Program-made: the position numbers and the translations under genes
Notes under the pieces: model-generated
The model's database searches: none
What the model saw: only the letters and a program-made list of their open reading frames with translations
What the model was told of the DNA's origin: nothing
IMG/VR virus record: IMGVR_UViG_3300005573_000242
Span: 1 to 28,052 of that record
Reading direction: 5' to 3' (one strand)
Length of the DNA: 28,052 bases
DNA from: a virus
Lineage: Duplodnaviria; Caudoviricetes
Shown here: piece by piece, positions 1 through 28,052 of the stretch
How the letters are laid out: each line of letters opens with the position of its first letter
Position numbering within the stretch: the stretch's first letter is position 1

Positions 1-1
1 A

Positions 2-181
2 CATCCTTCTGAAGATACCAAAATAAAAATAGAGAATAAAGAAAAACCATTAAAAGAAATTCTAACTAAAATAACAAAACTTTTGTCTGAATATAATGAA
101 AAAATAGAAGAAGTAAAAGAACTAAGAAAAAGAGCATATGCGAATTTTAAATGGGGATTACAAGATATACTCCTTTTTTAA
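2..181 (+). CDS. 5'-truncated hypothetical protein (coiled-coil-like C-terminal part)
   Basis: Frame 2 is open from the window edge (HPSEDTKIKIENKEKPLKEIL...GLQDILLF) to TAA at 179-181 and is followed by the RBS of the next gene. Read by hand, not in the ORF track. Confidence 0.6.
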   Translation, partial: HPSEDTKIKIENKEKPLKEILTKITKLLSEYNEKIEEVKELRKRAYANFKWGLQDILLF

Positions 182-197
182 AAAGAGGTGATGAAAA

Positions 198-329
198 ATG
201 ATAGAATGCCCATTAATGAATAAAAACACAAAAAACAGAAGTAAAGATTGTGAATGCCCGTGTTCTGAAGAATATATTTGTGAATATGAAAAGCAACAAA
301 TAAAAAAAATAGAGGATAGTTTTGTTTAA
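198..329 (+). CDS. small Cys-rich protein (43 aa), possible metal-binding
   Basis: GAGGTGA RBS at 185-191 and ATG at 198; MIECPLMNKNTKNRSKDCECPCSEEYICEYEKQQIKKIEDSFV. Below the ORF track cutoff. Confidence 0.55.
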   Translation: MIECPLMNKNTKNRSKDCECPCSEEYICEYEKQQIKKIEDSFV

Positions 330-388
330 AGATGAGAGAAAAAAAACATAACCCCCCATAGATTATTAGGTTTATGGGGGTATAAAAA

Positions 389-1165
389 ATGAAACTTGAA
401 GCAAAAGGAGAACTAACGGGTATAACGGCATTGTTAAAGCAATGTGAAAATTTGGGGAAAGCATCGGATTTGATTGTGAACATAGAAGACAAAGGGATAA
501 CTATAAGTGTAATAGATGCTTCACATGTTGCTTTATTTACAGGAAGCATAAAGAAAGAGTATTTCAAGGAATACACTGCTGAAGCAGGAACTACAGTTAT
601 AGATTGGGAAAAACTGTATAAGGTTTTAACTTTAATTGGGAAAAATACAGAATTTATTTTAAAAATAAAAGAGAATTATCTCTATCTTCAAACTGATAAA
701 ACTTCTTACAGGATGGGATTATACACAGATAAAGAGACAAAATTACCAAGACTTCCAGAATTAGAGTTCACATCTTCTTTTATCGCTCAAAGTTCAGAGT
801 TTTTAACGGCTTGTAAACTTTTAGAAACTATAGAAGAGGATAGTATCAAGTTCTTCATAACCACAAAAGGAATAGAGATAAAAGGAAATAACAATAAGGA
901 TGAAGTAATTTATAGTATTCCTTCAGATAATTTAAAAGAATTCTCTCTAAAGAAAAAGAAAATAAAAGCAGAGTTCTCTGTTGATTTCCTTAAATCATTT
1001 CTAAAAAACACATCAGTAGAAGAACTAAAAATTGAGATGGAAACAGACATACCAATAAAGTTTACAACTCTGATAAACTCGAACATTGAAAGCACATACT
1101 TAGTAGCTCCACGAATAGAAGATGATAATGAAAAGGAAGAGGAGGAAGACAATGCCGATAACTGA
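389..1165 (+). CDS. pcn: PCNA sliding clamp (archaeal type)
   Basis: 258 aa; N-terminal 'GITISVIDASHVAL' matches the PCNA D.SHV motif; C-terminal 'YLVAPRIE' is the PCNA hallmark; acidic tail. Confidence 0.93.
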   Translation: MKLEAKGELTGITALLKQCENLGKASDLIVNIEDKGITISVIDASHVALFTGSIKKEYFKEYTAEAGTTVIDWEKLYKVLTLIGKNTEFILKIKENYLYLQTDKTSYRMGLYTDKETKLPRLPELEFTSSFIAQSSEFLTACKLLETIEEDSIKFFITTKGIEIKGNNNKDEVIYSIPSDNLKEFSLKKKKIKAEFSVDFLKSFLKNTSVEELKIEMETDIPIKFTTLINSNIESTYLVAPRIEDDNEKEEEEDNADN

Positions 1166-1385
1166 ACTTGAAGCAATAATCCCATCTTTAGGAAATAGAA
1201 CACTGCAACTCTTCTTAGCCACATGTGATATTTGTGGTGCGGAGTTTTTTTCTCTAAGTAAAAAACAATGTTTTCATAATCTGCAAATGCACATCTTTTA
1301 TAAACATAATACTAATGGATATATAAGTATAATACAAAAAACTAAAGAACACACTTCTGTTAATTCTAATGACTTTCCCCTTTGA
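1152..1385 (+). CDS. C2H2-type zinc-finger protein
   Basis: GGAGGA at 1141-1146 before ATG 1152; motif CDICG-x17-HIFYKH. Confidence 0.7.
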   Translation: MPITELEAIIPSLGNRTLQLFLATCDICGAEFFSLSKKQCFHNLQMHIFYKHNTNGYISIIQKTKEHTSVNSNDFPL

Positions 1386-1460
1386 TTTTTAGTTGAATGC
1401 GTTTTAACCCTCTTTCCTGTTGTTTTTCTGTGTTTTTGCAAATTTCAATCTTAAAAAAGT

Positions 1461-1690
1461 GCAATTAACAAACTTGAAAAAATTTTTCTTTTTGCTTCTC
1501 GATTCAAGAAAGAATGTTATCAACAAAATTTTTTTTTTTCATCTTTTAGGGGGTTACCCTTTTGGAGAGAGAGGGTATCCCTCCAAAACACAAAATGAAT
1601 TTAGAAATATGCAATTAAGTAATTGAAAAAAAATTTTCTTTTTTCTTCTTAAAATAAGAATGAACTCTATCGCTTAAATTTTTTTGTTTT
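1461..1690. repeat. imperfect ~80-bp direct repeat, two copies 150 bp apart, rich in A/T tracts
   Basis: 1461 gcaattaacaaacttgaaaaaatttttctttttgcttctc... versus 1611 gcaattaagtaattgaaaaaaaattttcttttttcttctt...; similarity continues through aagaa.gaa...tatc....aaattttttt. Confidence 0.75.
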
Positions 1691-1886
1691 TCAAAAAAGA
1701 GAGAGAGAGGGGGGAAAGAGCACATGCTCTCGGAGGTAAAAACACGGGTAACATTAATAAAAAAAAGATACCCCACTCTCTCCAGTAAGGAGTATATTCT
1801 TTTTTGTTTATTAATGTTTTCTTATTTTACTTGAGAGAAAAAAAATATAAAAGACCATATATCTTTGGTTTTTTGGAGGTAAAAAC

Positions 1887-2123
1887 ATGAATCTAAAGAA
1901 AGGATTAAAGGTGTTAAAAGAAAAAAGATGTCCTCTTTGTGATGGGAAAAGGATTTCAATGATGAAAGAATATTCAGAAGGTAGTTCTGCAATGTATCTA
2001 ACTATCTTCTGTAGAGACTGTAGTTTTGATAGTGAATGGGTATTCAAAGTATCTGGTAAGTCTTCTTTGTTTAGATTTGGGCTTGCTCTTGAGGAATTAA
2101 ACGAAGAGGGAGGGAAACAATGA
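1887..2123 (+). CDS. Zn-ribbon protein
   Basis: GGAGGT RBS; CPLC...CRDC pair. Confidence 0.75.
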   Translation: MNLKKGLKVLKEKRCPLCDGKRISMMKEYSEGSSAMYLTIFCRDCSFDSEWVFKVSGKSSLFRFGLALEELNEEGGKQ

Positions 2124-2473
2124 GTTCTATAAATATAGAAGAACTCAAATTTTTTTTAAAATCAGAAGAAGGGAAAGCCCTTCTTAAAGAAGTTATTAAA
2201 TATGAAAAGAGAAGAAAGACCAGACACAACACAGAAACAAAAATCAAGAAAAAATTTCAGAAAGTTATACATTTTATTTCAAAGAAATACCTGAACGGAC
2301 TAAAAGTATCAGATTTATCAGATGAACTACTGAATGAAGCCATACAAATGACAATCGGGACCTCAGCACCTACTATTAGGAAATGGAAATCTCTTTTTAT
2401 TTCAAATCATTTGTTGAAAGAATGGAAACAAGGATGGTATGTAGTAATAGAGAAAACAAAAAAAAATAATTGA
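2120..2473 (+). CDS. basic, probable winged-HTH DNA-binding protein
   Basis: ATGA overlap with the upstream gene; 'GTSAPTIRKWKSLF...LLKEWKQGWYVV' resembles a recognition helix plus wing. Confidence 0.55.
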   Translation: MSSINIEELKFFLKSEEGKALLKEVIKYEKRRKTRHNTETKIKKKFQKVIHFISKKYLNGLKVSDLSDELLNEAIQMTIGTSAPTIRKWKSLFISNHLLKEWKQGWYVVIEKTKKNN

Positions 2474-2496
2474 TAGAAATGAGAAGGGGGTCTAAT

Positions 2497-2733
2497 ATGA
2501 AACAGAAAGTTTTTGTTGAGTTGGAAAATGTAAAAGATTTGAATTCAATTTGTGAATTTATGAAAGAGCATGGGATAGATTTTGAACTTAAATATGAGGT
2601 TGTTATTCATGAAAAAGGGAATAATCATAGAATAACCGATTTTGAAGAACTAAAGGATTATGTAGCGTGGATAATATGGGAAAAAGAATTTAAGAATCCC
2701 CAAGAAAAGCATGATGTATCAAAGCATGATTAG
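2497..2733 (+). CDS. hypothetical protein
   Basis: AGGGGG RBS before ATG 2497; 78 aa; continues the operon. Confidence 0.6.
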   Translation: MKQKVFVELENVKDLNSICEFMKEHGIDFELKYEVVIHEKGNNHRITDFEELKDYVAWIIWEKEFKNPQEKHDVSKHD

Positions 2734-2875
2734 ACAGATTAGCCTCTAAAATCTTTCTATGTATATTGAACAATCTCTTTCCGCAAACAGGGCAATAAGA
2801 AACATAAACTACTATTTCAGGCTCTGTTTTATCTTCAATAGGGGTGTATTTTACTTCTTTTATAGCGTATTGCAT
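2690..2875 (-). CDS. C2H2-type zinc-finger protein
   Basis: CPVCG-x17-HALIH; the start overlaps the stop of the upstream paralog (TAATG). Confidence 0.7.
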   Translation of the reverse strand: MQYAIKEVKYTPIEDKTEPEIVVYVSYCPVCGKRLFNIHRKILEANLSNHALIHHAFLGDS

Positions 2876-3039
2876 TATTTTGTTCCCTCTTCTATTTCCT
2901 TTGGTTCTTTCTTTTCTTCATGCGTTAGTTTGTGAACTTTTAGATTATGCTCTACTTGTTTTTTATAAATACTCTCAATTACTTTTCCGCATATATCACA
3001 AGTATAACGGTAAACTCTAAGTCTTTTTTTCTGAGGCAT
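2875..3039 (-). CDS. C2H2-type zinc-finger protein (54 aa)
   Basis: Read by hand: MPQKKRLRVYRYTCDICGKVIESIYKKQVEHNLKVHKLTHEEKKEPKEIEEGTK; purine-rich GGGAGAG upstream; clear paralog of 1152..1385. Confidence 0.75.
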   Translation of the reverse strand: MPQKKRLRVYRYTCDICGKVIESIYKKQVEHNLKVHKLTHEEKKEPKEIEEGTK

Positions 3040-3166
3040 GGTATATACTCTACTCTCTCCCTTTATTTATTTTTTATTTTTTATACAAACAAAAAAAGTA
3101 ATATTATTTTTGACAAAGAAGGTTTATCTATTGGTGGTTGGTTTCAATTCTATGGAGGTAAAAACT

Positions 3167-3991
3167 ATGTCTATACCAGCAATAGTTTATAAGAAAGAAG
3201 CGAACTATAATGAGTTTAAGGATTTTCTTGAGGGGTATCTTTATAAGATACGAAGTATAAGCACAGAAGATAAGGAAGGAGCAATATATCATACGGTTTC
3301 AGGGAAACCTGTTTATGCTCATGTTGTTGTTTTCCCTGACAGAGGCGAAGTTTTTCTTAACAATTCATATAAAGAACAACTCCCCTCCTTTGAAGAACAA
3401 CTCTCACCAATAATAACACAATTAGAAAAGCATACTTTCTATAAAATACTCTATTCTTTGTATTTGGATACACGGTTCTATGCTCTTTGTGTTCTTGATA
3501 ATTCATTAGTATATGAACATGACCCTGAGGCTTCACCATACTATCCTGTAATACGAATTAGAGCAAGCCTATCTAACAAACTATCGTTTCATGTTGAAAC
3601 AAGCATGTATAGACATCTGTGTTCTAATCTATTGTATGGAATAAATAGTATGCTGTCTATCACAAAGAGAAAAACAAAGAATTTCTCGGTTTCTGATTTA
3701 AACATATTGAAAACAGTAGAAAAACTAAAAGAGATATTTCCTTTTTTTGATAAGATGGGGTTAATCCCTATCAACGCGAATGAAATTAATTCCTTAGCGA
3801 TACCCGAAAAAACAAAAAAAGAAATAAAGAAACAAATACAAAAAGAAGTAAGAACAAGAACGCCTACTGTTTGGGATTATTATATGGCTTCAACTTACAT
3901 TCTATCAAGAAGTGATTTATCTGAAACAACACAAGACAGGATAGAAAAAGAACTTTATCGAGTGATAGAAAGAAGCGGAGGCTTAGCATGA
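3167..3991 (+). CDS. DUF932-like protein
   Basis: GGAGGT RBS before ATG 3167; 'MYRHLCSNLL' resembles the DUF932 R.vC.N motif; C-terminal 'TVWDYYMAST' resembles the T.W.lyNA.T helix. Confidence 0.65.
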   Translation: MSIPAIVYKKEANYNEFKDFLEGYLYKIRSISTEDKEGAIYHTVSGKPVYAHVVVFPDRGEVFLNNSYKEQLPSFEEQLSPIITQLEKHTFYKILYSLYLDTRFYALCVLDNSLVYEHDPEASPYYPVIRIRASLSNKLSFHVETSMYRHLCSNLLYGINSMLSITKRKTKNFSVSDLNILKTVEKLKEIFPFFDKMGLIPINANEINSLAIPEKTKKEIKKQIQKEVRTRTPTVWDYYMASTYILSRSDLSETTQDRIEKELYRVIERSGGLA

Positions 3992-4143
3992 AAGAAGATA
4001 AAGTAGTGTTAATTCCTATCAAAGAAAACACACGAAATAAACTTATTTTGCTTAAAGAGCAAATCAGACAGAAGTATAAAATGAACCATACCCCGACTTT
4101 TGATGAGGTAATACTATGCTTCCTGAAGGAAAAGAACACTTAG
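3988..4143 (+). CDS. ribbon-helix-helix DNA-binding protein (51 aa)
   Basis: Read by hand: GGAGG RBS, ATGA overlap; MKEDKVVLIPIKENTRNKLILLKEQ...TFDEVILCFL fits the archaeal RHH pattern (I.I..ET...L..LK....tfdevI..L). Confidence 0.7.
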   Translation: MKEDKVVLIPIKENTRNKLILLKEQIRQKYKMNHTPTFDEVILCFLKEKNT

Positions 4144-5408
4144 ATTTATACAAAGAAGTATTTGAAGAGAACTGCTGGAAACATCCTCTATATGCGGAAG
4201 CAAGTTATTACATGCTTCTTGCTCAAATGCCTAATATTAAAAAGAACTTGATAACATATACTTCACATTACATTGATTTACGAATTCATCTATGTTATTT
4301 AGCACCTTCTGGAACGGGGAAAGGAGCGGGTGCGAGATTTATCTCACAGGTTGCTAAGGATATAGGGCTAAAATTTCAAGCAGTTTCAGAAATCACAGAT
4401 GCAGGTTTAGTAGGGCGTATAGTCAAAGATAGGATATACAATCCTGTAACAAAAACAACAAGCATGGCGAATATGATTGAAAGAGGGTTCTTAGACCCCG
4501 CAACAGGAATAAACATATTGTTCTCAGGTGAAGCAGAAACTCTTTTGAGGTCTCCCTCACCTTACACAACGCAGGTATTGAATTTACTTCAAATTGCTAT
4601 GAACCCTATGGGGTCAGAAGACAACAGAATAGTAAAAAAATTAGCAGTAGATTACCCCATAGATATACAACCTACATGTTCTATTTTTTTAACATCATAT
4701 CCTCCTCCTATGTTGTGGCAAATCCTCACAGAGCGAGGTTTACTTCAGAGAATGCTGTTTATCCCTATACAATTCACACCTGAAGAAATCAAAGAAATAA
4801 CTATGTTGGCTATGTCAAAGATTGATTTAACAGGAACAGATACTTCTATTAAAGAGAAATACAATATGCTTATTAGTGGTTTTAAAGAGATAAATGATTT
4901 CTACGAAACTAATTTAACCCCTCATATTCGAGATGATGCTGTCAAAAATAAACTTAAAGAACTCGTTGCTGTGTTCTACGAACGAGTTTTTAATACAATT
5001 CCTATGGTTAGAACGCAACTTGAGAAATTTGTTCAAAGGTATATGGAATATTTAATAAAACTATCTTTTTTACATGCTTTTTCAAGAAAATCTGCTTCTG
5101 TTGAAATGATAGACTTAGAAACAGCATATATATTTATTCAAAAAATATGGGTAAGTATAATATCCTTCTTCGAATTCTCCTATAAGAAATCTCAAGATGA
5201 AGTTTTTGCTGAAACACGCTGGAAGTCTCTTCTATACACAATATTCCCAAGAACGGATATAGGTTTAGTGGAAAACGATATTATCAGAAAGATAGTTTCT
5301 TCTTTACAAGTATCTGTAGAAGCCTCCACGCGAATCATGTCCTATTGGAAAGAACGAAATTGGATTTATAAAAAAGAAGATTTTTACTATAGAAACCAAG
5401 ATATATAA
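4116..5408 (+). CDS. MCM-like AAA+ helicase (ATPase plus C-terminal winged helix only)
   Basis: 'RIHLCYLAPSGTGKG' Walker A in MCM context; 'TDAGLVG' resembles MCM SaAGLta; degenerate Walker B 'ILFSGE'; 'LLQRML' Arg finger; GAGGT RBS. Confidence 0.75.
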   Translation: MLPEGKEHLDLYKEVFEENCWKHPLYAEASYYMLLAQMPNIKKNLITYTSHYIDLRIHLCYLAPSGTGKGAGARFISQVAKDIGLKFQAVSEITDAGLVGRIVKDRIYNPVTKTTSMANMIERGFLDPATGINILFSGEAETLLRSPSPYTTQVLNLLQIAMNPMGSEDNRIVKKLAVDYPIDIQPTCSIFLTSYPPPMLWQILTERGLLQRMLFIPIQFTPEEIKEITMLAMSKIDLTGTDTSIKEKYNMLISGFKEINDFYETNLTPHIRDDAVKNKLKELVAVFYERVFNTIPMVRTQLEKFVQRYMEYLIKLSFLHAFSRKSASVEMIDLETAYIFIQKIWVSIISFFEFSYKKSQDEVFAETRWKSLLYTIFPRTDIGLVENDIIRKIVSSLQVSVEASTRIMSYWKERNWIYKKEDFYYRNQDI

Positions 5409-5483
5409 ATACTTATTTTTTCTTAAAAACAAAGAAACAATATATAGTATTCTTTTCTAAAGTAAAGAATGGAGGTTGTGAAT

Positions 5484-6425
5484 ATGGCAACAATAAGTAT
5501 GAAGGATTTAACAGGAATGTTAAACATGAAGTATAAGAACATAACAACGGAACTTGTGAACTTCTCTAAAGCAAGTGGTAGAATGAGCGATGATTTGCTA
5601 AAAGAATTTTTGGCGATATACAATGAGAAATATATGGAAAGTTTCAATGAAGAAAGCAGAATGTATCAGACTTGGATAATCCTCAAGGCGCGATATATCA
5701 ATGAACTTCAAAAAGCCATATATCCTTTAACAGTAAAGATTTTAAAAGTTTTTCCAATAAAAACAATCTACAAAGACGAGAATAAAGAAACAAAAATACT
5801 TACTTTCTTAGGGCTGGTTTCAAATGGAACGCTTGGTAAGTTTAATGTGTTTAATGAAATGATAGAGATTTGTAAAGATATACACCCTGAAGGAGTATAT
5901 CATATTACAGCAAAGAAAACACAAGAAAGAGGCAATATAATAGAATACAATGTTCTAAAGACACCAGAACCAAGCACAGAGCAAATTATAGGAGATATTG
6001 CTTCTGCAATACAGAATGCTTACAAACCTGCTAAGATTATGGAACTCACACCATCCCCCGAAGAAGTATTTATAAAAGGTATAGTCGTTGGTTTGTCTCA
6101 GAGGACCCGAGCATCGGATGGAAAACCGTTTTATGTTGTTTCGTTGGTTGATGACAGCGTGCCACTTCAGGAAATTCAAAACAATAGATTTCGCTTTGAT
6201 ATTATAATGAATTGTGGGGATGTGTTCTTTGATATAGGCTCTGAACTAATACTCGTAGGTGTTGTATATACAGATGAAAAAACACAGAGAATAAAATTCA
6301 AACAATCTTTAGTTATACCGTCTATCATAATCCCCTTACCTACAACAACAGTTGAAACTACTAACGCTTCTACAAACAATAAACCAGCAACAGAATTCGC
6401 AAATAAATTAGTTGGAGGTATCTGA
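5484..6425 (+). CDS. RPA-like OB-fold ssDNA-binding protein
   Basis: GGAGGT RBS before ATG 5484; two OB-like segments ('LTVKILKVFPIKTI', 'VFIKGIVVGLSQRTRASDGKPFYVVSLVDDS'); flexible C-terminal tail; replication context. Confidence 0.6.
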   Translation: MATISMKDLTGMLNMKYKNITTELVNFSKASGRMSDDLLKEFLAIYNEKYMESFNEESRMYQTWIILKARYINELQKAIYPLTVKILKVFPIKTIYKDENKETKILTFLGLVSNGTLGKFNVFNEMIEICKDIHPEGVYHITAKKTQERGNIIEYNVLKTPEPSTEQIIGDIASAIQNAYKPAKIMELTPSPEEVFIKGIVVGLSQRTRASDGKPFYVVSLVDDSVPLQEIQNNRFRFDIIMNCGDVFFDIGSELILVGVVYTDEKTQRIKFKQSLVIPSIIIPLPTTTVETTNASTNNKPATEFANKLVGGI

Positions 6426-6426
6426 A

Positions 6427-6720
6427 ATGAAAGTTGAGGAATTCTTAGAACAGGTATCTATCGTTGCTGATAGCCCTACTCCTTATAAAACATCAATTGA
6501 ACTTCCTGTTGAAGTAAAAACATGGGGAAACTGGTCCTTGGGTAAAATAAAAAATCTAAAACACCCTGATATACCCCCCAAACTTTTGGTCACTCTGAAA
6601 TCACATCTTAGAATGAAAAACATTGTATCTTTTCAGATAGAACAAACTATTTATTTTCTTGATGTTGAAACAGGAAAAATAGCCTCTGTAGTTTTACCAG
6701 AAGGAGGGATGTTAGAATGA
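6427..6720 (+). CDS. hypothetical protein
   Basis: GGAGGT RBS; tightly packed in the operon. Confidence 0.65.
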   Translation: MKVEEFLEQVSIVADSPTPYKTSIELPVEVKTWGNWSLGKIKNLKHPDIPPKLLVTLKSHLRMKNIVSFQIEQTIYFLDVETGKIASVVLPEGGMLE

Positions 6721-7472
6721 CCTTCCCACAAAGAATTTTAGTCTATGGTGATGCCAAAACAGGAAAAACACATTTTGCATTATCTATCGTAAAATACTAT
6801 AAATCCCCTGAAGATGTAGAGGTTTTCTTTTTGGATTTGGATGGAGGAGCATATCCTCTTCTAAAAAAAGGAGTATTTCCATCTGAATTCACAAAATCTA
6901 TTCATATATCTACTCCTTCATCTTTTCAAGAAGTTATAAAAGATACGGAAGAAGCCTTAAAAGAAGGTTTAATGAGAATGAAAAAAAAAGCAATATGGGT
7001 AGTAATAGATAATGTAGGAAGAATGTGGGAATTAACAAGAGAGGAATATACCCAACAAGTATGGGGGAAATCATATCTTGATTTACTTATAGCAAAGAGA
7101 AAGCAAGCTATACAAGAGCACAAAGGGAATAAACCTGTATTCTCACCGATGTTTGATTATCAAGTTATCAATCCTATGTATTTTAGATGGATAGAAAGTA
7201 TAAAGAATTCTGGTTTAAACTTCATGCTTCTTACACCTGCACAACCTGTTTTTGACGAAGAAGAAATAACAAGAATCATAGGATGGATACCCAAAGGACA
7301 GAAAGATGATAAATTCCGAGTAGATACCATTCTGTTTAAGTATATTGATGAAGGGAAAAGATATACAGATGTATCAGGGTCAAGATGGGTAACAGAACTA
7401 CCCACACATATAGAAGGAGAATTCCCAGAAGTAATAAAGGTAATATTCCCCAAAGGGATGGAAGAACTATGA
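6717..7472 (+). CDS. RecA-superfamily ATPase (AAA_24/Sak4-like recombinase)
   Basis: Walker A 'ILVYGDAKTGKT'; 'FLDLDGG'; Walker B 'WVVIDN'; 251 aa; near the SSB gene. Confidence 0.75.
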   Translation: MTFPQRILVYGDAKTGKTHFALSIVKYYKSPEDVEVFFLDLDGGAYPLLKKGVFPSEFTKSIHISTPSSFQEVIKDTEEALKEGLMRMKKKAIWVVIDNVGRMWELTREEYTQQVWGKSYLDLLIAKRKQAIQEHKGNKPVFSPMFDYQVINPMYFRWIESIKNSGLNFMLLTPAQPVFDEEEITRIIGWIPKGQKDDKFRVDTILFKYIDEGKRYTDVSGSRWVTELPTHIEGEFPEVIKVIFPKGMEEL

Positions 7473-8530
7473 TAAATGATATTCCTGATTGGTGTTGTGT
7501 TGGGTTTCCAAGAAAGTATGGAAATCCTATTCAAGTTCCTGTGAACTCTAAAGAAGAGATACTTTCTAAGATTAATCAATCAGAAGCCGAAAATAAAGAC
7601 AGTTATCTTTCTATTTCTTATTTCCCCGATGAAAATAAAGTAGGTATAACTGAAATATTCTTAGACTTTGATACACATTTCCCTCAAGAAATAGGCATGA
7701 TTATGCTCCTTCTAAAGAAAAAACTACAAACTGCTATTTTTCAAAAAACACTATCATGGCGTTTAATCTACTCAGGCAAAAAAGGATTTCATTTACGGAT
7801 ACTCTTAAAACCTGCTGTTTATGAACTAACAGATGACCTCAAACAAACTTACAAAATGGTTCAGTTATTTTTTTCAAAAGGACTTGAAAAATACACAGAT
7901 ATTCATGTCTTAGGCGATGTAAAACGAATTGCTCGCATCCCTGGAACTACACATTCAGGGTCCAAGAAAACATGCTATGTTCTTAAAGCCATGGATAACC
8001 CTGAAACTCTAATGAACTTACAAGAGATATACCAGTTCTGCATAGATAATAACATGATGTTAGATGATTTGGTTGAAAGTGAAAAGATAGAAGGAGGAGC
8101 CTCTTTCTTTGCGGATATTGATTATCTCTCCCTCCCTAATGAACATTTTATTGTTTTACTTCCCTCTCTTATCCCACAGAAATGTGTATGGCATCATCTA
8201 ACTACGGAAAAAAATCCTCTTCACTTCGTAAGAGTTGCTTCTTGTATCATGCTGAAATACCTTGGTGTAAATCTTAAAAGTGCTCAAGCGTTTTATACCA
8301 AATGCGGTATGGTTTTTAATTGGGAAGATGTAGATAATGTAAGTAGGCGAACTTATCAGGTAGAATCTTTGTATCTCAAAAATTATTATCCAATGGGATG
8401 CCAGAAATTATATGAATACTTACCCTGTTTCTATGATTGTCCTTTTTACAAAGATAATATTATGAAGCCCAAAGAGATTTTAGAAATAGAAAACAAAAAG
8501 AAAAAGAAGAAATGGAGGACCATAAAATGA
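7469..8530 (+). CDS. archaeo-eukaryotic primase, PriS catalytic domain fused to a PriL-type Fe-S domain
   Basis: AEP motifs 'FLDFD', 'YSGKKGFHL' and 'DVKRIARIPGTTH'; C-terminal 'C...H..R...YQVE...YYPMGCQKL...PC...CP' matches PriL-CTD; ATGA-coupled start at 7469. Confidence 0.85.
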   Translation: MINDIPDWCCVGFPRKYGNPIQVPVNSKEEILSKINQSEAENKDSYLSISYFPDENKVGITEIFLDFDTHFPQEIGMIMLLLKKKLQTAIFQKTLSWRLIYSGKKGFHLRILLKPAVYELTDDLKQTYKMVQLFFSKGLEKYTDIHVLGDVKRIARIPGTTHSGSKKTCYVLKAMDNPETLMNLQEIYQFCIDNNMMLDDLVESEKIEGGASFFADIDYLSLPNEHFIVLLPSLIPQKCVWHHLTTEKNPLHFVRVASCIMLKYLGVNLKSAQAFYTKCGMVFNWEDVDNVSRRTYQVESLYLKNYYPMGCQKLYEYLPCFYDCPFYKDNIMKPKEILEIENKKKKKKWRTIK

Positions 8531-9195
8531 TATTTGCTGATATAAGAGAACCTCAAAACATGATAGATTTGTATCGAGAAATAGCCCAAAAAATAGAACA
8601 AGAGATAACTATCAAACCCTTAGATGTTTCTGATATTTGTGTTGAGAACAAAATAGGAATAGAAAGAAAAACACCATCTGATTTCATCGCTTCAATAAAA
8701 GATGATAGATTGTTCAAGCAAGCAATAGAACTTAAAATGAACTTTGAAACACCTATCATCCTGATAGAAGGCAATTTATTTACTCTCTTCCAGAAGAATA
8801 TCGCAGGTCAAATGAACCCCGGCGCTATAATGGGAGCGATTTCCAGTCTTATTGTGAAATATGGAGTAAATGTTTTATTCGTTCCAAATAATTTGAAGTG
8901 GGTCCTTTCTACATTGTTAAAAAAAGCCACAGAAGCTGATACACATCTTGAAGAATACACTCCTCTAAGAAACAAACCTAAATCAAATGATTTTGCGTTA
9001 AATGTATTAATGTCTTTCCCGCATGTAGGACAAAAAACAGCCACACGCATTTTGGAAGAATATAAAACCCTTGAAAACGCTTTGAAAAACCATGAAAAAT
9101 GGTTCAAAAATCAAAGGTATAAGGAAGAAATAAAAACAATTATGAAAACGCATTATCAAGATAATTTTCAGGAGAAAATTATACGATTTACTTAG
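8527..9195 (+). CDS. XPF/ERCC4-family structure-specific nuclease with HhH domain
   Basis: 'ADIRE', 'SDI...IGIERKTPSDFIASIKDDRLFKQ', 'LIEG'; HhH 'FPHVGQKTA'. Confidence 0.9.
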   Translation: MIFADIREPQNMIDLYREIAQKIEQEITIKPLDVSDICVENKIGIERKTPSDFIASIKDDRLFKQAIELKMNFETPIILIEGNLFTLFQKNIAGQMNPGAIMGAISSLIVKYGVNVLFVPNNLKWVLSTLLKKATEADTHLEEYTPLRNKPKSNDFALNVLMSFPHVGQKTATRILEEYKTLENALKNHEKWFKNQRYKEEIKTIMKTHYQDNFQEKIIRFT

Positions 9196-9433
9196 TGTTC
9201 TTTTTTTCAAGTAAATACTGCTCAAAAAGATGGTCTGCAATTCTATTCGCAAAAGAAACTGTTATTTTTTCAAAAAAAGTTGAAGTTAAAAGACCTATGC
9301 CCGCTAAAACAGAAATACTATCTACAACAACCACAACATAAGTAATATTCCCATCTCTGATAAATTCTATCACATGCAACCCCACAATTCCCAAAATAGC
9401 ACATACCCCCCCAATTGCAGTTTGTGTGTTCAT
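9188..9433 (-). CDS. small two-TM membrane protein (holin-like candidate)
   Basis: Two hydrophobic stretches and a basic C-terminus; GAGGTGGTGA RBS; last gene of the late arm. Confidence 0.55.
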   Translation of the reverse strand: MNTQTAIGGVCAILGIVGLHVIEFIRDGNITYVVVVVDSISVLAGIGLLTSTFFEKITVSFANRIADHLFEQYLLEKKNTK

Positions 9434-9490
9434 ATCACCACCTCTTTATACCTTTTTGTTTTTTTATGTTTATTAATTTTTACAGGAAAC

Positions 9491-10747
9491 TTATATAAAC
9501 ATCTCTAAATGGTCTAATTTCAAAACAGATACTCTTTCTTTTCTCTGTCGCAAACTCCAAGAAGCCAACCCCAAAGACATTACACAATCATCTGTTTGGT
9601 TCTTATCATTCCATTCATACCATTCTAATTCTTTTATAAGTTGAGCAAACTTAGAAGGTATCATTATCTTTCTATGTTGTGTTAATACCTGAAGATGAGT
9701 TATTAAATCTGTTTTTGTTTTCTCCGTGAATATAAAAGGTTCTACAGGCAAATCTGAAACAAACTCAAGTATGGGGTCTCCTATACCCGTAGCATCAATA
9801 ATAATTTTAATTGGTTGCCATTCTTTATATAATTCCTCTAAGTATGTTATTTGGGTTTTCCAATTCGCTTGTGTTCTATATAAGAAAACAACCTTTGCTG
9901 GCTCTTCAGTTATATCAAGTATTGTTATTACTGTCCAATCATGCTTTCTCGCTAAATCCACGCCAAACACATATACATGATTTTCTTCTCTCTTATACTC
10001 TATATCTTCTTCTATAACTACATTTTTCAAATCAAAAGGATTGTCTTCAAGAAAAACAAACTCACCCAAACATTCTATCTTGAATAGTTTTTCAGGTAAG
10101 TTCCTTCGTTCTTCTTCTATTCGTTCAGAAGGTATCCAATCGCATTCTTCTAAGGTTGATGAAACTTTTTCATAATCTGGACTGTTCCACAACTCATAGA
10201 AAAGAGGCTTTTCTCCTTTTTCTATTTGTTTTGGTGTGGATACAATAATCTCTCTTGAAGGAGGAACAAGCCCACGCCCCATAGGCTTCAGAGTTTCAAG
10301 AAAGAAAGTAGGGTTTATTCTTGACATCTCATCTACAAACTTTATGTTAGGATGATACCCTACTCGTGTTTCTGCGGACTGTGGGATTGCTAAAACCCTT
10401 GACCCATTATTTAGATTTATCTCCATCTGTGTTTGAGGCTCTACAAACATTGAACTATATCCGTTCTGAACTAAGAAATTTCTTATTCTTCTGATATGCT
10501 CACTTGCTACATCTGCTCCGACTGTTGCAATTATCCCAAATTTATCTTTGTTGTGAAGTATATAATCCGTTGCCATTAAATCAAGCCATGTAGATTTACG
10601 CCCCCCTCGTGGTGTTTTTACTATCATGTGCTTCTGAGAATGCAGAAAAATATCAGTTGCCCTAACCTGCCATGAACGAAGTTCATAATTGTATAATCGT
10701 TTAAACCGTTCCTTGATTAAGTATTCTTCAAACGCTTTCTGTTGCAT
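9491..10747 (-). CDS. terL: terminase large subunit
   Basis: Q-motif 'LRSWQ'; Walker A 'PRGGRKS'; Walker B 'FVDE'; 'VSTP' coupling motif; RNase H-like nuclease 'GVDLARKHDWT', 'IDATGIG', 'DDCVMSL'. Confidence 0.93.
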   Translation of the reverse strand: MQQKAFEEYLIKERFKRLYNYELRSWQVRATDIFLHSQKHMIVKTPRGGRKSTWLDLMATDYILHNKDKFGIIATVGADVASEHIRRIRNFLVQNGYSSMFVEPQTQMEINLNNGSRVLAIPQSAETRVGYHPNIKFVDEMSRINPTFFLETLKPMGRGLVPPSREIIVSTPKQIEKGEKPLFYELWNSPDYEKVSSTLEECDWIPSERIEEERRNLPEKLFKIECLGEFVFLEDNPFDLKNVVIEEDIEYKREENHVYVFGVDLARKHDWTVITILDITEEPAKVVFLYRTQANWKTQITYLEELYKEWQPIKIIIDATGIGDPILEFVSDLPVEPFIFTEKTKTDLITHLQVLTQHRKIMIPSKFAQLIKELEWYEWNDKNQTDDCVMSLGLASWSLRQRKERVSVLKLDHLEMFI

Positions 10748-11336
10748 TGTTATCTCGTTCCTCTGAAACTAAATTCTCAAGTATGCTAAGATATTTATCC
10801 CTATCTGTTTCAGGTATCTTTGAAAGCAATTCAAGAACTATGCCTCTCAAGACATCCACAGTATTACTCATCTTAAGCAAAGCCTGAACCTGTGCATGGT
10901 TCATCGTTTCATCTCTCTTGGTCTTCTTCATCGATTGTATAGACAGAACTAACAGATTAAGTAATTCCCTGTAATGTATTCGTGCTTCTTTGATAAGAAC
11001 TAATATTTCTTTGCTCTCTCTGTTGTTGTCTATTAAATACTCATATCGCTTTATCTGGAATAGAGTTTCTGCTAATTCCTCAAGGATATGGTCGTGCATG
11101 TCTTCATCATAGCAATCCGAAAACTTCTCTTTGTATTTCTCTTTTAATTTCTTAAAAAAACTATCCTTATCCCATGAAAACACATTCCCTTCTGATGTAT
11201 TTTCCCGCATTTCTAAAGGGGTTTCCTGAGCGTTTGGAAGTGTTATAGGGGTTGGATTAAGGGTTTGGATTTCTCTTTCCATTTTTTGTGGTTTCTTGTG
11301 TTTCTTGTAAGGGTTTGCTTGAAAGTAATACACCAT
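10728..11336 (-). CDS. probable terminase small subunit
   Basis: Helical, 202 aa, immediately upstream of and overlapping terL; GAGGTGA RBS. Position-based call. Confidence 0.5.
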   Translation of the reverse strand: MVYYFQANPYKKHKKPQKMEREIQTLNPTPITLPNAQETPLEMRENTSEGNVFSWDKDSFFKKLKEKYKEKFSDCYDEDMHDHILEELAETLFQIKRYEYLIDNNRESKEILVLIKEARIHYRELLNLLVLSIQSMKKTKRDETMNHAQVQALLKMSNTVDVLRGIVLELLSKIPETDRDKYLSILENLVSEERDNNATESV

Positions 11337-11493
11337 GCTCTTTCACCTCTTTGAAGCCTTTTCTCAAATCATGTTTAAACTCTATTTTTTCAAGTTGTTT
11401 TTTATTCTTTCGTAAATCTTTTACATACTTAGTCATTGAAGCATCGTAATATTCTGGATGTCGCTTTAACCATTGTTTTAAATTCAATCCCAT
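11257..11493 (-). CDS. small basic hypothetical protein
   Basis: GGAGGT upstream; Lys-rich; lies between the adhesin and terS candidates. Confidence 0.5.
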   Translation of the reverse strand: MGLNLKQWLKRHPEYYDASMTKYVKDLRKNKKQLEKIEFKHDLRKGFKEVKEHGVLLSSKPLQETQETTKNGKRNPNP

Positions 11494-13472
11494 ACCTCCC
11501 ATAAATCTTCATATTTACCCATATCTATCCAATACCTGCTATCTATAATCTCATAATCTAAAGGAGCATCCCCTCCTCCAACATGCAACTGTCCTTGATA
11601 ATCCCCTCCTGTTAGTCTTTGTCCATTATTATTTACACTCAAAACATATATATCAATTCCTGTCGTTATCCCCCATCTTGTATTTTCATCAGGTCCTATA
11701 GTTATTGATTTTAGTCCAACATTATCCACATTAAATATAAAAAGTGTATCATTATTATTTCTCTCTATTATTAAATTCAAGCCTTCATTCAAATTCTTAG
11801 AAGAATATAAAGGATATATTATAGGAGTTTGCCAGTTCAATTCCATTCCATATACATAATACTCTTTGGTTGAGGGTTTGTAGTTTATCACAAATCCACT
11901 ACTTCCTGAGAAGATGATTTTATCTGCTGTAAGTGGAGATTCACAGAGTTCAAACCCTCCTGTAAATGTAAAACCACTGTATCCATTAACCCAACTCAAA
12001 TCGCTAAAATCCCGTGAATACCCATCGTTTTGATAAACTGCAGAATTATTTAAGATTAAATCATCATTGTTCAATAATATATGAGCATTTCGCCGTCTAT
12101 AATTCCCTGCTGAATGAGTATAATTCCCATTAAGATACCAATTCCCCTTACCCATCAAATAGAAATTCCCACCATTTAAAGTTATAGACTTCGTGTATAA
12201 GTCTATATTGTATGTTGTATCTGTTCCACAATCTATTTTCATGTCTGAACCTATAGTTTGGTCTTTATTAAGATTGCAAGTTATATTTTCTGATGGCGTG
12301 AAATATATGTTAAAGGCGTGTCCTGTTCCCGTTCCATTTGTATAGAAATAATCAACAGTTGTATTCTTTTTTAAATACACATTTGTTATTACATTTTGTC
12401 CTGAAACTTGGTAAGTAAGAAGATAACAAGAATTAGTTCCAACTTCTTTTGTAATTGAAAGCGTATCATCAAAATAAACATTAACTATTCTTCCGTTGTT
12501 TGCGTAGTTCTCTATTTGGAAAAAATTATTCTTCACAACAACAGGCTTCATAAAATGTATAGTCTGATTTAAATACCCTGTCCATCCCGTTCCTGTGGCT
12601 GATATGTAATATCGTGAATCTAAATCTAAGGCTATGTCAAAATAAATCGTTGCACCACTATTATAATGTGAAACAACAAACCTACTATACATTTGACATT
12701 TTATCTTCTTCTTTTCATCTGAATACCCTGTGATATTAACAGTGTTTGTCCCCGCACCATCACAGTTTATACTAAAAACACCAAATTTCATATTTACATT
12801 CTCTATATAATGTGTTAAACGGTTCGAATTAATTACCATAGTTAAACTAAAATTTATATTACCTATACTAAGTTCATTGTTTATACTTGATGAAAGTATA
12901 TTTCCATAAAAATATATCAGAGTTCCAGAACCTAATGATGTTGTGCATGTGAAATTTGCATTAATTGTAATATGATTGAGATACATATTAGCTATAGAAA
13001 AATTCCATGTGATAGGATTTACGATAAATACAGTTCCTGTTGCTATGCCATTAAGTCCTTCTGTGTTCTGGAAAGTTCCCCCTGCTATATTAACATTTGC
13101 AAAACAATACCAATCTAAATACATTAGATTATAAGTTCCACCATTAAAACTCAACACACCGTTTTGATAAAGAGAACCCCCACCACCAGCTACTCCTTTA
13201 AACAACGCACAGTTTGTTATCGTAAATGTGCCATTACAAGTAAAATTATCTGCAATTATAAAAGTGCAATACTGATTATTAATAGAAACTGAATTCACAG
13301 AGTATTCCCCATTCACTGTTAGAGTAAATGCAGACCCCCCTGAATTCACATCTATTACTGTATCATCTGAAGAAGAAGGAACACCAGCCCCCCCTGAACC
13401 CCCTGAACTCAAACTCCAATGAGCACTATCGCTCCAATTCCCAGTTCCCCCAACCCAATAATATGTTGTCAT
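11484..13472 (-). CDS. tail fibre/adhesin, beta-helix-like receptor-binding protein
   Basis: N-terminal 'YYWVGGTGNWSDSAHWSLSSGG..GAGVP..DD' adhesin-type motif; N/G/T/I-rich beta-repeats; distal end of the tail module. Confidence 0.7.
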   Translation of the reverse strand: MTTYYWVGGTGNWSDSAHWSLSSGGSGGAGVPSSSDDTVIDVNSGGSAFTLTVNGEYSVNSVSINNQYCTFIIADNFTCNGTFTITNCALFKGVAGGGGSLYQNGVLSFNGGTYNLMYLDWYCFANVNIAGGTFQNTEGLNGIATGTVFIVNPITWNFSIANMYLNHITINANFTCTTSLGSGTLIYFYGNILSSSINNELSIGNINFSLTMVINSNRLTHYIENVNMKFGVFSINCDGAGTNTVNITGYSDEKKKIKCQMYSRFVVSHYNSGATIYFDIALDLDSRYYISATGTGWTGYLNQTIHFMKPVVVKNNFFQIENYANNGRIVNVYFDDTLSITKEVGTNSCYLLTYQVSGQNVITNVYLKKNTTVDYFYTNGTGTGHAFNIYFTPSENITCNLNKDQTIGSDMKIDCGTDTTYNIDLYTKSITLNGGNFYLMGKGNWYLNGNYTHSAGNYRRRNAHILLNNDDLILNNSAVYQNDGYSRDFSDLSWVNGYSGFTFTGGFELCESPLTADKIIFSGSSGFVINYKPSTKEYYVYGMELNWQTPIIYPLYSSKNLNEGLNLIIERNNNDTLFIFNVDNVGLKSITIGPDENTRWGITTGIDIYVLSVNNNGQRLTGGDYQGQLHVGGGDAPLDYEIIDSRYWIDMGKYEDLWEVWD

Positions 13473-13490
13473 CGCTTCTTCACCTCTTTA

Positions 13491-15407
13491 TCATAAAAAC
13501 CTTTGCATATCATCTATTTGTTGTTTCATCATATATAAATCTGTTGTTGTATCAGCAGTATATGGTGTTAACTGCAGATAAAACAAACATTCAGGAAACC
13601 TGAACTCAACGGTTCTTATTATAAACTCTTGTTCTGTTATGTTGTTCGTAGCATCTGTTATCTTTATCTTTCTGTTCGGATAAAGTGTTGAAAGATAATC
13701 TTTACTTCGTTTTAAGCAAACTTCACCGTTTGTTATACGATCAGGATTGCTAAATGTATTTATTATTCGTTCATTCATCACACGAACAGTATCCTCAGAT
13801 ACTACATCTATATACTTCAAAGTTCTGTTTATCTTACCATATTTCTGGATAATCTCATCACTCGCTGTCGTTTCTAATTCTTTTCTTACCATATTTGTAT
13901 AAATAACTAAACATAAATCTTGTCTATTATTCCCTGTCCAACTTCCATTTACTCGTTGTTCACAGTGATAATCTGTCCCACCATATCCACCACCATCTTC
14001 TTCATGAACTCCCACTTTAAAATACTTATTGCTTGAATAGTTGCCTACAAACCATAAAACAATATATATATCCGTTGCATTGGATGGAACTGACATACAC
14101 CCTCTGTTATATGAAGGAACAAAATAAATTTCATCCCAAATTATCGCCCCATTATTCCAATCTTTGTATAATCTTCTCCCCTCAAAAACATCAAAACCAT
14201 AAGTGTATTGGGTTGAATTTAAAGTATATACTAATTGCAATTCAATAGTGCCTACAGGGAAAGTATTATCATTTGAAATAACTTGTATATCTTTTAATAA
14301 AATCGCTGATATTGTCTTCCCTCGAATATCCGTTTCTCTTATTTTTTGCCTAACACTACCCCATTCGCTATTATCTGCAGAATTTATCCACCCAACATTA
14401 AACTCCAATGAAGGTTCTGTTGCTACCACTATTTTTGAATTAGTATCTTCATCACTACCAACATATATTGTATTTAGACTGGTTAAAAATAAACTTTTAT
14501 TCTGCTCCCATTTTATCGGTTTTAGTATATTCTTATTAGCCCCCCCATAATCAAACACAGTAGAACTACTAATAACATACTCCTTGCCTGTTTTTTCCAT
14601 ACGTGGTTGAGAATAATAACCTTCATCATAAGGTGTTGGAAAACAAACATATCCCGAATAAGGATATAATCTATACCCCATTTTATTTATCCAATCATCT
14701 ACCAATGAATAAAGCGTCTTATCACGAACATGCATTCGTGAAGGTATCCATCCAGAAGATGAGGTTGTTGTTCGTTCTGCCGAATAAAACTCTTTTAAAG
14801 CCACGCCTTTATATGTATCTAAACTATAATGTTCACTATTTACTTCAACATCTATAGTATTAGGAAATATATTACCTTCTATTGACATAGCCAATATATA
14901 TTTTATCGCATTATCTAAATCAATTGTTCTCCAATATCTTGTCGTTAAATCTATGGTAAGTATCCATTCCTTTGCTTCAAATATTGTATTTTTCGTTCTA
15001 TAATATGTTTCATCTTCAACTGTAACTTCCCAAATGTATTTATCTTTCTTCTTAATCTCTGAAATCCTACCAACAACAGCCCATCTATGTTCTATATTAT
15101 TTACATACTTCTGTGTAATAATAAAAACCATTCCTTGTCCGATATGTAGATAGTTACTTAAACCTGAAATCTCATCATTCGCTTTGTCTAATCCTATAAG
15201 TGTTAATTTCATTCCCGAAAAATACGGGAATACAGAACACATCGCACTTACAGAACCAACATAATTTCTTTCTTGTCCATTGTAAGTATGTTTTGTTAAA
15301 TCAAACCATCTGCCATACTGTGAATTAGCAGGGTCGTTATAGTTTAGTAAAACCTGTATATTCCATGTGTAATCTGAACCTTCAGGTAATTTAACCGTAT
15401 ATGTCAT
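13491..15407 (-). CDS. tail tip / baseplate hub protein with an inserted beta-sandwich domain
   Basis: Follows the Dit-like gene; 'SDEIIQKYG' and the C-terminal OB-like 'KIKITD...FIIRTVEF' are typical of hub (gp27/Tal-like) proteins. Confidence 0.65.
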   Translation of the reverse strand: MTYTVKLPEGSDYTWNIQVLLNYNDPANSQYGRWFDLTKHTYNGQERNYVGSVSAMCSVFPYFSGMKLTLIGLDKANDEISGLSNYLHIGQGMVFIITQKYVNNIEHRWAVVGRISEIKKKDKYIWEVTVEDETYYRTKNTIFEAKEWILTIDLTTRYWRTIDLDNAIKYILAMSIEGNIFPNTIDVEVNSEHYSLDTYKGVALKEFYSAERTTTSSSGWIPSRMHVRDKTLYSLVDDWINKMGYRLYPYSGYVCFPTPYDEGYYSQPRMEKTGKEYVISSSTVFDYGGANKNILKPIKWEQNKSLFLTSLNTIYVGSDEDTNSKIVVATEPSLEFNVGWINSADNSEWGSVRQKIRETDIRGKTISAILLKDIQVISNDNTFPVGTIELQLVYTLNSTQYTYGFDVFEGRRLYKDWNNGAIIWDEIYFVPSYNRGCMSVPSNATDIYIVLWFVGNYSSNKYFKVGVHEEDGGGYGGTDYHCEQRVNGSWTGNNRQDLCLVIYTNMVRKELETTASDEIIQKYGKINRTLKYIDVVSEDTVRVMNERIINTFSNPDRITNGEVCLKRSKDYLSTLYPNRKIKITDATNNITEQEFIIRTVEFRFPECLFYLQLTPYTADTTTDLYMMKQQIDDMQRFL

Positions 15408-15812
15408 TTAAAACACACTCGACTCAGTTAACATTATATTATACCTCAATCTTAAAGGAACACCAGCCGTATAATCTATATGAACACTCATCACAGCACA
15501 ATTAATCGTTTCATTGAGTAAGTCTAAATGAAGAGAAGTAGGTCCCTTTGAAGATTGACTACCACAACAAAAAGCCTGTAGATTATTTGCGAATGTTGTT
15601 AAATCATCTAAAGAACTACCCACATATTCCCCATCTATTCCTATTGTTCGTATGCTTCCGCCTAATTCTGTAGATATTACCCCATCACTATCTGAAAAAG
15701 GCATCGGCATAACTACCACCGACCCTGTTTTATCTATACTTAATGTTTGAATACAAGTAAGTTCTATCGCTATTCCATTATTAATATCACTTCTTTGGAT
15801 AGTGTTTGCCAT
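15408..15812 (-). CDS. distal tail (Dit-like) / tail tube initiator protein
   Basis: Directly after the tape measure; 'LGGSIRTIGIDG' tube-fold-like motif; 134 aa. Confidence 0.55.
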   Translation of the reverse strand: MANTIQRSDINNGIAIELTCIQTLSIDKTGSVVVMPMPFSDSDGVISTELGGSIRTIGIDGEYVGSSLDDLTTFANNLQAFCCGSQSSKGPTSLHLDLLNETINCAVMSVHIDYTAGVPLRLRYNIMLTESSVF

Positions 15813-16637
15813 TTATCCAAATCCCCCCATAGATGTAAACCACTGAATCGCTGTCTCTGCTCCTTTTTGTATCCCTCTGGTTGGAAGAATTGCACCAAAT
15901 CCTTGACCAAATCCACTTCCCAGATTCTTAAAGAAATCATATATCGCTTTCAATATATCCCATATCCCTTTTAGTATATCTATTACACCATCAAACATAC
16001 TCTTTAGAACATCTCCTAACGCCACCGCTATTGAATATGCTAACCCCGCAGCCCATTCAAGTATTTTTTCAGCAAAAAGATATATCATTGCTTTTATAGA
16101 TTCTATTAACTGCCTGTATTGTTCCAATGCTTGAAAAGGATTCCTAAAAAACAAATACATAAGGTCAAATAACTTAAACCATGAATGAAGGGCTTTTATC
16201 ATTAAAAACAACCACGGTCTAAGTAAGAAGGCTAACAAATCCCCAAACGGCTTAAAAAACAGCATGAAAACCGTTCCAAACATATCTACTACTTGCTGTA
16301 GAGCAGGGCTTGCTTTGCTTAAGAAGTCTATCCCTTTTTTTATAGCAAGTATCGCTCCCATAATAATCGCTAAATACCCTGAAGCCTTACCCATCTTTCC
16401 TAAAGCCCCTTCTAACTGACCAGAAATCTTTGTAAACTCTCCTCCCTTTTTCCCAAGAACTTTTGTTAAATCCCCTATTGAAATCCCACCTCCACCAGCC
16501 CCTCCTTTACCTACAGGTGTTGCTATTACAGTAGGTTTGCCTGAAATCGTCGTGGCTGTCTGAACTTTTTTTTGAAAGTCCTTAAGATTATCAGCAATTA
16601 ACTTGACTTTAGCCACGATACTAAATTCGCTGTCCAT
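15813..16637 (-). CDS. tape measure protein (short)
   Basis: Follows the tail chaperone; G/A-rich amphipathic helices, hydrophobic segments and W/F-periodic repeats ('GVIDILKGIWDILKAIYDFFKNL'). Confidence 0.75.
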   Translation of the reverse strand: MDSEFSIVAKVKLIADNLKDFQKKVQTATTISGKPTVIATPVGKGGAGGGGISIGDLTKVLGKKGGEFTKISGQLEGALGKMGKASGYLAIIMGAILAIKKGIDFLSKASPALQQVVDMFGTVFMLFFKPFGDLLAFLLRPWLFLMIKALHSWFKLFDLMYLFFRNPFQALEQYRQLIESIKAMIYLFAEKILEWAAGLAYSIAVALGDVLKSMFDGVIDILKGIWDILKAIYDFFKNLGSGFGQGFGAILPTRGIQKGAETAIQWFTSMGGFG

Positions 16638-17120
16638 AGTTTTTCATTTCCTCCCCATAGGATTTCAATAGTTCAGCAAAGATTATCACATCTTTATAAG
16701 TTAGTTTATCAAACTCCGAAGGTTGCATTCCCAATTCTTTCATAAACAGAAACTTTATAGTGTATTCTACTACTTCTGGGTCTGTGTTTGTGCTAAACTT
16801 CCAAACATTCCTATATTTTTGTCTAAGTTTGTTTTTTTTAAACTATCTGTCATTTCAAAAAGTTCATTGAAATTACTTATCTCGTTGAGCAAAGCATATC
16901 CCACATCCACAGGAAGATTGTCTATATGTTCAGGAGTTATTAAAAAAGGTGCTTGTTTAAGCCCAAATAGAATTATCTTTTTGAAAAGTTCATCTGCTCT
17001 CGGATGTTCTGGTGTATTCCCCATACCTACATTTATAATCTGATTCATCTGTCCGAAAGTAAACTTCTTTATCACAAACTTCTGTCCATTTATCTCTATC
17101 TCTTTTTCATTCTCTACCAT
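16621..17120 (-). CDS. tail assembly chaperone GT product via a -1 ribosomal frameshift (~166 aa)
   Basis: Slippery T TTA AAA AAA AC at 16831-16842; the -1 frame is open from there to TAG at 16621-16623 (...KFLFMKELGMQPSEFDKLTYKDVIIFAELL...). Confidence 0.8.
16770..17120 (-). CDS. tail assembly chaperone (G-like)
   Basis: Between tail tube and tape measure; 116 aa; GGAGGG RBS. Confidence 0.8.
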   Translation of the reverse strand: MVENEKEIEINGQKFVIKKFTFGQMNQIINVGMGNTPEHPRADELFKKIILFGLKQAPFLITPEHIDNLPVDVGYALLNEISNFNELFEMTDSLKKTNLDKNIGMFGSLAQTQTQK

Positions 17121-17134
17121 ATTCTATCCCTCCA

Positions 17135-18088
17135 TCACGCTGGTTCTGCTGTTCCTCTATTCACATGAACACCCATTTTATCAGCAAGATAATCTAAATC
17201 TTCTACCATAACTTCAGTTGGGTTCTCAGGTGCTCCTCTTGTATTCAAATATAAAGACCCTGATACATTATTCCCTTCACTATTAAAAGTTGCACCTACT
17301 ACTATACTATATTCATCGGGATAACTTCCTGAAATCCATTCCGCCTTAAGAACCCCTAAATTATTCAATGAAATCTCTGGTGAATTTGCATTTGTAGAAC
17401 CATATAATTTCTTTAAAAATGCATTATCTACAACAATCCCTGATAAAGCCCCCGTTACTGCAAGATTTTTCTCAACTATATATACAGGTGTTCTTGACCC
17501 CAAATTTGTTTTTTTCTCTAAATTATTATTTACAGTAATTTCCCAATTTGTAAATCTGGTTTGACTTTCACTATCTATATAAAAAGTCATAGCATTACAA
17601 ACATAAAGAGGATAAGGGTCTGTATATATAGTTGGCTGTCCTGATGTAGTTATACTGTCTGTTTTTCCTAAAATTTCAAGTTTAACTTTCACAGGCTCGT
17701 TAGCAGACAAAGAAAATGTTGCACTATTCACTTTACAATTAGTATAAGTTATTTCCTGATACACCTGAGAGTTATATGTGAGTATATTAAAAGAAGGTAT
17801 AGATGATGCAGGATAATACACTATCGGTTGTTCCTGAATATCACTATACCCTCCTAAAAGCAACCTAACCCACCATGGATTTGTTAATAGAAATTCTATG
17901 CTTAAACTAACTTCATACTCCTTAGCCACAAACGCTGAAGCAAGCCTATCCCCTAAACCCCAGATAAACTCACCATTGTTTCCTCTAGATACTGATGTAA
18001 GAACAGCCCCCTTCCCAAACGGTTTCCAATTTGTCTGTGTGCTTTCTTTCCATCCAATTATTGTTGTCGCTCCCGTTCCTGCACTCAT
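17135..18088 (-). CDS. major tail tube protein
   Basis: 317 aa, beta-rich; 'YTNCKVNSATFS', 'EITVNNNL' and 'VTGALS' are tube-protein-like; canonical position before chaperone and tape measure. Confidence 0.8.
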   Translation of the reverse strand: MSAGTGATTIIGWKESTQTNWKPFGKGAVLTSVSRGNNGEFIWGLGDRLASAFVAKEYEVSLSIEFLLTNPWWVRLLLGGYSDIQEQPIVYYPASSIPSFNILTYNSQVYQEITYTNCKVNSATFSLSANEPVKVKLEILGKTDSITTSGQPTIYTDPYPLYVCNAMTFYIDSESQTRFTNWEITVNNNLEKKTNLGSRTPVYIVEKNLAVTGALSGIVVDNAFLKKLYGSTNANSPEISLNNLGVLKAEWISGSYPDEYSIVVGATFNSEGNNVSGSLYLNTRGAPENPTEVMVEDLDYLADKMGVHVNRGTAEPA

Positions 18089-19495
18089 CTAATATTCCCT
18101 CCTCTTATAACTTTCATCACCTATACTATACGATGCCGTATATTTTGTTGTTCTATAATAAAAAAAATCTTTTAATTCCAACACACCATTAACATCTGTC
18201 AAACTTATCTTTGGGAAGTAATTATTTATATTATTTTGCTGATGAACCGCATCTAACCATTTCCCTGGCATTTTATTACAATACCCATACACACCCTGAT
18301 ACCCGGTCTCCTCATTTTCCATATAAAACATCATATTTATCCATTCATCTTTACTCCATGTAAAATTAGAAGAACTATTTATCAAATTATCATTTTTATA
18401 AAGTTGACAATACGATGTATTTGATATTTTGTTTAATTTAAACTGATAATACCCACCACCATTTGTATCTTGTAAAATCATTGTTACATTCCTATCCCCC
18501 ACATCTACTGTATATCTCACAGACAGCCCTAAAAGATAATCAGATACCCCATATATACTCGTATATGTTATTCTAACATCATTAGGATTGCTAACATAAA
18601 CAACATTGTTTTCATAATTATATGATAAAGGATTATCAGACTGATATGACCTAAATTTATTCAACATTCCCGTTCCATAATAATAATTTTCATCAAAAAC
18701 TTTCTCAGCCGAATGGAAATACACATTTTTTGTATAATTCCGATTTCCGTATGTCATGATTAAATTCTCATTAACCTTAGCACGCACCCAAACAACATAA
18801 TGAACTCCCCAAAGTGTTTCTACACCATCTACCCAGTAATACAAAGGTTCTTGTGTAGTTGCTGAATAAAATCTCACACTATCATAATTTGATATGTAAA
18901 CCCCTGAATGATATATGTTTGAATGTGCTATATCTAATTTCACAGGAAGATATGATGTCGTTATTCCTTCAGGATATGTTATGTTTATTGCTCTCTGAAA
19001 CACATTCATATCATTATAATAATCACTCATCAAAGAAATTAAATCTACAGCAAATGAAGTTAACACAACATCTATAACCTTTCTATACAACATCACGCTC
19101 TTATCTGATAAATCACTTACAGAAGCAATCTCAATTAAATCCCATCTGAAATCATTATTGAAAAAATCTTTTATTCCATGAACCAAACTCTCTAAAGCAT
19201 TTCTCACAGCATCAAATAAATTATAGAATTGAGTTCGGGTTTCTTGCATATCCCCTGGAGAAACCATCCTCACATCTACAGAAACACGCTCTGTTATCTT
19301 TTTATTCTTTCCACCAAGCGTTATTATCTTCTCTGTAGAATCATGCTTATACACAAGAATAGAAGCTTCTCCTTGCCCTAAATCTACTCTCTTCTGTTCA
19401 TAAATCAACTCTACATTAACAGGAGGATATAGATTAAGTGCTTTAAGATACTCCTTAATAGTCAATGCTCCATCGTATGTTTGTGTTTGCAACAT
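18089..19495 (-). CDS. tail terminator/completion protein fused to DUF2341-like and lectin-like domains
   Basis: The N-terminal ~150 aa sit in the terminator position; then 'QRAINIT...SVRFY...LYYWVD...VWVR...MTYGN' (DUF2341 pattern) and a ConA-like beta-sandwich. Confidence 0.65.
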   Translation of the reverse strand: MLQTQTYDGALTIKEYLKALNLYPPVNVELIYEQKRVDLGQGEASILVYKHDSTEKIITLGGKNKKITERVSVDVRMVSPGDMQETRTQFYNLFDAVRNALESLVHGIKDFFNNDFRWDLIEIASVSDLSDKSVMLYRKVIDVVLTSFAVDLISLMSDYYNDMNVFQRAINITYPEGITTSYLPVKLDIAHSNIYHSGVYISNYDSVRFYSATTQEPLYYWVDGVETLWGVHYVVWVRAKVNENLIMTYGNRNYTKNVYFHSAEKVFDENYYYGTGMLNKFRSYQSDNPLSYNYENNVVYVSNPNDVRITYTSIYGVSDYLLGLSVRYTVDVGDRNVTMILQDTNGGGYYQFKLNKISNTSYCQLYKNDNLINSSSNFTWSKDEWINMMFYMENEETGYQGVYGYCNKMPGKWLDAVHQQNNINNYFPKISLTDVNGVLELKDFFYYRTTKYTASYSIGDESYKRREY

Positions 19496-19548
19496 TCTAT
19501 CAACCCTCCTTTATTTTCACTCACTTACTTACTCAGTAGTGAGGGTTT

Positions 19549-20202
19549 TTAGAACTTCGTCACACCGATTACTCTAAATTCTCTATATCTTTCTACTATC
19601 TTTTCATATTCTTCTATCCAATGCTCTAACTTATCTTTATACTGTAAATTCGAAGTGCCTTCTGGAAGAAGAACACTCCTATCTTCTCCACTAAGCACTA
19701 ATGAAGCAACCTTATATATACACGCCTGTTTTATATCTTCAGGTATTGGAACTATTCCATAATGATACAAAACTCTAACTGCAAAAGGTCTTCTCAACCA
19801 TACAAAATTCCTTAAAAATAATATCCCTAATTGATAATTTACCCACCAATCCCCATTTCTCCCTTCTGTCCTATTATTCAACCAATCCTCATAATCAGAA
19901 CCATTATATACCTCTATTGCATCCCCACCATCACCTGAAAGGAATACTATAGGGCGTCTATATAAATAAATAGGAACACCTGTTAACCAATAATACGCAA
20001 ATTCTATGTTGTGATATTCATAATCAGGTATCTGTGGTAAATCAATAGGTGTATCTGCAAATGCAGTCCCCGTTATTCGATTTATTTCAGCAGATACTCT
20101 GTTTATTAAATTCTGAATATGTGTAGAACTAGGTTTACTTGAAGAAGAAAAAGAAAAAGAAAGGAAATCTGAAACATCATCTACTGAACAATATCCCACC
20201 AT
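19549..20202 (-). CDS. head-tail adaptor (gp6/gp15-like)
   Basis: 'YCSVDDV...I.R.TG' N-terminus and 'YHYG..PIPEDIKQAC' are typical adaptor motifs. Confidence 0.8.
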   Translation of the reverse strand: MVGYCSVDDVSDFLSFSFSSSSKPSSTHIQNLINRVSAEINRITGTAFADTPIDLPQIPDYEYHNIEFAYYWLTGVPIYLYRRPIVFLSGDGGDAIEVYNGSDYEDWLNNRTEGRNGDWWVNYQLGILFLRNFVWLRRPFAVRVLYHYGIVPIPEDIKQACIYKVASLVLSGEDRSVLLPEGTSNLQYKDKLEHWIEEYEKIVERYREFRVIGVTKF

Positions 20203-20203
20203 T

Positions 20204-20545
20204 TTAATACCCAAATATCAGTATATCAAATGTTTCACTTGCTATAGATGTATTGTTAGTTACTTCTCCGAACACCCCTCCAGTCCCATTCCACTTATCA
20301 AACAAAAGGAGTTTCTTATTTGTTGCGTCAAACAAACTAAAGCAGTTCCCTAAAGAAGTTCCCAGAAGTATTGCACCCAGGGGAGTAGATATATTTATGT
20401 TTGTAAAATACGAAGAAAGGGATACCCCTCCTGTTGTATATACATCACCTGTTTCTCCCGTCAGTCTTATCACTGCCATTTTTAGTTTGTTCTGCGTATG
20501 CTTCAGCAAATCAGAACCTCTTGTTAGTTTAGTCATTGTTACCAT
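20204..20545 (-). CDS. probable head decoration / minor structural protein
   Basis: Directly after the MCP; GGAGGTG RBS; 'YTTGG' motif, beta-rich. Confidence 0.5.
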   Translation of the reverse strand: MVTMTKLTRGSDLLKHTQNKLKMAVIRLTGETGDVYTTGGVSLSSYFTNINISTPLGAILLGTSLGNCFSLFDATNKKLLLFDKWNGTGGVFGEVTNNTSIASETFDILIFGY

Positions 20546-20562
20546 TCACGCACACCTCCTAT

Positions 20563-21750
20563 TTAGGTTGCTTTTATTATCTTCCCCTGTGCTTTACAGA
20601 AAGTAGATACATTGTTTGCCATCATCCAATACATACCCTTATCTGCATACTTCCCGATAGCAAACGGATTACCTGTAGATACACCTGCTTCATTATACTG
20701 AACAGGCTTAGCAACCCATACTCCTAGTCTTGGATACTCAAAGCCCTCAGGATTTGATGTATCAAGCAGGTATATGTTCTCAAGATAACCCCCGCTTCTC
20801 CCTGTTACATCCTTTGATACAATCACAGGTATTCCATAAAGCGTGGATATAGAGAACCCAGCATCATGTCCCTCAGGTGTGGCAATACCATTCACAGACA
20901 TCTTTACTTTCTTCTCTCCCAGAACATTATACCTTACTTCCGAGGAATACATCTTCTGAACTTTTGCGTAGGCTTCATATCCCATAACCCACAGTGTAGG
21001 ATTTGCACCGTTCTTTCTTACCTTCTTAATAAGGTCTATGATATCATCATCTATGAGTTCAGCTCCTGCCTTATCAATCACATTTGAGTTAAGCCATGTT
21101 GCTGTGCTTCTATCAAACCCATAAAGATACCTATGATTATTATCAGCCTCAACTGTATAATCTCCCACAATCAAATCAAGTGGATATGGTGAAATCGGCG
21201 AAGACACACTATTCCCTGAAATATTCGCCCAATCTGAAGCCTGCATACCGAGTATCTTATTTGTAACCTCAGCCTGCTCTATAGCATACTGCATCCTAAG
21301 ATGAGCAAGCCCCGCTATAGCGTCATCATGTCCCTGTCTTGCGAGATACTCCAACTGTGCTGAAATCTCAAAAACAACAGAAACAATCTGTGGAGTAAGG
21401 CTTACCTGCTCCCAAGACATTGTTTTTGCATCAGGTATAGTCATTCCTGAATCAATTCCTACTATGGTGTTATAGAAATCTGAACGATTTGTCAGAGCCC
21501 TAAAACCAGAATGTATCCAAGCAACCTTAGGAAGTGCACCAAATATATTTACATCACGGTTAAACTGAGCCCATGCATTCGCACCATATATCCTATTCCA
21601 CAAACCCGTTGTTCCTATCCCATGAATAGCGTCTGTCTTCATGAAATAAGTAGGGTCAAACCTATCTGAACTAAACGCATCTACCTGCACACCACCATAA
21701 TAATACCTTTCCATATCAAATATCGTCTTAAGAATCGGTCCCTCACTCAT
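20563..21750 (-). CDS. major capsid protein (HK97 fold)
   Basis: Follows protease/scaffold with a TAATG overlap; 395 aa; 'STLYGIPVIVSKDV' and 'YLLDTS' are HK97-MCP-like. Confidence 0.88.
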   Translation of the reverse strand: MSEGPILKTIFDMERYYYGGVQVDAFSSDRFDPTYFMKTDAIHGIGTTGLWNRIYGANAWAQFNRDVNIFGALPKVAWIHSGFRALTNRSDFYNTIVGIDSGMTIPDAKTMSWEQVSLTPQIVSVVFEISAQLEYLARQGHDDAIAGLAHLRMQYAIEQAEVTNKILGMQASDWANISGNSVSSPISPYPLDLIVGDYTVEADNNHRYLYGFDRSTATWLNSNVIDKAGAELIDDDIIDLIKKVRKNGANPTLWVMGYEAYAKVQKMYSSEVRYNVLGEKKVKMSVNGIATPEGHDAGFSISTLYGIPVIVSKDVTGRSGGYLENIYLLDTSNPEGFEYPRLGVWVAKPVQYNEAGVSTGNPFAIGKYADKGMYWMMANNVSTFCKAQGKIIKAT

Positions 21751-22757
21751 TAGAAATCACCTCCCCTTACCTGCTGTGTATATTCCACTCTTGCCATCGT
21801 TATCAAATCATTTATAGAAGGATTTACCTCCCCCCTTGCTATCATCATTCCCAAATCTACTTTCCCCTTTCTCACATCAGCCGTCGGTCTTGGCGTCTGA
21901 ACTACTTTATACCCTTCCTCCTTCTTCACCTGTTCTGCTATCATCTTCAGAACTTCCTCCCTCGTTATATCTTCTTTCTTAACACTCTCTTTCACTTCTT
22001 TCTCTGGTTCTTTATCCTTTTTATCTTCCTCTCCTTCTTCCTCTTCTATATCCTTATACTCAATCAAAGCCTGAATAAGTTTATCCATCTTCTGATTGAG
22101 TGCAGATATACTATCCACAAGTTTCTCCATATTTGTTGGCTCTACTTTCTCTTTCTTCTCATCTTCCTTTGGCTTCTCAGCCACATTCTCTTTTGGCTTC
22201 TCTTCTATTTTCTCATCCTTCCCTTCCATATTCTTCCTCTCCTCCACAACTTCTACTTCAACATCTTTTGCTTTCTTTTTCTCAACCTCCATAGACTTAG
22301 CAGTTGACAAAGAAACTATATTCGCTTCAGGGTTTGCAGGCTGAGAGGTTATAGATATTTCATAGAGTTCATCTATATCCAATTCCCTCCCTGATTTCCC
22401 CTCAATATCTTTCCTCTCAACCATCGCCCCTACTCTCTTCTTCCCACCTATTGATAATCCTTTTATCCTACCTTCTTTCATCCCTTTCCATATTTCATCA
22501 TCCAATTGATAATGGTCAAAAATCTTCCCTGTTATCATCACACCAGGCTTTCCATCTTTCTCCTTAAACTCATAACTCAAAATCTTCCCAACAGGTCTGT
22601 TTGTATGACTATCAAGTATAGGTCCCCCTCTATCCATCAAAAGAGGCATCAATTTTTTTATGGTATCTACTGGTATAATCTCTCCTTGTTTATCTACAGT
22701 TTCTACAGTCGCCCACGCTTTAAACAACCGTTCTTTATCATTCTCTATCTCTATCAT
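21750..22757 (-). CDS. HK97-family prohead protease with C-terminal scaffolding region
   Basis: 'VDKQGEII', His in 'DSHTNRPVG', Ser in 'GLSIGG', 'EISITSQPANPEA'; E/K-rich coiled-coil C-terminus. Confidence 0.9.
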   Translation of the reverse strand: MIEIENDKERLFKAWATVETVDKQGEIIPVDTIKKLMPLLMDRGGPILDSHTNRPVGKILSYEFKEKDGKPGVMITGKIFDHYQLDDEIWKGMKEGRIKGLSIGGKKRVGAMVERKDIEGKSGRELDIDELYEISITSQPANPEANIVSLSTAKSMEVEKKKAKDVEVEVVEERKNMEGKDEKIEEKPKENVAEKPKEDEKKEKVEPTNMEKLVDSISALNQKMDKLIQALIEYKDIEEEEGEEDKKDKEPEKEVKESVKKEDITREEVLKMIAEQVKKEEGYKVVQTPRPTADVRKGKVDLGMMIARGEVNPSINDLITMARVEYTQQVRGGDF

Positions 22758-22759
22758 GT

Positions 22760-23149
22760 TTACAGAACCCCCATAGCAAGATAGAAAGCAACACTAACAT
22801 CACAAGTCCCACTTGAAGAAGCACCTGTTATACAAATATATTTATATCTTCCATTCCAAATAACATACTGTTTTGACCCTGCCATTATTGTAATATCATC
22901 TCCTACCTGATACCAATCATTAGGAGAAGTAAGAGGATCTGAAGGATGCTCTTTATTCGATTGCCAAAGTTTTATAGTAACTGAACTTGAACCTGCATTA
23001 TAAAAATTTATAGAACCATATACTCCATGAACTTCAGCAGGAGTCAAGACAATAGATGAAGAAGTAGTTAAAGAAACAGTCCCTTCCCCTACAAACTCCT
23101 TATGTGTAATAGTCTGAACTCTCTTCCATGTCCCCGTCAACGCTACCAT
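22760..23149 (-). CDS. hypothetical beta-sandwich protein (probably virion-associated)
   Basis: S/T/G/V-rich, beta-strand pattern; first gene behind the TATA at 23181. Confidence 0.55.
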   Translation of the reverse strand: MVALTGTWKRVQTITHKEFVGEGTVSLTTSSSIVLTPAEVHGVYGSINFYNAGSSSVTIKLWQSNKEHPSDPLTSPNDWYQVGDDITIMAGSKQYVIWNGRYKYICITGASSSGTCDVSVAFYLAMGVL

Positions 23150-23180
23150 TTATACCCATATCTTTTATTTATCTATCTTT

Positions 23181-23196
23181 TTATATAAACTTCTCT
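23181..23196 (-). promoter_or_regulatory. archaeal BRE/TATA promoter for the capsid-tail operon
   Basis: Minus strand AGAGAAG-TTTATATAA about 32 nt upstream of ATG 23149, in an intergenic gap. Confidence 0.6.
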
Positions 23197-23230
23197 GAAA
23201 AACATATATATACTACTACAACGCCAAAAA

Positions 23231-23698
23231 TTATTCATGATACTTATCTTTAGCGTATATTATCATTTTCGCTAATGCAATAAGAATATAGGGTTGAGGC
23301 AAAACACCCTTTTTTTCTATAGACTTTTTTATTTTTATTGTGGCTTCTCTAAGTTTTTTCTTACCCCGTATCCTGAACTTCCTCTTCGCCCATTCTTCTA
23401 TTGCTTTGTAAGGAACATAATGAGGTCCTGAACCAAATTCTACTGCCCCTGAATATTTTGCTCCGTATATTACTTCCTGCTCACAACCGTTCTCTATAGG
23501 CTTTATTTCAGGGTTTTTCTTTATCATTTGTGCTAATTTACCTGTGTTAGCAATAGGGTATTTGTGATTGTAATATTTGAGTGTAGCAATATTTTCTCTT
23601 GAATAAAGAACTATCTTATCACATAAATCATTAGAAATCCCTTTGAACGCTCTATCCAATCCTTTTATTTCTACTTCATAGCAAATAATCATACTCAT
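23231..23698 (-). CDS. HK97 gp10-like / neck (tail completion) protein
   Basis: 'TGKL..I', 'YSGAVEFGSGPH' and 'PQPYI' motifs. Confidence 0.75.
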   Translation of the reverse strand: MSMIICYEVEIKGLDRAFKGISNDLCDKIVLYSRENIATLKYYNHKYPIANTGKLAQMIKKNPEIKPIENGCEQEVIYGAKYSGAVEFGSGPHYVPYKAIEEWAKRKFRIRGKKKLREATIKIKKSIEKKGVLPQPYILIALAKMIIYAKDKYHE

Positions 23699-24954
23699 AT
23701 TTTTACTCCCTCAAAAGGATTTTTCTCTCCTATATCTATCCTATATTGCTTCTTAGGAAGAATTATTTCTTCTGCTCTCTTATAAACTTCTTTCCTTACC
23801 TCTTCTAATCCATCCCCCACACCACAGACAGAACAAACATATCCTAATACACCCCCTGTTATCCATTCCTCATCTTTATATTCCAAATCATGAGGATAGA
23901 ACCCCTCTTTAGGTGTTTTCAATAAAGGTAAGCCTTTTCCAACAGACAAATATAAATCAGGTGAACTATTAGGGTATGGAGGCACTGTAATAAGAACACC
24001 CATAGCCCACAATTCTTTTATATTCATTTTGTCATACTTCATCCAATCTAACGCTTTATACCCGTTTTTCTTAAAAACTTCTATTTCTATAGACTGTGAA
24101 TTATAACCAAATCTCGGCGTGAACTCTAAAAACCAGTAATTCCCCTTACTATCCAAGATACCATTCACATTAAAGACACCTACATACTTCGCTTTCTTTA
24201 AATCATCTTCTAATTTATAAAGTGTTTTCTTAAAAAATTTAGTTGGCTTAGGTATCCAATATTGAACTTCACCTTCCTGTCCTGTATTAACAGACAAATC
24301 CCCAGCCAACCATCGTTTATACTCTCTATCTATGTAATATGGCATAATGAAACATTCACCATTGAAGAAACCTGTTATCCCTAACTCTATTCCTTCTATA
24401 TATTCCTGAAGCACAAAATCTACTTTTCCATATTCAGGTTTCCAATGATTTGAATAAAAATCAAACATTTTTAGCAAATCTTTATTATCATCCATCTCTG
24501 AAATATACAGTAAATCCTTTATATTCCCAGCCACACCATTAAATTTAATTACCCATCTCTTACCTGCTCCTTCTTTACTATCCAGAAACTCCTTCCCTTC
24601 TTCAAAAGAACTAAAACTCTTAACTTCTGGAATAGATACATCCATCTTCTTTGCTATTTCAGTTCCAAATTCCCTGTCTGTTTCTAATTTATCACAGAAA
24701 GATGATGCCCCCACTACCCAATACCCTTCTTCTTTTAATTCATCTGCTCTTGTTCCAAAACCCGTATCTTCAAAGATTATACAATCCACATCATCTTTTA
24801 TTTCTTCCCAGTCTTCAATTATGTTTACATATCCTTTAAGAATATCGCTTGCTTCTTCCTTCTGCTTATAAAAATAAACATCGTTCCCTTCATTCTTTAA
24901 AGCATATGCCAACGCACTTGATAACCCATCCTTACCTACTATTATATACTTCAT
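23695..24954 (-). CDS. PurD-like ATP-grasp ligase (divergent active site)
   Basis: Colinear with PurD over its whole length: 'KLETDREFG', 'VIKFNG', 'QEYIEGIE', 'YKRWLAGDLSVNTGQEG', 'LEFTPRFG', 'YRIDIG'; ATGA-coupled at both ends. Confidence 0.85.
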   Translation of the reverse strand: MKYIIVGKDGLSSALAYALKNEGNDVYFYKQKEEASDILKGYVNIIEDWEEIKDDVDCIIFEDTGFGTRADELKEEGYWVVGASSFCDKLETDREFGTEIAKKMDVSIPEVKSFSSFEEGKEFLDSKEGAGKRWVIKFNGVAGNIKDLLYISEMDDNKDLLKMFDFYSNHWKPEYGKVDFVLQEYIEGIELGITGFFNGECFIMPYYIDREYKRWLAGDLSVNTGQEGEVQYWIPKPTKFFKKTLYKLEDDLKKAKYVGVFNVNGILDSKGNYWFLEFTPRFGYNSQSIEIEVFKKNGYKALDWMKYDKMNIKELWAMGVLITVPPYPNSSPDLYLSVGKGLPLLKTPKEGFYPHDLEYKDEEWITGGVLGYVCSVCGVGDGLEEVRKEVYKRAEEIILPKKQYRIDIGEKNPFEGVKI

Positions 24955-25193
24955 TTTTCTACACCCCACCTTCTTTGACTTATCTTCTTTATATTATACC
25001 GCTTTCCTTTTCTCGACAACCATATTCCTACTTTTTTCTTGTATTCTACACCAATTCCCAATACCCTCAAGATACAATTTAAAGTAGCCCCCTGTGGTTT
25101 ATTCTTAAGATACCCTGATAAAAACTGAAGTTCTTCTTCTCTAAATATTATGCTCGTGTTAACGCCCTCCTGCAATTCGGATGTGGACACCAT
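24951..25193 (-). CDS. small basic wHTH-like protein
   Basis: 80 aa; overlaps the portal end and the ATP-grasp start; 'GATLNCILRVLGI...' helix pattern with a basic C-terminus. Confidence 0.5.
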   Translation of the reverse strand: MVSTSELQEGVNTSIIFREEELQFLSGYLKNKPQGATLNCILRVLGIGVEYKKKVGIWLSRKGKRYNIKKISQRRWGVEK

Positions 25194-27280
25194 TCTCTAT
25201 ATTTCAGATTCGGAAAGTATTTCTTACTCGTCTCTTCTACTATCTTTCGCATCTCTTTAAGTGGAACTCCATCTCCTACTCTCGCTTCTATCTCTTTACA
25301 ACATTCTGTAGTCCTATCATCGTTCACCCCCACCCATTTATAAAGAAACTTATCTTCTTCCGGGTCATCTATCTTATAGATTGCTTCATCCATCGCATTT
25401 AACAATGCCGTTCCTTCTGTCCTTGCAATAGTCTCCGCTTGAAAATCAGATATATCAGGAACTATTTCTTTTATCTTCTCTTTAAGTGTGTAAGCATCCA
25501 TTCCCGTTTTTATAGCATCAAGAACCGTTTTCTGTATTTGTTTCGACTTATGCCAATCTATTCCTTCAAACCGATGTTTCCAGATTCTTTCTTTCATTCT
25601 TTTTAGAATCTCAGGCGTAGTATATACAAAAGGATATTTTTGCTTTCTCACTTCATAAACATCCGCTATACTTTTATTAAACATCTCTTCTTCTTCTTTC
25701 TCTAAAAACTCACCATCACCCAAAGACCGCCGAACATCTATCGGAGCACCTGAGAACACACCATATCCATGAAGATGTGCAGGCTCACCCACAAACCTCT
25801 GTATCCCTATTTTAGGATCGTAAACTCCTGCTGGAAATCCCAACCCCGAAGGTATCACTTTCTCTTCTTTGCTTTCTTTTTTGTTTTGTGTAACCTTTAT
25901 ATCTCCGTTCTCCGCTAACTCAACATCAAATCCCAACTGCATATACATTAATGCGTTTTTAAGTTTTAAAGCCTCTATTTCATATTTGACCATCTCATCC
26001 CTAAACTCAACAGGATTTAACTTAAGACTCCAATCCTTTATACCCAGATTCTGACAAATAAACGGGAATATCTTTGAATTGTATATCTGCTGTCCCATCT
26101 GTATCGCTCTTGTCGTCACCACAACCTGAAGCCCTTCATTATTCATTCCCCCTTTTTGTGTCTCACCTACAAAAAGAGGCATAACCCCATACACAGCACC
26201 TATAGTCCTTCTGAACTCATCCCTCGCTTGTATGAACTCCATGTCTTTCAGATTATGCATGAAATCTATGAACTCCGCTATCTTTTTCCCTGAAGGATTG
26301 TCTATCGCTAATGGCGGGATAATATGCGGATTGTTAAAAAACATATCTAACATCTTTTGCCACGCTTTCTCAAAACTATCCGGGTTCGCTGTGTTCACAA
26401 ACAGAAGCCCTTTTGGTGGTCTCCCTCTCATGTAATAATCTTTTATGAAAGCATCCTGATACAAAAGTGATACTACTTTCATCCAACACGCATTTATAGG
26501 CGAAAAACCATATGTTAATGAAGGTCTGTATTTAGATACGTGACAGACCTCATCCCCTGAATAATATATCTTATTTAACCTCGCATCGCTCGAAGAAAAA
26601 TACGCAGACTTTAAGACAACCCCACATATAGGACATGTATCCCTGTCTTTTTGTAATTGCCCCCTGTGCTGAACACAAAACTTTAAAGACTTACCCTCAT
26701 CATCTTTCCCCGGCTCCCCCGCATTGTTCGCTATTATCTTCATTATCTCCGGCGATATTCGCACCCATTCATCTACTTTCTCACTGATAATCTCCCCTTC
26801 ATCAGAAACCTTATATACCTTCTTACAAAAAAGATACGCATCATCAAACACATTCATATCATCTTCTATCCCTCGTAATATATCTATTAAATCCTCTCCA
26901 TTCTTATTCACAGACCAGAACTCATCTAATAAATCTTCTAAAATCTTTCTCTCTGTTATGTTCGGAGGTATCACTTCCCCACCACAATATGAACATTTCT
27001 CCACTTCTACTTTGAACTTCGCATGACAGTTTATACACTTCCTTACAAACCTCGACTCTACCCCTATCCCACTCCTGAACATCTCTACATGCAACGCATT
27101 TATTATCGTCGATAACACATCACTCGTTCTCGATAACTCCCTCAACTGCTGTGCCGAAAACGGCGATGTCGGTATCTTCTCCACATCCCCTACTCTCTGC
27201 CCTAACGGTAAAACAGGTCTTATCCCCTCTATCTCTCTCTCTTCCGACTTCCTAAATATCTTCTTTATAAACTCAAACAT
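25148..27280 (-). CDS. portal protein with Zn-ribbon insertions, fused to a C-terminal MuF (SPP1 gp7-like) domain
   Basis: Portal motifs 'YGFSPI', 'GRPPKGLL', 'DMEF....R..I...YGV.P..VG'; CxxC pairs; MuF 'AETIARTE', 'YKW...DDRT...C', 'PHPNCRR'. Confidence 0.88.
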   Translation of the reverse strand: MFEFIKKIFRKSEEREIEGIRPVLPLGQRVGDVEKIPTSPFSAQQLRELSRTSDVLSTIINALHVEMFRSGIGVESRFVRKCINCHAKFKVEVEKCSYCGGEVIPPNITERKILEDLLDEFWSVNKNGEDLIDILRGIEDDMNVFDDAYLFCKKVYKVSDEGEIISEKVDEWVRISPEIMKIIANNAGEPGKDDEGKSLKFCVQHRGQLQKDRDTCPICGVVLKSAYFSSSDARLNKIYYSGDEVCHVSKYRPSLTYGFSPINACWMKVVSLLYQDAFIKDYYMRGRPPKGLLFVNTANPDSFEKAWQKMLDMFFNNPHIIPPLAIDNPSGKKIAEFIDFMHNLKDMEFIQARDEFRRTIGAVYGVMPLFVGETQKGGMNNEGLQVVVTTRAIQMGQQIYNSKIFPFICQNLGIKDWSLKLNPVEFRDEMVKYEIEALKLKNALMYMQLGFDVELAENGDIKVTQNKKESKEEKVIPSGLGFPAGVYDPKIGIQRFVGEPAHLHGYGVFSGAPIDVRRSLGDGEFLEKEEEEMFNKSIADVYEVRKQKYPFVYTTPEILKRMKERIWKHRFEGIDWHKSKQIQKTVLDAIKTGMDAYTLKEKIKEIVPDISDFQAETIARTEGTALLNAMDEAIYKIDDPEEDKFLYKWVGVNDDRTTECCKEIEARVGDGVPLKEMRKIVEETSKKYFPNLKYREWCPHPNCRRALTRA

Positions 27281-27283
27281 GTT

Positions 27284-27330
27284 TATTACCGGAGGTAATA
27301 TTCTACTCCCACCTTTATATATTTTTTCTC
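27284..27330 (-). promoter_or_regulatory. BRE/TATA promoter of the portal operon with a downstream inverted repeat
   Basis: Minus strand GAGAAAAA-ATATATAAAG about 33 nt upstream of ATG 27280; TATTACC-n3-GGTAATA at 27284-27300. Confidence 0.55.
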
Positions 27331-27407
27331 CCCACCCCCCTTCCTTCTTCTCTCTCTTCCCTTCCCTTTATATCCTATCCTTTCTTTTTTATTTTCTATC
27401 CCCATCA

Positions 27408-27565
27408 CCACTAGTTTCCTCGATATCCTAATAATAAGTATTTCTCCACTAGTTACTTCGATATCTTAAAATATTATACCACTAGTTACCTCGATATTAT
27501 TATAAAAGTATTTCTCCACTAGTCACCTCGATATCCTATAGAATATCATTAGTTTCTTCAATATC
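27408..27565. repeat. five iteron-like 20-bp direct repeats, consensus CCACTAGTTACCTCGATATC
   Basis: Copies start at 27408, 27446, 27479, 27516 and (degenerate) 27546; followed by an extremely AT-rich tract at about 27565-27700. Confidence 0.9.
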
Positions 27566-28052
27566 TTTAAAAATAAAATAAATATTATTTTTTTAATGTT
27601 TTTTTTAATTTTTTTAATAAGTAAATCCTAAATATCATTTAAAGAACAAAGAAATAAAAAAATATTTATTTAATAAATATTTTTTTAAAAAGAAAAAGAA
27701 AGATACACCCCTAAAATTCTAAAATACTCCCCAATCAGAAAAGAACTATCCCATCCCCATGTCAAATGCTATACATAAACACGACCCATGATAACATAAA
27801 CCCCAAAAAAATTATATACTTTCATAGAACGCACAGAAAAGGGGTTTCCTGGCGTTCGAAGGTTGGGATGGGTAATTATAAGGGGTAAGTCTTTCGACTG
27901 CGTTTTTCAAGGCGTAACATGGGGTTTATTTTTGTTTTTGGATGGGAGGATAAGGATGTGGGGGACAGAGGAAGGGTAAGGGGATATATCGATAGATACA
28001 GAGGGGATAGGGATAGAGATAGAGGGGGGTAATGTCTTGTATCATATATTAC

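Follow-up and report, generated by a model that had tools for sequence, protein, structure and literature searches.

Among its head genes, the virus DNA analysed here carries a gene for an ATP-grasp ligase with the fold of PurD, which belongs to a family separate from the sampled PurD and which we propose, with a probability of about 0.4, to be an amide ligase that is carried in the virion and acts on amines of proteins. The window, that is the whole stretch of 28,052 nucleotides that was analysed, is a linear fragment estimated to be 21% complete, from a hot-spring virus with a probably archaeal host. The features of the locus are the following:

27314..27321, minus strand: TATA-like box TATATAAA, candidate archaeal-type promoter (sequence, exact motif match)
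25148..27280, minus strand: portal fused to a C-terminal MuF (SPP1 gp7-like) domain, 710 aa (Pfam and PHROG)
24951..25193, minus strand: 80-aa ORF, possible winged helix (predicted model only)
23695..24954, minus strand: PurD-fold ATP-grasp ligase, 419 aa counted from the ATG
23231..23698, minus strand: neck1/tail-completion (gp10-like) protein, 155 aa (phrog_5 neck1, 2e-5)
23182..23189, minus strand: second TATA-like box, putative promoter (exact motif match)
21750..22757, minus strand: prohead protease with an E/K-rich scaffold region (PF04586, 2e-9)

The portal-MuF protein matched the Pfam profiles PF04860 Phage_portal (E 9e-9, under its cut-off) and PF04233 Phage_Mu_F (7e-8), and its PHROG match was portal (3.7e-38). 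The portal gene shares 46 nt with the 80-aa ORF, and the two ATGA stop/start couplings described in the initial annotation were read directly in the sequence, at 24954-24951 between the 80-aa ORF and the ligase and at 23698-23695 between the ligase and the neck1-like gene. The label wHTH-like given to the 80-aa ORF agrees with an Atlas model of TM 0.56-0.63 to winged-helix clusters, but the model is of low confidence (pLDDT 0.69) and no Pfam, PHROG or NCBIfam profile matched. The two TATA boxes described as promoters are both present, the first 33 nt before the start of the portal gene and preceded by a purine-rich stretch, the second ahead of a 129-aa gene, the protease-scaffold gene and the capsid genes. 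However, the same 8-mer is common in the AT-rich window, where it matches exactly at 9 sites and with one mismatch at 151 (107 expected), which makes the promoters no more than plausible; a sigma-70 promoter scan stayed at chance level (15 vs 20.5). The ligase is likely co-produced with the head proteins. The 27 larger ORFs of the fragment contained no other purine gene, as had been claimed.

We examined the placement of the ligase gene in 113 distinct viral members of the family, a sample in which the search patterns favoured two podovirus-like groups. An identified virion gene was on the same strand as the ligase in 89 of them and only on the opposite strand in none (0/113); it was within four genes of the ligase in 80, and the 24 members without a labelled virion gene in the survey include two that were labelled later. 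Replication genes were on the strand opposite the ligase in 25/26 loci, and stop/start coupling to the upstream gene was found for 49 of 109 viral ligases. The ligase was located after ejection-protein genes, at the terminase-portal genes, after portal-MuF, or in a baseplate module, as in the myovirus locus L013, and many ligases lie behind the last large ejection-protein gene. In the T4-like loci L033 and L036, no identified virion gene was near the ligase. A search with portal-MuF alone returned 3 distinct viruses, with the ligase just downstream in 3/3. In L003 and L381, where the portal relatives are likewise followed by the ligase, the 80-aa gene is missing between the two, and therefore this small gene falls outside the conserved unit. 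The neck1-like homologue is behind the ligase in L381 and elsewhere in L003, where a prohead protease gene immediately follows the ligase. The linkage to head genes is thus conserved (89/113, 3/3 and one fusion), but its portal-MuF form is specific to the present virus group; family-wide, the ligase is linked to virion modules of various kinds, with ejection-protein genes as the most frequent partners. A tblastn search of a phage collection for a cultured carrier gave only the uncultured MW202796, in which the ligase gene is present and unannotated, and ordinary bacterial purD. A locus scan based on the A5 sub-alignment returned no viral loci.

The fusion, P0135, is one polypeptide composed of portal, ligase and MuF, known as a single sequence from one contig. 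A search for longer forms, a weak test, found no second portal-ligase fusion, and six sister portal-MuF proteins of P0135 (62-73% identity) are without the ligase; one of these sisters has a weak C-terminal ADP-ribosyltransferase match (E 0.0012, under the cut-off). Small HExxE proteins adjoin six ligases, and an HE-x-x-E segment in the P0135 linker was considered as their kin and rejected, with no profile or BLAST support. According to Iyer et al. 2017 (PMC5512222) and Iyer et al. 2022 (PMC9503650), MuF and portal fusions are packaged into the head and injected as cargo, which is listed as ART, PBECR, 2H, Nudix, RelA/SpoT, PRTase, kinases, GNATs and metallopeptidases; as far as the available text of these two papers goes, ATP-grasp is mentioned only for RNA and DNA ligases. 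The present family resembles such cargo and polyvalent proteins in being an enzyme beside or within portal-MuF, or near ejection proteins, in a variable slot, and differs from it in being usually a separate gene. The ligase would likely be loaded into the particle at the portal-MuF vertex; it has no N-terminal extension usable as a loading tag. The gene position itself cannot separate a packaged enzyme from one acting in assembly. Counting against the virion-carried reading are the uniqueness of the P0135 fusion and the members located at terminase-portal, in a baseplate module or with no identified virion gene nearby.

It is rather unlikely, yet the best placed of the alternatives, that the ligase modifies the virion during assembly and is not carried into the host, adding amino acids to, or cross-linking, portal, ejection or tail proteins. 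RimK and tubulin-tyrosine ligase are protein-modifying ATP-grasp amide ligases, and the present ligase would share with them, and with the R2K family, the predicted acyl-phosphate amide-forming chemistry and possibly a proteinaceous target. R2K is an ATP-grasp family of phages described, in the part of the source available, as predicted protein modifiers (PMC7824862). The presence of the ligase in several differing virion modules (terminase-portal, ejection, baseplate), the GNAT and Asp/Asn-hydroxylase-like genes in the same podovirus gene blocks and one fusion to a SET domain (weak match) are consistent with a role in assembly. However, the portal-ligase-MuF fusion would put the ligase inside the head, and no target motif is common to such differing modules. 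The present ligase is on another ATP-grasp branch than RimK, TTL and R2K, closest to PurD and with the PurD C domain, and none of their profiles matched it in Pfam and NCBIfam at E 0.01.

Fourteen of the 113 viral members exhibit a C-terminal fusion to a HAD phosphatase, and HAD is also N-terminal in P0067 and an adjacent gene in L141, giving at least three arrangements. From these fusions, the substrate or the product might be phosphorylated, for which a simple ligase of lysines has no need. One conserved branch of the family is cellular, with 63-77% identity to P0005, and occurs in small-genome archaea and diverse bacteria. The cellular branch operates without any virion, which counts against the virion-carried reading. 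HAD partners, together with a PurD ancestry that implies small-molecule substrates, would suit a ligase outside purine synthesis making an aminoacyl-amine or aminoacyl-sugar-phosphate, for example a counter-defence metabolite, with a late position for timing only. An Acetyltransf_6 GNAT adjoins the cellular branch in 16/80 genome loci, which fits such a role; this link was dropped, since a GNAT was within three genes in 0/76 metagenome loci. Biosynthetic partners common to the viral members are absent and the ligase is coupled to ejection and portal genes more tightly than timing alone requires, and we consider this reading unlikely. Slightly less likely again is a modifier of packaged DNA, at its bases or genome ends, or of polyamines packed with the DNA. 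The recurring neighbours (terminase, portal, MuF and ejection proteins) all handle DNA entry or exit, the HAD partner is similar to phosphatases of end healing (HAD_SAK_2, E 9e-4) and in L060 a nucleoside deoxyribosyltransferase-like gene is immediately upstream of the ligase. However, base-modification genes are not general companions, GTP cyclohydrolase I being present in about 6 ligase loci only, and no DNA-binding domain is fused to the ligase. Of the targets named in the initial annotation, neither the E/K-rich scaffold nor the polyamines are indicated by any finding.

The AlphaFold2 model of the ligase (pLDDT 94.9) showed the four-domain GARS fold, and the top 14 Foldseek matches listed were all GAR synthetases. 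Like PurD (TIGR00877; PDB 2xcl, 2ys6, 2yw2 and 1gso), the ligase has the whole N-B-A-C fold (TM 0.67-0.74), the GARS_A (1.5e-12) and GARS_C (2e-5) domains of Pfam, the ATP/metal residues and the Arg for carboxylate and acyl-phosphate binding, whereas structural alignments gave 17-22% identity and the Pfam GARS_N profile did not match. E91, K137, E190, K213, E277, R281 and R405 are retained, among them the nucleotide/metal residues K137, E190 and E277 that had been recognised initially; of the ATP-grasp signature, made up of nucleotide-binding Lys residues, a metal-binding Glu-x-Asn and an acyl-phosphate Arg, K137, E190, K213, E277 and R281 are kept, but the Asn is replaced by Thr279 (in 110/112 viral members). 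The rebuilt pocket consists of R94, E211, N262, N264, T279, Y284, S286 and Y372. Compared with the substrate-binding residues of PurD named in PMC8449271 and PMC2978367, the PRA-binding Arg and Glu (N domain), Asp (A domain) and Arg (C domain) are L11, S12, Y284 and Y372 in the ligase, a replacement found family-wide, and of the glycine-binding Asp, Arg, Asp and Glu only the Arg stays, as R281, the others being E211, Y284 and S286. Besides these losses, which include the glycine-binding Glu, the family has gained a Glu, an Asp/Asn, an Asn, a Thr and a Tyr/Trp. Of the motif replacements proposed, EYK (211-213), VNTGQEG (222-228), TPRFGYNS (279-286) and GYV (around Y372) were found as claimed, but PurD GGREH pairs with DGLSS (9-13) in the alignment, a shift of one residue from the proposed GLSSA. 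The motifs GGREH, NTGGMG and RFGDPE are absent from all family members (0/112 viral, 0/82 cellular, 0/159 metagenomic) and occur in 22/28, 27/28 and 27/28 of the PurD set, respectively.

The viral members (n=112) conserve E91 (111), K137 (110), K213 (108), E277 (109), R281 (111) and R405 (107) together with the family-specific R94, E211 and T279 (110 each). D262 (0.87) and N264 (0.77) are new conserved residues in place of a PurD Tyr and Gly, which indicates that the pocket was rebuilt and not decayed. A virion component that reuses the PurD fold without catalysis, or for structure only, would agree with the change of the metal-binding Asn to Thr and with the absence of the GLAAGK loop; it is made very improbable by the near-invariance of the catalytic K, E and R at an overall identity of about 25-30%, by the new conserved polar residues and by the inteins present in several members.

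In a tree lacking an outgroup and verified euryarchaeal or crenarchaeal PurD, so that its root is not fixed, 25 ligase-family rows were split from 14 PurD at 100/100, with no nesting among the sampled PurD, and the ligase scored 90.9 bits against TIGR00877 for a cut-off of 288, both of which uphold its separation from PurD. Cellular members occur alongside canonical PurD in 5/5 bacteria; in 3/5 further genomes the family member is the only match, and these genomes had no PurM match either. In the carrier records, PurM/AIRS, PurL and PurF over the cut-off were each found in 0/50. A true divergent PurD serving as purine auxiliary metabolic gene, as the GAR synthetase matches among solved proteins and the database name of the relatives, phosphoribosylamine-glycine ligase, would have it, is hardly tenable in view of the score, the replaced PRA and glycine residues, the separate clade, the absent pur partners, the location in virion modules and the paralogy to true PurD in cells, in agreement with the initial proposal.

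For the amide ligase carried in the virion, the conserved residues allow a chemistry to be predicted: a carboxylate would be phosphorylated by ATP (K137, K213, E277, R281) and the acyl phosphate attacked by an amine. The conserved acid at 211 and the family Asp at 262 (Asn in the present ligase) suggest that the donor is still amino-bearing, but it may not be glycine. The cationic phosphate-binding arginines and the Asp general base are lost and Tyr/Trp is found instead, which suggests that the acceptor amine is uncharged or aliphatic, for example the side chain of a lysine. The ligase is predicted to attach an amino acid to amines of a target protein, either while the DNA is delivered or afterwards. 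More tentatively, the family may represent a widespread class of virion-carried amide ligases derived from a PurD relative in bacterial and archaeal tailed viruses, loaded at the portal/ejection machinery and aminoacylating targets of the host or the virion as infection starts, with HAD partners in some lineages and one branch later taken up by cells.

No description of this ligase family was found in the literature searched, which left one key review outside its coverage. Such viral genes are probably mislabelled as purine-metabolism helpers. Two reports list purD among the auxiliary genes of complete phage genomes (PMC11097641) and PurD clusters for vent viruses (PMC12043954); if our reading is right, some 'purD' calls in virome studies would be misannotations. 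A motif test splits both kinds, with GGREH, RFGDPE and GGRV for PurD versus E-x-K and EFT-x-RFG[YW] for the ligase, and the cellular branch is a source of soluble, testable proteins. The family has over a hundred distinct viral members in the sample, from podovirus-like, myovirus-like and probably archaeal viruses, and, if the reading is right, an amide-forming enzyme would join the cargo and assembly enzymes already known for tailed viruses.

The four-gene arrangement reported in the initial annotation, its two ATGA couplings and the substitutions in the motifs of PurD (GAR synthetase) were all confirmed in the window:

23231 to 23698, minus strand: neck1-like gene
23695 to 24954, minus strand: PurD-fold ATP-grasp ligase
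24951 to 25193, minus strand: 80-aa ORF
25148 to 27280, minus strand: portal-MuF gene

The ligase starts at the ATG at 24954, has a length of 419 residues and carries no domain fusion; several profile and similarity searches used its sequence minus the first Met. The two TATA promoters proposed earlier are plausible when set beside the archaeal TATA/BRE layout, but a motif scan placed them at background level. The 80-aa ORF between portal-MuF and ligase, described as wHTH-like, does have a winged-helix model, but only at low confidence, and is missing at the corresponding place in both portal-MuF relatives, L003 and L381.

The window is the whole of a linear virus record of 28,052 bases, with a completeness estimate of 21%, and is present in two hot-spring metagenome DNA runs, possibly its source. 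It codes for PCNA, an ERCC4 nuclease, a Sak4-like ATPase, terminase, tail tube, tape measure, capsid, prohead protease and portal, and the host is probably archaeal since PCNA and ERCC4 are encoded. The terminase large subunit gene (9491-10747, minus strand) is separated from the portal by about 14 kb, on the distal side of the tail genes; in L003 a terminase-like gene is directly upstream of the portal. Residues ~80-220 of portal-MuF (27040-26620, minus strand) contain inserted Cys-rich motifs (CxxC pairs), probably zinc-binding, that are kept in L003. The non-coding end (27390-27530 and 27570-27700) exhibits four imperfect ~30-nt repeats with ATATCGA...ACTAGTGG, and then turns very AT-rich, with inverted runs; it may act as an origin or in regulation.

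The predicted linkage of homologs to head genes was borne out for virion modules in general, and that to portal-MuF for the window's virus group. When the query was the portal-MuF alignment instead of the ligase, four loci from three distinct viruses were recovered, and the ligase was just downstream in all three. One of the three is the window, where the 80-aa ORF comes in between. In L003 it directly follows portal-MuF (48% identity, ATGA-coupled), and in L381 (36% identity) it comes after a 114-nt gap and is followed by a neck1-like gene as in the window. The wider sample was built from four scans of viral records plus a single phage record, with at least 165 loci (from one scan, the best 80 of 104), and was dominated by two phage groups. 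The 165 ligase ORFs, window included, gave 113 distinct members at 90% identity; the ORF caller missed the gene in two loci. Neighbours were labelled from 60 cluster representatives and 112 further proteins, almost all of them drawn from 154 that were listed, and the counts are lower bounds because of this partial labelling. A virion gene lay on the same strand in at least 89 of the 113 members and within four genes in at least 80, and in none was it solely on the opposite strand; the label was missing in 24, with L005 and L035 labelled later. Replication genes were opposite in strand to the ligase in 25 of 26 loci, and stop/start coupling to the upstream gene was found for 49/109 viral ligases.

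Five settings were observed. In many podovirus-like phages the ligase comes after a large ejection or internal-virion gene, and a second group has it flanked by capsid-side genes and a virion protein. It also lies at terminase-portal (L035, L138, L139, L141, L144, L149, L157, L159 and L164), as part of a baseplate module (L013), and behind portal-MuF. In the T4-like L033 and L036, the ligase is near PhoH-type genes. Two viruses each have two divergent paralogs in tandem (L035, 1592-8880; L060, 6381-9332). In L035 the pair is followed by terminase, then a small gene bearing a HAD-like motif, then portal; in L060 a nucleoside deoxyribosyltransferase-like gene precedes it. L002, a complete phage genome, carries an intact ligase gene (15001-16263; MW202796.1 42140-43402) that its GenBank entry leaves unannotated. 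Six distinct viruses encode, no more than three genes away from the ligase, a 120-150-aa HExxE...H protein without convincing Pfam match.

Genes for the HExxE...H protein
L056, 7654-8028
L061, 5282-5689
L115, 7039-7425
L124, 9209-9655
L142, 7654-8046
L145, 7155-7535

The family member P0135 (1,236 aa), a single sequence on a single 65-kb contig, has the domain order portal, linker, ligase, MuF. Its six close portal-MuF relatives are without ligase and variable in the linker, and one of the six has a weak ADP-ribosyltransferase match at its end. A small HAD domain is C-terminal in 14/113 viral members and in P0081 and P0120, N-terminal in P0067 and an adjacent gene in L141; P0084 has a weak SET match. 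Inteins with LAGLIDADG domains occur in many members, at several sites of the ATP-grasp core (P0034, P0044, P0052, P0097, P0100, P0110, P0161, P0189-P0240), P0044 apparently having two.

RimK and TTL are protein modifiers. We tentatively favour a virion-carried protein-amine ligase, a reading somewhat short of even odds, on the grounds of the P0135 fusion, the position after ejection genes and the published view (PMC5512222, PMC9503650) that fusions to MuF and portal are cargo injected into the host. That the same virion-linked gene modifies proteins during assembly is less likely.

The substrate is proposed solely from pocket residues. According to PMC8449271 and PMC2978367, the PRA site of PurD is formed by Arg and Glu of the N-domain, Asp of the A-domain and Arg of the C-domain, and the glycine site by Asp, Arg, Asp and Glu, with Tyr/Phe near the ammonium group. 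Our alignment set 28 canonical PurD against family members of viral (112), cellular (82) and metagenomic (159) origin; it left out viral and cellular rows <380 aa and metagenomic rows shorter than 380 or longer than 580 aa, intein-bearing ones included. E91, K137, K213, E277, R281 and R405 (window numbering) are almost invariant across the family, while R94, E211 and T279 replace Lys, Asp and Asn of PurD. GGREH, NTGGMG and RFGDPE are absent from all family rows aligned, and GGRV is present in 2/353. In a 112-row subsample, D262 and N264 were gained where PurD has Tyr and Gly; the window ligase has Asn at both. We read this pattern of kept, lost and gained residues as that of a probably active ligase whose donor and acceptor are new. 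Among the other readings, a ligase of small molecules is rather improbable, a modifier of nucleic acids or polyamines is doubtful, and a dead enzyme is very improbable.

A true PurD is hardly tenable. The window ligase matches GARS_A and GARS_C in Pfam, with no match to GARS_N, and scores 90.9 bits against the TIGR00877 cut-off of 288. Its AlphaFold2 model (pLDDT 94.9) is nearest to GAR synthetases (TM 0.67-0.74, 17-22% identity); Atlas structure clusters with Uroviricota or Bacteroidota as commonest phylum reached TM 0.89-0.93, and true PurD 0.78. Phylogeny, a check that the initial annotation proposed, set the family apart from the sampled PurD, on a long branch in three of three unrooted IQ-TREE runs (SH-aLRT 100 with 40 family and 15 PurD rows; 100/100 with 25 and 14, and with 31 and 5); FastTree recovered the split with support of 0.36. 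A sister relation to PurD is supported but not proven, because the trees have no outgroup, long branches come together in them, and verified PurD from euryarchaea or crenarchaea is not among the rows. The window ligase clusters with P0002, P0003 and L003. A profile search against 50%-identity representatives gave 1,716 matches at E < 1e-30, which may include some true PurD. Among 50 carrier virus records, the longest from the loci (41 of them ≥90% complete), none had PurF over the cut-off (one partial match, 41 bits) or an AIRS domain (PurM/PurL).

For the cellular branch, 594 of 601 genome-scan matches were confirmed, and the 80 examined showed 63-77% identity to family member P0005. Canonical PurD was present in addition to the ligase in 5/5 bacteria tested and, among incomplete genomes, in two of five and over the cut-off in one of another five; the three PurD-less incomplete genomes gave no PurM match. 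An Acetyltransf_6 GNAT was found in 16/80 genome loci and, within three genes, in 0/76 metagenome loci. The archaeal genomes L196, L200 and L225 have two cellular-branch ligases, arranged in tandem or on either side of a GNAT gene. The branch joins viral L005-L007 (95/96, IQ-TREE, 31 and 5 rows), a grouping that suggests, without proving, passage from viruses to cells.

No account of a virion enzyme derived from PurD was found in the literature, most subscription papers being outside the search, nor in the available parts of PMC5512222, PMC9503650, PMC7824862, PMC12043954, PMC11097641, PMC8449271, PMC2978367, PMC6563490, PMC12419801, PMC11706807 and bioRxiv 2025.02.15.638363. The ligase is a real and conserved feature that combines two kinds already known, that of ATP-grasp ligases and that of enzymes associated with the head, and we put at about 0.8 the probability that it is active, serves outside purine synthesis and is tied to the virion.
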